The notes under the pieces: model-generated | What the model saw: only the letters and a program-made list of their open reading frames with translations | Databases searched by the model: none | Told to the model about the DNA's origin: nothing | Assembly (NCBI GenBank): GCA_018655525.1 | Contig: JABIJM010000030.1 | Span: 28,083 to 92,082 of the forward strand | From: Candidatus Woesearchaeota archaeon | GTDB lineage: Archaea; Nanobdellota; Nanobdellia; Woesearchaeales; GW2011-AR9 | DNA: 64,000 nucleotides | Reading direction: 5' to 3' | Shown: one piece after another, positions 1 to 64,000 of the stretch | Layout of the letters: each line of letters begins with the position of its first letter | How positions within the stretch are numbered: position 1 is the first letter of the stretch | Made by a program: the position numbers and the translations under genes

Positions 1-418
1 TAAGTTGATAATTATTTGCTTCTATTGCCAATTCTCGTTCTTCTGTTCCTTCAGGCATTGAAACTGCAAATGAAAACTTTGTTTCTCCTTTAAATTCTAA
101 TTTAACAGTCCTAATTAACCTTCCTATAGCTAAATCAACCCCTTTAGTTTTACTGATTGCTTTCTCGTCAGCTTCTGTTAAAGGTTCAGAAACACCAGCT
201 CCTGGTGGACCAAAACCACCTCCTGCTGCTTGCACAATTAATTTATCAGTTCCCAACTGTACAAACTGTTGAGCCACTGCATCTTGAAGACCTTGACTTA
301 GAGAAATTAACGCTACAACCGCAGCAATTCCAATAAATATACCAATCATGGTTAACCAAGAACGAAGTTTACGTTGTTTAACGTTTCTATATCCTAACCG
401 AAAATAATCTTTAATCAT
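1..418 (-). CDS. ABC transporter permease, FtsX/MacB family (N-terminal part; gene runs off window start)
   Basis: Minus-strand ATG at 416-418 gives MIKDYFRLGYRNVKQRKLRSWLTMIGIFIGIAAVVALISLSQG..., the typical FtsX/MacB N-terminus (basic stretch then TM1). Not in the ORF track because it is truncated by the window edge. Confidence 0.55.
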   Translation of the reverse strand, partial: MIKDYFRLGYRNVKQRKLRSWLTMIGIFIGIAAVVALISLSQGLQDAVAQQFVQLGTDKLIVQAAGGGFGPPGAGVSEPLTEADEKAISKTKGVDLAIGRLIRTVKLEFKGETKFSFAVSMPEGTEERELAIEANNYQL

Positions 419-426
419 CCGTAGAC

Positions 427-1710
427 CTATTTCTTCTTTTTCGCATTAAATGTGAAACCAAAGATTTTAAGAGGCCGATTTTTCTTTTTATAATTCCGAT
501 AGTAGTAATAATACAATCCACCGAGTACAATTAAAATGAACACGAAGAAGCCAGTACTACTTTTTTCAATGATTCCAAATTTCTTTAATTCTGAGGTAGA
601 ATATAAGTCAAAGGTCAAATCAAACTGTTGTTGGAATGGTTTATTATTTGAATCAACATATTTTAATTTAACAGGAACATGTAGCACATCCCTTCTTTTA
701 TTCACATAAACATCAAGCTCTTCACTTTCTGTATCATCAGAATCTATATCACCAATGTAAAAATAATTTGTAGGAGAAACCAATTTATAATCTTCTGATT
801 CTTCTAAAATTAATTCTACAAATTTTACATCTGCAGTCCCTGCATTCGCAATTCCAAGTGTAATTTTTCCAGATTCACCTGATTGAAAAACCGTAGTTTT
901 CTTAATAAAAGGACGAACTTTAGGGACATCCCCCACAGAAACTGCTAAAAAGTCATCAAGAGAATATGCACTTCCTTTCTCATCATTATATGTAATGGTC
1001 ACTGGAACTTTATATAATCCAGGTGTTGCATCAGGTTTTGCAATAATCCGAAATGTTAACGCATCTTGAAAATCATTATTTAAGTTAGAGATTCTCCTTT
1101 CAGAAGAACTTTGGAATGGTGCTAATGGAATATCGTCACCATCAAAATCTAATTTGAATTTAATATCTTTTAATAAAGAATCTGCTTCATTTTTGACAAC
1201 AATCGTTACTTTAGCATCTTCTCCTGGTGCAACTTGTTCTGGTTCAGATTTAATAGAAATAATATCTAAGATTGCATCCTGTGTTTGCACATCAATTAAA
1301 AATTGATCATCAACAAATGTTACTGAATTTGTGCCTAAGTTTACTTCTACTTCTAATTCAAGATCACCTTCAACTGCATCCTCATCAACTTTCAAGGTAA
1401 AAGTAACATATTCTGCATCTGCTCCGGTAGAACTTGCACGTAATTTCCCGAGGTTTTTAGAAGCTGATTCCCCGTACATTTTAAAGGGATATTTTGGATG
1501 TAAAGTCATAATTGCATCTTTATTTGTTTCTTCAGCTTGATTCTCTATTTTAAACTTCACATCAAAAATTTGACCGGGTTCAACTGGATCAGGGGTCTGT
1601 GAAACTAATGTGACAGAGATATCTGAAACGTCTGCAACTGCCAAAGGAATTAATGACAAAAGAAAAATGCTAAGTACAACTAATAAAATTGTTTTTTTTG
1701 AAACCACCAT
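427..1710 (-). CDS. Secreted or cell-surface protein with N-terminal signal/TM, beta-sandwich (CARDB-like) repeats, C-terminal TM and a short basic tail
   Basis: N-terminal hydrophobic segment, acidic repetitive body, C-terminal FFVFILIVLGGLYYYY TM followed by a KKKNRPLK tail. It lies directly upstream of the FtsX-type permease on the same strand. Confidence 0.45.
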   Translation of the reverse strand: MVVSKKTILLVVLSIFLLSLIPLAVADVSDISVTLVSQTPDPVEPGQIFDVKFKIENQAEETNKDAIMTLHPKYPFKMYGESASKNLGKLRASSTGADAEYVTFTLKVDEDAVEGDLELEVEVNLGTNSVTFVDDQFLIDVQTQDAILDIISIKSEPEQVAPGEDAKVTIVVKNEADSLLKDIKFKLDFDGDDIPLAPFQSSSERRISNLNNDFQDALTFRIIAKPDATPGLYKVPVTITYNDEKGSAYSLDDFLAVSVGDVPKVRPFIKKTTVFQSGESGKITLGIANAGTADVKFVELILEESEDYKLVSPTNYFYIGDIDSDDTESEELDVYVNKRRDVLHVPVKLKYVDSNNKPFQQQFDLTFDLYSTSELKKFGIIEKSSTGFFVFILIVLGGLYYYYYRNYKKKNRPLKIFGFTFNAKKKK

Positions 1711-1792
1711 TTTTAAGTGTAGGAGAACTTTATAATTTATAAATGTTCTGATAAAGGTAAGATTAATAAAGGAATTTGCTTTTATTTCTTCA

Positions 1793-2602
1793 ATGGAATT
1801 TAAAGTTGAACGTAAAGGAAACGAAAATATTCATAAATATCCTACAGAAGATCTCAAGGTTGCAGAGAAATTCTCAGATGCGTTAAAGAAAGAGCTTCAT
1901 GAATTCTTAATAGGTGTTGTTGCTTTTGGAAGCAGAGCACGGCGTGAAGCAAAAGAAACAAGTGATATTGATATTCTTGTCATCATGGATGATGTTACAT
2001 TTGTAATCACAGAACCCATGGTTGAAAGTTACAAATTAATCGTAGATAATATTATTAGAAAAACATCTATGAGGTTGCATATAACATCCATGACATTAAC
2101 ATCTTTCTGGGAACATGTGAAAGTAGGTGACCCAATTACAGTTAATATTTTAAGAGATGGCGTTGCAATTATTGATCAAGGAATGTTTGATCCACTTCAA
2201 AAATTATTAAAACAAGGAAGAATCCGCCCATCTGAAGAATCAGTGTGGCGATATTACGGACGATCTCCAAAAACCTTATTAAATTCTAGATGGCATGTAT
2301 TGCAAGGTATGTTAGATCTTTATTGGGCTGTGATTGATGCAGCACATGCAGCATTAATGCGTGCGAATCAAATCCCTCCAACACCGGAACATGTCGCAGA
2401 TTTACTTGAAAAAGTCTATGTCAAACCTAAAAAATTAGAAAAAAAATACGCTGATACTATGCGTAAGTTCTACAGATTAAGTAAAGCAATTACACATAGA
2501 GAAATTAAATATGTAACAGGTTTAGAATTTGAAAAGAATTACAAAGAAGCCGATGACTTCGTTAAAAGAATGAAGAAATTAATTGAACACAATAGTCATT
2601 AA
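1793..2602 (+). CDS. Fused minimal nucleotidyltransferase (MNT) plus HEPN-like domain protein
   Basis: GSRARREAKETSDIDILVIMDD is the pol-beta-type NTase motif (GS...DxD). The C-terminal helical region (LQGMLDLYWAVIDAAHAALMRANQIP) is HEPN-like. Confidence 0.5.
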   Translation: MEFKVERKGNENIHKYPTEDLKVAEKFSDALKKELHEFLIGVVAFGSRARREAKETSDIDILVIMDDVTFVITEPMVESYKLIVDNIIRKTSMRLHITSMTLTSFWEHVKVGDPITVNILRDGVAIIDQGMFDPLQKLLKQGRIRPSEESVWRYYGRSPKTLLNSRWHVLQGMLDLYWAVIDAAHAALMRANQIPPTPEHVADLLEKVYVKPKKLEKKYADTMRKFYRLSKAITHREIKYVTGLEFEKNYKEADDFVKRMKKLIEHNSH

Positions 2603-2604
2603 AA

Positions 2605-3030
2605 ATGAGATTTCTTAAAACAATTTATAGATTATTTCAACCAGTAGACCCCATAGTTTCTAAAAATTTAAAATTGATGGAGAGTGTGGAAGAAGGAGGC
2701 CTTCAAGATTTAGTTACGCAAGAAAGTGCAGGTGGTAATGCAGGGTCATTCCAGGGAAAACTTTGCGCAGGTGCAAACTTCCATTTTGATGAAACTGGAT
2801 TAATTCATGAATTTACAAATGATCCGTCAAAAAAGTATTTTGAAGGACGATTCAAAATTAAAACTGGAATCCCATCGGATATGCGAACTGTTGATTTCGA
2901 TAATTACCGTGAACAATCTAATGAATCAAACAAAATTATCAGAACTGAATATGATTCCCCTAATGTTCCAAAAGAAGCAAAAATAATGATTGAATTAAGT
3001 GTGAAATTGTATAATGAATTACGAGAATAG
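2605..3030 (+). CDS. Hypothetical protein, translationally coupled to the MNT-HEPN gene (starts 3 nt after its stop)
   Basis: ORF with coding-like composition. No recognisable motif. Confidence 0.35.
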   Translation: MRFLKTIYRLFQPVDPIVSKNLKLMESVEEGGLQDLVTQESAGGNAGSFQGKLCAGANFHFDETGLIHEFTNDPSKKYFEGRFKIKTGIPSDMRTVDFDNYREQSNESNKIIRTEYDSPNVPKEAKIMIELSVKLYNELRE

Positions 3031-3066
3031 ATATAAAATTACTTTAAAAAAATAAGAAAGAAATTA

Positions 3067-3363
3067 TTATCCCATTAAATCTGTGAGATATTTTGGAGCC
3101 CTAAGATTTTCAATTTCTCTTGGAAGTGGCGTCTCAGTTAACGCATCATGTAAATACCCCATCATTTTTGCGTGATACATAAATTCTCCACCTTCATGAT
3201 CCAAAGGAACATCTGGAAGACAGATGGAGGGACTAATATAATCAGTATCATGTACTGTACGATTTGGTTCACGCCCACCTGAAATAGCGTCTAACCTACT
3301 TGCCACATAACTCATATCATGTACAATTTGAATCCTATGTTCTAAACTTAATACCATTTTCAA
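3067..3363 (-). CDS. Hypothetical small protein
   Basis: 98-aa ORF, His/Asp-rich (LDHEGGEFMYH). No firm family. Confidence 0.3.
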   Translation of the reverse strand: MKMVLSLEHRIQIVHDMSYVASRLDAISGGREPNRTVHDTDYISPSICLPDVPLDHEGGEFMYHAKMMGYLHDALTETPLPREIENLRAPKYLTDLMG

Positions 3364-3467
3364 CTTCTAATATTTTATTAGTATTTAAGGTGAATACAGA
3401 ATATATAAAGGTTATTAAACACAACCATCACTAGAAACATTTAAGAATCACTTCTTCTTTCTAATTC

Positions 3468-5171
3468 TTGATGAAAGACACTGTAAGAAAATTTGTTTTG
3501 AAAAATGCATTAGATTTCAAAGGAAGCGTGAATCCAAAAGCAATTTTAGGTTTAATTCTACGAAGTTCTCCAGAATTTAAAAAAGATTTTCAAAAGTTAA
3601 ACAAAGAGATTGAATCTTGTATTGCAGATATTAAAGATAAAGATCTCAAAGACATTAAAAAAGAATTAGAAAAATTAGATCCAAACCTTCTAAAAGAAAA
3701 AAAGAAAGAAGTGCCTAAAGGTCCACTTAAACCATTACGAAATGCAGAGAAAGGAAAGGTTGTTGTAAGAATTGCACCATCTCCTTCCGGTGCGTTACAT
3801 ATTGGACATGCTTATGGTTCTTCATTAAACGCATTATATGCACAAATGTATAATGGAAAATTTATTCTAAGAATTGAAGATACAAATCCTGAAAATATCT
3901 ATTCTGGTGCCTACAAACTCATAGAAGAAGATGCACAATGGTTAACAAATAACAATGTATCTCAAGTGATTATTCAATCTGAACGATTAGAAACATACTA
4001 CAAACATGCAAAAACGCTCGTTGATAAAGAAAATGCATATGTTTGCACATGCGATGCAGACACCTGGCGAGAGATGAAAAACAATGGTGAAGCGTGTGCC
4101 TGTAGAAGCTTACCAATAAAAGAACAGCAAGATCGTTATCAAAAAATGTTTAAGGGATTTGCGGAAGGTGAAGCCGTTTTACGTTTAAAAACAGATATTA
4201 AACATAAAAATCCCGCAATGCGAGATTTCGGATTAATGAGGATTAACGATCATTTGCATCCAAAAACAAAAAAAGCAAGCAGAGTGTGGCCATTGATGGT
4301 TCTTTCAGTTGCAATTGATGACCATGAACTCGGTGTAACTCATGTTCTCAATGGAAAAGATCATGCAGATAATGCAAAGAAAGAAACCATGATAATGGAA
4401 CTTCTAGGTTGGAAAGCACCTGAATATCAACATTGGGGAAGAATCAATTTTGAAGGATTTACATTAAGCACATCTAAAACAAGAATAGCAATTGAACAAA
4501 ATGAATATACAGGATGGGATGATGTACGCTTACCTTTTTTACCTGCATTACGTAAACGAGGATATCAATCAGGTGCATTCCAAAAATTCTCAAGTGAGAT
4601 TGGACTTTCACTTACTGATAAAACAGTAAGTGTAGAAGAATTCTGGAAAATGATTAATGCATTCAATAAAGATATCATTGAACCTACTTCAAACAGATAT
4701 TTCTTTGTAGAAGCACCAGTTAAAGTCACGATTAAAAATGCGCCTGAAAAAGAAGTAAAGATAGATTTACATCAAGAAGATAAAAAGCGAGGTGCACGAA
4801 CTTTACAAGGAAAAGGAAAAATTCTCATTCAGAAGAAAGACCGTAAAGATTTAGTTGAGAAAAGAACACACAGATTAATGGATTATTGCAATTTTGAAGT
4901 TAAAGGCGAAGGTGAAACGTTTTCTTCTCAAGATTATGAAGATTACAAAAATGCTGAAAACAAAGGAAAAATAATTCATTGGCTTCCAGATTCAAACGAT
5001 TTAATTAACGTAGAGATTATCATGGGAGACAATTCACGGTTACAAGGAAAAGGAGAATCTGGATTAAAAAATGTAAAAGAAGGTGACATCGTTCAATTTG
5101 AACGATTTGCCTTTGCCAGATTAGATAAAAAGGAAAAAAACAAGCTTGTATTTTGGTACTTGCATAAATAA
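3468..5171 (+). CDS. gltX: Glutamyl-tRNA synthetase, archaeal/eukaryotic type
   Basis: Class I HIGH motif (RIAPSPSGALHIGHAYG), LSTSKT (KMSKS-like), archaeal GluRS length and domain order. An AT-rich TATAAAGG box sits about 60 nt upstream. Confidence 0.85.
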   Translation: MMKDTVRKFVLKNALDFKGSVNPKAILGLILRSSPEFKKDFQKLNKEIESCIADIKDKDLKDIKKELEKLDPNLLKEKKKEVPKGPLKPLRNAEKGKVVVRIAPSPSGALHIGHAYGSSLNALYAQMYNGKFILRIEDTNPENIYSGAYKLIEEDAQWLTNNNVSQVIIQSERLETYYKHAKTLVDKENAYVCTCDADTWREMKNNGEACACRSLPIKEQQDRYQKMFKGFAEGEAVLRLKTDIKHKNPAMRDFGLMRINDHLHPKTKKASRVWPLMVLSVAIDDHELGVTHVLNGKDHADNAKKETMIMELLGWKAPEYQHWGRINFEGFTLSTSKTRIAIEQNEYTGWDDVRLPFLPALRKRGYQSGAFQKFSSEIGLSLTDKTVSVEEFWKMINAFNKDIIEPTSNRYFFVEAPVKVTIKNAPEKEVKIDLHQEDKKRGARTLQGKGKILIQKKDRKDLVEKRTHRLMDYCNFEVKGEGETFSSQDYEDYKNAENKGKIIHWLPDSNDLINVEIIMGDNSRLQGKGESGLKNVKEGDIVQFERFAFARLDKKEKNKLVFWYLHK

Positions 5172-5182
5172 GAGGGATAAAA

Positions 5183-5710
5183 ATGGGAAAAATTTCAAGA
5201 GATACGCCACTTGCAGAAATCACATTACGAAGATATGAAAAACCAACGATGAATGATCGGGATTTGGTGAGAAAATTATGTCTTTCTATTGGATTATTAC
5301 AACCGGGAGATTCACGAGATGTCGTTGTAGATGTTCTTCAAGTGTTATTACATGCGAAACAACGTCGTGAAGAATTACATTCTGAAGAAGTTAAAAATCT
5401 TGTAATGGACCATAGAAAACAAAAACAATTACCAATGTTAGGCGTTGCATCTTCAAATATAAGGCGTCAATTAAAACGACTTAAAGACCTTCATTTAATT
5501 GAAACAAATGCGAATTTGTACAGAATTAGCGAATGGAATAATATGACTGAAATCTTTGAAGAAAAAATCCACAACTTCCTTTTACAATCCGTTATTAGTA
5601 GAGTAAAAGATTACGTAGAGAAAATTGATCAAGAATTCTCTGTTGTCAAAGAAGAAGAATCCGTTAATGGTCAGAAGAATTTATTTGAAACACCTGTAAA
5701 AGAGGATTAA
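5183..5710 (+). CDS. Putative winged-helix DNA-binding protein (hypothetical)
   Basis: 175 aa. The central segment (GVASSNIRRQLKRLKDLHLIE..YRI) resembles a wHTH recognition helix plus wing. Starts 12 nt after gltX. Confidence 0.35.
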   Translation: MGKISRDTPLAEITLRRYEKPTMNDRDLVRKLCLSIGLLQPGDSRDVVVDVLQVLLHAKQRREELHSEEVKNLVMDHRKQKQLPMLGVASSNIRRQLKRLKDLHLIETNANLYRISEWNNMTEIFEEKIHNFLLQSVISRVKDYVEKIDQEFSVVKEEESVNGQKNLFETPVKED

Positions 5711-5916
5711 GGTTTAATAACAACTGTTTCAAGATTTCCTAGATCCTCAAATTGAATGTTACCTTCAGAAAAATTTTTTCTAAATCTAAGAAGATTTAAC
5801 CCTGCTTTTGAGATCTTAGAATTATAATCTCTGATTGCAAAATCGCGAGCAATTTGTCTCATGTAAGAAGCCCTTGCAGTAAATGGGTCCACATATTCTT
5901 TTTGATGATAAACCAT
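5707..5916 (-). CDS. Hypothetical small basic protein
   Basis: 69-aa ORF convergent with the upstream gene. No family recognised. Confidence 0.3.
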   Translation of the reverse strand: MVYHQKEYVDPFTARASYMRQIARDFAIRDYNSKISKAGLNLLRFRKNFSEGNIQFEDLGNLETVVIKP

Positions 5917-5928
5917 AAAAATAAAAAA

Positions 5929-6201
5929 TTAAATAATATCTTCTTCAGCTACGACAATAAAGTCACCTGAAGCAATTACAGCAGAGAAAGGAATTAAAAT
6001 TTGTCCATCTTTAGTTTTCTCTAATTCCATACGATCTGTGTAAGATGTTGGATTACGTAATAAAATATGAATTAATTCTCCTGAACCAACTTCAAAAATT
6101 AAATCACCTACGTGACCAAATTTTTTACCTGATTTTGAAACTATTGTTTTTCCTAGAAGTTCTTTTGAATAGACTTTATCTTTATCAACCATTATTTTCA
6201 C
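5929..6201 (-). CDS. PRC-barrel domain protein
   Basis: 90 aa. The GKxVxSKSGKKFGHVGDLIFEVGSGELIHILL pattern is typical of archaeal PRC-barrel proteins. Confidence 0.55.
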   Translation of the reverse strand: MKIMVDKDKVYSKELLGKTIVSKSGKKFGHVGDLIFEVGSGELIHILLRNPTSYTDRMELEKTKDGQILIPFSAVIASGDFIVVAEEDII

Positions 6202-6309
6202 CCTCTCAATTACTGTTTTTAGGTTGGATTGGTAAGTATATAAAGTTTACGGTAGTCCTACGTTTATAATTGACAAACTATATAAACATCATTTCAATTT
6301 AAGAGGACT

Positions 6310-7098
6310 ATGTGGATTCATACACTTAACCCAGTACTTCTTAGCTTAGGACCATTAGAAATCAGATGGTATGGCATATCCTACGTTCTTGGATTTTTTC
6401 TAACTATATGGTGGATGCAATACATGCGGAAAAAGGGAGAGTTAAATCTCTCTAAAGACGAAGTATGGGATTTTGGATTCTGGATTCTTGTTGGAGTGAT
6501 TGTAGGATCACGTTTATTTGAAGTATTCTGGGAACCAGCACTTTATCTTACAAATCCACTTAATTTTCTCTATATATGGAAAGGTGGCATGAGTTTTCAT
6601 GGTGGTTTTGTAGGAACACTTGTTGCAGTGTATTGGTATTCAAGAAAGAAGCATCTTAATATCGCAAAGGTCTTTGACATTCTTGCAGTACCAACAATAT
6701 TTGCATTAGGATTAGGAAGAATCGCAAATTTTTTCAATGGAGAATTATGGGGACGCCCATTTAATGGAAATTGGTGTGTAAACTTCAAAAATACAGGAGG
6801 AGGAGATGTATGCAGGCACCCTTCAACATTATATGCAGCTGGAAAAAGATTCCTTGTGTTTGGATGGTTGTTATTCCTTGCATTAAAAAATAAGTTCAAA
6901 CCAGGTTTCATTGCATTAAATTTTGTATTTTGGGAGGGGCTAGGACGATTTATCGTTGACTTTTACAGAGATGAAAAAGTATTTTATCTTGCAAACACCT
7001 TCACAATGGGACAAATCCTTAGTGCAATTATGGTAGTTGTAGCAGGTTGGATATTGTTAAAACATTACAACGCAGAATGGAAAAAGATTTTAAAGTAA
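6310..7098 (+). CDS. lgt: Prolipoprotein diacylglyceryl transferase
   Basis: N-terminus LGPLEIRWYGISYVLGF, GGMSFHGGFVG, and the Lgt signature LGRIANFFNGELWGRP. Multi-TM, 262 aa. Confidence 0.8.
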   Translation: MWIHTLNPVLLSLGPLEIRWYGISYVLGFFLTIWWMQYMRKKGELNLSKDEVWDFGFWILVGVIVGSRLFEVFWEPALYLTNPLNFLYIWKGGMSFHGGFVGTLVAVYWYSRKKHLNIAKVFDILAVPTIFALGLGRIANFFNGELWGRPFNGNWCVNFKNTGGGDVCRHPSTLYAAGKRFLVFGWLLFLALKNKFKPGFIALNFVFWEGLGRFIVDFYRDEKVFYLANTFTMGQILSAIMVVVAGWILLKHYNAEWKKILK

Positions 7099-7114
7099 GT
7101 TCTTTCTTAATGTT

Positions 7115-7474
7115 ATGAGACACATACTATTAATTGTAATTACCCTACTTTTTCTTGTTGGATGTTCACAAGAAGTTCAACAACCAATACAAGAATCCAC
7201 TGAACTCCCACTAGAAGTTGAATTTAGTAATCCGAATCCTAAAACACATCACATTTTAATTGACTATACTATGAAGCCATCAACATTAAACATCAATAAA
7301 GGAGATTCTGTAGTATGGTTAAATACACATGATTCTTATAGCAATTTAATCTTCAGTGAATTTGATATCATTATTCCTGGAAAAACAATCATAGAAAAAA
7401 CATTCCTAAGTGTCGGAGAATATTATTATACTGCTAAAGAAACTGGGAATAGTGGTATTGTGAGAGTTAATTGA
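7115..7474 (+). CDS. Putative lipoprotein with a cupredoxin-like beta-sandwich but no Cu ligands
   Basis: Signal peptide ending in the lipobox LVGC|S, 17 nt downstream of lgt. Plastocyanin-like GDSVVWLNTHDS segment, but no C-terminal Cys/His/Met copper ligands. Confidence 0.45.
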   Translation: MRHILLIVITLLFLVGCSQEVQQPIQESTELPLEVEFSNPNPKTHHILIDYTMKPSTLNINKGDSVVWLNTHDSYSNLIFSEFDIIIPGKTIIEKTFLSVGEYYYTAKETGNSGIVRVN

Positions 7475-7517
7475 AGAAAATGAATTTTCTTAAAATCAAA
7501 AGTGAACCACTTTAGAT

Positions 7518-9281
7518 TTAACTATAATACCAATTCCCATTGGATTTCTGTTCTCTATCTTTTACAGAATGCGGCTTATTGATTCTTGGTCTATTAGATG
7601 TAACATCTCTACGCAAGGTGATTCCAAGTTCTTTTAAGAAAAGATTCATTCCATCTTCCATCGAGAATGGGCCACGTAATAAACCTTCTTTTGCAGGAAC
7701 TCCTGTAAAAACTGCAAGTTTGTGAGATAAATTATCAAGAAACATTAAATCGTGATCTACAATGAGAATAGTGATATCTCGTTCAGCTGCAACATTTTTA
7801 ATTAATTTTGATACTGCAAGACGTTGCTCGATGTCAAGATATGCAGAAGGCTCATCCAATAAAAATAATTCAGCATCTTCAGCAAGACATTTGGCAATTG
7901 ATACTCGTTGTAATTCTCCACCAGAAAGATCACATAATTTTTGCGTAAACAATTTTTCTAAATCTAAATGATTCACAAGTTGAGCGCTATATTTTGCAAT
8001 CGCTTCATGAATATATTCCGCAACCAAAGTCTCAGATTCCGTATCTAAATATTGAGGTTTGTACGCAACTTTCACTTCAGAATCTAATTCTCCAGAATCT
8101 AATTTATGGACACCTGCAAGAAGTTTGATAAAAGTCGTTTTACCAATACCATTTTCTCCTAAAATACCGATCACTTCTCCTTTGTTAAGAGTTCCTTCTT
8201 CTGTCCTAAATTTAAAATTTCCTAATGTTAAACTAAGATTTTTCCATGAAATTAAAGGAACAGGAATTGCAGTAGACACGTCTTTAAATGTTTCAAATTT
8301 AATTGCTCTTGGTCTAAATCGTACATTTTCTTCTTTCAAAAATCCTTCTAAAAATGAATTAATTCCTTCTCGTGTACTTTTCACACCAGAAACAATTCCG
8401 AATGCTCCTTCATGACCATACATGATATTCAATAAATCAGTCATATAATCAAGAATAATTAAATCGTGTTCAATTACGATTGTTGAGGTATCTTCTTTAG
8501 CTAAGGATGCAATAAATTTTGAAATATTAATTCTCTGTTTAATATCTAAATAAGAAGTTGGCTCATCAAACAGAAATAAATTTGCCTCTTTTAAAACACA
8601 AGCAGCAATTGCAACTCTTTGCAACTCTCCACCTGAAACTTTTGAGATGTGAGTTTCTAAAAAATTTGTAAGTTCTAACTTTTCAGCCATTTCTTCAAGT
8701 TTATTCTTCGCATCAACTTTTGTTAATAATTCTCGTACAGTTCCATCAAACTGTTTAGGGATCAAATCAACTTGTTGAGGTTTATAAGAAAGATTAATTT
8801 CATTTTTACCAAGTTTCTCCATGAATTTTTGTGTTTCAGTACCTTTGAAATAATTAATAACTTCTTTGAAATCTGTATCTTTTTTCCAATCACCTAAATT
8901 AGGTGTAAGAATATTCGCCATGACTTTCATAGCGGTAGATTTTCCGATTCCATTCTTTCCAAGAATTCCCGTTACTTTTCCAAATAAAGGTGTAGGTAAA
9001 GAATAAAGTTCAAACATGTTTTCTCCATATCTATGAACGGGAGATTTTGTTAATGTACCTGGAAGATTAATAATTTGAATCGCACCATAAGGACATCGTG
9101 TAGGACAGATCCCACATCCTGTACAAAGAACTTCGTCTATCTTTGCTTTCTTATCAATTTCTCCTTCAGTGATACAATCTCCACCCATCCGATTTACAGG
9201 ACAAAGTTTCATACAGAGATAATTTCCACATTCTTGAGGGTGACATTTGTTCTTGTCAATAATCGCGATTCGCTTTTTCAT
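7518..9281 (-). CDS. abcE1: ABCE1 / RNase L inhibitor (ribosome recycling ATPase)
   Basis: N-terminal double 4Fe-4S ferredoxin motifs (CHPQECGNYLCMKLCP; CTGCGICPTRCP) followed by two ABC ATPase domains with Walker A, signature and Walker B. 587 aa. Confidence 0.9.
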   Translation of the reverse strand: MKKRIAIIDKNKCHPQECGNYLCMKLCPVNRMGGDCITEGEIDKKAKIDEVLCTGCGICPTRCPYGAIQIINLPGTLTKSPVHRYGENMFELYSLPTPLFGKVTGILGKNGIGKSTAMKVMANILTPNLGDWKKDTDFKEVINYFKGTETQKFMEKLGKNEINLSYKPQQVDLIPKQFDGTVRELLTKVDAKNKLEEMAEKLELTNFLETHISKVSGGELQRVAIAACVLKEANLFLFDEPTSYLDIKQRINISKFIASLAKEDTSTIVIEHDLIILDYMTDLLNIMYGHEGAFGIVSGVKSTREGINSFLEGFLKEENVRFRPRAIKFETFKDVSTAIPVPLISWKNLSLTLGNFKFRTEEGTLNKGEVIGILGENGIGKTTFIKLLAGVHKLDSGELDSEVKVAYKPQYLDTESETLVAEYIHEAIAKYSAQLVNHLDLEKLFTQKLCDLSGGELQRVSIAKCLAEDAELFLLDEPSAYLDIEQRLAVSKLIKNVAAERDITILIVDHDLMFLDNLSHKLAVFTGVPAKEGLLRGPFSMEDGMNLFLKELGITLRRDVTSNRPRINKPHSVKDREQKSNGNWYYS

Positions 9282-9475
9282 TCTATATGTATTCTGAAGT
9301 TCTTTTTATATTACTTTTGGTGTAGATTCTGTGAAGTGGATGAGCAGCGCCAATGGAGGCGCATTTTCTTACTTTAGTAAGGAAATCTACCGCGCCGTGC
9401 CCTGCTCATATAGAACGCACGGAATTTACACTACTTTTGGTAATCTTTTTAAAGAAAGACGTCACCCAGTGAATT

Positions 9476-9640
9476 ATGGGAAAATGCACAATATGTGGAG
9501 AAAAAATCCAAGAATTGTTCCTAGGTAAGATCAAAGGAACAATCGTACGAAAACCAGGAAAAGAGAAACAATACGAAGTCTGTTTCCAGTGTCAGAAGAA
9601 GCTTGGAAGTAAAGATAAGATTTTAGAGAATATCAAGTAA
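9476..9640 (+). CDS. Small zinc-ribbon protein (54 aa; CxxC...CxxC), absent from the ORF track
   Basis: ATG at 9476, TAA at 9638-9640. MGKCTICGEKIQELFLGKIKGTIVRKPGKEKQYEVCFQCQKKLGSKDKILENIK. Confidence 0.4.
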   Translation: MGKCTICGEKIQELFLGKIKGTIVRKPGKEKQYEVCFQCQKKLGSKDKILENIK

Positions 9641-9715
9641 TGCCTCTGGTAGCAAATGTAGCAACATTTGATAGTGCATATGATCTGCACTACGTTTGAC
9701 CATATAAACAATAAT

Positions 9716-9832
9716 GCCTCTGTAGCATAGTGGCTAATGCGTCTGCCTCGTAAAATCTAGGTTTCCTTGATTTGTTCAGAAATCTTGATTTCAGACAGCA
9801 GAAGATCGGGAGTTCAAATCTCCCCAGGGGCT
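9716..9832 (+). tRNA. tRNA-Thr (anticodon CGU) with a 44-nt canonical intron (9753..9796) after position 37
   Basis: Hand-folded cloverleaf. Acceptor GCCTCTG/CAGGGGC (one G-U), U8 A9, D-arm GCAT-AGTGGCTA-ATGC, anticodon stem TCTGC/GCAGA interrupted by the intron, T-arm GGGAG-TTCAAAT-CTCCC, discriminator U. Oligo-T follows. Confidence 0.75.
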
Positions 9833-9860
9833 TTTTATTCTTTTTGAAGAAAATTAAAAT

Positions 9861-10577
9861 CTAACGATACATGTCTCTAAGAACGAGATCAAAAACTCTT
9901 GGAAGAAATTGTTCTTGAACTCTAACAGATTCACCCAAAAGTAAATTAGAATATGTTTGTGTTTTATCTAACTCTTTCTGCAAAATGGCGGGTATATGAT
10001 GTAATCGTGTTTCTTGACCTTTACGTTTATTTCTAGTTACTTCATGAGCAAATAATTTTAAAGGTGAAACATACGCATTAGAGAAATCTTCAACACTTCC
10101 ATAAACTTGGGTAAATTCTGCGTCCATTAATTCAGGAGTTAATTCTGAATGTTGAGATAATCCTTCAACAAAGCGAACAGTTCGTGAATATGCACCAAGA
10201 GTAGTATCCAAAACTCTTTGATCCTCTGAATTTAATGTATCATCACTTCCTTGAACTTCTTCCAGAATCTTTTTTGCAATAACATAAGATGCAGCGAAAA
10301 ATGCACTTGTAACCTCTAGAATATTATCTCTTCCAAAATAATTAACAATATCCTCAGAATGATCTGGTTGTAAATCTGATGAAACAGTTCCATCAATTTC
10401 AGCTTTTAGAGCATTTGCAAAATCAGAAGTATATTTATCACTAAATTTTCCACCAAACCATCCATTTACTTGTCCTAAGGTTTGTTCTAAATCCATATAT
10501 TTTTTCACTTTAAGGGGTATATAAAGATTATGGATGTGTAAACAACTTGTTTTTAACATCACTAAAGCATAAACCAT
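9861..10577 (-). CDS. Hypothetical protein. The likely true start is the internal ATG at 10496 (MDLEQTLGQVNGW...)
   Basis: The first 27 codons of the track ORF are AT-rich and leader-like. A TTTATATACC box lies about 25 nt upstream of the 10496 ATG on the minus strand. Confidence 0.4.
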   Translation of the reverse strand: MVYALVMLKTSCLHIHNLYIPLKVKKYMDLEQTLGQVNGWFGGKFSDKYTSDFANALKAEIDGTVSSDLQPDHSEDIVNYFGRDNILEVTSAFFAASYVIAKKILEEVQGSDDTLNSEDQRVLDTTLGAYSRTVRFVEGLSQHSELTPELMDAEFTQVYGSVEDFSNAYVSPLKLFAHEVTRNKRKGQETRLHHIPAILQKELDKTQTYSNLLLGESVRVQEQFLPRVFDLVLRDMYR

Positions 10578-10627
10578 TTATAAACACATTCACAAATTAT
10601 ATAAACGATAAACACAAATTTCTCTAA

Positions 10628-11356
10628 ATGGATGAAAATCAAGAAGAAGATGTCCAAATAGAACCTACATCTGAAGAGAAATATAACCCAGAATTAGATG
10701 TAGATACAAAATCCAATACAAAATACCTTATTATCATGGTTGCGATTGTTATCGGGATATTTGCAGTTTCTTTAGGTGGATTCACATTTTTAGATGATGG
10801 AATCACAGGTGGTACTGTTGTAGATGTGGATCAACAACATCAAGATAATAAGGAAGGTCTTCTTGACGAAAAGGAGGGATATATTTACAATGGATTTAGT
10901 TTTGTAAAAATAGATGGATTATGGTGGACGGAACGTAAAGCACAAGATAGGATTATCAAAATCCCATTACATTTCGCACCAAAAGATTTAGAATACATTC
11001 CTGTAACAGGAACTTTAGCACCTGAGTTTAATATGGGAGATAAAGTGTATGTTGCAATTGATCCAAAAACTGAAGATAAATTTTACACTTTAGGGATCTC
11101 AGAATTAAGTTTCAATATGGCGAAAGGTGTCAATCGTGATCCCGTTGGAGCATGCATTGAAGAAAACGAAGCATGTGCAGATTATGAAGTGATCAGTTGC
11201 GATAATAATGGTGGAAAACCAGTTGTTGAACTTGTTCTAGGAAAAACAGAATCTGTAGAACTTAAAGGAACCTGTATGAAGATTACGGGTAAAGATATGG
11301 GATTCGTAAAAGCTGTTGACCGGGCATTGCTTAAGTGGTACGGCATGATGAGTTAA
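10628..11356 (+). CDS. Membrane-anchored hypothetical protein (acidic N-terminus, single TM, Cys-containing extracytoplasmic domain)
   Basis: TM segment YLIIMVAIVIGIFAVSLGGFTFL. No family recognised. Confidence 0.4.
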   Translation: MDENQEEDVQIEPTSEEKYNPELDVDTKSNTKYLIIMVAIVIGIFAVSLGGFTFLDDGITGGTVVDVDQQHQDNKEGLLDEKEGYIYNGFSFVKIDGLWWTERKAQDRIIKIPLHFAPKDLEYIPVTGTLAPEFNMGDKVYVAIDPKTEDKFYTLGISELSFNMAKGVNRDPVGACIEENEACADYEVISCDNNGGKPVVELVLGKTESVELKGTCMKITGKDMGFVKAVDRALLKWYGMMS

Positions 11357-11387
11357 TTATATTAACTCACACTTCTTTCTTTCTATT

Positions 11388-12131
11388 ATGATCATAAGCT
11401 TTTTTGAAGAATATCCCACAAAAGAAAACCTTGCAAAACTTTCTCTTATAGAAAATCCAACAAAATTATACATTGGAGCAAAATCTCTGAAAGAATTCAA
11501 CCAAATCAAATCTACAATAAATAACCCTTATGTCAAAGAAATAATATGGTGGATTCTCTTAGAAAACAATGAAGGGTACTGGTTTTCTCCATTTACAAAG
11601 ACAACCGCATTAAAACGTGTATTTGAAGAAGCAAAAGACACACCCGTTATGATTGATGCCGAATATCCATTACGACATAGCCCTTGGTTATTCTTCACAC
11701 AACTACCTTCTTTTTTCAAAAATAGAACTTTAATTAGAAATTTCATTAAGAATCATAAAAATATTTACGTTGCAGAGTATTTTCCAGAAGGAAATTGGAA
11801 AGATAAATGGATGCATTTTATGGGCATGCATTTTGATGCAAATATATATAATTGTAAAACGATGAAAATGATTTATCATTCAATTGTTCCTTACCTTAAA
11901 GGTGGAATCACAAAGAAATTTCAAAGAGCAAAAAGACTCTACAAAGACAACTACATTCCAGGTTATGGCACAATTGCTACAGGTGTTCTTGGAAACGAAC
12001 CAATTCTTAAAACAACTCAATTAGAAAAAGATTTACAACATGCAAAAGATGCAAATATGAAAGAAGTTGTCATTTTCAGATTAGGTGGTCTTAACAAAAA
12101 TTATAGGGATATAATCAAAAGATTCACTTAA
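11388..12131 (+). CDS. Hypothetical protein
   Basis: 247-aa ORF with coding-like composition. No motif recognised. Confidence 0.35.
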   Translation: MIISFFEEYPTKENLAKLSLIENPTKLYIGAKSLKEFNQIKSTINNPYVKEIIWWILLENNEGYWFSPFTKTTALKRVFEEAKDTPVMIDAEYPLRHSPWLFFTQLPSFFKNRTLIRNFIKNHKNIYVAEYFPEGNWKDKWMHFMGMHFDANIYNCKTMKMIYHSIVPYLKGGITKKFQRAKRLYKDNYIPGYGTIATGVLGNEPILKTTQLEKDLQHAKDANMKEVVIFRLGGLNKNYRDIIKRFT

Positions 12132-13219
12132 AATAAATATCTCAGAAATCTCAAGAATCTAGGTTCCCTAAGCAATACATGCGAAATTAAAGGGATTGGA
12201 TTATCTCTGGTATATCTTTCAAAAACTTTCTGAATTTTTGGTTGTGCAACATACCCTACTAAATGATCCCAATCACCATCACTAAATTTCTCCATTATCT
12301 TCTGTACTTGAAGATGTGTCCACATTTGTTTCCGTAGCGGTTTCATCTCTTTATACAAATCCTTTCCATTCAAAATGCAATCAACTGTAATTTGAACTTG
12401 CTGAAACGCTGGTACAATGCCTCCAAGTGTTGTCGCTTTAACATACGAAGAAGCATCTCCTACAACATAACAGTTTCCTTTCTTCAACTTTTGCTTGGGA
12501 TGATACAAAGGAATTGTGCCTGCTTGCATCTCTTTAACTTTCCATCCACGTCCTTCAACAAACTTTTCAAAGAATACACGTGAATTTTTCTTCATTGCTA
12601 AACCAACTCTCGCCAGATGCTGAGATTCAGGAGTCACCCATGCAAATAATCCTGGACACACATCACTTCCAAAGTATGTTTTAATTACATTTGGTTCAAA
12701 ATTTCCTTCCATTACTGCTTGAATCCCATAATAGTTCTCTCTTCCTTCATGATATAGACCAAAAGCTTTCGCTGTGGAACTTAATGGACCATCAGCAGCA
12801 ATGACAACATCTGCAGTAACGCGTTTCTCTTTACCTTCATTAACAACCACTAAATCATTACCTTCTTTACGGACAAAAGTATGATTTAAGAAAAATTTTG
12901 CACCTTCTTTCTCTGCAATCTTAGAAAAATACTGATCAAACTTTGTTCTACAAACAATGTAGTCTTTTTGTTTTATTTCTAATTTTTTCTTTGGAGAATA
13001 AACTTTAATTGTATCAATGGTATTTACCAAGTAATCTTCCATTGGAAAATTGAATTGATCAAAAGATGAGGTTAATATGCCTGTACATTGGATAGGTGCA
13101 CCAATCTTAGCATGGTTCTCATAAATAGAAACTTCTTTGCCTTCTTTTGCAAGTAAATATCCTGCATAACATCCTACTGGTCCACCTCCAATAATAGCTA
13201 TTTTCATTTTAGAATCCAA
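12128..13219 (-). CDS. Geranylgeranyl reductase family FAD-dependent oxidoreductase (archaeal lipid saturation)
   Basis: Rossmann dinucleotide-binding N-terminus (MKIAIIGGGPVGCYAGYLLAKEG...SIYE) and the downstream PIQCTGIL motif typical of GGR. Confidence 0.75.
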   Translation of the reverse strand: MDSKMKIAIIGGGPVGCYAGYLLAKEGKEVSIYENHAKIGAPIQCTGILTSSFDQFNFPMEDYLVNTIDTIKVYSPKKKLEIKQKDYIVCRTKFDQYFSKIAEKEGAKFFLNHTFVRKEGNDLVVVNEGKEKRVTADVVIAADGPLSSTAKAFGLYHEGRENYYGIQAVMEGNFEPNVIKTYFGSDVCPGLFAWVTPESQHLARVGLAMKKNSRVFFEKFVEGRGWKVKEMQAGTIPLYHPKQKLKKGNCYVVGDASSYVKATTLGGIVPAFQQVQITVDCILNGKDLYKEMKPLRKQMWTHLQVQKIMEKFSDGDWDHLVGYVAQPKIQKVFERYTRDNPIPLISHVLLREPRFLRFLRYLF

Positions 13220-13312
13220 TTTAAGTGATTATAAAAAACTTATTAAAAAAAAGATCAAAAAAAAATCCAAATAAAAAAAAAAGAAAAAAAGATTTGGAAG
13301 AAAAAAACACAC

Positions 13313-14641
13313 TTAATAATATGTTTGTTCTTCGTCTTCGTCGTCTTTACGTAAACGGCTGAAACCGATGATTAAACCAATTAATACTAGTAATACAACT
13401 AATACAATTAAAGCTAATTCTAATCCGTTTCTTAAACTTACTCCGTCTTCACCAGCAACTACGTTTGCATTTAGGCTTACAGTTTCTAAAACTTCATCGC
13501 CTGCTTTAACAGCTACAGATGCTACGTGATTACCAGCAGCAGCGTCTCCAGAGACAGCTACATTAACGTAAACAACTTTGTTTTTACCAGGTTCTAATAC
13601 TACTAAGTTGTCACTGAATGAAGCAGTTGCCCAGTCACCAGTTACAGCTTCTAAAGTATAAGCTTTTGAAGTTGTTCCAGCGTTGGTTAATGCTACACCG
13701 TATGTTGCTGTTTTACCGGTTGCAACAGTTTGTGTTGAAGGACCAACAGCTAATACTAACTTATCAGATCCTGCAAACTTACTGTCTGCTACTACGTGTA
13801 CGGTTCCTGTTTTTGTAACAGTTTCTCGTAAATCATCATACATTGCAGTTACTTTGATTTCGTAATCACCTTCTGCGGTACTTGCAGGGATAGGTAAGAA
13901 CATTTCTTCAACATCTTCGTAATCTACATTGTGGTTATCTGTTTTTACAACGTCAACGTATTTACTTGTGGTAACTCCTAAAGCAGGAATACTTACAGTA
14001 ACTTTAACGTCTTTCTGATCTTTGTCACCGAAGTTCTCTAAAAGAACGGTAGGGTGAATTGATCGTCCAGCTTTAACAGTAGAACCAGGGAATAATGTTA
14101 CTTCCTTAATATCTAAAGCATGACGTGCAGGTTCAACATTTAATTTTACAACTCTTCCAATAGGAGCAGATGCACTATTATAAATGTTTAAGTGTAACCA
14201 ATATACTTGCTTATCTAAGTTTTTAGGTAAGTCAATGTTTAACTTAACAGTTTTTTGTGTATTTGCAGCCATATCAAACAGATGTGTTGAATCGCTTAAT
14301 TTTTCATAATCAGAGTATTCATAACCCTTGATCTTTGCTTCAACTTCAACGTTTTGAACTGCTTCTTTAGTGAAAAGAGTTACTTCAACTTGCATCTTTT
14401 CTCCTTCTTCAACAGTTACGGAAGGTACATTTACTGCAACATTCCCGTTGAAATCCACTACATCTTCACCAATTTTATTTCCATTAACATCTAACACGTT
14501 TACTGCTTTGTTTCCAAAGCTTACACTATTGCCATCTACTTCTACTTCCCATGCGAAGTTGGAATCATCCAAAGCTACCACGCTGGAAACCATAAGTAAA
14601 CTGATGACGAATAATGCCATTATACTTACTATTTTTTTCAT
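13313..14641 (-). CDS. Cell-surface protein: signal peptide, tandem beta-sandwich (CARDB/Ig-like) domains, C-terminal TM and acidic tail
   Basis: N-terminal MKKIVSIMALFVISLLMVSSVVA signal. C-terminal LALIVLVVLLVLIGLIIGF TM plus RLRKDDEDEEQTYY tail. Confidence 0.5.
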   Translation of the reverse strand: MKKIVSIMALFVISLLMVSSVVALDDSNFAWEVEVDGNSVSFGNKAVNVLDVNGNKIGEDVVDFNGNVAVNVPSVTVEEGEKMQVEVTLFTKEAVQNVEVEAKIKGYEYSDYEKLSDSTHLFDMAANTQKTVKLNIDLPKNLDKQVYWLHLNIYNSASAPIGRVVKLNVEPARHALDIKEVTLFPGSTVKAGRSIHPTVLLENFGDKDQKDVKVTVSIPALGVTTSKYVDVVKTDNHNVDYEDVEEMFLPIPASTAEGDYEIKVTAMYDDLRETVTKTGTVHVVADSKFAGSDKLVLAVGPSTQTVATGKTATYGVALTNAGTTSKAYTLEAVTGDWATASFSDNLVVLEPGKNKVVYVNVAVSGDAAAGNHVASVAVKAGDEVLETVSLNANVVAGEDGVSLRNGLELALIVLVVLLVLIGLIIGFSRLRKDDEDEEQTYY

Positions 14642-14771
14642 TTTATTCTTCCTCCAAATCTAATTTTCAATTTTGGAATATGTTTTCTCGTCAAAACGAA
14701 GATTGTTTTTTAAACCTTTCGTTGTTTTGAGTATGGTTGAGTAACTACACCTAATAACTATTGTAAAATAA

Positions 14772-16817
14772 TTATTGGATGGTTACTGTTCTGTACACCA
14801 CACTATTGTGGTGGTCGTTGCTTACAGTCAACACAAGAGTATAAGTTCCTGGTTGAACGTCATATGGCACATTTACGTAAAGGGTCTTCGTTTCTGAATC
14901 TCCTTTTTTCAAGTCAAACTCTCCTGAAGTTCCATACATATTTGCGTCATAAACGAATGCTCGGATGTTTGTATCATCCCAGTCTTCGTTACCATTATTC
15001 TTTACATGTACTCCTACAGTGATATAATCCCCAGGTGTTGCCACTTCTGGTAACACGTGTACGGATGAAATCTTTGTATTTGCGTACCCTGCACGAACTG
15101 TAATTGTAAATGTTTGTGAGAAAGATTGTTTCCCATCATTGATTGCTAAAATCACTTCATGAGATCCTTCTTCTGCAACCCATTCAACTAAACCTGTTTT
15201 TGATACTTTCATACCAGCAGGTCCTTTTACAACATAATATTGGATTGGTTTATCACTTTCAGCTAAAATCTGATAGGTATAATCTTCACCATCTGTTGCG
15301 GTTGTAACTGGTGTTGATACGATTTTCAAAGTATCAACGATTACAGGATTTACTGGATCACAAGCATCTCCTTTACCATCTTTATCTGTATCTTTTTGAT
15401 CAGGGTTAAATGTTAAAGGGCAGTTATCTTGACCATCTGGGATTCCATCTTTATCAGAATCTAAGATTACAACGCCAACACCAATCTTGTAAGATTGTGT
15501 GGTAATTCCTCCAAATCCATCTGCAACTTGTACAGACACATCAAAAGAATTTCCTGAATCTGTTGCAATAGGAGTCCAACTTACGATACCGTTAACAAGA
15601 TTCATTCCTGCAGGTTTTTGTGTTAAACTTACAGTTAATGCATCATTATCTGCATCACTTGCTTTTACAGCATAAGTATATTCAACACCAACAGTTGCGG
15701 AATGACCTGGTTGAGAGGTAATTGTTGGATCTCTGTTTACATCTGCAACAGTAATTGTTACAGTTTGTGATTCAGAGTATGTTTTTCCATCATAAGATTG
15801 AAATTTAATTTTCACATCTTTTGATGTTGCAGGATGTTGAACAAAGTCAAATCCTGGCGTAATGGTGAATTTTCCTGTAGATTCATCAAAGGTTACTTCT
15901 TTAGGTAAAGCCGTACTTTTGAACATGTTATTTACTTGACATCCAAATTCAAACCATTTACATGATTTTAAATTTGTAACATCTTTCGCAACATAACTAG
16001 ATCCACCAGAAACTGTGAAAGTTTTTGATACTCCTTCATTAACAATGTGGTTTTTTACACCTACTTCTAAGGTAGGAGGTTTGTTTTGATCAACAACAGT
16101 TAATTGAACAGTTGCTTTTCCGATTCCACCCTTACCATCATTTCCTTCAAAAACAACATCATATGTTCCTTGATCTTCAAAGGTTGGTTGCCATGAAAAA
16201 GTATATACAGCTCCCCATTTTTGAATGTTAGATCCTTTTGGTAAATTGTTACTTGTTACAGTTACAACATCACCATCTACATCAGAAGGTACAATTACAA
16301 AGTTAAAGTAAACATCTTCATTTACTGTTTTTTTGTATACTTTAGCTGGTTTTGATTGTACTACTTCTAAATCAGGCATGGTTAATTCTGGATTGTTATT
16401 ACCAGATAAAACGTTTAATTCTAAAAAGTCTGTTTTAATAGAATTGCTATCTGCAAGTTTTACGGTAACAACATAGTTTCCTACTTTATCATTATAATTT
16501 TTAGGAACAACAGTAATTTCTTCGTATGCTATATTCTTTGTATCAATTGTATTTTGAGCTACAACACCAACAATGTTTCCTGTTGCCTTATCATTAATTT
16601 GAACTGTTAACAATACACTATTTTCAGGAGATGAGAAATATCCTGTTGCAAATTTTGCTGATTGACCGTTCACAATAGTTTTACTCATTGATCCGTCATC
16701 CCATGCAAAAAGTTGTTTACCTTGAGCTGCTTGTGTCCAATCTACTTGTGCAACTGCTGCACTTGAAACTAGCATTAAAGCAAACATAAGTACAATTAGA
16801 TGTTTAAATATATTCAT
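14772..16817 (-). CDS. Large secreted adhesin-like protein with Ig/cadherin-like domains and thrombospondin type-3 (Ca-binding) repeats
   Basis: Signal peptide. [35 protein letters not shown] is a TSP3-type DxDxDG repeat. Many beta-sandwich repeats. Confidence 0.5.
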
Positions 16818-17830
16818 TTTTTACTCTCACTTCCTCTACAATATCCTAATGCTACTCCAAAGAATTTATCTCCTTCAGTTGAGATCATTGCTGTAGGTGT
16901 AACACATACACCGTGACCATTTCCAGCTTCAATTCTGATTGGAACTGCTAATCTTACATAAGGTGAAATAGATTCATCAACGCCACCTTTCTGATCAAAA
17001 GAACCTGCGCCTTGCATTACAACACCATCAATTGCTTTTGAGACATAAGTAGATTCGTTCCATGTAGTTTCTTTACTTAATACTCCAGCTGTGAATCCTA
17101 AACCAAGACCTACACGACTTCCATTGTAAAGTAAGGTATTGTTTTGTAATGATAATCCTAAAGCGGTTGCTGATAATTGTGCATCACTAGTACTATCTTC
17201 AGTTAATGTTAAACTTCCAGCTAATGGACCTTTTGCTGCATCTTTTACAACTTGATCTTTGTTAATTAAAGTCTCACCAGAATATAATCCTACATGAGCT
17301 CCTAAACTCCAATCTCTTCCGGTAGGATGATATCGTAATCCAATATCAATTCCGGTTGTGTTTTGGATATTTCTATTTGATTCTGCTAAAACTCCATAAA
17401 CCCCACCAAGTTCAACTTCAGGTAAACCTGCTAATGTTGGAACATGGTTTGTGATTGTTTTTGTAATTGTTACAGGTGTTGCAGCATAAGATAATCCTAC
17501 TGGTGTTGCACTTCCAGGTAAAGTTACCCCACGTGCCATTGTAACTTTAGTTGCACCATCAGGTAATCCTACTGGTGTTACTTTTTGTGGTAAACCAACA
17601 ACATCATCTAAACTTGCGTTAGAAGGTATAGTTACGGTTCTTTTTGTTGTAAAATTGTAAGTTGTTTTTCCATCCTGAACGTTTTGAACTTGAACAGTTG
17701 TTTGTGGTGCTTTAGCTAATACACTTGGTGCGTATGCTGCTACTGCTAATCCTGCTGCTAATACAACAGGCGCAACCACTTTATTTTTTAAATATGTAAA
17801 CATTTTATTGTCCTCCTTGATTCCTTGCAT
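16814..17830 (-). CDS. Secreted Gly/Thr-rich protein with alternating-hydrophobic, beta-strand-like segments
   Basis: Signal peptide [15 protein letters not shown]. Repeated GLxxG / GVALGY patterns. 4-nt overlap with the upstream gene. Confidence 0.35.
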
Positions 17831-18506
17831 GTAGAGAATCTAATTTTTTTTGAAATTCATCATAAGAAAATGATTGTGTCCCTGCAACTTCTGGAAAATT
17901 ATAATCTGCTCCTTTCACTCTAGCTGCAAGAGTTTGTGGCGCTGGATTAGTCTTTCCTAATACACGACAAAAGTTAGGAGTTTCTTCAACAGTATCTAAT
18001 TTAGAATTTTTTAAATAAGGACGAGAACTTCTTTTTCGTTTCCCAAAGCCATCAACGCCAATGCTTAAACCATTTTCATCAATTGACAATACAATCTCTT
18101 CTTTGCCTTCAAGAGCTCTTTGTGATTGTACTCTGTATTTATTCCAAAATCTTTTGTGAGGGTGACGTGGATTTTCAGCAAAGCATGCATCGTTATGTTT
18201 CATAACTGCAAATAATAAACTTTTCTTCACACCATCCATTTCAAAGTATTTTACAGGAAAGAAATTTGTTTCTCCTTCCTTAACAACATAACCTAATTCA
18301 CCAGTATGTTGAGTTTTAGATTCCTCAATGGAAGGGCCATTATATTCTACAGTGACTTCAGTTCTAGTCTGAGGTAAAACTGGAGACATACATCCTCCTA
18401 AAGCAGACGCTATGTAAATTCCACCGGCAACGATTGCCGTTTTTACAGTTGATTCTAAAATTGATTTATATGACATTTTATTTCTCCTCCTAATACGGAA
18501 CCTCAT
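17805..18506 (-). CDS. Putative lipoprotein or membrane-anchored protein
   Basis: N-terminal TM ending in SALGGC|M, a weak lipobox (LGGC). Confidence 0.35.
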   Translation of the reverse strand: MRFRIRRRNKMSYKSILESTVKTAIVAGGIYIASALGGCMSPVLPQTRTEVTVEYNGPSIEESKTQHTGELGYVVKEGETNFFPVKYFEMDGVKKSLLFAVMKHNDACFAENPRHPHKRFWNKYRVQSQRALEGKEEIVLSIDENGLSIGVDGFGKRKRSSRPYLKNSKLDTVEETPNFCRVLGKTNPAPQTLAARVKGADYNFPEVAGTQSFSYDEFQKKLDSLHARNQGGQ

Positions 18507-19692
18507 CGGTTTCTAATTGTTTTCTAAACCTTCTCACACGAGGAGATCTTCTTGTTCGTTTTCTTGAACATCGTTCTTTTAATGAATCGTATTTACCTTG
18601 CAAATTACTATAGTCTGAATTGCATTTATTAAGATCATTTACAACCCATCCAACAGATTGTGAATCACCGTTAGCTAAAGTTATCATTCGTTTATCATTA
18701 TCTTGACAGACACCTAATTTTTGCTCTAAAGTCGCTTTAGCTGTATTAGCAGATTTTAATTTACCATCTAATTCAGTTACTTTTGCTTCAGAAGTGTTTA
18801 ATTTTCCACGTGTTGTATCTAATTCAGCCTGTGCTGTCTCGTACAATCCTTTATTTGCATTTGCATCCGCTAATTGTCCAGCATCTGGCCTTTGACTTAA
18901 TACATAAGTAATAGTTGCCAAACCTGCACTTGCAACTAATGCAACACCTGCAACAATTTTTGCAAGGTTTCCATATCCAATTGCCTTTCGTTGAGAATTA
19001 ACATGACCAAGACGTAATCCAGTATAAGATTTTCTTCCTTCTGAACCAAGTTGTAAATAATCAATAACTTTTTCTTCTGCAATCACAACATCATGATTTA
19101 ATGTTATGATAGCGGATCTCTTTTCTCCAAGTTCATTAGTTAAAGAAGCTAACTCAACATTACCTTTATCATCTAATTTTCCATTATCTCTTGATTTTTC
19201 AAGCAGTTTAATATCTTCAAGATCAACAGTATATTCTCCTTCAAGACCTACAAGTGTTAATTTTTTATTATAATAATCACCTTGATCTAAAGATTTATCA
19301 ATCCAAGAATCTACAACTTCTAAACTTCCTGCACCATAAACTTGATTAAGTGAATCATATGCCGCAAGTGCAAATTTAGAGTTATATGCCGCTAATTTGT
19401 CTAATGTATTTACTAAATGAGCTTCAACTTCTCCAATTCCATTATTTTCAAGAACGCCTAATATTCCATCTTTTTTCCTATAAAGACCCCGTACTTCATC
19501 TGCAAATTCATTTACAAATAAAGCCTTAGTATCAGGAAATTGAAGTCCTTCATGTGCATATTTTTTTTCAATTCCTTCAATTCTATCAAGAAGATTGCTT
19601 TGGTATAAAGGAATTGTTACTGTATCGTTAACATTACCGTCGCCAGCACGCTTTGTATCATTATTATTATCAGTCATAATTATAACCCCCAA
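18490..19692 (-). CDS. Coiled-coil protein with one internal TM segment and an Arg-rich C-terminus
   Basis: Long heptad-like region (LEQKLGVC..., LDGKLKSANTAKATLEQKL), TM IVAGVALVASAGLATITYVLS, C-terminal RKRTRRSPRVRRFRK. Confidence 0.4.
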   Translation of the reverse strand: MGVIIMTDNNNDTKRAGDGNVNDTVTIPLYQSNLLDRIEGIEKKYAHEGLQFPDTKALFVNEFADEVRGLYRKKDGILGVLENNGIGEVEAHLVNTLDKLAAYNSKFALAAYDSLNQVYGAGSLEVVDSWIDKSLDQGDYYNKKLTLVGLEGEYTVDLEDIKLLEKSRDNGKLDDKGNVELASLTNELGEKRSAIITLNHDVVIAEEKVIDYLQLGSEGRKSYTGLRLGHVNSQRKAIGYGNLAKIVAGVALVASAGLATITYVLSQRPDAGQLADANANKGLYETAQAELDTTRGKLNTSEAKVTELDGKLKSANTAKATLEQKLGVCQDNDKRMITLANGDSQSVGWVVNDLNKCNSDYSNLQGKYDSLKERCSRKRTRRSPRVRRFRKQLETDEVPY

Positions 19693-19809
19693 GTTATGTG
19701 AATACTACTCCCAAGTAAACACTTCTTTATAAACTTTTTGGAACAGTTGTTAGAATATAGTAGTTACAAACCACTGATGACCTTATTTAAGCTTAAAAAC
19801 ACCAATTAG

Positions 19810-21066
19810 TTATAAAAATTGTGAAAGAATTCCTAATGCAAAAAGAAGAATTAATACAATTCCAAGAATTTTATGTTTGCCCATTTGGTACTCTGGTTTC
19901 CGTTCTCCAAGCCTTTTGACTTTCCAATACATCAGGATTACAAGTATCGCATCCAATCCACCAGCGAATGCACCAGTTAATCCTAATATCGCAATAAAAC
20001 TTGTAACATCAAACAACACAATAATTAAAGGAACAAGAAAAGCAAGTGCTAAAGCATATGTTCTTTTAAGATTATAATCTAAATGATACATATCAACTAA
20101 TGCTAAACCTAATGTTAAAAACGAGGTAAACATTGCAAGTACTGCAAGAAGGTTTGCAAATAATCCAAGAATAGGATTTGTATAAATGCTTAATGCAACA
20201 GTTGCGATTCTTTGATTCGCTTCAAGAAGTGAAAAATTTTGGAACCCAATAGATCCAACAACAATAAATGTGAAAATGATGTAAAGTAAGATAGGTGTTA
20301 AAGATCCGAAAATGATTGCCTTTTTCATTTTCTTTCTATCTTTATCAAAGATCTGACGAATTTCAGGAATTGCGGGCGATCCCATTAATGCAAATAAAAT
20401 CACTCCATATGGTGCAATGAAGATTCCAATATTAGAAAACAACACATTTTTGATTGATCCTAAAAATGCCATAAATCCAGATCCAAATAAAGATCCTGCA
20501 AGATTCATAAAAATAGTCGTGTCAATTCCTAAAAGGTTAGTTAATTGAATTTTATCATAGGATAATAAACCAATAATCCCTACAACAACAAATAAAAGAC
20601 TAATTAAAATTAATTCCATGGTGCCTGTAGCTTTAACTCCCCTTGAAATAATTATAAAAGTTACAACAAAGAAGATTAAAGTATAATACAAAGGTTCACC
20701 CCAACCAAAAATAGAATGTAATGTTGCACCTTCTCCAATAAGATATGCAATTAATGCACCATAGCCATTAATGAGCAAAGAAACCATCATAAAACGTTTC
20801 CCTGTTTTTCCCAAATATTTTTCTGCATAACCTGTTAATTGATGAGGTTTTTTTGTCCTTAAAACAATCTCTCCTAGAAAAAGATTTAACATCAAAAATG
20901 CAAGACCTAATACAATAATTAAAAATGAACCATAGACAAAACCAACTTGAGAGATCACAAAAGGAATTCCCAACATTCCTGCACCTACGATGGTACCAAT
21001 TAATGTTGTAATTGCCATCAAAAACTTTTTGTTAGCAAGAACTGGATTTAGTTCACCCTTTTTCAT
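19810..21066 (-). CDS. Amino-acid permease family (APC-like) transporter, about 12 TM
   Basis: 418 aa, hydrophobic throughout, with Gly-rich TM1 (GTIVGAGMLGIPF) typical of APC-family amino-acid permeases. Confidence 0.55.
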   Translation of the reverse strand: MKKGELNPVLANKKFLMAITTLIGTIVGAGMLGIPFVISQVGFVYGSFLIIVLGLAFLMLNLFLGEIVLRTKKPHQLTGYAEKYLGKTGKRFMMVSLLINGYGALIAYLIGEGATLHSIFGWGEPLYYTLIFFVVTFIIISRGVKATGTMELILISLLFVVVGIIGLLSYDKIQLTNLLGIDTTIFMNLAGSLFGSGFMAFLGSIKNVLFSNIGIFIAPYGVILFALMGSPAIPEIRQIFDKDRKKMKKAIIFGSLTPILLYIIFTFIVVGSIGFQNFSLLEANQRIATVALSIYTNPILGLFANLLAVLAMFTSFLTLGLALVDMYHLDYNLKRTYALALAFLVPLIIVLFDVTSFIAILGLTGAFAGGLDAILVILMYWKVKRLGERKPEYQMGKHKILGIVLILLFALGILSQFL

Positions 21067-21114
21067 ATACTAAAGAAGATATTTTATGTTTATATATCTG
21101 TTGGAAAAATAAGA

Positions 21115-21146
21115 GCACTCCCCACACTCGACAAGTACGGACAAGG
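21115..21146 (-). promoter_or_regulatory. Operator-like motif CCTTGTCCGTACTTGTCGAGTGTGGGGAGTGC (minus-strand reading), immediately downstream of a TTAAATA box and about 50 nt upstream of the permease start
   Basis: 26/32 identical to 63489..63520 in the same orientation relative to its gene. It contains direct CTTGT repeats spaced about 10 nt apart. Confidence 0.5.
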
Positions 21147-21159
21147 TATTTAAGTAATC

Positions 21160-21864
21160 TTGATTTTTATTTTTAAGACACTCCAATCTTTTGTATTGCG
21201 AAAAGATGAGAGGTCAACGAAAATGAAAAATAAAGAGACATTAGCTGAAATCATTGGAATAATGCTTGGAGATGGTTGTTTGTACAAAGGACACGGATCA
21301 TATCAAACAATAATTACTTCTGGAAAAAATGAAAGAGAGTGGATAATGTATGTTAAAAATTTATTTGAAAACTATTTTGAGAAAACATTTAAAATTGTTG
21401 AAATCAAGTATGGGATTCAAGCAAAATGTCATTCAAAGGAAATTTTAGAGAAATTTTTAGAGGTGGGATTATGTCATGGAAATAAAGTCCATAATAAAGT
21501 CACGATCCCACCCTGGTTATTTCTTAAGAGAAAGTATTTAATTAAAACTGTTCAAGGTTTATTTGATACAGACGGTTGTGTTTATAATAAATATGGGAAA
21601 TATGCTCAAATTGAATTTAAATTTGGTTGTGAAGAAACAACAATATCTGTTTGTAACGCCGTAAGTAATTTGGGTTTTAATACTACAAAAGTTCAAAAAC
21701 AATATAATAATGCAACAGGCAAATATAGGTGGAGATTCTACTTATGTAGACAAAAAGAGATTGATTTATTTTTTGATATAATTAAACCAAAAAATTCTAA
21801 ACATATTGAAAGATATAAAAAAATAAGAAGTGGGGATACTGGGACTTTCAAATGGAAACGTTAA
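21160..21864 (+). CDS. LAGLIDADG homing endonuclease (double-motif; probable start at ATG 21223, MKNKETLAEIIGIMLGDGCL)
   Basis: Two LAGLIDADG motifs (IIGIMLGDGCL; VQGLFDTDGCVY). Paralog of 52946..53662. Confidence 0.7.
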   Translation: MIFIFKTLQSFVLRKDERSTKMKNKETLAEIIGIMLGDGCLYKGHGSYQTIITSGKNEREWIMYVKNLFENYFEKTFKIVEIKYGIQAKCHSKEILEKFLEVGLCHGNKVHNKVTIPPWLFLKRKYLIKTVQGLFDTDGCVYNKYGKYAQIEFKFGCEETTISVCNAVSNLGFNTTKVQKQYNNATGKYRWRFYLCRQKEIDLFFDIIKPKNSKHIERYKKIRSGDTGTFKWKR

Positions 21865-22082
21865 AAGTTTTCAAACGTTAATATCCATATTTGAACCCAG
21901 ATCTAAAGCTTGCTTCAAGGGAAGTTTATCATCGCCGAAGCTCAACATTCCATTACTGGAGGCTCCTATTCTACCAAGTTATACTATATCCCCACTACAG
22001 GAACAAAAGACACGCTCTCTTTTATTAAAGTTTCTCTTAAATTAACAATAAACATAAAAACAACGCCCTTATCTCAAAGAAC

Positions 22083-23189
22083 ATGATAGAATTAGATGGC
22101 GCATATTTGGAAGGCGGCGGAGCCTTAGTGAGAGTGGCGTTAGCTCTTTCAACAATCACAGGCCAACCTTTCAAAGTTACAAACATCCGTGCAGGAAGAC
22201 CAAAACCAGGATTAAAAGCGCAACATCTTACATCAATCAACACGTTAAAAGAATTATGTGATGCAAAGACTTCTGAAGTAAAGCTAGGAACAACTGAATT
22301 CTGGTACCATCCTAAAACTATTAAAAAAGGTAAGTTTGAGGTAGACATTGGTACGGCAGGTTCAATTTCTCTTCTACTTCAAGCATTAATGCTCCCTTCA
22401 TTATTCGCACCTGGAAAAGTAACTCTTACAATTAAAGGAGGAACATGTGGGAAATGGCAAGCCTCTGTAGATTACTTACAAAACATTTTACTCCCATATT
22501 TAAACAGATTTGTAGATTCCATTGAGATGAAAATCTTGAAGCGAGGATATTATCCAAAAGGTGGTGGAGAAATTCTTTTAGAGATACGACCACGATTTCA
22601 CATCAAAGAATTTGAAAATTTTAATTTATTTATGGAAGAGCTCCAATTCAAAACTCCACCAGTTACATTAATTGAACAAGGAAAATTGGAACAAATACGA
22701 GGCGTCATTAATGTTTCTTTAGAATTACAAGAAAAAGAAGTAGGTGATCGTATTAAGAGAATGATGGAATCAGTATTGAAGACCTATGAAGTTCCAATAA
22801 ACATTAGGGATGAATACGTAAATGCACGAAGTATTGGCGGGGAAACAGTTGTGTGGGCATTATTTAGTAAAGAAGGACAGATGGATTATGACAATCCAAT
22901 TATCCTTGGTGCAAGTGCATTAATTGAACCAGGAAGATCCTCAGAGGAGATTGGAAAAGAAGCAGCGAATAAATTAAAAGAACATATTAATTCAGAAACC
23001 GCAGTTGAGGAACATCTTGCAGACCAACTAATTCAATTCATGGGGTTAAGATTAGATTCAAAAATTAAAGTTGAAGAGATTACAAATCATACGAAAACAA
23101 ATATTTATGTTGCAGAAAAATTCTTACCAATTGGATTTAAGGTTGAAAAGAATATGATTAGTGTAGAATCTTCCTCAGAATCTCATTAA
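22083..23189 (+). CDS. rtcA: RNA 3'-terminal phosphate cyclase
   Basis: LDGAYLEGGGALVRVALALSTITGQPFKVTNIRAGRPKPGLKAQHL matches the RtcA N-terminal signature. 368 aa. Confidence 0.8.
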   Translation: MIELDGAYLEGGGALVRVALALSTITGQPFKVTNIRAGRPKPGLKAQHLTSINTLKELCDAKTSEVKLGTTEFWYHPKTIKKGKFEVDIGTAGSISLLLQALMLPSLFAPGKVTLTIKGGTCGKWQASVDYLQNILLPYLNRFVDSIEMKILKRGYYPKGGGEILLEIRPRFHIKEFENFNLFMEELQFKTPPVTLIEQGKLEQIRGVINVSLELQEKEVGDRIKRMMESVLKTYEVPINIRDEYVNARSIGGETVVWALFSKEGQMDYDNPIILGASALIEPGRSSEEIGKEAANKLKEHINSETAVEEHLADQLIQFMGLRLDSKIKVEEITNHTKTNIYVAEKFLPIGFKVEKNMISVESSSESH

Positions 23190-23982
23190 CTTCTTCAAAA
23201 CTTCCATCTTCTGTAATCACAACATCAAATTTCTCAGAATATGCACCTAACAACTCTTCTATTTTATCATTAAGAAAACCAATACGAATTACTTCGTCAT
23301 GATTCATTCCTTCTGTCATACCTAAATCTCCTAAACTATCTCCAAGTAAAATGACATTTGATTTTTTTGTTATTTCTTTTTGATATGGCGTAGAAGAAAT
23401 TTCATATTCATTCTTATTGAATGTATGTACATAATGTTCTGGAATTTCTTTAATTTTTCCATCTTCACTGAACGTAAAGAAATTCGCAACAAGATGAACA
23501 TTTGGTTTCATTAAATTCTCGGATTTTAAATATAATTCAATTAGATTACCAAAGCCAGCTGAGAAAATTAAAATTGGAACATCACCTAATAATGTGAAAA
23601 AATCTTCTGCACCAGAACGTAATTCTAATTTTCCTTTACTAATAACATCTTCCAACACACCCTGGTTCATTCCAGAATTCCACATTAATTCCCAATGTTC
23701 TTTCCACCATTGATCCATATATTTCTTCTTTTTATCTAAAGAAATTGTATTTGAAATTTCATAAGGATGATATTTATCAAAAAGAGCGTATGCTTGTTTT
23801 ACATAGTCAGGAGAAAGGTAATTTCCTTCACGAATTAAAGAATATGAAGAAAGAACTTTTTTTCCTTGAACAAACGCTTTTGTAAGAGTTTTATCAAAAT
23901 CAGAAACAACATGAAAATTATCTTTATTGAATTTTCCTAACTTTCGTTTTAGTTCTTCTGGATTTTGAATATATAGTGCCAT
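23158..23982 (-). CDS. HAD-superfamily hydrolase, pyrimidine 5'-nucleotidase (cN-III)-like
   Basis: HAD motif I VVSDFDKTLT, later ILLGDSLGD (motif IV-like). Size and cap are consistent with the cN-III family. Confidence 0.5.
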   Translation of the reverse strand: MALYIQNPEELKRKLGKFNKDNFHVVSDFDKTLTKAFVQGKKVLSSYSLIREGNYLSPDYVKQAYALFDKYHPYEISNTISLDKKKKYMDQWWKEHWELMWNSGMNQGVLEDVISKGKLELRSGAEDFFTLLGDVPILIFSAGFGNLIELYLKSENLMKPNVHLVANFFTFSEDGKIKEIPEHYVHTFNKNEYEISSTPYQKEITKKSNVILLGDSLGDLGMTEGMNHDEVIRIGFLNDKIEELLGAYSEKFDVVITEDGSFEEVNEILRKILH

Positions 23983-24014
23983 AACTTAATGGAGAAGTCA
24001 TTTCTTTATAAAAT

Positions 24015-24647
24015 CTAAGGAGCTGTACTTCCTGGGATAAGATAATTCATGGGACAACAATTATTCCTCCCCATTTTCTTAACATCATATAGACCTTTAT
24101 CCGCAGAAACAATCATTCTATTTGCCATTTCTTCACGCTCAGTAGAAGAACCCAAATCAATTTTGGGTGTAAGTTTCCCATAAGAATCAACATCTAACGT
24201 TGAAATTCCTGCACTAAAGGTTATTCCTCTCGTAACACCTTCTTTTGGATTAAAAACAACTTTCTTAAAAGCCCAATGTAATCGCTGAAATGTTGCCAAT
24301 GCATTTTCAAAGTTAGTTTCAGGCATAATAATCCCAAACTCTTCTCCCCCATATCGTGCAAAAAGGTCTGTAGCCCTAAGGTGTTTTGAATAGAAATCCG
24401 CTGCCTTTTTAATAACATAATCACCTTCCAAATGACCAAAATTATCATTGTAAGCTTTAAAATTATCAATATCCATCATTGCCAAAGATAAAGGATGTTT
24501 TGATCTATCAAATAACGCAATGTGATATTGTAATTGATCAATAAATGTTCCTTTATTTGCAACTCTCGTCATAGAATCTGTAATTGCCATAGATCTAAAC
24601 TCACTATTAATTAATGCCATTTCAACTCTTGCCAACAAAGAGTCCAT
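24015..24647 (-). CDS. GGDEF domain protein (diguanylate cyclase-like) with an intact GGEEF active site and RxxD I-site
   Basis: ITDSMTRVANKGTF, MMDIDNFKAYNDNFGHLEGD, LRATDLFARYGGEEFGIIMP, ADKGLYDVKKMGRNN. The N-terminus (LLARVEMAL) looks like the last helix of a receiver domain. Confidence 0.75.
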   Translation of the reverse strand: MDSLLARVEMALINSEFRSMAITDSMTRVANKGTFIDQLQYHIALFDRSKHPLSLAMMDIDNFKAYNDNFGHLEGDYVIKKAADFYSKHLRATDLFARYGGEEFGIIMPETNFENALATFQRLHWAFKKVVFNPKEGVTRGITFSAGISTLDVDSYGKLTPKIDLGSSTEREEMANRMIVSADKGLYDVKKMGRNNCCPMNYLIPGSTAP

Positions 24648-24649
24648 AT

Positions 24650-24940
24650 TTAGAGGTTTCTCATTAAATCTAGTCCATCACGAGGAGTTTTACCAAGATT
24701 TAAATCCATTAAAATGAGATGAGGCTCTGTTTTTTCTAAAAGTTGTTCTAATTCGGGAGCAGAAGAAGCAGTGTATAAACGTTCATATCCTGCACTTTTT
24801 AAAACCAATTCTGTAGTTCTTTGAACAGAAGGTTCGTCATCTACAATAATAATACTATAAAATGGTTTATCTTCAGGAGGAATTCTTTTTGGTCTTACCG
24901 TTGATTTTCCATTATTGTGAATGATATCCATAGCTGCCAT
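24650..24940 (-). CDS. Response-regulator receiver domain, truncated (beta1-beta3 only), immediately upstream of the GGDEF ORF
   Basis: IIIVDDEPSV acidic pocket and LILMDLNLG phospho-acceptor Asp. Stops after about 96 aa. TAA-AT-ATG junction with the GGDEF ORF. Confidence 0.6.
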   Translation of the reverse strand: MAAMDIIHNNGKSTVRPKRIPPEDKPFYSIIIVDDEPSVQRTTELVLKSAGYERLYTASSAPELEQLLEKTEPHLILMDLNLGKTPRDGLDLMRNL

Positions 24941-25067
24941 ATAATATTTTGAGAGGTGACCCTATAAAAAGATTATTGTGAAAAAGTGGATATAACACCT
25001 CCAAAGAATAGTGTCCTGAACTATCCTTGCGGAAAACTTTATAAACAGACCTAATCTCAAATGCAAA

Positions 25068-25235
25068 ATGGAAGAAAAAAAATGTTCATCTTGTAAAAGA
25101 AAAGTTGTCAATGACAAAGGTAGCGTAACATTCAAATGTCCGCAATGTAATGATGTAGAAGTCGTACGTTGTACTGAATGTAGAGCAAACGCAGTGAAAT
25201 ACAATTGTGGTTGTGGCTTTATTGGACCAAATTAA
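25068..25235 (+). CDS. Small Zn-ribbon protein (COG2888-like) conserved upstream of aEF-1beta. Absent from the ORF track
   Basis: MEEKKCSSCKRKVVNDKGSVTFKCPQCNDVEVVRCTECRANAVKYNCGCGFIGPN. Four CxxC pairs. 12 nt before ef1b. Confidence 0.6.
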   Translation: MEEKKCSSCKRKVVNDKGSVTFKCPQCNDVEVVRCTECRANAVKYNCGCGFIGPN

Positions 25236-25247
25236 GAGGATAATAAA

Positions 25248-25526
25248 ATGGGAAAAGCAGTAGTTACATTTAAAATAATGCCAGAAGGTGTAGAAGTAGA
25301 CTTAGGGCCAATTAAAGAAAAAGCAGAAAAAATTGCACGTGATGCAGGCGCAATTGGTCAGATGCAAGTAAAAGAAGATCCAATCGCATTTGGATTAAAA
25401 GCAGTTCTTGTTCTTGGCATGTATGAAGTAGAAGGTTCAGATTTTGAAAAAGTTGCAGAAGAAATGCAAAAAATTGAACACGTACAATCCGCAGAAATTG
25501 CAAAAATGGATCTTGCTTTAGGTTAG
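25248..25526 (+). CDS. ef1b: Translation elongation factor aEF-1 beta
   Basis: KIMPEGVEVDLGPIKEKAEKI...EDPIAFGLKAVLVLGMYEVEGSDFEKVAEEMQKIEHVQSAEI matches archaeal EF-1beta throughout. 92 aa. Confidence 0.85.
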   Translation: MGKAVVTFKIMPEGVEVDLGPIKEKAEKIARDAGAIGQMQVKEDPIAFGLKAVLVLGMYEVEGSDFEKVAEEMQKIEHVQSAEIAKMDLALG

Positions 25527-25593
25527 ATCTTTAGTTAATTTTTTATACTTCTTTTTATTATTACTTCTTATTCATAGTTTATGAATAAAAGAG

Positions 25594-25848
25594 GTGATTA
25601 ATTTGGCAAAACGTAAAGCTAAAAAAAGTGTAGTGAAAACTGCAAGTAAAAAATGTTCTTGGGGAAATTGTTCTGGATCTGATTGGTTTGGAACATTAAT
25701 CGCTGAAGCAGCAATCTATGGTTTCTTCTATTGTGGATTAAAATTCTTAGAATCTACAGGAAACTTATGGTGGAATGCATTAGTACTATTCGTGTTAGTA
25801 AATGTCGCATGGTTTGCATGCCCAGTTGTAAAAAAACATTTCTATTAA
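25594..25848 (+). CDS. Small membrane protein of the (M)AKRKxKK family. The probable start is the in-frame TTG at 25603
   Basis: Basic N-terminus AKRKAKKS then two hydrophobic segments. The upstream AAAAGAGGTGATTAAT is nearly identical to the region upstream of 59008. Confidence 0.45.
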   Translation: MINLAKRKAKKSVVKTASKKCSWGNCSGSDWFGTLIAEAAIYGFFYCGLKFLESTGNLWWNALVLFVLVNVAWFACPVVKKHFY

Positions 25849-25853
25849 TTTTT

Positions 25854-26219
25854 TTATTTATTTTTTATTGTATCTTTTTTAAATTCTAAAGCACCAGAAT
25901 TAACACAATACCTTTTCCCAGAGGGTTTAGGACCATCATCAAACAAATGTCCAAGATGTCCACCACATTTTTTACACACAACTTCTATTCGTTCCATTCC
26001 TAAACTAGTATCTTCATTCAACCCAACATTCTTTGCATCATGGAAACTTGGCCATCCACTTCCAGAATCAAATTTTGTATCTGAAGAAAACAATTCTGTG
26101 CCACATTGTGCACATTGATAGATGCCTTTTTCTTTATTGTGAAGAAGTTTTCCTGTTCCAGGAGCTTCCGTTCCTTTGTCAATCAGAATATGTTTTTGTT
26201 CAGTGGTTAATTTCTTCAT
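25854..26219 (-). CDS. msrB: Peptide methionine-(R)-sulfoxide reductase
   Basis: [11 protein letters not shown]...GWPSF...[16 protein letters not shown]...RYCVNS matches the MsrB SelR domain with both Zn CxxC pairs. Confidence 0.9.
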
Positions 26220-27271
26220 GATTTAAGTAAACCAATAACTTCCTTTAAACTTTTCCCTGTTTTCACACCAGTCAAACTAAAATGTGTACGTGTTCCTTTC
26301 AGTTTCTTCAAAGTTTCCTGCATATTAGGTGTTTGTAATTTGTACTTGCTTCCAACCACATTTAAATCATAGAACCCAAAAATATCTTTTTCATCCCTTA
26401 TTGTTTCAAGAAATTTTTGTTCTTCAGGAAATGAAACCTTACACATCTTATCAACCAATTTCTTATCTTTCAGTTTTCCAATCCACAATGGTCCAATATA
26501 ATCAAAACCTTTCTCTAAATTAAACCGAGAAGTTTTGAATTCAAGTGTTTTTGGATTGTACAAAAGATAGTGATGTTGTTTTAGAAGAGCATCACATTTT
26601 TCTTTACCCTTCTCTGAAATAAAATACACACGGAAATAATGGTCTTTGTGATAACTGAGGATTGGGATTAACGCTTTATCAAACTGAATACCTTGCAGTT
26701 GCACTTTTCTAATTAAAATTCTAAGACCAATTTCATGCATCATATAATTTTTAATATTCCGGCCCCAATACTTTCTCTGCGTTACTTTAGGATATGTTCC
26801 TGTTAATGCAGCTGTGTCTGTAGAGGTGATTGCAAGAATACCACCTTTAGAAATTGCCTGTACTGCTGAAGGTAAAAATGGATTTGGGCTCCCAAATGGG
26901 TCCACATCAATATAATCCAATTTCTTTTGTTTAAATAAGAATTGTGAAGCATCCTCATTAAAGATTTTGATTTTTGTAAATTTAAGATTATTTGATTTTA
27001 GTGCATTATTAAATTTTTTCTTAAAATTCTCCTTAAAATCATTCACAAACAATTTTTCAATATTCTTAACTTCCTTCAAAAAACGTAACGCACGAATTCC
27101 AGACCCCGCTAATGGTAACGCAAGGTTCAACTTCTTCTTCCCAAGTGCATTAAGTAATGTGATTGAAATGTTTCTATTAGAAACCATGAGAGGATTGTAA
27201 AATACATCCATTTCTCTAGAAACCTTTTTAGGAAGCTTTACATTCAGTGTAATGTCGTGTTCTGTGATCAT
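26216..27271 (-). CDS. trm1: tRNA (guanine26-N2)-dimethyltransferase
   Basis: [69 protein letters not shown] all follow the archaeal Trm1 pattern. Confidence 0.8.
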
Positions 27272-27303
27272 AATAAGAATAAAATAAAAGAAGTAATTAA
27301 GGT

Positions 27304-28197
27304 TTATGGTTTGACAATTATTTCAGTCTTTTCAGTTTCATACTTATTAAAGCCAGTAGAATCACTTTGGAAATTAACACCCATATTATTTTGCCAATCA
27401 TTAGATGGAAAATAAACTTCAACAGAAGCGCCTAAACCCCTACAAGCAGCTCCTTCCATCGTAGTTCCAAAATTTCTGACTAAATTAACAATATCAAGAT
27501 CTGCTGCAATAATCGCGACTTTGCTTGGTTGTTTCTTTAATGCAGATTGGTATGAAAAATCTATAGCTCGGCCAACTAATTCAGCATCAGCAAATGAAGG
27601 ACGTGCTGTGACTGCGGTCATCCTTTTCTGAAACTTCCCTTCATAAGGTCTATGGAGTGTAGATTCACGTAAAAATTTTGGAAAATCAATTTTTTCAAGT
27701 GGTGTGTAAGGAGTTAAACGTTGTCTTAACAATTGATAAATTGATTGATGAAATTCAATTATTTCCTCAAGAAGCACAAATTCATCATAAGAGGAATGAG
27801 GATGAGATTTGGGATTATGTGTTGCGTCCTGAAGAAGATAAATATATTGATCATATTCCGAAATAATCTTAGGAGAAGTGACAATATTCTCATAGACCTC
27901 AATTGTTTCTAAGAATGATTTTGTATGGTCATGCTGTTGTTGAAGACGAGACCCATCAGGAAATCCCCACCCGTTACTTGATCCCCATCTGTTGCTAGTC
28001 CCAAAGTCGTCAGGAGATTTCTGTTCCATACCATGACGAAGATAATCCAAATATGATTGCATAGGAGCACCATAATCCCTACTTAAAACACTATTATCCA
28101 AATAAATCCTAGACATATCCTTAGCAAGAACATCTAAAGTTGTTTGAGGAAGATCTTCTTGAACAACTTCCCGAGTTTGAATCTTAACATGAACCAT
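27304..28197 (-). CDS. Hypothetical protein
   Basis: 297-aa ORF. No family recognised. Confidence 0.35.
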   Translation of the reverse strand: MVHVKIQTREVVQEDLPQTTLDVLAKDMSRIYLDNSVLSRDYGAPMQSYLDYLRHGMEQKSPDDFGTSNRWGSSNGWGFPDGSRLQQQHDHTKSFLETIEVYENIVTSPKIISEYDQYIYLLQDATHNPKSHPHSSYDEFVLLEEIIEFHQSIYQLLRQRLTPYTPLEKIDFPKFLRESTLHRPYEGKFQKRMTAVTARPSFADAELVGRAIDFSYQSALKKQPSKVAIIAADLDIVNLVRNFGTTMEGAACRGLGASVEVYFPSNDWQNNMGVNFQSDSTGFNKYETEKTEIIVKP

Positions 28198-28263
28198 ATT
28201 TTATTGATAAAGGGAGTTATTTATATTGGTATTGGTATAAAATAACTATTCTTTGATACATAT

Positions 28264-28710
28264 TCAATCTACAATAAAATGATTATTTTCCTCGTTGCTT
28301 TCTGGAACGTGATTTAATCCATCAACAAGTATACTCAAATCCTGACAATTTTTGTTTGAAACATTACTATTTTCCAAAACAACATAAATAGATTCTCTCC
28401 CATAAGAACCAAAAGGTGATGCAATATTGTGTGTATGGACAGAATTAAATTTCTTTCCACCATTGCCAAAATGGTGAATGGTTTGTACATCAAAAGGGAC
28501 ATATATTGCATTTGGCGAATTGTTTACAACATCAAAATGAAAATGGTATTTGGTAGTTTGATTTCCATCCTCTCTCTCAAAATGAACCAGTTCTATTCCT
28601 AAATCAGGAAGACCAACAGAACTTTGAGGTTCAGACTCACAAGCATAAAGCGAACATGCAAGGGCAATCCCTGTAATTACCTTTCTTAATATCACGAGTG
28701 ATATGCACAA
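28264..28710 (-). CDS. Small secreted or membrane-anchored hypothetical protein
   Basis: N-terminal hydrophobic segment VITGIALACSLYAC then a His-rich domain (HFHFDV, HHFGNGG). Confidence 0.35.
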   Translation of the reverse strand: MCISLVILRKVITGIALACSLYACESEPQSSVGLPDLGIELVHFEREDGNQTTKYHFHFDVVNNSPNAIYVPFDVQTIHHFGNGGKKFNSVHTHNIASPFGSYGRESIYVVLENSNVSNKNCQDLSILVDGLNHVPESNEENNHFIVD

Positions 28711-28782
28711 TAAACCCTACTTAAAGATTTCTTTAGAAGAGAATACAGATAAACTTAAAAAGAACCTTAAAAAATATTATTT

Positions 28783-30570
28783 ATGGCAATCAGAAAGGTA
28801 TTGGTAACAGTTGTTGGACATGTAGATCACGGTAAGACTTCTTTATTAGATAATATTAGAAGAACTGCGGTTACAAATAGTGAAGCTGGTGCAATCACAC
28901 AAGCAATTGGAGTATCTATTATTCCGATTGAAACGATTAAAAAAATATGTGGACCACTTCTTAACTCAATGAAAGAAAATTTGACTGTACCTGGCTTATT
29001 AACTATTGACACACCTGGACACGCTGCATTTACTTCCCTAAGAAAGAGAGGAGGATCTCTTGCAGATATTGCAATTCTTGTGGTAGATATTAATGAAGGA
29101 TTCAAACCACAAACAATTGAATCTATTGAAATTCTCAAAGCAAATAAAGTTCCGTTCATTGTTGCTGTAAATAAAATTGATTTATCACATGGGTGGCACT
29201 ATGATAAAAGTAAAAACATTCTTGCAAACATTTCTTCGTTAGGAAACCTAGAACAAGAAGCATTTGAAAAGAAAATGTACGAAGTTGTTGGTCAATTTCA
29301 TGAACACGGATTACAAGCAGAACGATTTGATAGAGTGGAAGATTATACAAAACAAGTAGCACTCGTTCCTATTTCTGCAAAAACGGGTCAAGGAATTCCT
29401 GAACTTTTAATGGTACTTACAGGATTAGCTCAAAAATATTTTGAAAAGAAACTAGAAATTGAAGAAACAGGAAATGCGAAAGGAACTATTCTTGAAGTAA
29501 AAGAAGAAAAAGGGTTAGGAGTAACATTAGATACAATTCTCTACAATGGATCATTAAAAGTTAATGATACCCTTGTAATTGGAAATCTTGGAGAACCTAT
29601 TGTAACAAAAGTACGCGCATTATTAGAACCTGCAGAATTGGCTGAAATGAGAGAAAAGAAAAGTCAATTCAAGAATGTGAAAGAAGTTACAGCTGCAACA
29701 GGTGTAAAAATTGCAGCACCTAATTTAGATGGCGCAATCTCTGGTATGCCAATTAGAAGTTGTTCAGGCGATAAAGAAGAAATTAAAAAATTAATTGAAG
29801 AAGTAAAAGAAGAAGTCGGTGAAGTTCTATCAGAAACAAATGAAGATCAAGGTGTAATGATTAAAGCTGATACAATTGGTGGATTAGAAGCATTACGAAA
29901 CTTATTATCAGAAAAAGAGGTTCCGATTGCATCTGCATCACTTGGAAATGTAACTAAAAAAGATCTTTCAAGATTAGAATCTTTAAAAGATAAAGATGAA
30001 TTCACAGGAGTGTTACTTGGATTTAATATTAATATTCCTTCAGATATTACGGAAATAATCAAATTAAAAGGATTAAAGGTAATTACACATCCGGTAATCT
30101 ATAAAACAATTGAAGATTATGAGGAATACGTTGAAAACTTAAAGAAAACAATTCAAATGAAAGAACTAAGTAAAGTTGTGAGGCCTTGTAAATTTGCAGT
30201 GTTAAAAGGATATACGTTTCGTCAATCAAATCCTGCAATTGTTGGAGTAGAGATTGAAATTGGAAAAATCAAAACAGGCGATGGAATCATGAACCTTTCT
30301 GGAACACGTGTTGGTACAGTTAAAAGTTTAAAGGAAGGTCAAGAAAATGTATCTTTAGCTGAACAAGGAAAACAACTTGCAATGGCAATGGAAGGAGTTA
30401 CAGTTGGAAGACAAGTTGATGAGGGAGATTTTCTTTATGCAGACATCCCTGAAGAAGACTTTGTAAAATTAAAAGAAATGAAGAAACATCTTTCAAAGAT
30501 GGAAATTGAAGTTCTTAAACAAATTGCAGAAATAAAACGAAGAGATAACCCAGTTTGGGGTGTTGGTTAA
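28783..30570 (+). CDS. infB: Translation initiation factor aIF5B (IF-2 homolog)
   Basis: G-domain VVGHVDHGKTSLLD, DTPGHAAF, NKID. 595 aa with the archaeal aIF5B domain order and no bacterial N-terminal extension. Confidence 0.9.
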   Translation: MAIRKVLVTVVGHVDHGKTSLLDNIRRTAVTNSEAGAITQAIGVSIIPIETIKKICGPLLNSMKENLTVPGLLTIDTPGHAAFTSLRKRGGSLADIAILVVDINEGFKPQTIESIEILKANKVPFIVAVNKIDLSHGWHYDKSKNILANISSLGNLEQEAFEKKMYEVVGQFHEHGLQAERFDRVEDYTKQVALVPISAKTGQGIPELLMVLTGLAQKYFEKKLEIEETGNAKGTILEVKEEKGLGVTLDTILYNGSLKVNDTLVIGNLGEPIVTKVRALLEPAELAEMREKKSQFKNVKEVTAATGVKIAAPNLDGAISGMPIRSCSGDKEEIKKLIEEVKEEVGEVLSETNEDQGVMIKADTIGGLEALRNLLSEKEVPIASASLGNVTKKDLSRLESLKDKDEFTGVLLGFNINIPSDITEIIKLKGLKVITHPVIYKTIEDYEEYVENLKKTIQMKELSKVVRPCKFAVLKGYTFRQSNPAIVGVEIEIGKIKTGDGIMNLSGTRVGTVKSLKEGQENVSLAEQGKQLAMAMEGVTVGRQVDEGDFLYADIPEEDFVKLKEMKKHLSKMEIEVLKQIAEIKRRDNPVWGVG

Positions 30571-30959
30571 TCATTTTTAAGAGCAATATAATCTAAATGA
30601 GAATATGCATCTTTTCCTTCTCGTATTACATGAACACTATATTCTCTTTCATCTGGTTCATGTATCTGAATAATATTAACCCATCCATTAAAAAAAATAT
30701 AATTAATTGGTGAATTATCCTTATTAGTAATACTAAAATTTAAGGGATGGTTGCTTTTAGAAGTAATAACATATTTGAAAAGAGTTCTTTTATTCTGATC
30801 CCAATCAGGATTTCGTGCAACTCTTAAAGAATTATGTTTAGCTCCGTTATCAAGGAAAATTCCGCATCTTTCAAGATGATTAAGAAGATCCGTTAATTCA
30901 CCCTCTTTTTGTACCATACATTTATTAAAAATAAAAGAAATCATTAAAAAACTTTGCAT
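30567..30959 (-). CDS. Hypothetical protein
   Basis: 130-aa ORF. No family recognised. Confidence 0.3.
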   Translation of the reverse strand: MQSFLMISFIFNKCMVQKEGELTDLLNHLERCGIFLDNGAKHNSLRVARNPDWDQNKRTLFKYVITSKSNHPLNFSITNKDNSPINYIFFNGWVNIIQIHEPDEREYSVHVIREGKDAYSHLDYIALKND

Positions 30960-30976
30960 AGAATGAAATACAAAAA

Positions 30977-31447
30977 ATGATGAAAAGGTTAAATTTTCTC
31001 AACACAAGAGAAGTCAAAAAAATACGAGAACAAGTAATCGTAGATTTTGGATTCTTTCCAAAAGGCGATTATGCATTTCTTAAAAGCGATAAAGATCGTT
31101 TGTTTATTGTAAATAAAGATGTTGCAAAGCTTGAACTCAAAAACTTACGCATTGATAGAATGGGATTATATTTAGGCGAAGTAAAGCCTAACCAAATCCG
31201 TTTAAGTAAAGAAGGAGCCCAATTAATTGTAAGGTTAGGAGGGAATAAAGTAACAAATATTGTAGAAATTAATGAAGAAGAAGTAAAAGAATATTTTCAA
31301 GGAAACGATTTAATTAAAGATTTAGGAGAGAAAAACCGATTAATTATTCTTAAACATAAAAAAGAGATCTTAGGATGTGCATCATATAAAGAAGGAAAAA
31401 TATTAAATTTTCTACCTAAAATACATAGAGGCACAGTTATTGTCTAG
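30977..31447 (+). CDS. NIP7-like PUA-domain protein (ribosome biogenesis), tentative
   Basis: The pattern KDRLFIVNKDVAKL...NRLIILKHKKEILGCASYKEGKIL resembles archaeal NIP7/UPF0113 in its N- and C-lobes. Confidence 0.4.
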   Translation: MMKRLNFLNTREVKKIREQVIVDFGFFPKGDYAFLKSDKDRLFIVNKDVAKLELKNLRIDRMGLYLGEVKPNQIRLSKEGAQLIVRLGGNKVTNIVEINEEEVKEYFQGNDLIKDLGEKNRLIILKHKKEILGCASYKEGKILNFLPKIHRGTVIV

Positions 31448-31727
31448 TAACTTCCTTATAAATACGATCAAGTAATCCAGAATTAAGACGACTAATTTCA
31501 GATGAAGAAGTAATACCAGTACTTTGATTATTATATAAAGAAGTTAAAGCACCTAAAAGATCCGATTTCTTCACATGATCCCCATCACATAATGAATGAT
31601 GAGGTTTAGTACCATCACGAGCCCACATTAATCCATTAGTGGTCCTTGAAATTTGAAATCCGCTATTTACTTTTCCTCGAGGACCATAAATGTTCACAGT
31701 TCCATCATATAAATCTCTTGTTGTCAT
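31437..31727 (-). CDS. Hypothetical small protein
   Basis: 96-aa ORF. No family recognised. Confidence 0.3.
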   Translation of the reverse strand: MTTRDLYDGTVNIYGPRGKVNSGFQISRTTNGLMWARDGTKPHHSLCDGDHVKKSDLLGALTSLYNNQSTGITSSSEISRLNSGLLDRIYKEVTRQ

Positions 31728-31883
31728 GATTCTCCAAAAACATATGTTTTATATAAATCTTATCTCTTTTCGCCTTTGTTACTGGAGAGTAGCACAAACA
31801 ACGAAACATTTATATAGAATCCAACATAATTATTGTAAAATGACGTTCCTACATGGAAGTCAATCACTTAGGGGAAAATAAAA

Positions 31884-33524
31884 ATGAATATTAAAAAAAC
31901 TGTAGCAATAACATTGTTAGTATTGTTTGTACTGAGTATTGTAGGACAAAGCGTATTAGCAGAACCATTTAATCCTAATTTTAATTACGGAGATTATGAA
32001 TTTGAGTTTAAACAAGATTTTTACGATAATGAAATGTTTAATCCAATTGATGCACCTTTCAATAAACTTCCAGCTGAATTTAATACAGCACCAAAATTCA
32101 GTGTAGGTCAAAAATACTTTAATGCGAAAGAAGGAGAAATCTTTACATTCAATATGATTGCAGATGATAAAGAAACAAGTAACTTAAAATTTAGCTTTAA
32201 AGAAAATTTAGACAAAGCATACATTTCCTCAAATGGAAAAGCAGCAAAATTCACATGGACTATTCCTTATACCGCAGTAGAAGGAGATTCAAAATTTCAA
32301 GAAATAAACTTTGTAGTAAGTGATGGACAATCTTTAGATAATATGAAGATTGTTGTAAATATTGAAAATGTGAACAAATTACCTTATATTCAAACATTAA
32401 ATACCTTAACATTTACAGAAAATGAAGTAAATACACATTACATTTATGCATATGATTTAGATGTAATTGATACTGCAAAATTAACTGTAGATGAATCAAC
32501 ATTACCTCAAGGAGCTAAATTTTTACCGAACTCACAAAGTTCAGGAAACATCTTTTGGCAACCAACCTTTGAACAAGGTAACAAAGATTACAAAGTAATA
32601 TTTACAGCAGATGATGGTAAAGGAAAAACCAACAGAGTTGTAACATTCAAAGTTGTTGATAAAAACCAAGCACCAGTAATCACAATTGCAGATCAAACTG
32701 TTACCGCTGGAGCAACATTAGAATTAGATTTAAAGAGCAAAACTTCAGATGCTGATAATGATGCATTAACTATAACTGTTGAAGGAACATTAAAAAACTA
32801 TTTTGATGCAACTTCAGGAAAATTCACATGGAAACCTTCAGTCTTAAACTTAGGTGAACACACATTAACAATTGTTGTTACCGATGGAACAGACGTTGTG
32901 AAGAAAGATGTGAAAATCACAGTTAAAACTTCAGCGGCAAATGGAAATAATAACAACCCAATTCCAGGCGTACCAAAAACAGCTGCTCAGCTAGCATTAG
33001 ATGCAGATTATACAGATTTAAATGTAGATTTCAAAGATTTAGAAAATGACTTTGATGAATACGAAGAAGATTACAATAAAGCAAAGAAAGTAAATAACCT
33101 TAACAATGTTGACAAATATGCTAGTAAACTAGAAAAAGTTGACGACAAGTTAAAGGATCTTCGTAATGAAGTTAAAGATTTCATTGACAAAGCTGAAAAA
33201 ACTGCAGGTAGCAACAAGAATGTTATTGATAACGCTGAAGAATTAAAAAATGATATTGAAGAATTACGTGATGATATTGACGTTGTTTTAGGAAAGAAAA
33301 CCGCAACAACCGTATCTGGAAGCATCTTCAAATCTGGAAGCGTTTCATCTCAAGATTCCAATAAACCTGTTGAAGTAAATATGTTACAGTTCCCTTTAAC
33401 CGGCGGAGCAGTTGCAGACACAACTTCAACTGGCACAGGATTCGGAGAATTAGCATTCTTAATTGGAGGAATTGTAATCTTGTTTACGATTATAATGTTC
33501 CTTTTAGTTGTGTTACTGAAATAA
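31884..33524 (+). CDS. Cell-surface protein: signal peptide, Ig-like repeats, coiled-coil stalk, C-terminal TM anchor
   Basis: Signal MNIKKTVAITLLVLFVLSIVGQSVLA. Repeated beta-sandwich units. DLENDFDEYEEDYNKAKK coiled coil. C-terminal LAFLIGGIVILFTIIMFLLVVLLK. Confidence 0.5.
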   Translation: MNIKKTVAITLLVLFVLSIVGQSVLAEPFNPNFNYGDYEFEFKQDFYDNEMFNPIDAPFNKLPAEFNTAPKFSVGQKYFNAKEGEIFTFNMIADDKETSNLKFSFKENLDKAYISSNGKAAKFTWTIPYTAVEGDSKFQEINFVVSDGQSLDNMKIVVNIENVNKLPYIQTLNTLTFTENEVNTHYIYAYDLDVIDTAKLTVDESTLPQGAKFLPNSQSSGNIFWQPTFEQGNKDYKVIFTADDGKGKTNRVVTFKVVDKNQAPVITIADQTVTAGATLELDLKSKTSDADNDALTITVEGTLKNYFDATSGKFTWKPSVLNLGEHTLTIVVTDGTDVVKKDVKITVKTSAANGNNNNPIPGVPKTAAQLALDADYTDLNVDFKDLENDFDEYEEDYNKAKKVNNLNNVDKYASKLEKVDDKLKDLRNEVKDFIDKAEKTAGSNKNVIDNAEELKNDIEELRDDIDVVLGKKTATTVSGSIFKSGSVSSQDSNKPVEVNMLQFPLTGGAVADTTSTGTGFGELAFLIGGIVILFTIIMFLLVVLLK

Positions 33525-33613
33525 ATTTTTATTTTTTTACTTTTATTTTCTTTATAATTTGTTTATTGATACTTTCTAAAAATTAATTTGAAAAATATAG
33601 AATAAAAAAAGAA

Positions 33614-33919
33614 TTAATTAAGGACGTCTTCAATTGGTTTTTTTCCTTTTAATTTTTTTGTTGTTGATTTCTTTGCTTCTGCTACTAAATCTACACCTAA
33701 ATCTTTCAATTCTTTAATGTGCATTTGCATTAACTGTTCAACAATTTGTAGGATTCGCATAAACTCTTCGCGTTCTTTTGTTAAGGTTGCAAGAGATCCC
33801 TTATGAAAACCAATTCTTTCTGCATTATCTTGTTTTTTTGCCATACCACTCAAATGCTTGGTTTCTTTATTAAGTTTTTGGCTAAACCCCGAAAACTTTA
33901 AAACCCTTAAGATAATCAT
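33614..33919 (-). CDS. Hypothetical small helical protein (likely start at internal M, MAKKQDNAER...)
   Basis: Lys-rich helical ORF. No family recognised. Confidence 0.3.
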   Translation of the reverse strand: MIILRVLKFSGFSQKLNKETKHLSGMAKKQDNAERIGFHKGSLATLTKEREEFMRILQIVEQLMQMHIKELKDLGVDLVAEAKKSTTKKLKGKKPIEDVLN

Positions 33920-33925
33920 CTTCCT

Positions 33926-34345
33926 ATGGGTGCGTTAAATAAACTAATGTTCTGGAAGAAAGATGATGACTTTGATTTTGATAGTGCATTGAATAAAGAA
34001 ATGACTCCAAGTGACATCCCTCCAATGGATAATCTTGGTTTAGATAGCCAGCCAACAGGCTTAGAAGAAAAATCTCCTTTTGATCATCCTGCACAACCAA
34101 CTGCAACAAGACCTTTTCAACAACAAGCAGCAAGCCCTTATGCTGCTCCTCAACAGCCTCAGCAAGCTTTTCCTTCGCCAGGTCAACCTTTACAAAGACC
34201 GGGATTTCAGCAACCTCCACCGCAAAATAATGATCTCATAAGTAGTAAATTAGATACCATTAAAGCACAATTAAGTTCTATTGAACAGCGTCTTGTAAAC
34301 TTAGAAAGAGCTGCGGGCGTACAGCAACAGAAAAAGTTATGGTAA
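33926..34345 (+). CDS. Gln/Pro-rich low-complexity protein with a C-terminal coiled coil
   Basis: PQQPQQAFPSPGQPLQRPGFQQPPPQ then LDTIKAQLSSIEQRLVNLERA. Preferred over the overlapping minus-strand ORF 33924..34220. Confidence 0.35.
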   Translation: MGALNKLMFWKKDDDFDFDSALNKEMTPSDIPPMDNLGLDSQPTGLEEKSPFDHPAQPTATRPFQQQAASPYAAPQQPQQAFPSPGQPLQRPGFQQPPPQNNDLISSKLDTIKAQLSSIEQRLVNLERAAGVQQQKKLW

Positions 34346-34782
34346 ATTATAAAAAATTCTTTTGGAGTATTGTGACTTTAGTTGTAGTTTTAGATCAATT
34401 AACAAAGTATTTGATTTCTACGTTTAAACCAAACCTTGATTTGGTTCTGCTCAAAATCCATTATCTTACAAACACAGGAGCAGGATTCAGTATTCTTACG
34501 GGAAAAACGTGGATTCTAGCGATAATATCATTGATTGTGATTATAGGATTAATCTATTATTACAAAGATATTCCTAAACAAAAGACACCACAATTATTAT
34601 TTGCGTTATTTCTTGGAGGTGCAATTGGAAATTTTATTGATAGGGCACTTAGAAATTATGTCATAGATTTTATTGACTTCGGTTGGTGGCCAGCATTTAA
34701 TATTGCAGATATGGCATTGACAATCTCTGTGGTTGGATTAATTCTATATTACATTATAGAAGAAAAAAGTAACAAAAAATAA
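34339..34782 (+). CDS. lspA: Lipoprotein signal peptidase (signal peptidase II)
   Basis: NTGAGFSIL, LGGAIGNFIDRA, VIDFIDFGWWPAFNIADMALT are the LspA conserved boxes, including the catalytic Asp pair context. Confidence 0.8.
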   Translation: MVNYKKFFWSIVTLVVVLDQLTKYLISTFKPNLDLVLLKIHYLTNTGAGFSILTGKTWILAIISLIVIIGLIYYYKDIPKQKTPQLLFALFLGGAIGNFIDRALRNYVIDFIDFGWWPAFNIADMALTISVVGLILYYIIEEKSNKK

Positions 34783-34786
34783 AAAA

Positions 34787-35347
34787 TCACTCAACACATT
34801 GATGAGCTTTATATCCTGATTCCCATGCATCTTCTTTCTCTGCAAACCATGTTTGACGATCTTTCTTAATCTTCTTTGCCCATTCACATTTCGGTGCATG
34901 ATAAATATTACTTTTGCTACTTGCAACATATTTGCCTGGAGAATGTTTCGTTAATGCTTTCGTTACAACTGGATCAAAGACCATGCTGTGAGGTTCTTCT
35001 TGTTTAGGTGTTAGTTTTTTAGATTCTTTTTTCCGTGGAAAAGATAACAAGAATCCAATTACTGAAAGTAAACCTAATGTTGCATAAAGTGTACCATTAA
35101 ATGTCCAAAGTAATACGAGATTTCCCAAATATGCTAAGAATACAAAGAAAAATAAATTTTCTCCCCATCCATCTTTGTATGCAATAAATCCAAGAAGTAC
35201 TAAAAAACCTAACCCTAAGAATCCAATTAATTCTAACGTAAAGAATAAACCACTTCCATTTACAAATAACTGCACAAATGCTAAAAATAATACTAAAATT
35301 AACACTCCATAAATAAATAATTTAAATGAACTTTTTTCGTTTGCCAT
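34787..35347 (-). CDS. Polytopic membrane protein with a C-terminal Ada-like Zn-binding domain
   Basis: 4-5 TM segments, then YHAPKCEWAKKIKKDRQTWFAEKEDAWESGYKAHQC, the pattern of the Ada metal-binding domain (HxxxC...F...A...G.+.C). Confidence 0.4.
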   Translation of the reverse strand: MANEKSSFKLFIYGVLILVLFLAFVQLFVNGSGLFFTLELIGFLGLGFLVLLGFIAYKDGWGENLFFFVFLAYLGNLVLLWTFNGTLYATLGLLSVIGFLLSFPRKKESKKLTPKQEEPHSMVFDPVVTKALTKHSPGKYVASSKSNIYHAPKCEWAKKIKKDRQTWFAEKEDAWESGYKAHQCVE

Positions 35348-35414
35348 ATAAAAATAAGCGAAAATTGATATTTAAGCATTTATATGCTAAGTTATTTATA
35401 ATTTAATGTAACTA

Positions 35415-35732
35415 TTAGAATTCGTCTTCAAGATTTTTCAAGAAACCCTTACGTTTTAAGAATGCAACTTCTGCTTTACTTCTATATTTATAGACAACAT
35501 CTCCTTTCGCATCGCCACCAAGTTCCCAAGGTTCAATGATTACAATATTTTTCTCACGGACCCATAAAGCTCTCCGTAATCTTCCTGGAATTCTACAAAT
35601 ACGTTCTTTTCCATCAAGACATTGCACACGCATTCTACTTCCACCTAAACGTTGTTGTACAACTCCTAGAATTTCTTTTCCTTTTGGAATCCGTACCCTT
35701 ACTACTTGTGGTTCTTCTGGTTGATGTGCCAT
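35415..35732 (-). CDS. eif1a: Translation initiation factor aIF-1A
   Basis: RVRIPKGKEILGVVQQRLGGSRMRVQCLDGKERICRIPGRLR..WVREKNIVIIEPWEL matches the eIF1A OB-fold. Confidence 0.9.
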   Translation of the reverse strand: MAHQPEEPQVVRVRIPKGKEILGVVQQRLGGSRMRVQCLDGKERICRIPGRLRRALWVREKNIVIIEPWELGGDAKGDVVYKYRSKAEVAFLKRKGFLKNLEDEF

Positions 35733-35789
35733 TTACTATTATATTATAGTAGTTCGTTTATAAAGTTATGGGGAAGAATGGCTACGTTC

Positions 35790-35889
35790 GGAATAGAGTG
35801 TTTTTGTATACTGCCTGCAATAGGTGCATTTTTTCTTTCCAAGAAAAAATAGTCGCACCGGCACGCAGTATACCTATTTCCTCTATTCC
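35790..35889. repeat. 100-nt imperfect palindrome or long hairpin in the divergent intergenic region
   Basis: Arms GGAATAGAG/CTCTATTCC, GTATACTGC/GCAGTATAC, GTGC/GCAC, with an inner TTTTTTCTTTCCAAGAAAAAAT palindrome. Confidence 0.6.
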
Positions 35890-35906
35890 GAATAAAGCCA
35901 GGAAGA

Positions 35907-36893
35907 ATGATTATTTCCATAAGAACAATACTAATCAAACAACAAAAGACATTTAAACAACCCACCTCCCAAGAATGTATGGCAAAGAGGTTAGAGTCCC
36001 CATCATCAATTAATACATTCAAGCAATGTAAGAGAAAATATTATTATCAATATATTGAAAAACTTCCAACTTCTTCCTCCATTCATTTAGTACGAGGAAA
36101 CATTGCCCATTCTGTGTTAGAAGATTTCTATGACATCAACATTGCAGATTTTAACGAAGAGAATTATCAACTTAAATTCAAAGAAGCAATTCAAAAATTA
36201 TTATTGTATCAATGGAATAAATATAAATCAGGATTAGATGAGTTAGAATTATCTCCAGACCAAATTACATTCTATTTTGAAGAAACAATGTTTATGCTTA
36301 TGAATTGGTGTAACCAATTTTTGGAAGAATTTGATAGAATGCGTAAAGAAAAAGATATTTCTATGGGAGAAACATTCATGAAACTTACACCAATCAGAGA
36401 ATTGCAATATAAATCTGAAGAACATCACGTACGTGGATTTATAGATGCAATCCAACACACCGAGAATGAAGTCCACATTATAGATTATAAAACAAATGCG
36501 AAATTTGATTTTAAGCAAAGTATTAAGCTCCAACTTGCAATTTATTCAATGATGTATTATGAAAAACATGGAAAAATGCCAAACAAAGTAGGCATATTCT
36601 TTTTACGTCAAAAGTTAAGAATGATGGATGTTGATATGAATCTAATTGAAATGGCAAAGAAAGAGATTACGGAAGTACATGAACACACATCATCCTGTGA
36701 ACATGCACACGAATATCCAAGAACAATTACACCTTTATGTAAATGGAGAACTGGAGAATGTAATTTCTATGCAGTTTGTAAACCCAAAGAAACAAATGAA
36801 GAACAAGAACGTATGATTTTTGAAGAAAAGAATAGAACCTCAGAAAAAATAGAAATTAAAGAAAATAAAAGCAAATTGAGTGCATTCTTCTAA
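35907..36893 (+). CDS. Cas4/RecB-like PD-(D/E)XK nuclease with a C-terminal Cys cluster (likely start at ATG 35982, MAKRL...)
   Basis: FIDAIQHTENEVHIIDYKTNAK (D...EXK) and C-terminal SCEHAHEY...CKWRTGECNFYAVC. Confidence 0.5.
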   Translation: MIISIRTILIKQQKTFKQPTSQECMAKRLESPSSINTFKQCKRKYYYQYIEKLPTSSSIHLVRGNIAHSVLEDFYDINIADFNEENYQLKFKEAIQKLLLYQWNKYKSGLDELELSPDQITFYFEETMFMLMNWCNQFLEEFDRMRKEKDISMGETFMKLTPIRELQYKSEEHHVRGFIDAIQHTENEVHIIDYKTNAKFDFKQSIKLQLAIYSMMYYEKHGKMPNKVGIFFLRQKLRMMDVDMNLIEMAKKEITEVHEHTSSCEHAHEYPRTITPLCKWRTGECNFYAVCKPKETNEEQERMIFEEKNRTSEKIEIKENKSKLSAFF

Positions 36894-37828
36894 GCAAACG
36901 CCCTTATACTCAACCGAATAATCTCATTGTAAATGTCTACATTATCTAAGACCCATGCTTCTACACCTGCTCCTAAAAGCAAAAATAATAATGCAAATAG
37001 CAAGAGATAAAGATTAAATCCAAAGACTTCAAAGAAACGGTCAGATGCAAATTTTTCTAGCACTACATCTTTAGAGATTACACTTCCTGAAATGGCCGCA
37101 AGGAAATAAGACATTCCTTCAATCATCATGTGAGGAAATACTATTAACATGATTAATCCAAATATCACTAAAGGGTTACCTCCAATTACGGAAGCTGCTC
37201 CTTTGGCTGTAATACCAAAGATCGTGCCCCAGACCGAAGCATTCCATGAGATTAAGAATATTGCACCATCTCCCGTAAGTAGAGCCATGATAAAACATGC
37301 CATCAGCACAAGGAAATTATTTTCCAATAAGCCAAAGAATAATCTCCAACTCCATGTAAATTTATCAGCAAAGAAATTTGATTGTAATTCTCCTTCACCT
37401 ATTTGTAGTTCTCCCGTAGGTAAATCTCCATGGAACCTAATCTCTAATTGTTCCCGAAATAAAGAGTTTGTTTGCATTGCTGGCAAAAACATAGCGCCAA
37501 CACTATATACTAAAATCATACCTAAGAAAAGGAATACATAGATACGTACTAATTCTATATCATCCCTCCAAAGAGCTTTCATGGTAATTTTCTGTTCCAT
37601 ACTTTCTTTACGCTCTTCAATTGAAAAAATCTTATACAATTCTGGTAAAAGGAATAATGATGTAAATGCGACTGCAACTAATGCAGGATCTGAAGGAAAT
37701 AACCAGGCTGCAATCAATACTGCAACAACCGAATACATTGCACCAAGTAAAAATGCGTACCTTCCTTTATGTTCTAACCAATCTTCTGGGAATATGTGTT
37801 CTAATACCATTTTAGAAGCCACCTCCAA
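36890..37828 (-). CDS. SpoIIM/DUF95-like integral membrane protein (paralog 2)
   Basis: Shared N-terminus MVLEHIFPEDWLEHKG and TM layout with 37812..38681. Confidence 0.45.
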   Translation of the reverse strand: MEVASKMVLEHIFPEDWLEHKGRYAFLLGAMYSVVAVLIAAWLFPSDPALVAVAFTSLFLLPELYKIFSIEERKESMEQKITMKALWRDDIELVRIYVFLFLGMILVYSVGAMFLPAMQTNSLFREQLEIRFHGDLPTGELQIGEGELQSNFFADKFTWSWRLFFGLLENNFLVLMACFIMALLTGDGAIFLISWNASVWGTIFGITAKGAASVIGGNPLVIFGLIMLIVFPHMMIEGMSYFLAAISGSVISKDVVLEKFASDRFFEVFGFNLYLLLFALLFLLLGAGVEAWVLDNVDIYNEIIRLSIRAFA

Positions 37829-38681
37829 TACTTAACGCTTCTTTTAACCCTTCAGCAAACACAGAAACATTTGCTGAGAACCATGATTCAACACCTACAC
37901 CGATGAGTAGAATAACTAATCCTACCAATAAAAGGTAAAGGTTAAAACCAAAAACTTCAAAGAAACGATGAGAAGCAAATTGTTCTAATAACACATCTTT
38001 TGAGATTATGCTTCCCGCAATAGCTGCGCAAGCATATGATGCTACTGTGATTAACGATATTAGTAAAACACTTCCTATGAAAATTAAAGAGTTTACTATT
38101 GTTGCTGTGTCTCCTGTGAATAATCCTAACCAGAAATGTGATCCGAATAATAAAAGTGTTCCAAATACGGAAGCTTTCCATGTTATTAAGAAAACTGCCC
38201 CATCACCAGTTAATAATGCGATTAAAAAGATTGCAAGAAGGAAGAATAAGTTCTTTTTTAGGAGCAATAAAAAGCCGCCAGTAGAAATTGCCTGAATTTG
38301 TGTATTGAATAACATGTTACTCATGTGAGGGATAATTTTTGGAAGAAGTAATGGAACTAATGCATATGCGACAACAATAGAGACAAATAACGTTAAATAA
38401 ATTTTAACCATACCCATATCGTCTTTCCAAATTTCTAATAATGTGATTTTTTGTTCTAAACTCTCTTTACGTTCTTCAATTGAAAATATTTTGTAAAGTT
38501 CTGGTAAAATAAGTAATGCTGTAAATGCAACCGCAACAAGCATTGGATCTGTAGGGAATAATGCACCTGCAATCGCAAGCCCAATTGTGGAATAGATAAA
38601 ACCTAATAAGAATACAAATAGAATGGACATGAAACCTTTTCTTTCTAACCAATCTTCTGGAAATATGTGTTCTAAAACCAT
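37812..38681 (-). CDS. SpoIIM/DUF95-like integral membrane protein (paralog 1)
   Basis: MVLEHIFPEDWLERKG... Tandem duplicate of the downstream gene. Conserved ILPELYKIFSIEERKES block. Confidence 0.45.
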   Translation of the reverse strand: MVLEHIFPEDWLERKGFMSILFVFLLGFIYSTIGLAIAGALFPTDPMLVAVAFTALLILPELYKIFSIEERKESLEQKITLLEIWKDDMGMVKIYLTLFVSIVVAYALVPLLLPKIIPHMSNMLFNTQIQAISTGGFLLLLKKNLFFLLAIFLIALLTGDGAVFLITWKASVFGTLLLFGSHFWLGLFTGDTATIVNSLIFIGSVLLISLITVASYACAAIAGSIISKDVLLEQFASHRFFEVFGFNLYLLLVGLVILLIGVGVESWFSANVSVFAEGLKEALSIGGGF

Positions 38682-38819
38682 TTAACAACCTCTTTTAGAA
38701 TCTTATAAAACATTTTGAGTTTATATATGTTTCTTAGAATGAGTGCAGTTAACACAGAGTATTAGGTTTCTTGAATTTACAACCACAACTTATTTAAAGC
38801 CTCTAAATCTTAAATTTTT

Positions 38820-39677
38820 ATGTTTAAATCTCAGATAAAAACAGTACTATTATTAGGAGGATTAACAGGTCTCCTTCTAGGAATTGGACAAATTCTTGGT
38901 GGAAGACAAGGATTAATTATAGGGTTATTATTTGCTGGAGGAATAAATTTTTTCTCGTATTGGTTCTCAGATAAAATTGTGTTGAAAATGTACAAAGCAA
39001 AAGAAGCTGATCAATCTCAACATTCTGATTTATACCAAATGGTAAGGGAAATTACTTCACATGCAAAACTTCCAATGCCTAAAATTTATGTGATTGAAAC
39101 ACAACAAGCAAACGCATTTGCAACTGGACGTAATCCAAAACATGCAGCAGTTGCTGTCACAACAGGTATCACACAATTATTAACAAAAAGCGAACTTAAA
39201 GGCGTTCTTGCACATGAAATAGCACACGTAAAAAATAGAGACATCTTAATTTCATCCGTAGCAGCAACAGTTGCAGGAGTTATTTCATATCTTGCGATGA
39301 TAGCACGATGGGGTGCAATCTTCGGAGGATTCGGTGGAAGAGATAATGATAACGGGGGCATTGTAGAATTATTAGTATTAGCAATTGTTGCGCCCATCAT
39401 GGCATTAATAATCCAAATGGCAATTTCTAGAAGTAGAGAATTCTTAGCAGATGAAACAGGTGCAAAATTAATCAGAGACCCTTATTCACTTGCATCAGCT
39501 TTGGAAAAAATAGAAGCAAACGTTAACCATTTCCCTCTTAAAAAAATGGGATCAACAGAAGCAACTGCTCACATGTTTATCCACCATCCATTTAGAGGAA
39601 AAAGTATGTTCAAGATGTTTTCTACACATCCCTCTACAAAAGAAAGAACAAAAAAATTACGTGCAATGAAACTTTAA
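38820..39677 (+). CDS. htpX: HtpX-like M48 zinc metalloprotease
   Basis: HEIAHVKNRD (HExxH), N-terminal TM pair, downstream E...Gly-rich TM, C-terminal THPSTKERTKKL. Confidence 0.85.
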   Translation: MFKSQIKTVLLLGGLTGLLLGIGQILGGRQGLIIGLLFAGGINFFSYWFSDKIVLKMYKAKEADQSQHSDLYQMVREITSHAKLPMPKIYVIETQQANAFATGRNPKHAAVAVTTGITQLLTKSELKGVLAHEIAHVKNRDILISSVAATVAGVISYLAMIARWGAIFGGFGGRDNDNGGIVELLVLAIVAPIMALIIQMAISRSREFLADETGAKLIRDPYSLASALEKIEANVNHFPLKKMGSTEATAHMFIHHPFRGKSMFKMFSTHPSTKERTKKLRAMKL

Positions 39678-39901
39678 GATTTTAATTCTTGAACCTTTGC
39701 AGTGACATTGTCAGCAAGCGTATTCTTCCTTACTGCAATTTGATTATTTGCAGTTGCTACAACATCACCTGGAGCAGCTCCTTGAGGGTTCTTTTTTGAA
39801 GCTTCAAGGCTACTTATATCATTTTGTGCAGCTTGAAATAACGCTAAAATTTCAGCACGTACTGACCTTAATTGTGAATCTTGTTTACTAAACCATCCCA
39901 T
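39674..39901 (-). CDS. Hypothetical small protein
   Basis: 75-aa ORF. No family recognised. Confidence 0.3.
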   Translation of the reverse strand: MGWFSKQDSQLRSVRAEILALFQAAQNDISSLEASKKNPQGAAPGDVVATANNQIAVRKNTLADNVTAKVQELKS

Positions 39902-40007
39902 TTTATATTACCTCATTTAAGTTTTTTATATATCAACATTTCCACCTTTATTAAGATTGTGCCTATTGAACGCAAGTTTTATCAACTAGAATTTAATCAA
40001 AAGAGAT

Positions 40008-40358
40008 ATGATCACAATATACTACAACTCAAAATGTAGCAAATGTAGACAAACGCTTGCATTATTACAAGAAAAAACAGATGAAGAGATTAATATCATT
40101 GAATATCTAAAAACGCCACCTTCAATTGAAGAACTTCAACAAATCCTACAAAAATTAAATCTAAATCCTCAAGAGATCATCAGAAAAGGTGAAGAAGAAT
40201 TTCAAGAATTTAAGGGAAAAGAATTCTCAGATAAAGAATGGATCCAGATATTACACGATCACCCAAAATTAATTCAACGACCAATTGTAATTATAAATGA
40301 GAAAGCAGTTATTGCACGACCACCAGAAAATGTGTTAAAAATATTACAACTCCCGTAA
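40008..40358 (+). CDS. ArsC/Spx-family thioredoxin-fold protein
   Basis: MITIYYNSKCSKCRQTLALL (CxxC near the N-terminus), IQRPIVIINEKAVIARP. 116 aa. Confidence 0.7.
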   Translation: MITIYYNSKCSKCRQTLALLQEKTDEEINIIEYLKTPPSIEELQQILQKLNLNPQEIIRKGEEEFQEFKGKEFSDKEWIQILHDHPKLIQRPIVIINEKAVIARPPENVLKILQLP

Positions 40359-42974
40359 CTTCTTCAAGGTATCATCAACATGTGTTTTCTTTTCCTTAAT
40401 TGCTTTTGGAGATCCACCACCATGCCATGTAAATCGTGGACGCATTTGTACAGGGAAAATACGTTCATTTGCATCATCAAAGACAACTGCTGCTCCTTTC
40501 ACACGCGGGAGATGATCTATTTCATCTACCAATCCAGTACGCATGTAACTCTGTGTTAATTGTCCTAACGCCTCTGTATCCATTTGTGCTGTTAATCTAT
40601 GAGCAAGAACCGTATCTGATTGTGTCATAACATCTGTGTGAATTTTTGCAGGTTGTTGAGTTGCAAGAATTAAACTGATTCCTGGTTGACGTCCTTCACG
40701 TAAAATTGTAATTAATGCATCTGAAGCTGCTGTTTTTCCATCATGAGGAAGAAGTTCATGTGCTTCATCAATTGCGAGCCATACTAACGGTTCTGTCATT
40801 TTTTCTTCAGTATCTTTAGAAAAATAATGCATTGCAGCATCTACAGATTTGAATTCTTCTGTCTTTCGTGCAAGCATTCTTTGATTAAACAATGTCCGAC
40901 TAATTAAACCTACAACTAACGCTTTAATTTCCCAACCAGAAGCCATAGTTGCATAAGGAGAAACATCTAAAACAGTTACTTGACCGCCTGCAACAATATC
41001 CTTCAAGGGGGTTCCTTCTTTAGAAAAAATACCCCATCCTTTTGCTTTTTGAAATTGATTTTCAACAATATTTCTTACAACTTTTTCTGAATCTTTTTCT
41101 TGAGAGATAAGAGAAATGAGTTCTTCCATATCATAAGACTCATTTTTATCTTTTAAATTTTGAACCACTTTTGAAATAAGAACACCTTCAGCAGTATTCA
41201 ATGAAATGTCAAATGCCCGACTCCAGTCTAAAGGATCAACATCAATTGGACGTATTGAAAACGGAAAATCTGTAGGGATTCCTTGTTCTTTATATTTGTA
41301 AAAGAAACCTGAAGGGGTATAAATTTTGACATCTAATGCCTTTGGATCAAATCCCCATTGTTTCACGAGATCTGAGTCTTGAAGATTAGGATATTTCATT
41401 GTCCAATAAATACCCATCGTATCCAATAAAACAATAGAAAGGTTTTGTTTGATTTCAACGGGTAAATCCGCTAAACCTTCTGCAATAGAACCCATGGTGT
41501 ATGAATTATGAACAATGATACCATTAGCAACAAAATTGTGAGTTTCAGGAACAGTAATGTCATAAACAGTTTCATTTCCTTCAATTTCTTTGATAGCCAC
41601 TATTTCATCCCAAAAAATATCTGAATTCGCAAACTTAGAAAGTAAATCAGATTCATCTGCAACAGCAATTTGTAATAATTTTTGTCGTGAAGGAGAATAT
41701 TTTGTACTTTCACGTAAAGCTTTAGGATGAGCATAACCCATCTTCCTTCCAATTGCTGCCCAATTATCTGGTTTATACATATCCCAAATTTCTTTTGGAA
41801 CAGTATCAACATTAGGGTTTCTAATAATTTTCACTGATTCTTTTAAAGCAATTACAGAACGTTCTTCTTTTTTACCATAAAAACCTATCTCCTGAAGATA
41901 CGTGTTAACATTTTCTCCATAAATCTCCAATTCATTAGCCTCAAATCCCTTTTGATTAACTTTTTTACGGATTTTAGCTACAATTCCGAAACGTAATAAT
42001 AAATGTTGTACCTGAGAAATTAATTGATCAGAAATAGAACAATAACTTACAAACCAATGATTTGCTTTTTTGTAAATTGTCCCATCGCAAGAAAACAAAC
42101 GATTTAAAAATAAACTAATTTGATGTTTTGGCATTGTAAAAATACAATCAGGAACAAATTTTGTTAAAGACCTAGTCTCATAAAGTTTAAGTTCTTCAAG
42201 CCAATTACGTATTGATGAATGATCCCATTTTGGATTGTTAATAAATTGTCCATTCTCATCTCTTGAACTTTGCTCTTTCATTACTTTTTTGATTTGGGAA
42301 ACTCTAAAGCAAGAATCATCACTGTGCCGTTCAATTCTTAAATTATCATCAAAATCATAAACTGATTGTTTAAAATCTGAAACAATTTTTTGATCTTTAT
42401 TAGAAAATAAAACAAATCTATTTCCTAAATGGCCTTCAGCAATAAGATAAGCTAAAAGTTTAACTTCACATTCCTTTATTGATAAATCACCAAAAGATTC
42501 CAATTTACGTGGTGTTGCAACTCTTGAACCTATATTCAATTTTTCTATTGGAGACCAACCCTTAACAGTTAACAATGGATGCTCCGGAGTTAATTTAATG
42601 ATTTTACCGGTTCTAAACTTAACTTCAAATATTCGATCAACCTCCCTTTTATAAAAGTGAGATTTTTGACCTTCTTGAATCTTAAAATCAGAATTTAAAG
42701 TATAAATATTTTGATTCTTTTCTTCTAAATCTTTAATTTTTACAAGAGAACCATCATCAAGTGTAATTAAAGTATCACCATGAAGACATTTTCCACTCCC
42801 TCTTTTGCCGACGATAAAGACAACATGCGCTCCTGCGACATCCATGTACACAGGATTAGAAAGAGATGTGGTTTGACCCATCTTAACATATTGTTTTCCA
42901 ATAAGAACGGTTCCTTCCTTGCCAAACTTTTCCACGTCTTTTTTGCTTCTGCCGATAATAACATCAAACACCAT
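40344..42974 (-). CDS. HerA/DUF87-type P-loop ATPase (FtsK-HerA superfamily) interrupted by an intein in the Walker A motif
   Basis: Extein: VVFIVGKRGSGK|SYTMGS (Walker A), LAIDEAHELLP (Walker B), ILATQQPAKI (DUF87 ATQRP-like). Extein total about 448 aa. Confidence 0.6.
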   Translation of the reverse strand: MVFDVIIGRSKKDVEKFGKEGTVLIGKQYVKMGQTTSLSNPVYMDVAGAHVVFIVGKRGSGKCLHGDTLITLDDGSLVKIKDLEEKNQNIYTLNSDFKIQEGQKSHFYKREVDRIFEVKFRTGKIIKLTPEHPLLTVKGWSPIEKLNIGSRVATPRKLESFGDLSIKECEVKLLAYLIAEGHLGNRFVLFSNKDQKIVSDFKQSVYDFDDNLRIERHSDDSCFRVSQIKKVMKEQSSRDENGQFINNPKWDHSSIRNWLEELKLYETRSLTKFVPDCIFTMPKHQISLFLNRLFSCDGTIYKKANHWFVSYCSISDQLISQVQHLLLRFGIVAKIRKKVNQKGFEANELEIYGENVNTYLQEIGFYGKKEERSVIALKESVKIIRNPNVDTVPKEIWDMYKPDNWAAIGRKMGYAHPKALRESTKYSPSRQKLLQIAVADESDLLSKFANSDIFWDEIVAIKEIEGNETVYDITVPETHNFVANGIIVHNSYTMGSIAEGLADLPVEIKQNLSIVLLDTMGIYWTMKYPNLQDSDLVKQWGFDPKALDVKIYTPSGFFYKYKEQGIPTDFPFSIRPIDVDPLDWSRAFDISLNTAEGVLISKVVQNLKDKNESYDMEELISLISQEKDSEKVVRNIVENQFQKAKGWGIFSKEGTPLKDIVAGGQVTVLDVSPYATMASGWEIKALVVGLISRTLFNQRMLARKTEEFKSVDAAMHYFSKDTEEKMTEPLVWLAIDEAHELLPHDGKTAASDALITILREGRQPGISLILATQQPAKIHTDVMTQSDTVLAHRLTAQMDTEALGQLTQSYMRTGLVDEIDHLPRVKGAAVVFDDANERIFPVQMRPRFTWHGGGSPKAIKEKKTHVDDTLKKLREL
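41505..42788 (-). mobile_element. Intein (428 aa) with an embedded LAGLIDADG homing-endonuclease domain
   Basis: Starts CLHGDTLITLDDG and ends IIVHN|S. Internal LLAYLIAEGHLGN and LNRLFSCDGTIY motifs. Inserted after the Lys of GKRGSGK. Confidence 0.7.
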
Positions 42975-43012
42975 ATCAAGTATAAATAAGAAGAATGTAA
43001 TAAAGGTTTGGG

Positions 43013-43555
43013 TTAGAATATATCTCTTAACCGAGATTCAATTGAGCCTTCAACATGTAAACTTCCTTTAGGGATATCTTTACTAGAAAACGCATAATTA
43101 GATTTAATTCTAGAAAGACCAAGATGTTTTTTTCCACTTGGAGCAGGATCCACTAAGTGGTGTGCATCCCAAGGAAGAACATAAATGTCCCTATACAATA
43201 TTGATCGTTCAGACACACTCCTCATTTCTGTAGGGGCATTCTTTGATTGACCCAACAACAAAAGCCAATACAATGTTAATTCAGAATTTTGGGAGTGACC
43301 TTCATAATTCTTAATTTGGTCAACATCTAATGGCCACCATTCAAAATCTGATCTTGGTCGTTTTCGCATGCCATTTTGAACTAAAGGATATGTACGAGAT
43401 TTTAATTCAAATATCGCTTCCTTACCAATTAAATCAGGTTGAATCATACTATCCTGATGTTGATGTATCGGATGCCTCTCTAAATCAAAATTCCTACACA
43501 AATAGCGAAGATGCAAGGTCTCAAGATGATTCTTTACAGAACTACTACTTAACAT
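43013..43555 (-). CDS. Hypothetical protein, possibly a PD-(D/E)XK nuclease (Hjc-like core)
   Basis: IQPDLIGKEAIFELKSRT resembles the D...ExK core of Hjc-type resolvases. Weak. Confidence 0.3.
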   Translation of the reverse strand: MLSSSSVKNHLETLHLRYLCRNFDLERHPIHQHQDSMIQPDLIGKEAIFELKSRTYPLVQNGMRKRPRSDFEWWPLDVDQIKNYEGHSQNSELTLYWLLLLGQSKNAPTEMRSVSERSILYRDIYVLPWDAHHLVDPAPSGKKHLGLSRIKSNYAFSSKDIPKGSLHVEGSIESRLRDIF

Positions 43556-43616
43556 AGATATTTTGAGATTATATGTTATATAAAATTAATTAAAAAAAAA
43601 TTAAAAGAAAAAAAAT

Positions 43617-44900
43617 CTAAATTTTATCTTCAGTAAGAACATTCACTCTACTTGATTTAACTTTACTTGAAGTTCCAACAACGTGATTTACACCAACTTT
43701 CTCAGCTAATTGCGCAAGATCATCGTTTACTTCACCATCTAAAGCTAATGCGTGAACACCGCCACTTAGACTTTTTAATGTTGCACCAAGTTCACTTAAA
43801 GGAACATTTCCAAGAACTTTCATACCCTTATCAAAAATCCGCGCTCCACGTGTTCCAAATAAATCTTCCATAGCATCCTTCAAAATTTTACCTTCAGGTG
43901 CTGCTAACGGTTTACTAGAACTTCTTGGAGCCATTGGTCGTTTATTCGCACTATGCGCAGGTCTCTGTGGACGTCCATTTGGTCTTTGTGAAGCTTGATG
44001 AGGCGCTCTTTGGTTCTTAAATTGACGAGTTGGACGTGCTTCTTCTTTCAAAGAACCATCGTCATTTACACCTAAATCAAGTTTACCTTGTTCAGCGGTA
44101 ATTTTTCCACGTAAAGCTTTATGGATTTCTTTTTTCGTAAGTTCTTCAACTTCTTTTCCATCAGGAGCTTTACACACAAAATCAATTTCAGCTACACCTA
44201 ATAATTCACGAACAATTAGATCTCCACCACGATCACCATCAACAAATACAGTTGTGGTTTTCTTCTTGGTTAAATCTTTGATTGTCTGTGGACATGAAGT
44301 ACCATTCATTGTAATTACATTCTTAAATCCGTGTTTAAGTAATACAAGAACATCTGCTCTTCCTTCTACAATGATAATATCTTCACTGTCATCAATCATT
44401 GGACCAGCTGCTAATTTCTCTGAACCGTATTCAACCATTTCCATTTGACGTACTGATTGAGAGACTTCATCTGCCAATTCTTGAGAATCAGGAAAAGAAC
44501 TATCTGTTAAGTTACGTAGTAATTCTTTTGCTCTGTTAACAACAAATTGTCGTTTACTTGTACGAACATCTTCAATTTTTTGAACTAAAACTTTTGCATT
44601 ACAAGGACCAATTCTTTGAATGATCTCTAATGCTGCTGCAACAATTGCAGTTTCTGTTTTATCAAGAGAACTTGGAATTATGATTTCTCCTTTAGTTTTT
44701 CCACTTACTGTTTTTACGTTTACTTCAATTCGGCCAATTCTACCCGATCTTTGTAATTCACGTAATTCTAAATCGTTTCCTAACAAACCTTCTGTTTGTC
44801 CGAAAATAGCTCCAATTACATCTGGTCTATCAACTACACCAGAAATGTTAATTTCAGCTGTTACTATGTATTTTGCCGCTACTGGGCTTATTTTTGCCAT
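43617..44900 (-). CDS. dnaG: Archaeal DnaG-like primase (Toprim; exosome-associated)
   Basis: N-terminus MAKISPVAAKYIVTAEINISGVVDRPDVIGAIFGQTEGLLG, Toprim IIIVEGRADV...VDGDRGGDL, basic unstructured C-terminal half. Confidence 0.85.
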   Translation of the reverse strand: MAKISPVAAKYIVTAEINISGVVDRPDVIGAIFGQTEGLLGNDLELRELQRSGRIGRIEVNVKTVSGKTKGEIIIPSSLDKTETAIVAAALEIIQRIGPCNAKVLVQKIEDVRTSKRQFVVNRAKELLRNLTDSSFPDSQELADEVSQSVRQMEMVEYGSEKLAAGPMIDDSEDIIIVEGRADVLVLLKHGFKNVITMNGTSCPQTIKDLTKKKTTTVFVDGDRGGDLIVRELLGVAEIDFVCKAPDGKEVEELTKKEIHKALRGKITAEQGKLDLGVNDDGSLKEEARPTRQFKNQRAPHQASQRPNGRPQRPAHSANKRPMAPRSSSKPLAAPEGKILKDAMEDLFGTRGARIFDKGMKVLGNVPLSELGATLKSLSGGVHALALDGEVNDDLAQLAEKVGVNHVVGTSSKVKSSRVNVLTEDKI

Positions 44901-45115
44901 TTTTATTTCCCCCTAGAAAGAGTAGCTTTTAGAGAGGTTGTTTCTCTGATTGTAAGCTAATGTAATGATCGTGATAAACGTTTATAACGTTTTTATGAGC
45001 ATACTCTTTCTTTGTCTTTATAGAAAAATAGATATCACTTTTACTGTTCTTATTGTGAATGTAAATTATGTGATTTAAACCTATTTTTCAGGTTTTTTGT
45101 GTCTTTAATGATTAT

Positions 45116-45190
45116 GAAGCCCGAGTCACTAACCCCTGAATTCATCGCTTGGTTTTACCGTAGACTCCACCAGGTACTCTCGCGACGGGC
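45116..45190 (+). ncRNA. Candidate structured RNA (GC-rich island in a 570-nt intergenic region). Strand and identity unknown
   Basis: GCCCGAGTCACTAACCCCTGAATTCATCGCTTGGTTTTACCGTAGACTCCACCAGGTACTCTCGCGACGGGC. Terminal GCCCG/CGGGC closure and internal GAGTC/GACTC, CCTG/CAGG, GGT/ACC pairings. It stands out against about 30% GC surroundings. Confidence 0.3.
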
Positions 45191-45392
45191 TATGAAATTA
45201 AATTGTGTGGTCTAGTATATAAACCTTATGCTAGAAAAGTAGAATGGTTTGAAAACAAAGGAATTTTGAGCTTATTTTATTGAAAAAACCTAAAATTTTA
45301 AAGTAAAAAAACCCCAGCAAACCAACATTAGATGCTGACTTACTGAGGAAAAGAGGTGGTTTTGAGGTGTATTCCTATTTTTGGAGGAGTTC

Positions 45393-45402
45393 TTTATAAA
45401 GG
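45393..45402 (+). promoter_or_regulatory. TATA box (TTTATAAAGG) for the rio1/KH operon
   Basis: Same 10-mer plus a downstream TTTTGYCTYTTTT block as at 50701. Start codon about 70 nt downstream. Confidence 0.5.
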
Positions 45403-45473
45403 TTTTGTCTTTTTTGTAACTTTTTAGTAAGTACACCCAAACCTACTTAAACTAGGAAGCAATTAAGCTCAAT

Positions 45474-46184
45474 ATGGTTACACTAAAACATCAAGAACGA
45501 TTCAGAACTGCTAAAGGCGTCTTTGATGCTCACACAGATAGAACACTCTTTGAACTTCAAAGTAGAGGTATTTTTGATGAATTAGAAAGCCCACTTTCTG
45601 TAGGAAAAGAAAGCAATGTATTCATTGCATTAAAAGATGGAGAAAAAGTCATTGTTAAAATTTATCGTATGCAAAATTGTGATTTTAATTCAATGTTTGA
45701 TTATATTCGTAAAGATCCAAGATACGAATTTATGAAGAAACATAGAAGACAAATTATCATGGCATGGGCACAACGTGAGTTTAAGAACCTGATAAAAGCA
45801 GAAAGAGCAGGAATTAAAACACCAGAACCTTTAGGATGGCGAAATCATATCGTAGTAGAAGAATTTATTGGAGATGTTGAAGCAGCACCTCCATTAAAAG
45901 ACCAATATCCTGAAGATCCAGAAAAATTCTTTGAAACAACAATAAAACAAATGAAAATGTTATATGATGCGGGTTTAATCCATGGAGATTTATCTTCATT
46001 CAATATTTTGAATCATAACGAAGAACCTTATTTTATAGATTACTCACAAGGAACATTAACAAAAACACCAAATTCAATGGAATTACTTGAAAGGGATGTT
46101 AGAAATATTTGTAAATTTTTCAAAAAATTAGGTGTTGACACAAATTACGAAGAAACACTTAAAAAGATCGTTGCAAAAAAGTAA
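45474..46184 (+). CDS. rio1: RIO-type serine/threonine kinase (Rio1-like)
   Basis: KESNVFIAL (ATP-binding Lys), LIHGDLSSFNIL (catalytic loop), DYSQG (metal-binding). No N-terminal wHTH. Confidence 0.85.
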   Translation: MVTLKHQERFRTAKGVFDAHTDRTLFELQSRGIFDELESPLSVGKESNVFIALKDGEKVIVKIYRMQNCDFNSMFDYIRKDPRYEFMKKHRRQIIMAWAQREFKNLIKAERAGIKTPEPLGWRNHIVVEEFIGDVEAAPPLKDQYPEDPEKFFETTIKQMKMLYDAGLIHGDLSSFNILNHNEEPYFIDYSQGTLTKTPNSMELLERDVRNICKFFKKLGVDTNYEETLKKIVAKK

Positions 46185-46188
46185 GATA

Positions 46189-46728
46189 ATGGAAGAATCA
46201 CAAGCAGAGTTTAGTTATGAACTAAAAGTTCCCGAGGAACGAGTTGCAGTTTTGATAGGAACAGATGGTACTACAAAAAAACAAATTGAAGAACAAACAG
46301 GCTGTAGTTTAGATATTTCTAAAGAAGGAGACGTTACAATTATGGGTGAAGACGGTATGCAACTTTACACCACAAAAGATATTGTAAAAGCAATTGGACG
46401 CGGATTCAATCCAAGAATTGCATTATTATTATTAAAACCAGATTATGCTTTTGAATTAATTGACATGACCGATATTACAGGAAAAAGTAAAAATGATTTA
46501 TTACGTGTAAAAGGACGTGTGATCGGAAAGGGTGGGAAATCACGTGAAGAAATTGAACGTTTAACTGATACAAACATCACCGTTTATGGAAAAACAGTAG
46601 GTATGATTGGTGAAGTTGCACAGGTAACCGTTGCACGTCAAGCAATTGCAATGCTGCTTAAAGGAAGTATGCATAAAACAGTCTATCATTTCTTAGAACG
46701 AAAGAAAAAAGAGATGTTATTTGGATGA
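46189..46728 (+). CDS. KH-domain RNA-binding protein (aDim2/Pno1-like), downstream of rio1
   Basis: Two KH motifs (VLIGTDGTTKKQIEEQTG; GRVIGKGGKSREEIERLTD). The ATG at 46189 follows the rio1 stop. Confidence 0.65.
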   Translation: MEESQAEFSYELKVPEERVAVLIGTDGTTKKQIEEQTGCSLDISKEGDVTIMGEDGMQLYTTKDIVKAIGRGFNPRIALLLLKPDYAFELIDMTDITGKSKNDLLRVKGRVIGKGGKSREEIERLTDTNITVYGKTVGMIGEVAQVTVARQAIAMLLKGSMHKTVYHFLERKKKEMLFG

Positions 46729-46773
46729 ATCACACCAAAACACTTATAAATTCTCTACGAAATTCCAAAGTCA

Positions 46774-48504
46774 ATGGCCAAAAGATCCGCGGAAGAACTT
46801 GCTAAAAATCAAAGAGAAATTTCCATTGCAGAATTTTTTGAAAAAAATAGACATTTATTAGGATTTGATAATCCACGACGTTCACTTCTAACAACAATCA
46901 AGGAAGCAGTTGATAATGCATTAGATGCATGTGAAGAAGCACGTATTCTTCCAGAGATTCAAGTTGAACTGATTCAATTATCAGAAACAAGGTTTCGTGT
47001 AATCATTGAAGATAATGGTCCAGGAATTATTAAGAAACAAATTCCAAAGATTTTTGCAAAGTTACTTTATGGTTCAAAATTCCATAAACTTTCTGCAACA
47101 CGAGGTCAACAAGGTATTGGGATCTCTGCTGCGGTATTATATGGGCAATTAACAACAGGGAAACCTGCGTCTATTACATCTAAAACAGGAAAAGGTAAAC
47201 TTGCAGAATTTGTAAAACTTAAAATTAATACATCAACAAATAATCCTGTTCTTTCAGATGAAAAAGAAGTTGAATGGGAAGAAAAAGATCACGGAACACG
47301 GATTGAAATTGATATGGAAGCAGCATATCTGAAAGGACGTCAATCAGTTGATGAATATATCAAACAAACCGCAATTGTAAATCCACATTGTACAATCATA
47401 TACACAGATCCAAGTGCAAATCAAATTATTTTTCCGAGAGCAACTGAAGATTTACCTCCAGAAGCTGTAGAAATTAAACCACATCCTTATGGAATTGAAC
47501 TTGGAAGATTAATCAAAATGATTGAAATGACTGCTGCAAAAACATTGCAACAGTTCTTAATGACCGAATTTGTACGTGTCAGTAGCAAAGTTTCAAAAGA
47601 AATATGTGAAAATTCTGCCTTATTACCAAAAACAAAACCTAAAAAGATTACACGAGATTTAGCAGAAAATTTGTATAAGGGAATCAAAAAAACAAAAATC
47701 ATGGCACCACCAACTGATTGTATTTCACCGATTGGTGCAGATTTATTAGAACGAGGATTACGAAAAGAAATTAACGCAGAATTTTATTGTTCCACTACAA
47801 GACCAGCTTCAGTATACAGAGGTAACCCTTTCGTAGTTGAAGCAGCGATGGCATATGGAGGAGAGCAACCTGCAGATAAAACAGTAAGAGTCATGCGTTT
47901 TGCAAATCGTGTTCCTTTATTATATCAACAAGGAGCATGTGGAATTACAAAATCCATTCAAACAACTGCATGGAAGTCCTATGGATTACAACAAAGTAGA
48001 TCCGCTTTACCAGTTGGACCTTGTTCCATTGTATTACACGTAACCTCAGTATGGGTTCCATTCACATCAGAAGAAAAATCAGCATTAGCACATTACGATG
48101 AATTAATGAAAGAAATGCGTCTTGCATTACAAGAATGTGGGCGGAAATTAGCTTCATTCGTAAATAAAAAGAAACGTCTTAAAGATGAAGTAAAAAAACG
48201 AAGTTACATTGAAAAATATATCCCTCACGTTGCTGAAGGATTAAAAGAAATCATGAATTTTGATGAAATCAAAAAAAGGGAAATTGAAGATTACCTCTCA
48301 GAGATTCTTGAGCATACGCGGGGAGAAATTGAAGAGATTAAAGTTGACAATCCAGATTACGATCCAGAATTTGCAGCTATCGGAAAAGAAGTTGTTGAAA
48401 AACCAAAAGAAGAAGAAAAAAACGAAGATAAAGAAGAGAATGAAGAAGAATCAAATGATGATGATAGTGTTCCAAAAGAAGAAAAACAAACAACATTAGG
48501 ATAA
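46774..48504 (+). CDS. top6B: DNA topoisomerase VI subunit B
   Basis: Bergerat fold: [41 protein letters not shown]. Acidic C-terminal tail. Confidence 0.9.
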
Positions 48505-48508
48505 AACC

Positions 48509-49603
48509 ATGGCTAAGAAAGAAAATATTGTAGAAGAAAAGATCAAAGAGATCGCACAAGAAGTGTATGATACAATTCATCTAAAAGAAAAACCAGAATT
48601 AGAATCTCCAATTAGATCCTTAAACAATGTTTCTTACAATGAACAAGAAGGATTCTTTAAAATATTAGGAAAAACAAAAGTAAGAACTCTTACTGCAAAT
48701 ACGATCAAAACATTCGCACAAACTCTTAGAATGATGGCACTTTCTAAAGATCTTGTATCTGATAATGAAATCGCAACAAAAAGGGAAGCATATTATTTAA
48801 GTAAGAACTGGGGAGAAGCACGGTTCAAAGAACAACCAGAATCAGATTCCGTGATGGATGATATTGAAGCAATGATGGGTGTGAATCGTGAACAGATTGG
48901 TTTCATTCCAGGAGAAAAAGGTGGTGCAGTTGCAGGAGAATTAACCGTAATTGATGTTGATTCCGAAAGCAAGGAAAAACTTGAAATTGATTGTACCAAA
49001 TTCGGATCAGGTGCATATGCAATCCCAAGTTCTGTAGAACATTTAAAATTTAAAACAAAAGCAAAATTTGTCTTAGCAATAGAAACAGCTGGTATGTTTG
49101 AACGTTTAAACAAACACAAATATTGGAGAACTGCAAATTGTATCATTATTGCAATGTCAGGAGTTCCAACACGAGCAACAAGACGATTTATGCGAAAATT
49201 AGCAGATGAAAACAAATTACAAGTGTATGTGTTTACAGATGGAGACCCTTATGGATTCTTTTCAATTTACAGAACACTAAAAGTTGGATCTGGAAACGCA
49301 GCACATATTAATCAATATTTCTGTGTGCCAAATGCGAGATTTATAGGAGTAACACCACAAGATATTATTGATTACAAACTACCAACACATCCATTAAAGG
49401 AAGTTGACTTCAAAAAGATTAAAGACGTTCTTAAAAATGATCCATTCTGTAAACATCATAAAGAATGGCAGAAAGCATTGAAACAAATGGCACAGATGAA
49501 GGTAAGGGTAGAGCAGCAAGCATTCTCTGCACATAGTTTGAATTTTGTAATAGATGAATATTTGCCAAATAAATTAAAGAATTCTAAAACGTGGTTGCCT
49601 TAA
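48509..49603 (+). CDS. top6A: DNA topoisomerase VI subunit A (Spo11-like)
   Basis: CAP/winged-helix with the catalytic Tyr region (REAYYLS) and Toprim (VLAIETAGMFERL, VFTDGDPYG). Starts 5 nt after top6B. Confidence 0.9.
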   Translation: MAKKENIVEEKIKEIAQEVYDTIHLKEKPELESPIRSLNNVSYNEQEGFFKILGKTKVRTLTANTIKTFAQTLRMMALSKDLVSDNEIATKREAYYLSKNWGEARFKEQPESDSVMDDIEAMMGVNREQIGFIPGEKGGAVAGELTVIDVDSESKEKLEIDCTKFGSGAYAIPSSVEHLKFKTKAKFVLAIETAGMFERLNKHKYWRTANCIIIAMSGVPTRATRRFMRKLADENKLQVYVFTDGDPYGFFSIYRTLKVGSGNAAHINQYFCVPNARFIGVTPQDIIDYKLPTHPLKEVDFKKIKDVLKNDPFCKHHKEWQKALKQMAQMKVRVEQQAFSAHSLNFVIDEYLPNKLKNSKTWLP

Positions 49604-49605
49604 GT

Positions 49606-50322
49606 TTATTCTAATTTTAAATCTGGGAAATCGGGAAACTGTAAATTTTCCAATCCAATTATATCTTGGTCAATTGTTGTAGATCCTTGTTGATATTTTC
49701 TTTGATGATCCTCTAAAACATAGATTACTAACTTAGGTATTTCCGAAATAATCTGGGGAACTTTAAGAACATGCTCTTCACACGAATGAGATCCTTTTAA
49801 TTGACTTTCAAATCCTTGTAAAGAAATTTGACTTAATCCAGTTCTAAATTTATCTTTGCTTAATTTTTCACGTATAGGAGTATATACATATCCATTATAT
49901 TCATAATCACAAGAAAGAGATGTGATTATAGCTTTATGATTAAAATTACAATCAATTTCTAATTGCTTATAATACGTGTCAAAAAGTTTTTTAGAGAAAG
50001 TTAATTTTAAAGAATAACTTTTTTTTGAAAACCAACCCTCGTGAGAGTTACACTCTATCCTTGTTAAAAAATTATCCGAATAACTTTTACTTCCTGAAAA
50101 TTTTGAACTAAGATCTTTCAAAAAATCAACAGCCCTTATAACTTGAACAAGATAAATTTCTAACACACCAATTGCGCGATCATAAGTTTCCATAAACGTA
50201 CTATGGGCAGCATGAATTCTAGGTTGACAATCAGGAGAATCTTCATCTATTGATTGAATTAAACCTTCTGTTCTTTGAATTAATTCATCTAAATCTTGGT
50301 CAGCCATATTATTACGCAACAC
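49606..50322 (-). CDS. Hypothetical protein
   Basis: 238-aa ORF. No family recognised. Confidence 0.35.
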   Translation of the reverse strand: MLRNNMADQDLDELIQRTEGLIQSIDEDSPDCQPRIHAAHSTFMETYDRAIGVLEIYLVQVIRAVDFLKDLSSKFSGSKSYSDNFLTRIECNSHEGWFSKKSYSLKLTFSKKLFDTYYKQLEIDCNFNHKAIITSLSCDYEYNGYVYTPIREKLSKDKFRTGLSQISLQGFESQLKGSHSCEEHVLKVPQIISEIPKLVIYVLEDHQRKYQQGSTTIDQDIIGLENLQFPDFPDLKLE

Positions 50323-50665
50323 ATGCGCATCTTTTCAAACCTTTGTTTAAAGCCGTGTTCTTTGAAGCGAATCGTACTTTGTTTTTAGGTTTAATGTTTT
50401 TTGCAAATGCACATTTTGTACTGTGAAATTTGCTTCCTGTTTTAGATGCAAGAAATGATGCTTTTGTCTTTCTAGTTATAATTTTCTTAGAAATTTTTGT
50501 AACACGTTTTGTGTTTAAACTAGCTACTTTCGCAACAAGATCTAAGTTTGATCTACGTAAATATGCTACATCTGATCGTAATCCTGTGATGATTTCGTAT
50601 AATCTACTAATATCTACTTTTACTAAATTAAATGAGTTAATTGTGTTTTTTTCTAATTGGTTCAT
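50312..50665 (-). CDS. Small coiled-coil protein with a C-terminal Ada-like Zn-binding domain
   Basis: KFHSTKCAFAKNIKPKNKVRFASKNTALNKGLKRCACVA parallels the C-terminus of 34787..35347. Confidence 0.4.
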   Translation of the reverse strand: MNQLEKNTINSFNLVKVDISRLYEIITGLRSDVAYLRRSNLDLVAKVASLNTKRVTKISKKIITRKTKASFLASKTGSKFHSTKCAFAKNIKPKNKVRFASKNTALNKGLKRCACVA

Positions 50666-50700
50666 GGTAATTTCCTCCTAATACCTATTTAGAAACCTCT

Positions 50701-50710
50701 TTTATAAAGG
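50701..50710 (+). promoter_or_regulatory. TATA box (TTTATAAAGG) for the cyclophilin lipoprotein gene
   Basis: 21/23 identity with the 45393 promoter core (TTTATAAAGGTTTTGYCTYTTTT). Flanking CCTATTT and TAGTA blocks are also shared. Confidence 0.5.
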
Positions 50711-50768
50711 TTTTGCCTCTTTTTAGTAGTATCATAAAATACTTAAAACATACAATAAAAATCAACCC

Positions 50769-51335
50769 ATGAAAACAACAATCTTAATATTGGGATTATT
50801 AACAGTACTCTTCATCGCAGGATGTGGTGGAGAAGAACCACAAGAGGAAACAACAATGAAAACAGCAACATTTGATACAACATTAGGAACATTTAAACTT
50901 GAATTATTCACAGATTCAATGCCAATTACAACAAAGAACTTCATAGATCTCGCAGAGAAAGGATTTTATGATGGTACAAGATTTCATCGTGTAATCTCAG
51001 GATTCATGGTACAAGGTGGAGACCCATTAAGTAAAGAGAAATCAAAAGTTTCAATGTGGGGGACAGGAGATCCAGGTTACAAGATTCAAGATGAATTCAC
51101 AAATGCTAATAAAAACGACCGCGGTACAATCTCCATGGCAAACGCAGGACCAAACACAGGAGGATCACAATTTTTCATCAATGTTGTAAACAACAACTTC
51201 TTAGATGACAAACATCCAGTATTTGGAAAAGTTGTAGAAGGTATGGACATTGTAGATTTAATTGTAAACACACCAACAGCAAGTCAAGATAGACCAAAGG
51301 AAGACGTTGTTGTGAATAAAGTTACGATTGAGTAA
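50769..51335 (+). CDS. ppi: Cyclophilin-type peptidyl-prolyl cis-trans isomerase with a lipoprotein signal peptide
   Basis: Signal MKTTILILGLLTVLFIAGC (lipobox IAGC). FHRVISGFMVQGGDP, MANAGPNTGGSQFFI cyclophilin signatures. Confidence 0.8.
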   Translation: MKTTILILGLLTVLFIAGCGGEEPQEETTMKTATFDTTLGTFKLELFTDSMPITTKNFIDLAEKGFYDGTRFHRVISGFMVQGGDPLSKEKSKVSMWGTGDPGYKIQDEFTNANKNDRGTISMANAGPNTGGSQFFINVVNNNFLDDKHPVFGKVVEGMDIVDLIVNTPTASQDRPKEDVVVNKVTIE

Positions 51336-51394
51336 TTTTTTTATTTTTTCTTATTTAGAGTAAGGTTTATATACTTTTTAATATTATTTATTTT

Positions 51395-51961
51395 ATGAAA
51401 AAATATTCCAAATTATCTTGGAGAAAAAATTTTGATCAGGGTTCTAATTTTAAAGTTGAAAGGGAATATTTTGAAATTCTAATTAATGGTAAGTCTATTA
51501 ATCAGATTTTAGGATCCTGGGGAAATCTTTGTGGCATATTCGGAAGATTTGGGTTTGAACACGATAAACAAATAATTAATCAACATTTCTTAAAGGGTAA
51601 ACCAGAGTTAGATAGTGGAAGAATCATTATTTCAAGTTGTAATCATTGTGGAGATATAGGTTGTGGTGCCCTTACATTTAAATTAATAATTGGAAAAGAT
51701 ATTATTTGGAAGGATTTTCGTTATGAAGTTGACCATGATGATGATACCGTCAATCAACAGTATGATAAAAAAAAAAGGTTCAAATTTGAAGAAAAAGAAT
51801 ACAAAAAATATTTTAAAGATTTAATCATTGAATTAAAAGTTTATTACGCTTCTAAAGATAAAGATTCACAAAACAATAAAAATAAGAAAGGGAACAAATA
51901 TCTCCAAAATATTAAAAATAAACTTTTTAGTTTAAAAAATAAAAATCTTCCTAAAAAATAA
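51395..51961 (+). CDS. Hypothetical Lys-rich protein with a CxxC..C cluster
   Basis: 188-aa ORF with SSCNHCGDIGCG. No family recognised. Confidence 0.3.
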   Translation: MKKYSKLSWRKNFDQGSNFKVEREYFEILINGKSINQILGSWGNLCGIFGRFGFEHDKQIINQHFLKGKPELDSGRIIISSCNHCGDIGCGALTFKLIIGKDIIWKDFRYEVDHDDDTVNQQYDKKKRFKFEEKEYKKYFKDLIIELKVYYASKDKDSQNNKNKKGNKYLQNIKNKLFSLKNKNLPKK

Positions 51962-51962
51962 A

Positions 51963-52571
51963 TCAACATTTCTTCCCAATAATCATTTCCTTATAAGAAC
52001 TCAATTCTGAAGGAACATCTATTCTTTCTAAGTCCAACTTCTGAAATCCAGAATCGCTAATCAACACGCCACCTTGATTCAAAGAATCAAATACCTTATT
52101 TTCATAATTAGGATCAGAATCTTTCATAATTCTGAAAGCACGTTCAAAGTAAATATCATGTTTTGGTAAATCAATCTGGAATACATTTGCAACATCAAAT
52201 TTCACATGAATCAAGATTCCATTCCAATAAAAAGAATTATGTGAATCTATTGAAATACCTAAATCATGCAATATTGAGTTCATTAAAAGAAGACAATTAT
52301 GAATGTCCATAAAATGGAACGTAATTTCTTTAATTTCTGGAAACAGATGTTCCACAAAAAGACAAGGAAAAATAATATCTGCCCCTGATCCTGGATAAAA
52401 TAATATTGAATTATCCGAAACCCGTAACTTCTGAATCTTTTCCAACAATTGAATATTATCAAAATCATCATCAAACATATGGTTTTTGAGAGAATTTTGA
52501 CTTATCTGATGATCTTTATCAAGTTCTTTGAATACTACTTCTTTAGGGATATCTGTGATCAAATTAGCCAT
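51963..52571 (-). CDS. Hypothetical protein
   Basis: 202-aa ORF. No family recognised. Confidence 0.3.
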   Translation of the reverse strand: MANLITDIPKEVVFKELDKDHQISQNSLKNHMFDDDFDNIQLLEKIQKLRVSDNSILFYPGSGADIIFPCLFVEHLFPEIKEITFHFMDIHNCLLLMNSILHDLGISIDSHNSFYWNGILIHVKFDVANVFQIDLPKHDIYFERAFRIMKDSDPNYENKVFDSLNQGGVLISDSGFQKLDLERIDVPSELSSYKEMIIGKKC

Positions 52572-52627
52572 AAACAGGAGTTACATACGAAATATTTAAA
52601 AGTTGTCTGTTGATATAAGGTAATTGT

Positions 52628-52727
52628 GGGCCTGTAGCCTAGCCTGGATAGGGCGCCAGCCTTCTATATGAGAAAGCAATTCTCTGAAGGCAGCTGGATA
52701 CCGTGGGTTCGAATCCCTCCTGGCCCG
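52628..52727 (+). tRNA. tRNA-Arg (anticodon UCU) with a 25-nt intron (52667..52691) after position 37
   Basis: Acceptor GGGCCTG/CTGGCCC (one U-U), D-arm GCCT-AGCCTGGATA-GGGC, anticodon stem CCAGC/GCTGG around loop CUUCUA+A, T-arm GTGGG-TTCGAAT-CCCTC (one U-U), discriminator G. Confidence 0.55.
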
Positions 52728-52945
52728 CTCTTTCTTTTTATTTCTTGTTGAATTTAATATATTCCCAATTTATAGCAATTATTAAAGCAAAACAATATTA
52801 AAAATTCCAGATTAATTTTGATTTTGTCTAGTGCCAGAGGATTTAATCTTTAATAATTTGGGCATTTCAGCATGTTTTAACAACAAAATTCCACACTGGA
52901 CAACTACGCGTATAACTTATAAATACATTTTTCCATTTAATTCTA

Positions 52946-53662
52946 ATGAAAATGGATAAAATAAATTTATATGAGTTTATTGGAATTATGATTGGTGATG
53001 GATGTTTATTAGATTATCCTAAACATAACATTTATGGTATAGAAATAACGGGAAACGCAACTGAAGAAGTAGATTTTTATAAAAAAATAGAAGAGTTCAT
53101 TAAATCAAATTTTGATGTGAATGTAAGAGTTCATGTTCGTAAAGATAAAACGGGACAATCCTTAAAATTAATTTGTTACAGCAAAATACTAGCAAATTTT
53201 CTAAAGAAACAAGGTATAAAAAGAAATAAAACCTATTCAACACAAATTCCAAGTCATTTATTAGAATGGAAATACAGTAAATATGTGATTAAAGGAATCT
53301 TTGAAACTGATGGCTGCATTTATTTCTCTAAATCTAAAAAGATAGCTTATCCAACCTATCCGCGTCTTGAAATTTGTACAGCTAGTTTACAGTTAGCTAC
53401 TCAAATCATTAAAATTTTAAACACAAATGGATTTACCGCAAGATCATATATTAACAAAAACACGATAACTATTTATATGAGCGGTGAAAATATGCTTAAT
53501 AAGTGGTCTACAGAGATAGGCTGGAGCGGTCTAAAAAATCAAACAAAATATGACCTTTGGAAATCTTTAGGATACTACATCCCAAAAATTTCACTTCCAG
53601 AAAGATTAAAATTATTAGGCGTCGGTGGCAAAGTGGCTAATATTGACCTCATAAGTCGATAG
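52946..53662 (+). CDS. LAGLIDADG homing endonuclease (double-motif)
   Basis: FIGIMIGDGCL and IKGIFETDGCIY motifs. Paralog of 21160..21864. Its last about 14 codons overlap the 5' exon of the downstream tRNA-Cys candidate. Confidence 0.7.
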   Translation: MKMDKINLYEFIGIMIGDGCLLDYPKHNIYGIEITGNATEEVDFYKKIEEFIKSNFDVNVRVHVRKDKTGQSLKLICYSKILANFLKKQGIKRNKTYSTQIPSHLLEWKYSKYVIKGIFETDGCIYFSKSKKIAYPTYPRLEICTASLQLATQIIKILNTNGFTARSYINKNTITIYMSGENMLNKWSTEIGWSGLKNQTKYDLWKSLGYYIPKISLPERLKLLGVGGKVANIDLISR

Positions 53663-53715
53663 CAAGCAGTCCCCTGCAGAGGGACGGATCGGGGGTTCGA
53701 GTCCCTCCCGGCGCT
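53619..53715 (+). tRNA. tRNA-Cys (anticodon GCA) candidate with a 21-nt non-canonical insertion (53648..53668) between D-arm and anticodon stem
   Basis: The 3' part is unambiguous: anticodon arm GTCCC-CUGCAGA-GGGAC, variable GGATC, T-arm GGGGG-TTCGAGT-CCCTC, acceptor 3' CCGGCGC, discriminator U. The candidate 5' part GCGTCGG-TG-GCAA-AGTGGCTAATA-TTGA has a perfect acceptor match and D-loop invariants, but a weak D-stem. Confidence 0.45.
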
Positions 53716-53745
53716 TCATTTTTAATCTTTAATTTAGAATACCAT

Positions 53746-53982
53746 TCAAAGTTGATTCCCTTCTACAAACCCAGTTCCAAAACCCTTCAACTTCTGACAT
53801 AATGCAACTGCATCCCTAACATCTTCATAGAAATCATATAACTTTATCAATTCTCCATCAGCTTTCCGAATTTTCGTATGTTTCAAGCAACTACAACACC
53901 TCAGAACTGCTGTCATCATATCATTTATTTGAATCGTTTGCAACGTGTTACACTTCGGACAATTAGCTACAGTAAATATCAT
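53746..53982 (-). CDS. Small Cys-rich (zinc-ribbon-like) protein
   Basis: NCPKCNT...RCCSCLKH. 78 aa. Confidence 0.35.
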   Translation of the reverse strand: MIFTVANCPKCNTLQTIQINDMMTAVLRCCSCLKHTKIRKADGELIKLYDFYEDVRDAVALCQKLKGFGTGFVEGNQL

Positions 53983-54668
53983 TATTTTAATGTAATCCTC
54001 TTTTCAAATTGCAAATTATGTGATAAAAAAATAATCCTAAAATTCCCTTTCTGTGCAAATTCTATAGGATGTAACGCACGAGATGCGGGGATGAATTTTT
54101 TAAGAATGTCCTTTTCAGATTTTTTAAATTTTCCAATTGTATTTAGCTTCGTTTTATGTCCAGCTTTCTTAAATGAATAATTTACTAATTCCGTACAAAA
54201 GAATTTATTAGCTTTCCCAGAAAAATCAAAGTCATACGGTTTTCCTACTTGTTCCAATGCATGTTTAATTGTAAGTGAGATAATTTTCTTTCTATTTTTG
54301 ATTCCCTTCGGTAAACGCATAATAATCATTGTATCATATTCTGTAAAAAAATGATGTAATGAATTTACACCAACACCATCACCTACTGCTTCAACAAACT
54401 TCTTTCTTCCGATATACAAACTTGCATGCGTAACTGGACCTTTAATGAATAATGAAGATACTTCACGTAAGTTTCCCCACAATACCACGTCTCCCTTTCG
54501 TAACTTTAATCTAGCTTTTAATAAATCAACATGATTCAACTGATTCTTTCGCTTATGGATAACAAGTCCGGTGATGAAATAAATGAAATTTGCAGAGATT
54601 TTTTTGTAAAAAGGATAGTCTTTAGGAAAATTCGTAATTAAATGATATTTTTTAATAATTTCAAACAT
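53982..54668 (-). CDS. YiiX/DUF830-like permuted papain-fold (NlpC/P60-like) hydrolase
   Basis: GDVVLWGN...VTHASLYIGRKK (Cys/His-containing N-motif region) and later YDFDFSGKANKFFCTELV (catalytic Cys context). Confidence 0.45.
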   Translation of the reverse strand: MFEIIKKYHLITNFPKDYPFYKKISANFIYFITGLVIHKRKNQLNHVDLLKARLKLRKGDVVLWGNLREVSSLFIKGPVTHASLYIGRKKFVEAVGDGVGVNSLHHFFTEYDTMIIMRLPKGIKNRKKIISLTIKHALEQVGKPYDFDFSGKANKFFCTELVNYSFKKAGHKTKLNTIGKFKKSEKDILKKFIPASRALHPIEFAQKGNFRIIFLSHNLQFEKRITLK

Positions 54669-54740
54669 AGAAAGAGAATTCTTTGTAATGATATAAAGAT
54701 TACGGCAACATTCTTAAAGAACAAGCCTATTTCTACCTGT

Positions 54741-55811
54741 ATGAAGAAAGGAATCTCATCTCTGGAACTTACGGCACTTGTGAATGAACTTCAATTCCTT
54801 GCGAAAGGAAAGATCAGCCAGATTTATCACAAAGATCAGGAAGTAATCCTTCAACTACATGCAACGGGAGAAGGAAAACAACTTCTCAAAATCATCCCAG
54901 GAAAATATTTAAGTTTAACACATGAAAAAGAATCCGCATTACGTCCATCTGGATTCTGTATGCAGCTTCGGAAATATCTAAGTAATGCATTCATTAAAAG
55001 TATCACACAAAGGGGTGCAGAACGGATTGTAGTTTTTGAGTTTGAGAAAAAAGAAACATTCTATTTAATTGTAGAATTATTCAGTAAAGGAAATGTTGTC
55101 TTGACTGATAAAGATTACAACATTATTTCAGTGTTTGTCTGGCAGAAATGGAAAGATAGAACCGTTAAACCTAAAGAAATTTACAAATTTCCCGAACCTG
55201 GACAAAATTGGAAAAAGATTTCTGAACAAAAATTAATTATCATTCTAAAAAACAGTGAAAAACGTAATCTCGCAACCTGTTTAGCTACAGAACTAAATTT
55301 AGGAGGGGTATATGCAGAAGAAGTTCTCAAAAGGATTGATGTTGATAAAAACGTATTACCAAAAGAAGGTAATGCTAAAAAAATCATTGCAGAAATCAAA
55401 AAGATGATTAAAGAGATTAAAGAACCAAAAGGTTACATCTATGATGAAGACATGACTCCAATTCCATTACAGGATCAAAAAGAAAACTCAATCACAAAAA
55501 CTTATAATGAAGCTATTAGCACAATCGATCCATTCCATGTGAAATCTCCCTATGAAAAAAAGATTGCAGCCTTAAAAAATACAATAGCACATCAAGAAGA
55601 AGCAATCGCCATGCAAGAACAAAATATTGATGAAAACACACAAAAGGGAGAATTAATTTATGAAAAATATCAACCTCTTCAGAAATTATTAGATATTGTT
55701 AAAGAAATGAAGAAAACCAAAGAATGGAATGAAATTGAAACAGCCTTGAAAAAAGAAAAGAAAATTCAATCTGTTGATTTGAAGAACAAAAAAGTTGCCA
55801 TTGAATTATAA
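54741..55811 (+). CDS. NFACT-N domain protein (Rqc2/Tae2/FbpA-like, N-terminal half). The track ORF begins at 54642
   Basis: MKKGISSLELTALVNELQFLAKGKISQIYHKDQEVILQL matches the NFACT-N start. Coiled-coil region follows. Confidence 0.5.
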   Translation: MKKGISSLELTALVNELQFLAKGKISQIYHKDQEVILQLHATGEGKQLLKIIPGKYLSLTHEKESALRPSGFCMQLRKYLSNAFIKSITQRGAERIVVFEFEKKETFYLIVELFSKGNVVLTDKDYNIISVFVWQKWKDRTVKPKEIYKFPEPGQNWKKISEQKLIIILKNSEKRNLATCLATELNLGGVYAEEVLKRIDVDKNVLPKEGNAKKIIAEIKKMIKEIKEPKGYIYDEDMTPIPLQDQKENSITKTYNEAISTIDPFHVKSPYEKKIAALKNTIAHQEEAIAMQEQNIDENTQKGELIYEKYQPLQKLLDIVKEMKKTKEWNEIETALKKEKKIQSVDLKNKKVAIEL

Positions 55812-55814
55812 AAA

Positions 55815-56615
55815 ATGTCACTTGAAAAATTAGCTAATTCTCTTATTGAAATTGGAATAGATGAAGACACAGTTAATGAAGCAATTGAGTTAACAAAAGA
55901 AAGATGGAGTCACAAAAGCCATATTGTCACTGATAAAATTGATTTATGGATTCCTTTTTTTAAAGAATTATTCCTCAATTACCCTAAAATACATCCTAAA
56001 GCATTATATGGGATGATTGATGGAAGTTTTTCTGTTGATAGCGCTATCGTTAAAGAAGATAAATTACATGAAGACCATAATGGTTATTACAAAATGGTTT
56101 TAGGTTCAGGAGAAGTTATAAAATTTAATCAAGAAACATTGAATGACTTCAACAATCTTTTAGTATTACAACAAAAATATGAAGCAGAAATTCCAGCGGA
56201 TGTTGAAATTATTTTTAATAATGGACTTGAATACTTACTTGGAAGAATTAAAATTCCAAATCTAATGAAAGTTGAATCCGAAGATGAATCTGATCCTTTT
56301 TCTGAATTTTATCACTTAGTTCTTGGAAATCAAAATACTGCTCTAATCAATAAAGAGATGTGTTTTTATGACTTTAATATTTCAAAAATAAACCAAATAG
56401 GAGTTCATACACATCCAGAAAGTAAGAATAATTTCAATGATAATAGGTACCCTTCTTTTGAAATTTGTGATTTAAAAGATCTACCTTACCAAAACGAAGA
56501 AGGTACAAAATATCCTTTTGCATTAATCGTAACTTCTTTAAAAGGAAAAAAATATATTACTGCTTATAGTATTGACCAAAAAGAAGATTATTATATTGCT
56601 ATATTTGAATTATAG
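55815..56615 (+). CDS. Hypothetical protein downstream of the NFACT-N gene (4-nt gap)
   Basis: 266-aa ORF. No family recognised. Confidence 0.3.
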   Translation: MSLEKLANSLIEIGIDEDTVNEAIELTKERWSHKSHIVTDKIDLWIPFFKELFLNYPKIHPKALYGMIDGSFSVDSAIVKEDKLHEDHNGYYKMVLGSGEVIKFNQETLNDFNNLLVLQQKYEAEIPADVEIIFNNGLEYLLGRIKIPNLMKVESEDESDPFSEFYHLVLGNQNTALINKEMCFYDFNISKINQIGVHTHPESKNNFNDNRYPSFEICDLKDLPYQNEEGTKYPFALIVTSLKGKKYITAYSIDQKEDYYIAIFEL

Positions 56616-56636
56616 AAAAAATAAAAAAATAAAAAA

Positions 56637-57398
56637 TTACTTCTTACCTTTCTTTGTAAAACCTTCAAATGCTTTCAAGATTTCTAAAGGCATTGCAAAA
56701 ATAACCGTATTACTTTGATCACTTGAAATATCATTAATACTTTGCAAGGTCCGAAGATGTAAAGCTCCTGGTGCTGTTGCAAGCATCTTTGCTGCTTTCG
56801 CCATGTTATCTGCTGCGATTGCTTCACCTGATGCTTTAATGATTACAGCTCGCTTCTCACGTTCTGATTCAGCTTCTCGTGCCATCATACGCTTCATATC
56901 TTGAGGTAATTCAATATGTTTCAAATCTACAGAATCAACTTTGATACCCCATGGATCTGTTGCTTTATCAACAAGTTGCTGGATTCTTTTAGATAACACA
57001 TCTCGTTTACTTAATAAGTCATCTAAGCTAACTTCTCCCACTACATCTCGCATGGTTGTTTGTGATAATTGTGAAGTTGCATAAAAGTAATTTTCTACAG
57101 ATAAAATTGCCAGTTTGGAATCTGCAATCTTAAAATACAGAACTGCATTTACACGTACCGAAACATTATCCTTTGTAATACAATCTTGATCTGGAACATC
57201 AACAGCTTTAACCCGCATATCTACTCTATCCCAAGATTGAAATAAAGGGATGATGAGCCGTAATCCGGGTTTCATAATACCTGAATATTTTCCTAATGTG
57301 AATTTCACACCACGTTCGTATTCCTTCACAACTTTCAAGCCTGAAAGAATAATAAATACTACTGCAATAATAATCCCATTTGTTAAAAAAAATGCCAT
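56637..57398 (-). CDS. SPFH/band-7 (stomatin/prohibitin-like) membrane protein
   Basis: N-terminal TM, then the band-7 core (RERGVKFTLGKY..., QDCITKDNVSVRVNAVLYFKI, coiled EAESEREKRAVIIKASGEA). Confidence 0.85.
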   Translation of the reverse strand: MAFFLTNGIIIAVVFIILSGLKVVKEYERGVKFTLGKYSGIMKPGLRLIIPLFQSWDRVDMRVKAVDVPDQDCITKDNVSVRVNAVLYFKIADSKLAILSVENYFYATSQLSQTTMRDVVGEVSLDDLLSKRDVLSKRIQQLVDKATDPWGIKVDSVDLKHIELPQDMKRMMAREAESEREKRAVIIKASGEAIAADNMAKAAKMLATAPGALHLRTLQSINDISSDQSNTVIFAMPLEILKAFEGFTKKGKK

Positions 57399-57479
57399 TT
57401 ATTAATACCCCCTAAAGTGAATTATGTAGAGATATATGAATATATAAATGTAATGCTTTAAGAGCATAGAAAGACCTAA

Positions 57480-57791
57480 TTACAAAGAAGTACGTTTTTC
57501 ATTTCTTAAATGAAGTAATTTTCCAAAAGAATGATAACCATGAGTTCCACTAGCAACATACACACTATTACTTCTCACATCATAAGCTGGACCAGGAAGT
57601 TGTGGATCTAATTGTTGACGAGAGAGATAACCCTTCCACCCATTAAGATGTCTATCAAAATCATGATTATTATCAAATTCTTGACCCACAAATTGTTCTA
57701 AGAAACCATGAACTCTAGAGAAATAAGGATCTTGAAGAGTTCCAGAAGGTAAACTCTTAAAATTAAATGTGCATCGCCATTCTAAACTCAT
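57480..57791 (-). CDS. Hypothetical small protein
   Basis: 103-aa ORF. No family recognised. Confidence 0.3.
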   Translation of the reverse strand: MSLEWRCTFNFKSLPSGTLQDPYFSRVHGFLEQFVGQEFDNNHDFDRHLNGWKGYLSRQQLDPQLPGPAYDVRSNSVYVASGTHGYHSFGKLLHLRNEKRTSL

Positions 57792-57871
57792 AATGAAAGA
57801 TTAACAATAATGATATTTAAATTTTTAGATTATAGACAAAGTATATAAACAAATAACTCTTTCTAAACCCC

Positions 57872-58975
57872 ATGAAAGTAACACCATGGGAAGTTTCAGG
57901 TACAATTGATTATAAAAAATTAATCACAAAGTTTGGGCTTCAGCATATGAAAGGTCTTCCTAAAACATTTCAAGAGAATGTATTATTCAGAAGAGGTCTT
58001 ATTTTTGCACATAGAGATTTCCCACAAATTTTAGATACGATCAAAAACAAAAAACGGTTTGCAATGATGACAGGTTTAATGCCATCTGGTAAATTTCATT
58101 TTGGTCATAAAATGGTGGCTGATCAGATTGTGTTTTATCAAAAATTAGGTGCAAAAATTTATCTTACTGTAGCTGATGTTGAAGCATACAATTCTAGAAA
58201 CGCAAATTTAAAAGAATTACATAAAACAGCAATTGAAGAATATCTTACAAATTATGTTGCATTAGGCTTAGATTTAAAAAAATGTGATTTTTATTTTCAA
58301 TCTCAAAGGTCAAAAGATGGAAAGAAAGCAAGTGCATATTACAGCTTAGCAAACATGCTTGGAAGACATGTAACATATAACGAATTTAAATCAATTTATG
58401 GGGAAGTTTCTCCAGGAAAATTATCTGCTTCTTTATTACAAGCTGCAGATATGTTACATCCACAATTAATGGAATTTGAGAAGCCACTCCCTGTTGTTGT
58501 ACCAGTAGGTGCAGACCAAGATCCACATTTACGTCTTGCACGAGATTTATCTAAAAGAATCAAACTACATAAATTCAAAACATTAAGTTCAACATATCAC
58601 AAATTTATGCCTGGATTAAAGGGTGGAAAGATGTCTTCTTCAGATGAAAATTCTTACATAGCATTATCAGAAAAACCAGAAGACGTTGCAAAGAAAATCA
58701 AAAAATATGCTTTTTCTGGTGGAAGAGCAACGTTAGAAGAACATCGGAAGAAAGGCGGAAACCCAGACGTTGACGTTGCGTATCAAATGCTTCTTTACGG
58801 GATGGAACCAGATGATCAAAAATTGCAAACAATTTATGATGATTATAAATCTGGAAAACTATTATCCGGAGAACTCAAAAATATCCTTATTGAAAAAATG
58901 ACTTCCTTCCTAAAAGAACATCAAAAAAAACGTATAAAAGCAAAGAAGGTTGTGGCAAAGTTTATAAACGAGTAA
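57872..58975 (+). CDS. trpS: Tryptophanyl-tRNA synthetase (archaeal/eukaryotic type)
   Basis: PSGKFHFGH (HIGH-class motif), KMSSS (KMSKS), AADMLHP, GADQDPH. 367 aa. Confidence 0.85.
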   Translation: MKVTPWEVSGTIDYKKLITKFGLQHMKGLPKTFQENVLFRRGLIFAHRDFPQILDTIKNKKRFAMMTGLMPSGKFHFGHKMVADQIVFYQKLGAKIYLTVADVEAYNSRNANLKELHKTAIEEYLTNYVALGLDLKKCDFYFQSQRSKDGKKASAYYSLANMLGRHVTYNEFKSIYGEVSPGKLSASLLQAADMLHPQLMEFEKPLPVVVPVGADQDPHLRLARDLSKRIKLHKFKTLSSTYHKFMPGLKGGKMSSSDENSYIALSEKPEDVAKKIKKYAFSGGRATLEEHRKKGGNPDVDVAYQMLLYGMEPDDQKLQTIYDDYKSGKLLSGELKNILIEKMTSFLKEHQKKRIKAKKVVAKFINE

Positions 58976-59007
58976 ATAATTCTACTACCATCAAAAAGAG
59001 GTAATTA

Positions 59008-59226
59008 ATGGCAAAACGTAAATCTAAAAAGAGTGATTGGCCTATTAAATGGGTTCCAAAACCATCCCCTGGTAGTTTTATGATTCTTGCAATGATTGGA
59101 TTCTTAGTAACCGCATATCTTGTACTACCGATAAGCACAGATTTTGCAGTTGCGTTAATGGTTGTATTTGCAGCAATGTTTATAGCTGCAATTATTAGCA
59201 CAACAAAAGCACCTTTAATGAAATAA
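59008..59226 (+). CDS. Small membrane protein, MAKRKxKK family (72 aa, two TM)
   Basis: MAKRKSKKSDWPIKW then hydrophobic segments. GAGGT 6 nt upstream of the ATG. Confidence 0.45.
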   Translation: MAKRKSKKSDWPIKWVPKPSPGSFMILAMIGFLVTAYLVLPISTDFAVALMVVFAAMFIAAIISTTKAPLMK

Positions 59227-59269
59227 AAAAATGAAAATAGGAATTTTCAATCATTCCTAAAGGAATAAA

Positions 59270-59746
59270 ATGGCAAAAAGAAAAACAAAAAAAACAGCAC
59301 CAAAATCTACAGGTGTTGTAAAATGGAAATTTCCAACAAGCGAATTTTATATGATGCGTCTTGAATCGCTTGCAGTAGGAATTATCGCAATCCTAATTTT
59401 CGTCGTTGCAATCTTTAATGTAAACGGCGCATGGCCATCTTTCCTTTTAACAGTTCTATTCGTAGGAATTTATATCTTAGTATCAAGTTTGATTCAAAAG
59501 ATTCGGCAAGTACAAGAAACCTATGAAGTTAAAAACAATCATTTACATATCACACGAAAAACTAAATTTAAAACAAGAAAAGAAAAAATCCCATTAAAAG
59601 ATATTGATTTACATAAATTAGACAGATTATTTTTAGGTGGATACCTTGTAAGTAGCAAAGGAAGACATGCATTATTCTTTCAAGCTGTGGAAGATTTAGA
59701 AAAGTTTGAAAAAGCACTTCTTAAAGGAATGAAGAAACGCAAATAA
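59270..59746 (+). CDS. Membrane protein, MAKRKxKK family (158 aa) with a C-terminal soluble extension
   Basis: MAKRKTKKTAPKSTGVVKWKFP then two TM segments. Adjacent to its paralog. Confidence 0.45.
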   Translation: MAKRKTKKTAPKSTGVVKWKFPTSEFYMMRLESLAVGIIAILIFVVAIFNVNGAWPSFLLTVLFVGIYILVSSLIQKIRQVQETYEVKNNHLHITRKTKFKTRKEKIPLKDIDLHKLDRLFLGGYLVSSKGRHALFFQAVEDLEKFEKALLKGMKKRK

Positions 59747-60046
59747 TTATTTTTTAAACATACTATCAAACTTCTCTTTTGCTTTATGTTCTTTTACAAA
59801 CACAACATGAGAAGATCGCTTATCAAATAATGCAACTGCGAGTGAAACAACATTCCGGTCATCATTCATTTGATTCTTAATTGCAAGAGACTTCGCTTCA
59901 CGCAAACATTCATCTAATAACATAAGCTGCTCACGTCTTGCTTCTTCTTCTGCTTGACCTTCTTCCTCATCTGTGAGAATAATCTCTTTCCATTCAGGAT
60001 AATTGCTTCCTTCTACATCTTTAGGAAACTTCTTTGAAAATGCCAT
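59747..60046 (-). CDS. Hypothetical small acidic protein
   Basis: 99-aa ORF. No family recognised. Confidence 0.3.
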   Translation of the reverse strand: MAFSKKFPKDVEGSNYPEWKEIILTDEEEGQAEEEARREQLMLLDECLREAKSLAIKNQMNDDRNVVSLAVALFDKRSSHVVFVKEHKAKEKFDSMFKK

Positions 60047-60098
60047 AAATACAAAAACCGGAGGGAATATTTATAAGTTTATACACTGAATAACATAT

Positions 60099-60830
60099 AT
60101 GCCATCATTTTGGAGACACGTAAACCTTGTACTTAAAGAATCAGAAATCGTCATTGAAGTACTTGACGCTAGACACATCAATGAAACAAGAAATGTGGAA
60201 ATTGAAAAGAAAATAGAAAAGTATGGAAAGAAAATTCTCTATGTTATCAATAAATGTGATTTAGTAAGCAAAAAAGAATTACAAGCTTCAAAACGAAAAT
60301 TACATCCTTCTGTGTTTATTTCAAGTAAAGATCATCTTGGAACAACAATGTTAAAACATAAAATCTTAGAATTATCTAGAGGAGAAAATACGACCGTTGG
60401 TATTGTAGGATACCCAAATGTAGGAAAATCTTCTCTTATTAACGCATTAGCAGGAAGAGGAAAAGCACGAACATCTTCCGAAAGTGGATTTACCAAAGGA
60501 GTTCAAAAAGTACGAGTGGATGCAAAAATCGTGGTATTAGATACACCGGGAGTATTTCCAGATATGGAAAAAGATAATGAAAAATTTGGAAAAACAGGTG
60601 CAATTGATTACAGTAAAATCAAAGATCCAGAGATTGCAGCATTAAAATTAATTGAAGAGAAAAAAGAAGTATTACAAAAACATTTTGACATTCATGAAGA
60701 TGATGAAGAAGAATTCTTAGAACAAATTGCTTTTAAATTCAAAAAGATGGCAAAAGGCGGAAAACCAGATGTTGAAGCTGCTGCTCGTTTACTCTTAAAA
60801 GAATGGCAAACTGGAAAAGTAAAGGCATAA
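60099..60830 (+). CDS. Circularly permuted GTPase (YlqF/Nug1/MJ1464-like ribosome-biogenesis GTPase)
   Basis: Permuted order: VINKCDL (G4) before GYPNVGKSSLINAL (G1) and DTPGV (G3). Confidence 0.65.
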   Translation: MPSFWRHVNLVLKESEIVIEVLDARHINETRNVEIEKKIEKYGKKILYVINKCDLVSKKELQASKRKLHPSVFISSKDHLGTTMLKHKILELSRGENTTVGIVGYPNVGKSSLINALAGRGKARTSSESGFTKGVQKVRVDAKIVVLDTPGVFPDMEKDNEKFGKTGAIDYSKIKDPEIAALKLIEEKKEVLQKHFDIHEDDEEEFLEQIAFKFKKMAKGGKPDVEAAARLLLKEWQTGKVKA

Positions 60831-60872
60831 AAGTTATAAACATATTAACAATAGTTAAGATAAGGTGATATT

Positions 60873-61253
60873 ATGTGTATTAAAAAATATGTAAAAGGAA
60901 AAGAAGCTATTTTCTATGGAATTTTTAGAATTTTAGTTGGGTTAATGTTCTTTCTTCATGGATGGACAAAATTATTTGGTGCAAAACCAGTTGCATTAAT
61001 GAGTTTAATGGGAGCAGCAGGAGTTATTGAATTAGCTGTAGGAATTATGTTAGTATTAGGATTGTGGACTAGATTAGGTGCATTGATTGCAGGAATTGAA
61101 ATGTTAGTAGCATACTTTATGGCACACTTTCCTAACGGATGGAATCCTTTGACAAACAACGGAGAACCAGCATTACTCTTTTTTGCAGCATTCCTTGTAG
61201 TATTATACCATGGAAACGGTAAATGGGCTGTAGAGAAAAAAGAAACATTTTAG
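60873..61253 (+). CDS. DoxX-family membrane protein
   Basis: FRILVGLMFFLHGWTKLFG and 4 TM in 126 aa are typical of DoxX. Confidence 0.55.
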   Translation: MCIKKYVKGKEAIFYGIFRILVGLMFFLHGWTKLFGAKPVALMSLMGAAGVIELAVGIMLVLGLWTRLGALIAGIEMLVAYFMAHFPNGWNPLTNNGEPALLFFAAFLVVLYHGNGKWAVEKKETF

Positions 61254-61265
61254 TTTCTTTATTTT

Positions 61266-63458
61266 TTATTTTTTTATTATGTATTCTTTCTTAAAGAAAT
61301 CAACCAACCTTTCAGCTGTTTTCTTTCCAATACCTTCAATTTTCACCAAATCTTCAACAGACGATTCTACAACAGATTTAATTGATCCAAAACACTCCAA
61401 CAACCTTCTAGCATTTACCAAACCCATATTAGGGATTGAGGAAATAAAGAATTCTTGTTGCTCTTTCTCAGATACTGGTTTTCCCGCATGTAAGGAATAT
61501 GTTCTTCCAGTATCCTGTTCACGTTTTGCCATCACTGCAAGTAATGCAGCCGTATCTTTTGGATTCTTCGTATGAAGAATAGGGATATTAAATCCAAGTG
61601 CAATTGAAGCTAACATGCCTCTGATTGCATTCGCATGAACTTTACGGATAGAATACATATCTTCTTCACCTTCAATAATAAGAACTGATTTTTCAAAATT
61701 CGCTTTAAGATCCCTCATTTGATCTAATAAACGACGATCAATAATAGATGCAATAAAGTCAGGAATTTTTTTCAATTCCACACCCACTTTTCCAGAGACA
61801 ACATAATCTGCAGATACTAATTGTTCCGTTTTTACAGAGAGACCCATTTCAATTAATTCTTTAACAATACGATTGTTTTTTTCTCTATGATCTGCAACCA
61901 CTGCAACAACTTGATTTTTAGGAATAAATTGATCTAAAGTTTTATTTTGCTGTTGTTGAACTAATGTGAAATCAGATTTTAATTTGTCTAAATTACGATA
62001 CATCCGCTTCTCTTTATGATGTGCACTCCATTTGTAACCTTCATCCCTTGTACCTGAAGTCATTAAAACTGTAACTTCTCCTTTTTCTAATCTTCCCGTT
62101 CGTCCTCTTCGTTGAATTGCTCTAATTGCAGAAGGCACAGGTTCATAGAAAATAACTTCGTCCACTTTTGGAATATCTAATCCTTCTTCTGCAACAGATG
62201 TCGCAACAAGAATTTGAAATTCACCGTTCCGAAATTGATCCAAGATTTCTTTTTGTTTTTTTTGAGAAAAACCAATACCTTTCTTCTTCGCTTGACCAAC
62301 AAAGATATGAGCCGTAATATTCATTTCTTCTAAATTCTTTACGATTAAACTTGCAGAGTCACGAAATTGAGTGAAAATAATCGCTTTCTTTTCTTTTGTA
62401 ATATCCGAAAGCATTTCTTTCATTTTTGTAAGTTTGGGATGTTCAACATTATTCTCAACCAACTTTTGACTGTGATATAATGCAGATTTAAAATTCGCAT
62501 CCAACATTAAATTCTTTACAGCCTTCGTTTTAGATGTTGCAGCTTGCTTTACAATCCCATCAAGATATTCATAACATTGATGAACACCTTGACACTCCAA
62601 CATTTCAATTCCATGTTCAACCTTCAATGCTTCTGCAACAAGTGACATAGAACGCATTGCATCAAAATCTTTTTCTCCAGAAGAGATTTTCTTAATCAAT
62701 TCTCCTTGTAATCGTAATAAATCTGTTTTACGTGCTTCAGGATCATTACAAAATCCTAATCCTTTTGCTTCTAATAATTTAGATTTCCTACAATCTTTCA
62801 AATATTTCTGAACAATCTTATATTCTTCTGGAAATTTCACAGGAACCCAATTTAATTGTACATCTTGAATATACGGTTTCATATCTGGATCCCTATCCGT
62901 TCGTACTTCCAACTTTTCAATCTTTAAATTGGAACACACTTCCTTTACCGTTTCTAAATCTGAACCAGGAGACGCAGTTAATGCAAGAATTCTACTATAT
63001 TTAGATGTTTTTTCATATCTATCTGCAATCCATACATATGCATATTCTCCCGTTGCATGATGCGCTTCATCAAATATTAACAATGAAACATCTTGAAGCT
63101 TAACTCGTTGATTAATAACATCATTCTCCAAACCTTGTGGCGTTGATACAATTACCTGCGCATCCTTCCATAAAATCTCTCTTTTCTCGGGTTTCACGGA
63201 TCCTGTAAACAACACAACATTCTCTTCTGCAACATTAAGATGATTCTTGAAAGATTCCACATGCTGCTCACACAACGGTTTTGTTGGTGCAAGCATAAGA
63301 ATCTTAGATTTTGGATAATGATGCAACCTTTGAGCTGCCAATAAAAAAGCTAATGCAGTCTTTCCCATACCTGTAGGTAAAACTACTAAAGTATTGGCTC
63401 TAGCAGCAGTGCCTAAAATTGTTTGTTGATACAATCTTGGAGAGAAGTTCTTAATCAT
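61266..63458 (-). CDS. hef: Hef helicase-nuclease (archaeal XPF/FANCM homolog)
   Basis: SF2 helicase (LPTGMGKT, DEAH, TSVAEEGLDIP, QRRGRTGR), then the ERCC4 nuclease (IIDRRLLDQMRDL...LIIEGE) and C-terminal HhH2 (GIGKKTAERL). Confidence 0.85.
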   Translation of the reverse strand: MIKNFSPRLYQQTILGTAARANTLVVLPTGMGKTALAFLLAAQRLHHYPKSKILMLAPTKPLCEQHVESFKNHLNVAEENVVLFTGSVKPEKREILWKDAQVIVSTPQGLENDVINQRVKLQDVSLLIFDEAHHATGEYAYVWIADRYEKTSKYSRILALTASPGSDLETVKEVCSNLKIEKLEVRTDRDPDMKPYIQDVQLNWVPVKFPEEYKIVQKYLKDCRKSKLLEAKGLGFCNDPEARKTDLLRLQGELIKKISSGEKDFDAMRSMSLVAEALKVEHGIEMLECQGVHQCYEYLDGIVKQAATSKTKAVKNLMLDANFKSALYHSQKLVENNVEHPKLTKMKEMLSDITKEKKAIIFTQFRDSASLIVKNLEEMNITAHIFVGQAKKKGIGFSQKKQKEILDQFRNGEFQILVATSVAEEGLDIPKVDEVIFYEPVPSAIRAIQRRGRTGRLEKGEVTVLMTSGTRDEGYKWSAHHKEKRMYRNLDKLKSDFTLVQQQQNKTLDQFIPKNQVVAVVADHREKNNRIVKELIEMGLSVKTEQLVSADYVVSGKVGVELKKIPDFIASIIDRRLLDQMRDLKANFEKSVLIIEGEEDMYSIRKVHANAIRGMLASIALGFNIPILHTKNPKDTAALLAVMAKREQDTGRTYSLHAGKPVSEKEQQEFFISSIPNMGLVNARRLLECFGSIKSVVESSVEDLVKIEGIGKKTAERLVDFFKKEYIIKK

Positions 63459-63480
63459 CTCAATTTACGTAGAATCTGAG

Positions 63481-63520
63481 TATAAAAGGCTTGTGGGTAC
63501 TTGTCTAGTGTGGGGTGTGG
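63481..63520 (+). promoter_or_regulatory. TATA box (TATAAAAG) followed directly by the operator-like motif GCTTGTGGGTACTTGTCTAGTGTGGGGTGTGG
   Basis: Second copy of the 21115..21146 motif in the same orientation relative to its downstream gene (start 63565). Confidence 0.5.
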
Positions 63521-63564
63521 GAAATTTCCAAAACTCTTATTAAAACCTAAATCTTACACATTAT

Positions 63565-64000
63565 ATGCAAATACATATCTCAACAAGAAAAGAATGGCGA
63601 GAATGGTTAAGAAAAAATCACAAAAAACAATCTAAAGTCGCCATTATTCTTCACAAAAAGCACACTGGAAAACCTTCTATTTCACATAAAGAATCCATGG
63701 AAGAAGCAATTTGTTTTGGATGGATTGATACGACACTTAAAAGAATTAACGAAGATACCTATCAACGAACATTTGTACGGAGAACAGATAAAAGTAAATG
63801 GAGTAGAAACACCCTTAGATATGCTCAAGAACTCATAAAGAAACGAAAAATGGCCAAAGAAGGTTTACGTAGATACAACCAAGCTAAAGATATACCTCCT
63901 TTGGATCATGATCTTCCAAAGAACCCCGAACCGTCAGAACTTATGAAAAAGATGTTAGGAAAAAATCTAAAAAAATTTCTAAAACTTCCAAAATCAACAA
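63565..64000 (+). CDS. YdeI/OmpD-associated (DUF1801-like) protein, 3'-truncated by the window end
   Basis: MQIHISTRKEWREWLRKNHKK...GWIDTTLKR pattern. No stop before 64000. Confidence 0.45.
   Translation, partial: MQIHISTRKEWREWLRKNHKKQSKVAIILHKKHTGKPSISHKESMEEAICFGWIDTTLKRINEDTYQRTFVRRTDKSKWSRNTLRYAQELIKKRKMAKEGLRRYNQAKDIPPLDHDLPKNPEPSELMKKMLGKNLKKFLKLPKST

Follow-up and report, generated by a model that had tools for sequence, protein, structure and literature searches.

Archaeal tRNA genes may carry introns outside position 37/38, and in these non-canonical bulge-helix-bulge (BHB) introns a 4-bp helix separates two 3-nt bulges, each of which is cut past its second nucleotide (Marck & Grosjean 2003; SPLITS studies; PMC4090602). 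Documented positions include 20/21, 22/23 and 25/26, and such introns are plentiful in Nanoarchaeota/DPANN and Crenarchaeota (PMC4090602); the pre-tRNA-Cys of ARMAN-2 has one at 59/60, and the splicing endonuclease types for non-canonical sites are (alpha-beta)2 or epsilon2 (PMC3239211). In archaea, LAGLIDADG genes have been described in rRNA introns and inteins (PMC6125680). Those for I-DmoI and I-Tsp061I lie inside BHB introns of rRNA genes, from which they home to the intron-less rRNA allele. Phage T4 has a homing endonuclease, SegB, whose free-standing gene lies in a cluster of tRNA genes (cited in PMC13096335). SegB is a GIY-YIG enzyme of a phage, acting in bacteria. It reportedly promotes the inheritance of itself and of the neighbouring tRNA region, a finding attributed to Brok-Volchanskaya et al. 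in 2008. A further arrangement, collaborative or trans homing, is known from F-CphI with a psbA intron and mobE with an nrdB intron (PMC2790892). In both, a free-standing endonuclease gene stands beside an intron-containing gene, the intron is of the self-splicing group I type, and the endonuclease has been shown to cut where the intron inserts. Finally, I-TevI is said, in work ascribed to Edgell et al. in 2004, to repress its own expression through an operator at its promoter that resembles the homing site.

The locus considered here lies in a 64-kb stretch of archaeal DNA (hereafter the window, meaning the whole stretch analyzed) and joins a non-canonical BHB intron in a tRNA-Cys gene with a LAGLIDADG gene lodged between that gene and tRNA-Arg (Table 1). 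Taken alone, each of the two is ordinary for DPANN archaea. Comparison with related loci suggests, with a probability of roughly 0.7, that the LAGLIDADG gene is a homing-endonuclease gene standing free in a niche used repeatedly beside tRNA genes, separate from a normal BHB intron of tRNA-Cys and overlapping the tRNA gene only incidentally. The contig is present in the metagenome samples JGI 3300072015, ERZ4200979, ERZ4200983 and ERZ4200990. The gene and its relatives (family A) share this niche with a second family (family B), and a full-text literature search returned no description of two free-standing LAGLIDADG families settled in the tRNA-Cys 5' flank.

Table 1. Features of the tRNA-Arg/tRNA-Cys locus, in window coordinates.
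Feature	Coordinates	Strand	Evidence
tRNA-Arg(UCU), followed by a T-rich tract	52628..52727	+	Rfam RF00005, 50.2 bits; intron-aware ARAGORN: tRNA-Arg(tct), 25-nt intron
Conserved element CACTGGACA	52894..52902	+	Common to LAGLIDADG genes of both families
Free-standing LAGLIDADG gene, 238 aa	52946..53662	+	ORF; PF14528, E 9e-7; homologues; AF2; Foldseek
tRNA-Cys(GCA), whole gene with D-arm interruption	53619..53715	+	Rfam RF00005, 43.2 bits, model positions 1-71, one large D-arm insertion
tRNA-Cys exon 1 (positions 1-23)	53619..53641	+	Rfam alignment; BHB-guided splice search; identity to intron-less orthologues
tRNA-Cys BHB intron, 24 nt, tRNA position 23/24	53642..53665	+	Strict hBHBh'; introns of relatives; shuffle control
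tRNA-Cys exon 2 (positions 24-73)	53666..53715	+	Rfam; cloverleaf score; sequence
78-aa zinc-ribbon-like and 228-aa Peptidase_C92/NlpC-P60 genes, between tRNA-Cys and NFACT	53746..54668	-	ORFs; Pfam

The tRNA-Arg named in the original prediction stands, and its intron, read from the sequence, is a canonical 25-nt BHB intron at 37/38 (52667..52691; H = CTTC/GAAG). Also upheld is the proposal of a tRNA-Cys(GCA) whose acceptor 5' strand begins at 53619: the Rfam match runs from that position, GCGTCGG pairs with CCGGCGC, and U8 and a D-loop with A14, G15, GG and A21 follow. Exon 1 comprises the acceptor 5' strand, U8, the D-stem 5' strand, the D-loop and the first two nucleotides of the D-stem 3' strand. 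Exon 2 supplies the end of the D-stem, the anticodon arm (GTCCC-CTGCAGA-GGGAC, with GCA at 53676-78), the variable loop, the T-arm, the acceptor 3' strand and the discriminator U73; an oligo-T tract (53719-23) lies 3' of the gene. The expected non-canonical intron, with a BHB to be sought around 53645..53670, is likewise present, its motif spanning about 53634..53668. The insertion had been given as 21 nt at 26/27, which was off by 3 nt in both position and length, and the TTGA then taken for the D-stem 3' strand belongs, as the 5' strand, to a hairpin within the intron itself. The intron reads A-TTGAC-CTCATAA-GTCGA-TAGC-AA. Outer helix h (53634-35/53667-68, 2 bp), central helix H (53636-39/53660-63, GCTA/TAGC, four Watson-Crick pairs), bulges ATA and AAG (53640-42, 53664-66) and inner helix h' (53643-47/53655-59, 5 bp) make up the motif.

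The corrected junctions rest on three agreements. The cleavage positions of the BHB, found in a search for the strict hBHBh' motif, coincide exactly with the 23/24 junctions; the D-arm predicted after splicing, GCAA-AGTGGCTA-ATGC-A, is identical to that of the intron-less orthologues L007, L009, L020, L021 and L106 and one D-loop base away from those of L081 and L107; and the tRNA-Cys genes of L101, L102, L104 and L105 have an intron at the same 23/24 site and in the same register, with other h' sequences. Across the window and these four relatives, 90% of cells are paired in this register versus 20-52% when it is slid, and the inner helix covaries, three pairs being altered on both sides. When introns were shuffled with the junctions fixed by comparison, a strict BHB in register arose in 215 of 200,000 trials (0.1%), and a BHB whose inner helix reached 5 bp or more in 5 of 200,000. 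The predicted 73-nt spliced product has a cloverleaf score of 32, equal to that of intron-less tRNA-Cys genes. ARAGORN cannot choose the junction, since it accepted as tRNA-Cys 219 of all 630 possible excisions; in bacterial or single-intron mode it typed 53618..53717 as 'tRNA-???'. Two 21-nt excisions were considered and rejected: removal of 53648-53668, which corresponds to the original proposal, leaves a G10-A25 mismatch and has no BHB, and removal of 53645-53665, which gives a perfect D-stem, leaves an 11-nt D-loop and a mature sequence unlike any orthologue, again with no BHB. The outer helix is short (1-2 bp), and the RNAfold minimum-free-energy structure of the tRNA-Cys precursor does not contain the BHB; because RNAfold returns no BHB for the canonical tRNA-Arg intron either, this is not counted against the tRNA-Cys intron. 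The spliced D-stem has an A13-A22 mismatch, found also in the intron-less orthologues.

To judge from these comparisons of sequence, tRNA-Cys is a complete, functional-looking gene with one normal splicing-endonuclease BHB intron at the non-canonical 23/24 position. In each 3-nt bulge of the precursor, the tRNA splicing endonuclease would cut past the second nucleotide, and a ligase would then connect ...GGCUAAU with GCAGUCCC... to give a normal 73-nt tRNA-Cys; splicing of this kind presumably takes place in vivo. The intron is like other non-canonical BHB introns in its helix, bulges and predicted cleavage, and differs from them in that 23/24 is outside the explicit, open-ended list of PMC4090602, in the shortness of its outer helix, and in holding the stop codon of an overlapping protein gene. 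Elsewhere among the related loci, L024 and L028 have a tRNA-Cys intron at 59/60, and the strict BHB splice search gave no solution for 16 multiply interrupted tRNA-Cys genes that are 101-154 nt long with 28-81 nt of introns (L011, L012, L014, L015, L017, L019, L022, L023, L026, L027, L030-L033, L035, L037).

The intron had originally been taken for the footprint of the endonuclease, displacing the 5' part of the tRNA, with a tRNA fragment or integration remnant as the alternative should the real tRNA-Cys lie elsewhere. That the LAGLIDADG ORF physically ends within the insertion, and that tRNA genes are common integration sites (PMC4090602), speak for readings of this sort, which we nevertheless regard as highly improbable. 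Displacement is not supported: a standard BHB intron lies 23 nt inside a contiguous, complete gene, a strict BHB falls at exactly the junctions needed, and the intron is kept, with covariation, in four other species. Endonuclease-bearing, intron-less alleles are common (L007, L009, L020, L021, L006, L010, L025, L036), and the endonuclease-free relatives L085 and L089 show no scar. The window yields three Rfam tRNA matches in all, none of them a second tRNA-Cys; it has no duplicate of either tRNA-Cys end at up to 3 mismatches, and the neighbouring genes include no integrase. On these searches of the window and the neighbouring genes, the locus is neither a split tRNA nor an att-site tRNA fragment.

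The second component, a homing-endonuclease-type gene between tRNA-Arg and tRNA-Cys, was also anticipated and is confirmed by the PF14528 match. Its conserved core comprises residues 1-224 (to 53617) and includes the motifs IGIMIGDG (D18) and IKGIFETDG (D122), both aspartates being invariant in 20 aligned sequences and the GDG and TDG motifs in about 50 homologues. The AF2 model (pLDDT 91.8, pTM 0.89) has two alpha-beta-beta-alpha-beta-beta-alpha repeats, and its best Foldseek matches are I-Tsp061I, intein endonucleases, I-SceI and I-DmoI, with E 1e-10 to 1e-7 for I-Tsp061I, I-SceI, I-AniI and I-DmoI and with bI3 maturase also among the matches; a profile search of the PDB found 2DCH and I-DmoI. 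The modelled structure confidently assigns the protein to the I-DmoI/I-Tsp061I-like monomeric, double-motif LAGLIDADG enzymes, with which it shares the fold (Foldseek E 1e-10, TM 0.73 to 2DCH), a similar size and the two LAGLIDADG helices each ending in a conserved acidic residue. Identity to these enzymes is only 16-19%, and the protein has two extra C-terminal helices (196-225). It would presumably act as a nuclease on a specific target site. Unlike the I-DmoI and I-Tsp061I genes, this one stands free in a tRNA spacer. It begins 673 nt upstream of tRNA-Cys, and only the last 21 nt of the ORF are inside the 24-nt intron; a Pfam domain search found no intein domains in it, and an Rfam scan of 52500..53850 up to E 1 detected neither a group I/II intron nor any further RNA family. 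The ORF is thus not contained in an intron or intein, and the enzyme is of neither the intron-encoded nor the intein-encoded class. SegB offers a parallel as a free-standing endonuclease gene lodged between tRNA genes; the gene described here differs in being LAGLIDADG, chromosomal and archaeal, and a search of viral contigs did not find family A there.

That the ORF reads through exon 1 and stops within the insertion was correctly seen: residues 225-232 are encoded by exon 1, and residues 233-238 and the TAG stop (53660-62) by the intron. Such overlap is not peculiar to the intron: in relatives the stop falls before, inside or past the tRNA, with an overlap of -47 to +80 nt, and the C-terminal tails, made of translated tRNA, intron or tRNA promoter, differ in every lineage. 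The tRNA- and intron-encoded tail is outside the conserved core, and residues 228-238 are disordered in the AF2 model. For these reasons, the best reading is that the overlap and the 14-residue tail are incidental. As the gene abuts the tRNA, translation would simply run into exon 1 and end at the first in-frame stop, which here is intronic; tRNA-Cys would be transcribed from inside or behind the ORF. Such a tRNA-Cys is easily overlooked: standard tRNA finders missed or mistyped the gene, and gene callers extend the ORF across it.

About 40 relatives of the gene were recovered from Woesearchaeota, Pacearchaeota and Nanoarchaeota MAGs, and nearly all directly adjoin tRNA-Cys. Among 32 family A loci from distinct GTDB species, tRNA-Cys is directly downstream on the same strand in 30; of the two others, L031 has a convergent tRNA-Cys and the decayed L034 lacks any tRNA-Cys candidate. 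The same arrangement holds in L101-L106, and tRNA-Arg(UCU) is the usual upstream neighbour. Occupation of the site is variable. The empty alleles L085, L100 and L089, in which tRNA-Arg and tRNA-Cys are separated by 12-50 nt, are syntenic by blastn with the window and L007 on both flanks, which makes the endonuclease gene a clean indel of about 0.9 kb; in L085 and L089 the arrangement is uninterrupted. Eight copies, about one in five, are decayed or deleted: L006 and L094 contain in-frame stops, L032-L035 and L037 are frameshifted, and L098 has lost an internal segment, although some of the MAG frameshifts could be assembly errors. The 3' flank of tRNA-Cys appears from the same comparisons to be a second variable spot beside the tRNA: the 78-aa/228-aa gene pair is missing from the syntenic relatives L085 and L089, which have about 100 nt there, and the spot holds other genes in L101 (MFS), L102 (Maf) and L104.

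Presence and absence at one site, frequent decay and a niche held in common with family B probably mark the family A gene as a selfish element. Its enzyme would cut endonuclease-free tRNA-Arg/tRNA-Cys loci in or near these highly conserved tRNA genes, and repair from an endonuclease-bearing copy would then place the gene in the spacer; family A may thus spread by classical intron-less homing. The tRNA-Cys of the endonuclease-free L089 and of L093 is identical to that of the endonuclease-bearing L007, L021 and L099, and the discriminating target is therefore not wholly inside the tRNA. On host-gene trees, which are without support values, alleles with family A, with family B and with neither are intermixed. 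Endonuclease identity is not significantly correlated with host-gene identity (Spearman 0.27), the window and L101 forming the most discordant pair, and NFACT and PPIase disagree on how far L101 is from the window host. Given this disagreement and the unsupported NJ trees, horizontal transfer is not claimed. Family A is old, at 38-72% identity, and constant in place, which a long history of vertical descent and repeated loss could also account for, as could a host function.

Family B (L093, L097, L107, L108; PF14528 E 6e-14) occupies the same spacer, is 21% identical to family A and has catalytic residues D21 and E130. Genes of both families are preceded by a conserved element; the copy in the window, CACTGGACA, has a TATA-like box (CTTATAAATA, 52916..52925) about 22 nt downstream of it and the ATG 52 nt downstream. 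The motif CACTGG[AT]CA occurs once in the 64-kb window; among 108 loci, almost all matches to CACTGGWCA are just upstream of a LAGLIDADG gene, and the spacing to the TATA box is fixed in 13 aligned loci. On this pattern, CACTGG[AT]CA could be an operator or promoter element, and by analogy with I-TevI its constant distance upstream of the TATA box might suit an operator. Unlike the I-TevI operator, it bears no significant resemblance to tRNA-Cys: we rejected the possibility of an operator that imitates a target at the 5' end of tRNA-Cys, its PWM scores on tRNA-Cys being within the shuffle null and matching those on other tRNAs.

A host function would take the form of a domesticated LAGLIDADG protein, a vertically inherited gene tied to tRNA-Cys and acting, for example, as a WhiA-like DNA-binding regulator of the tRNA operon or as an RNA chaperone resembling a maturase. 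Its linkage to tRNA-Cys, in the same orientation, is strict and long-lived, in lineages down to 38% identity; the family A alignment has thirty invariant columns, indicative of strong purifying selection; an upstream element common to family B suggests regulated expression; and, beside the bI3 maturase fold match, one source names a homologue 'WhiA'. Nevertheless, both catalytic aspartates are invariant in family A. WhiA and pure maturases have typically lost the catalytic Asp. The gene is, moreover, missing from close syntenic relatives with the same tRNA-Cys, natural endonuclease-free relatives that already suggest no effect on tRNA-Cys, and it has been found in only 32 GTDB species genomes, with some 20% of copies decayed or deleted and family B interchangeable with it at the same site. 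We consider domestication quite improbable beside this evidence.

Collaborative homing would tie the gene to the intron instead. The endonuclease site would lie in the D-arm of an intron-less tRNA-Cys, where an intron at 22/23 or 23/24 splits it and protects carriers; repair after the double-strand break would copy the endonuclease gene, the tRNA 5' exon and the intron together, so that co-conversion spreads the intron and the endonuclease is the DNA-level vehicle of a BHB intron. As with F-CphI and mobE, a free-standing endonuclease gene stands beside an intron-containing gene, and the model would explain why D-arm introns in the window's clade occur only with a family A gene or remnant (seven lineages versus 0/11 distinct alleles without family A; at 23/24 in the window, L101, L102, L104 and L105 and at 22/23 in L008 and L098). 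The five closest endonucleases (62-71% identity) all accompany a 23/24 intron, although the hosts of L101 and L102 stand farther off, by NFACT and PPIase, than several relatives with neither endonuclease nor intron. With the gene directly against the 5' end of the tRNA, the D-arm is within 25-50 bp of it, and how BHB introns are gained is, according to PMC4090602, unknown. An unbiased metagenome sample gave 2/4 with family A versus 0/11 without (Fisher p about 0.06), yet there are only two independent intron origins, and the association is weak once relatedness is considered. Intact family A genes also stand beside intron-less tRNA-Cys in L007, L009, L010, L020, L021, L025 and L036, identical to those of L089 and L093; the 23/24 carriers are basal in the NFACT tree, for which vertical inheritance and later loss fits too; DPANN tRNAs are intron-rich in general; and the tRNA exons do not track the endonuclease, a comparison of the two yielding no signal of co-conversion. 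In contrast to F-CphI and mobE, the intron is of the BHB type, many carriers are intron-less and cleavage is hypothetical. On balance collaborative homing seems unlikely, and a free-standing homing endonuclease separate from the intron is preferred.

Were collaborative homing true, it would be the first DNA-level mechanism spreading archaeal BHB tRNA introns and would directly support the view that tRNA introns arise to shield tRNA genes from elements targeting them; the two families, behind a common promoter and CACTGG element, would then be competitors for one homing site. On the preferred reading of a free-standing element, two deeply diverged LAGLIDADG families have settled at the tRNA-Cys 5' flank across Woesearchaeota, Pacearchaeota and Nanoarchaeota, and their members may provide new long-target meganuclease scaffolds. 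Full, decayed, deleted and empty alleles are all present in public metagenomes, and they offer a natural, testable system for intron-less homing in archaea, one that bears on whether elements attacking tRNA genes drive the unusual fragmentation of tRNA genes in the DPANN.

The window is AT-rich (32.7% G+C) and archaeal in character, with neighbouring genes for topoisomerase VI, RIO1, NFACT and a Hef-like protein, and its nearest relatives are Woesearchaeota, Nanoarchaeota and Pacearchaeota MAGs. Across the 64 kb, Rfam detects three tRNAs. The intron in tRNA-Arg has a textbook bulge–helix–bulge (BHB) structure, with anticodon stem CCAGC/GCTGG, central helix CTTC/GAAG and bulges TAT and GCA. The intron of tRNA-Thr(CGT), 44–46 nt at the canonical position, gave no perfect motif in the strict BHB scan, so its BHB is probably relaxed. 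The third gene, left untyped by intron-aware ARAGORN, has all the tRNA-Cys features listed in the original prediction: an acceptor in which GCGTCGG (53619-25) pairs with CCGGCGC (53708-14), U8, the D-loop AGTGGCTA, an anticodon arm GTCCC-CTGCAGA-GGGAC starting at 53669, a T-arm GGGGG-TTCGAGT-CCCTC, and U73, the discriminator expected of tRNA-Cys from CysRS identity elements.

The placement of its intron had to be revised. A strict scan for a central helix (H) flanked by outer (h) and inner (h') helices yields one motif with cleavage sites that restore a tRNA; cutting past the second nucleotide of each bulge excises 24 nt between tRNA positions 23 and 24. The 21-nt insertion proposed earlier at 26/27 lacks a BHB, having taken TTGA, the 5' strand of the intron hairpin, as the 3' strand of the D-stem. 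An exhaustive search of acceptor pairs against combinations of BHB candidates ranked the single 24-nt excision first; its cloverleaf score, 32, equals that of intron-less tRNA-Cys genes. The spliced D-arm, GCAA-AGTGGCTA-ATGC-A, is identical to that of the intron-less tRNA-Cys in five related loci (L007, L009, L020, L021 and L106), which share its A13–A22 mismatch, and differs by one D-loop base from those of L081 and L107. With junctions fixed independently, shuffled introns formed a strict BHB in that register in 215 of 200,000 cases, and one whose inner helix reached 5 bp or more in 5 of 200,000. RNAfold favours a two-pair extension of the intron hairpin over the BHB; this is no evidence against the motif, because the BHB of the canonical tRNA-Arg intron is likewise not returned.

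Features of the window and of compared loci (L-numbers, related genomes and metagenomes)
Feature	Position	Details
tRNA-Thr(CGT)	9716..9832	Rfam; typed by ARAGORN; long 37/38 intron
876-aa ORF	40344-42974 (-)	Pfam Intein_splicing and LAGLIDADG_3
tRNA-Arg(TCT)	52628..52727	Rfam 50.2 bits; 25-nt intron by intron-aware ARAGORN
tRNA-Arg intron	52667..52691
CACTGG[AT]CA	52894-52902	stretch through the TATA-like box: 52894-52925
LAGLIDADG ORF	52946..53662	238 aa; PF14528 (Pfam)
tRNA-Cys	53619..53715	Rfam 43.2 bits; model positions 1-71 end to end, one large D-arm insertion
tRNA-Cys intron	53642..53665	24 nt
BHB, H	53636-39 with 53660-63	GCTA with TAGC
BHB, bulges	53640-42; 53664-66	ATA; AAG
BHB, h'	53643-47 with 53655-59	TTGAC with GTCGA
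BHB, h		TG/CA
Two ORFs between tRNA-Cys and NFACT	53746-54668 (-)	78 aa, zinc-ribbon-like; 228 aa, Peptidase_C92/NlpC-P60
L101 23/24 intron		31 nt
L102 23/24 intron		20 nt
L104 23/24 intron		30 nt
L105 23/24 intron		33 nt
CACTGG element, other loci	L007:3344, L008:3911, L009:3949, L016:3947, L018:2063, L034:3947, L037:3900, L102:2809, L106:553, L107:1906, L108:461, L093:2864(-)

An intron at exactly this site is present in the four closest endonuclease relatives with retrieved DNA (62–71% identity), all with the exonic H strand GCTA of the window, a partner TAGC, GAGC or TAGT, and bulges A-N-A and A-N-G. Their inner helices, of 3–10 bp, differ in sequence (TTGG/CCAA, TTTGTTCAGA/TCTGGATAAA, TTGGTTCAG/CTGAGCTGA). 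Across the aligned junction-proximal segments, a small sample of five sequences, 90% of cells are paired versus 20–52% in slid registers, and three pairs of this five-sequence alignment show changes on both sides; by sequence comparison, the 23/24 intron is conserved and covarying. L008 and L098 carry a different, shorter intron at 22/23, one position earlier. A D-arm BHB intron is a known kind of feature, since non-canonical introns at 20/21, 22/23 and 25/26 are well documented, with Nanoarchaeota among the richest sources (PMC4090602). That the insertion is instead an endonuclease footprint, or the gene a tRNA fragment, is contradicted by these data and is highly improbable; no duplicated tRNA-Cys fragment was found within the window.

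The LAGLIDADG protein has two motifs, IGIMIGDG and IKGIFETDG, and about 50 homologues (family A; 37–72% identity, 215–257 aa), every one from uncultured DPANN archaea. Their alignment has 30 invariant columns, including both catalytic aspartates, D18 and D122. A confident AlphaFold model built from this alignment (pLDDT 91.8, pTM 0.89) shows an alpha-beta-beta-alpha-beta-beta-alpha unit twice, then two extra helices; Foldseek places the archaeal, intron-encoded I-Tsp061I first (E 1e-10, TM 0.73), followed in order by intein endonuclease domains, bI3 maturase, I-SceI, I-AniI and I-DmoI. As first noted from the sequence, the ORF does read through the tRNA 5' exon and stop in the insertion: residue 224 (...ERLKLL) is the last of the conserved core, exon 1 encodes residues 225–232, and the intron encodes 233–238 and the TAG stop, with residues 228–238 disordered in the model. 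Beyond the core, sequence differs between lineages of homologues and is the translation of whatever lies downstream, be it the tRNA 5' end (...GVGGKVAN..., ...CVRGKVAN...), the intron, or, in tails ending ...IIPEII, the tRNA-Cys promoter ATAATACCAGAAATTATATAA, where the stop is the TAA of the TATA box. Stop codons fall anywhere from 47 nt short of the tRNA 5' end to 80 nt within it. The simplest account of the overlap is a by-product of tight packing.

Linkage to tRNA-Cys is a property of the family. One genome per GTDB species gave 32 family A loci (L006-L037), 30 of which are followed directly, on the same strand, by a tRNA bearing a CTGCA anticodon loop. In L031, from a Nanoarchaeota MAG, tRNA-Cys (4662-4796) runs convergently on the opposite strand and overlaps the ORF end, so the linkage survives an inversion; a decayed copy, L034, is the sole locus of the 32 with no following tRNA-Cys. 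Six further loci, obtained via protein look-ups, show the same linkage. Many loci have tRNA-Arg(TCT) upstream (among them the window, L006, L013, L015, L017, L019, L024, L028, L037 and L101); in L018 and L107 the copies are inverted.

The tRNA-Cys is intron-less in eight of the 32 loci; in others, introns follow nucleotide 8, 22, 23, 30 or 59/60, and 16 of the genes, 101–154 nt long with several introns, gave no solution in the strict search. Introns after nucleotide 8 occur in L018, L029 and L108, and T-loop introns in L024 and L028 (after 59/60), L105 and L106; L105 has three (23/24, 37/38 and T-loop). The tRNA-Arg of L089 (7290-7490, reoriented) also has a T-loop intron. In loci whose neighbouring tRNAs bear introns, Rfam misses tRNA-Cys more often than the adjoining tRNA-Arg, a hint that tRNA-Cys may carry unusually many introns.

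A metagenome scan using only the 3' half of this clade's tRNA-Cys, and thus blind to upstream content, returned 21 loci, several without an endonuclease. L085 and L100 consist of tRNA-Arg, 50 nt and an intron-less tRNA-Cys, and in L089 the spacer is 12 nt. In all three, both flanks (left, PPIase, a 202-aa gene and tRNA-Arg; right, NFACT) show synteny with the window and with L007 and L099, two endonuclease carriers, which makes the endonuclease gene a clean ~0.9-kb indel. The tRNA-Cys of L089 and L093 is identical to that of endonuclease-bearing L007, L021 and L099. Decayed family A copies are frequent: L006 and L094 contain in-frame stops, L032, L033, L034, L035 and L037 are frameshifted, and L098 is an L008-like gene that has lost ~590 nt internally, keeping 45 codons and the 22/23 intron. 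Such empty and decayed alleles, together with the retained catalytic residues, make a domesticated function for the gene quite unlikely. It is also doubtful, if slightly less so, that D-arm intron and endonuclease form a co-mobile, mutually protective pair: the introns are confined to family A alleles (seven lineages versus 0/11), but they have only two independent origins and many family A carriers are intron-less.

The same spacer can hold a different protein. In L093 and L095/L097 it encodes 227–228 aa with motifs LARLVADLTGDGHL and LQGLYDAEG (PF14528, E 6e-14). BLAST found no collinear similarity of this family B to family A; profile comparison reveals the two as homologous over their full length, with 21% identity (probability 97.8%, E 1e-12). 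Family B has ~31 homologues with conserved D21 and E130, adjoins tRNA-Cys in all four members with DNA, and in L107 has its stop codon within the tRNA-Cys acceptor stem. Among 15 distinct metagenome alleles, an unbiased sample, four carry family A, two family B and nine neither. Alleles of the three kinds are interleaved on NJ trees of flanking host proteins (no support values), which place L098 beside L100 and L008 beside L081. Pairwise identities of the endonucleases do not follow those of the host genes (Spearman 0.27). Window and L101 share 71% identity in the endonuclease versus 41% in NFACT; horizontal transfer is suggested rather than established, because PPIase places L101 closer.

Both families also share an invariant upstream element, CACTGG-[AT]-CA, often preceded by CACTAC or a second CACTGG and set at a fixed 20–24 nt ahead of a TATA-like box. 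It occurs once in the window, is nearly confined to this position among all fetched loci, and is absent from empty alleles. On inspection of the alignment, the family B promoter and 5'-UTR of L107 (1882-2003) are nearly identical to those of family A L007:3320-3442 and L008:3887-4009 over ~120 nt, including the Shine-Dalgarno GAGGTGAT. The proteins, by contrast, are just 21% identical, a pattern suggestive of either ORF substitution downstream of a common regulatory region or common cassette ends. Scored with a position-weight matrix, the element does not significantly resemble tRNA-Cys, so a role as target-mimic operator is unsupported. Up to an E-value of 1, Rfam shows no other family around the endonuclease gene.

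A second variable spot lies on the 3' side of tRNA-Cys. It spans ~100 nt in syntenic L085 and L089, holds two ORFs in the window, and has unrelated genes elsewhere (MFS in L101, Maf in L102, a 334-aa ORF in L104). Upstream of tRNA-Cys, endonuclease-free L080, L083, L086, L096 and L088 have a conserved 127–150-aa double zinc-ribbon protein (MDIRKTRTCEKCK...), sometimes with a 255-aa companion lacking a Pfam match; in L097 its gene lies between the family B gene and tRNA-Cys (L095/L097:6385-6771, reoriented). L083 also contains a weak LAGLIDADG-like frame (866-1480 (-); 28% identity, E 6e-6, internal stop) ~2 kb from tRNA-Cys, with CACTGGWCA ~275 nt upstream (1754-1762 (-)), possibly a third relative, decayed and located elsewhere. 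In the window, the 876-aa ORF encodes an intein that carries a homing-endonuclease domain of its own; the 64 kb thus contain a second LAGLIDADG element, unrelated to the first.

Family A was not found on viral contigs, and full-text literature yielded no description of a LAGLIDADG gene/tRNA-Cys arrangement; known DPANN LAGLIDADG genes reside in rRNA introns (PMC6125680). We consider it probable, at roughly 70%, that the window carries a LAGLIDADG homing-endonuclease gene that is free-standing and occupies a recurrent niche at the side of tRNA-Cys, beside an ordinary BHB intron, the overlap being a side effect.

Follow-up and report, generated by a model that had tools for sequence, protein, structure and literature searches.

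Near the end of a 64-kb stretch of DNA from a Candidatus Woesearchaeota archaeon (DPANN; GC content ~33%), here called the window, a TATA box and an adjoining motif lie between two divergent genes, hef and a YdeI-like gene, which raises the question of which gene the motif serves and whether it acts as DNA or as RNA. Read directly from the sequence, TATAAAAG (TATA) was located at nt 63481–63488 and was followed by GCTTGTGGGTACTTGTCTAGTGTGGGGTGTGG, with G at nt 63489, CTTGTGGGTACTTGT at nt 63490–63504 and GTGTGGGG at nt 63508–63515; the ATG of the downstream + strand gene was at nt 63565, 44 nt past position 63520. An earlier note on this DNA had described the TATA and motif at nt 63481–63520, and its sequence and coordinates were confirmed. 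That note had taken the motif to be CTTGT-N5-CTTGT...GTGTGGGG, regarded this site as the second copy (copy 2) of one situated about 42 kb away (copy 1), and assigned copy 2 to the YdeI-like gene and copy 1 to a permease gene.

Table 1. Features at copy 2 and at the other box sites of the window
Feature	Position (nt)	Strand	Basis
Copy 2, conserved core box; GTACTTGTCTAGTGTGGGGTGTGGGA on + strand	63497..63522	(-)	Conserved upstream of hef in L012, L023, L026, L024/L025 and L030
Copy 2, 8-nt spacer GCTTGTGG	63489..63496	(-)	Length fixed at 8 nt in 16/16 sites
Copy 2, TATA box; TATAAAAG on + strand, CTTTTATA on hef strand	63481..63488	(-)	22 nt from hef ATG
hef, helicase-nuclease, 730 aa; presumed target of copy 2	61266..63458	(-)	Pfam DEAD, Helicase_C, ERCC4, HhH
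Putative TATA-like box TTATTAAAA, ~21 nt before YdeI-like ATG	63536..63544	(+)	Read from sequence
YdeI/OmdA-like gene, cut by window end; far-side neighbour	63565..64000	(+)	OmdA/YdeI domain
Copy 1, TATA-spacer-core; minus strand CTTAAATA CCTTGTCC GTACTTGTCGAGTGTGGGGAGTGCTC	21113..21154	(+)	Pattern and PWM; kept in related strain L014/L019
LAGLIDADG family B gene, presumed target of copy 1, 68 nt from TATA	21223..21864	(+)	Pfam LAGLIDADG_3, LAGLIDADG_2
Third copy; minus strand TTTATAAG TTATACGC GTAGTTGTCCAGTGTGGAATTTTGTT	52882..52923	(+)	L079 orthologous gene carries full box
LAGLIDADG family A gene, presumed target of third copy	52946..53662	(+)	Pfam
Inverted half-box TTGTCTAGTG, ~60 nt from third copy	52824..52833	(+)	Same arrangement in L020

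CTTGT-N5-CTTGT occurred twice in the window against 0.25 occurrences expected, and a 30-nt degenerate pattern, CTTGTNNGTACTTGTCNAGTGTGGGGNGTG, matched only nt 63490–63519 (+) and nt 21116–21145 (-), with 0.00 matches expected in the window; a chance origin of the motif is excluded. A third, weaker site, GTAGTTGTCCAGTGTGGAA, absent from the list in the earlier note, was observed at nt 52889–52907 (-). Scanning the window with a position weight matrix (PWM) at ≥12 bits returned these three known sites and no fourth, and the core box of copy 2 had a PWM score of 61 bits. Copy 1 sits between a gene of the Trp/Tyr permease family, which has its own TATA-like box ~24 nt before the ATG, and the divergent LAGLIDADG family B gene, towards which its promoter is presumed to fire on the + strand. 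The promoter of the third copy would likewise fire on the + strand, towards the LAGLIDADG family A gene 22 nt away; on its other side was a convergent tRNA gene, with no ORF in between. The two LAGLIDADG genes of the window were 30% identical to each other. An inverted half-box, TTGTCTAGTG, was found 60 to 70 nt beyond the full box in two unrelated loci, namely at the third copy and at approximately nt 1050–1060 of L020, where it lay beside the TATA of the opposing gene; a role as a secondary site or in looping is possible.

Similarity between copies 1 and 2 was confined to ~42 nt, in keeping with the earlier view that local duplication is unlikely. Beyond the core, nt 21065–21115 and nt 63523–63564 were loosely alike, with TTTCCAA, a second TATA-like box, ATCTT and TATATG, a layout that was not kept in L012 or L023 and that may reflect two AT-rich leaderless promoters. 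The window also contained, at nt 24015–24940 (-), a receiver-domain gene (Response_reg) followed by a GGDEF-domain gene, according to precomputed Pfam matches; diguanylate cyclase-type signaling is uncommon in archaea.

All three window sites possessed an AT-rich octamer exactly 8 nt before GTAC or GTAG. In copy 2, the conserved core begins at GTAC (nt 63497) and ends at approximately nt 63522; it is asymmetric, ~24–26 bp long, and contains two (A/T)GTG units 7 to 9 nt apart, and no palindrome or dyad was detected in it by eye. The conserved unit is TATA-N8-G-N3-TTG(T/A)C-N-AGTG-N3..5-(A/T)GTG, in which AGTG-TGGGG-(A/T)GTG becomes AGTG-GGT-AGTG or AGTG-ACC-AGTG in distant lineages, and GTGTGGGG reads GTGGGTAG, GTGACCAG or GTGCGGGA in other lineages. 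The definition of the motif as CTTGT-N5-CTTGT had to be given up, since the first CTTGT lies outside this unit, TTTTCTCC (L006), GTCTATCC (L020), CTTTATCT and others standing in its place; it was replaced in L006, L020, L024, L026 (both sites), L030 (zinc-finger site), L031, L036, L079 and the third window site.

One genome per species and a metagenome collection were scanned with the pattern GTACTTGTCNAGTGTGGGG. True matches were found in the Woesearchaeota contigs L006/L015, L012, L014/L019, L018, L020 and L021, all of which had the TATA-8 nt-core layout. The genome scan yielded 2 true matches and 7 chance matches, and the metagenome scan yielded 6 related loci and 3 apparent chance matches; chance matches of the two scans fell in GC-rich bacteria. 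Three viral scans gave no true match. The negative controls were ~40 places in bacterial, viral and other metagenomic contigs where the core pattern matched by chance; none had such a TATA at the 8-nt position. A loose composite pattern occurred 16 times in 194 kb of related DNA, compared with 1.4 times on average and at most 6 times in shuffled sequences. The distance from TATA to core was 8 nt in 16 of 16 sites, one secondary site in L026 deviating; the 64-kb window and L026 each had three boxes, of which two in L026 showed the canonical spacing. Because 4 of the 16 sites came from loci fetched for containing the motif, and so carry an ascertainment bias, the loci fetched by protein homology constitute the fair test; here the box was carried by 4 of 4 hef loci and by both radA loci beyond L026, and the LAGLIDADG A loci gave one clean and one degenerate site.

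Comparison of hef loci did not bear out the assignment of the motif to the YdeI-like gene, or of copy 1 to the permease gene, as the box stayed with hef while the gene on the far side varied or was missing. Contigs L023, L024/L025, L026 and L030 were fetched as carriers of Hef homologues without reference to the motif, and their Hef proteins shared 87% (L023), 70% (L024/L025 and L026) and 68% (L030) identity with the window Hef; L012, a locus found by the motif scan, had the same arrangement and a Hef estimated to be ~93% identical. The box was thereby observed upstream of hef in six Woesearchaeota lineages, with Hef down to ~68% identical. Each time, TATA and box were separated by exactly 8 nt, and the distance between the TATA and the hef ATG was 22 nt in the window and 21–23 nt across the six lineages. 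Across the box from hef, L012 had an unannotated 256-aa ORF at a distance of 175 nt, a co-directional gene of L024 had its 3′-end ~30 nt from the box, and L026 and L030 had an unrelated small gene. The YdeI-like gene, whose full-length copy encodes 178 aa with an OmdA/YdeI domain (E = 8e-08), is probably not the target of copy 2. The Hef orthologue of the close relative L023 (nt 765–4514; 1249 aa, 87% identity) contained an intein with a LAGLIDADG domain, and the window Hef had no intein.

TATA-like octamers of 60 window genes piled up 20–23 nt before the ATG; therefore, the genome mostly uses leaderless mRNAs and the spacing at hef is canonical. Read towards hef, the spacers between TATA and core were purine-rich and resembled a TFB-recognition element (BRE), as in CCACAAGC, GGACAAGG and GGAGAAAA. 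On the gene-directed strand, A at -3 was present in 10 of 16 sites and a purine at -6 in 15 of 16, compared with 1 of 16 and 9 of 16, respectively, on the opposite side of the TATA. Both positions characterise strong Sulfolobus BREs (PMC5817253). The TATA octamer of an archaeal core promoter is expected ~22–27 nt upstream of the transcription start and, for a leaderless mRNA, ~20–25 nt before the ATG, a range that includes the spacing at hef. Given the hef synteny, the leaderless spacing, the BRE polarity and the separate TATA-like boxes of the YdeI-like and permease genes, the TATA at nt 63481–63488 is predicted to be that of the hef promoter, and it is this opposite-strand promoter, rather than the YdeI-like gene, to which the motif most likely belongs.

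Box units also preceded genes unrelated to hef. The box, 8 nt and TATA were located upstream of a gene for a 96–103-aa protein followed by radA in three of three lineages (L026, L031 and L036, the latter two fetched through RadA protein homologues), L026 having two further boxes upstream of the 96-aa gene and radA; the radA of the window organism was not found in the window or in the fetched flanks. The box was thus retained at hef promoters in six lineages and at radA-operon promoters in three, with diverging flanks. The 96–103-aa protein encoded directly upstream of radA (L026, nt 20809–21099; L031, nt 5661–5972; L036, nt 5705–5998) was conserved, with the pattern ...KKFRAG..SATVW...ISIERSY..GKWQST...NDLPKA...; searches against Pfam, NCBIfam, PHROGs and PDB sequences gave no usable match for this small gene, and a PC4-like identity, which was an impression only, was dropped. 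The 5′ UTR of the radA operon was likewise conserved in the three lineages (L026, nt 20690–20808; L031, nt 5590–5676; L036, nt 5625–5704), with a hairpin showing some compensatory changes and an invariant TGAAAYAAAATGCGA. A CCTC...GAGG pairing in this region would sequester a Shine-Dalgarno-like GAGGT, and the 5′ UTR may be a translational control element.

An orthologue of LAGLIDADG A in L079, 55% identical and adjoining NFACT_N, carried a full box, and L071 had a degenerate, shifted box beside a tRNA gene. Both catalytic Asp residues were invariant in the family alignment, and the predicted structure (pLDDT 90) was closest to the archaeal homing endonuclease I-Tsp061I, with I-DmoI and I-SceI also matched. 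The window protein (nt 52946–53662) and its L079 and L071 orthologues shared 38–72% identity and a conserved C-terminal helical extension of ~45–60 aa; the gene was near NFACT_N in the window and L079 and adjoined a tRNA gene in the window and L071, a stability unusual for a free-standing homing-endonuclease gene. In L006, the box stood at a leaderless distance of 22 nt before the gene of a Bro-N protein (Pfam), which was distantly similar to Escherichia coli DinD (pairwise BLASTP E = 3e-07), and in L030 a box preceded the gene of a 322-aa zinc-finger protein. Downstream of the box in L015, which is the same region as L006, two similar hairpins ~100 nt apart (nt ~1240–1270 and 1350–1380) were each followed by GGGGTATG, as CCACAGCAAGCTGTGGGGTATG and GCTGCAAGCAGCGGGGTATGAAC. 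For the radA operons, LAGLIDADG B and the LAGLIDADG gene of L079, the TATA was ~68–155 nt from the start codon, so that 5′ UTRs would be needed. A single genome can thus carry the box at several promoters that are not homologous, with constant spacing to the core promoter elements.

Taken together, it is fairly likely that the motif is a cis-regulatory DNA box forming the upstream part of the hef promoter and shared with a small regulon of recombination and nuclease genes. On the hef strand, the order would be the asymmetric core of ~24–26 bp, CCCACACCCCACACTAGACAAGTAC, the 8-bp BRE-like CCACAAGC, the TATA CTTTTATA, and 22 nt to the ATG, a distance that implies a leaderless hef mRNA. The core would then occupy about -39 to -64 relative to the putative hef start, directly upstream of BRE/TATA, where a sequence-specific protein would bind it and act on TFB/TBP recruitment at the adjacent BRE/TATA. 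Since the core lies wholly upstream of the BRE, a position typical of archaeal activators, a role in activation or recruitment is favoured, and the opposite sign, with a repressor occluding TFB, is possible. The conservation of the 8-nt spacer could also mean that it belongs to the binding site and is not a BRE. As the similarity is limited to ~42 nt and the box is found again at promoters that are not homologous, both in this genome and elsewhere, a shared DNA-binding factor, already considered likely in the earlier note, is the best explanation. The core-8 nt-TATA unit heads the radA operon, two LAGLIDADG families and the Bro-N/DinD-like and zinc-finger genes, and therefore would mark a small regulon, here sampled from ~200–280 kb of DNA. 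The gene names, on which the theme rests, suggest that this regulon is centred on recombination, fork repair and nucleases; its inducibility by DNA damage is speculation.

The TATA is nearly symmetric, and it is possible that it fires rightward, towards the core; spanning about -14 to +12, the core would then be a classical operator of the YdeI-like and permease genes, at which a repressor would block RNA polymerase. Directly downstream of the TATA is the classical position of archaeal repressor sites, and copies 1 and 2 both lie ~75–80 nt upstream of a + sense ATG. However, the YdeI-like gene is missing beside the box in L012, L024, L026 and L030, in each of which hef is present, and L024 has no gene at all in that direction; the third window site has only the convergent tRNA gene on that side; the BRE polarity is opposite to the YdeI-like and permease genes; and these two genes have TATA-like boxes of their own at leaderless distances (~21 and ~24 nt), which makes such an operator unlikely. 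Alternatively, the motif might be transcribed and act as RNA, as a structured 5′ leader, a riboswitch-like element or the 5′-end of a small RNA: its GC content is high for a genome with 33% GC, and the distance from the upstream TATA would place the start site inside GTGTGGGG. Single-sequence folds of the three window sites were, however, no more stable than those of shuffled sequences (z = +0.33, +0.79 and +1.16), Rfam gave only noise (E ~9, with nothing at the gathering threshold), and sequences beyond the core were unrelated between sites, so that an RNA leader is very improbable; the differences between copies were also not compensatory. A tRNA fragment or split tRNA was rejected, as ARAGORN and Rfam found no tRNA at the box sites, and a D-arm-like resemblance of the motif seen by eye did not hold. 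Elsewhere in the window, Rfam predicted three tRNA genes of 97–117 nt, presumably with introns (nt 9716–9832, 52628–52727 and 53619–53715 (+)), only one of which was detected by ARAGORN, with an odd anticodon call; the tRNA gene at nt 53619–53715 overlapped the 3′-end of the LAGLIDADG ORF.

Two other readings keep the box as DNA and give it another reader or role. It might be an ORB-related site of Orc1/Cdc6, either as part of a replication origin or as the target of a non-initiator Orc1 paralogue acting as a DNA-damage regulator. The box shares with ORB its asymmetry, a length of ~24 bp, CCAGTG(G) at the centre and many G residues towards the 3′ side; GACCAGTGGGAAG (L024) and GTCCAGTGTGGAA (nt 52892–52904) resemble the Pyrococcus mini-ORB TTCCAGTGGAACT (PMC1904270), and the third site has its inverted half-box 60 nt off across AT-rich DNA. 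In Sulfolobales, Orc1-2 controls damage-inducible promoters (PMC6061795), and in Sulfolobus such promoters have a motif immediately before the BRE (PMC5817253). The invariant features of ORB are TTCC and GAA (PMC1904270), but TTCC occurred in no site and GAA was approached at most in L024 and the third window site. Moreover, the sites are single, 21–42 kb apart and locked to the TATA at 8 nt, no orc1/cdc6 gene was located within ~10 kb of the three window sites and no Orc1/Cdc6 Pfam family among the neighbours, and the GC skew had no turning point at the box sites. Membership in ORB was rejected, with the invariant TTCC/GAA and the clustered, inverted copies beside orc1/cdc6 both missing, and the wider ORB-related reading is improbable. 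An Orc1-2-like regulator is still one candidate reader. The box might also be the recognition or homing site, or a travelling promoter, of the adjacent LAGLIDADG endonucleases, the hef and radA copies being secondary. Monomeric LAGLIDADG enzymes read asymmetric sites of ~20 bp, and LAGLIDADG genes, 30% identical, stand beside two of the three window boxes; LAGLIDADG A, with its invariant catalytic Asp residues, resembles known homing endonucleases, and the zinc-finger gene behind the box in L030 may encode a nuclease, a sequence reading unconfirmed by Pfam. Against this, lineages without a neighbouring endonuclease gene also have the box at their hef and radA promoters, LAGLIDADG A is syntenic across lineages (tRNA gene, NFACT_N) rather than sporadic, the boxes beside endonuclease genes are intact, unlike a disrupted homing site, and an active enzyme specific for the box would cleave at hef and radA as well, which renders this reading quite improbable. 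A homing site would be intact only in alleles that lack the endonuclease gene, and no such allele was recovered. It is also unlikely, but conceivable, that the box is read by a conserved monomeric LAGLIDADG protein whose own gene carries it, as a regulator or nicking factor of a hef/radA regulon in DPANN; such a reader would have the scaffold of a homing endonuclease, domesticated or active to this day, and would be like bacterial WhiA in principle but independently evolved. In a weaker variant of this idea, an Orc1-2-like paralogue would read an ORB-derived box, and a Sulfolobus-type damage circuit would extend to DPANN. A WhiA-like regulator was not supported for LAGLIDADG A, which matched homing endonucleases and kept the catalytic Asp residues, WhiA not being among its best 50 matches.

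For the favoured reading, a promoter box shared by hef and a small regulon, the target gene is changed from the YdeI-like gene to hef and the motif is redefined. To our knowledge, transcriptional control of archaeal DNA repair is understood only in Sulfolobales, and we know of nothing comparable for the DPANN archaea, an uncultured group with very small genomes. The occurrence of the box before hef, the radA operon and nuclease genes in related archaea suggests a previously undescribed DNA-repair gene circuit, and a full-text literature search turned up no earlier account of this motif, nor one of a DPANN hef/radA regulon. The box at the hef and radA promoters offers a testable entry point, as it defines a candidate regulon and provides a 26-bp bait for the regulator; in addition, the promoter module of the host recombination genes is shared by nuclease genes of the LAGLIDADG type.

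Transcription-factor sites that adjoin the BRE are a known kind of element; the motif, the lineage and the regulon are new. Archaeal upstream activating sequences that abut the BRE include the GvpE-UAS of haloarchaeal gas-vesicle promoters, the Ptr2 sites of Methanocaldococcus and the site of TFB-RF1 (PF1088) in Pyrococcus. Like the box, these are bipartite or asymmetric sites of ~20 bp at a fixed distance from the BRE and act on TFB/TBP recruitment, but their sequences, regulators and regulons are different, none being associated with hef or radA and none coming from DPANN. The PF1088 site is also mentioned in work on the A(N)TTTC hexanucleotide of UV-inducible Sulfolobus promoters (PMC5817253), an element similar to the box in being non-palindromic and directly upstream of BRE/TATA, at -39 to -44, in being common to promoters of DNA-transfer and DNA-repair genes, and in that it is thought to help recruit TFB. 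Its proposed reader is the DNA-damage regulator Orc1-2 (PMC6061795). However, A(N)TTTC is unrelated in sequence, spans 6 nt instead of ~24 nt, and is found in Crenarchaeota at hundreds of promoters. ORB and mini-ORB elements (PMC1904270) share with the box an asymmetric form, a CCAGTGG-like centre, a G-rich flank and a similar length, but the box has no TTCC and, in nearly all sites, no GAA, is not clustered, has no adjoining orc1/cdc6 and keeps a TATA at exactly 8 nt. The SOS boxes of LexA are alike in concept, one box preceding genes for a recombinase, repair functions, DinD-like proteins and selfish nucleases or mobile elements; they are, however, palindromic operators that overlap bacterial promoters and bind the LexA repressor, whereas the box described here involves no LexA and no sequence similarity to them, and its position upstream of the BRE suggests a different mechanism.
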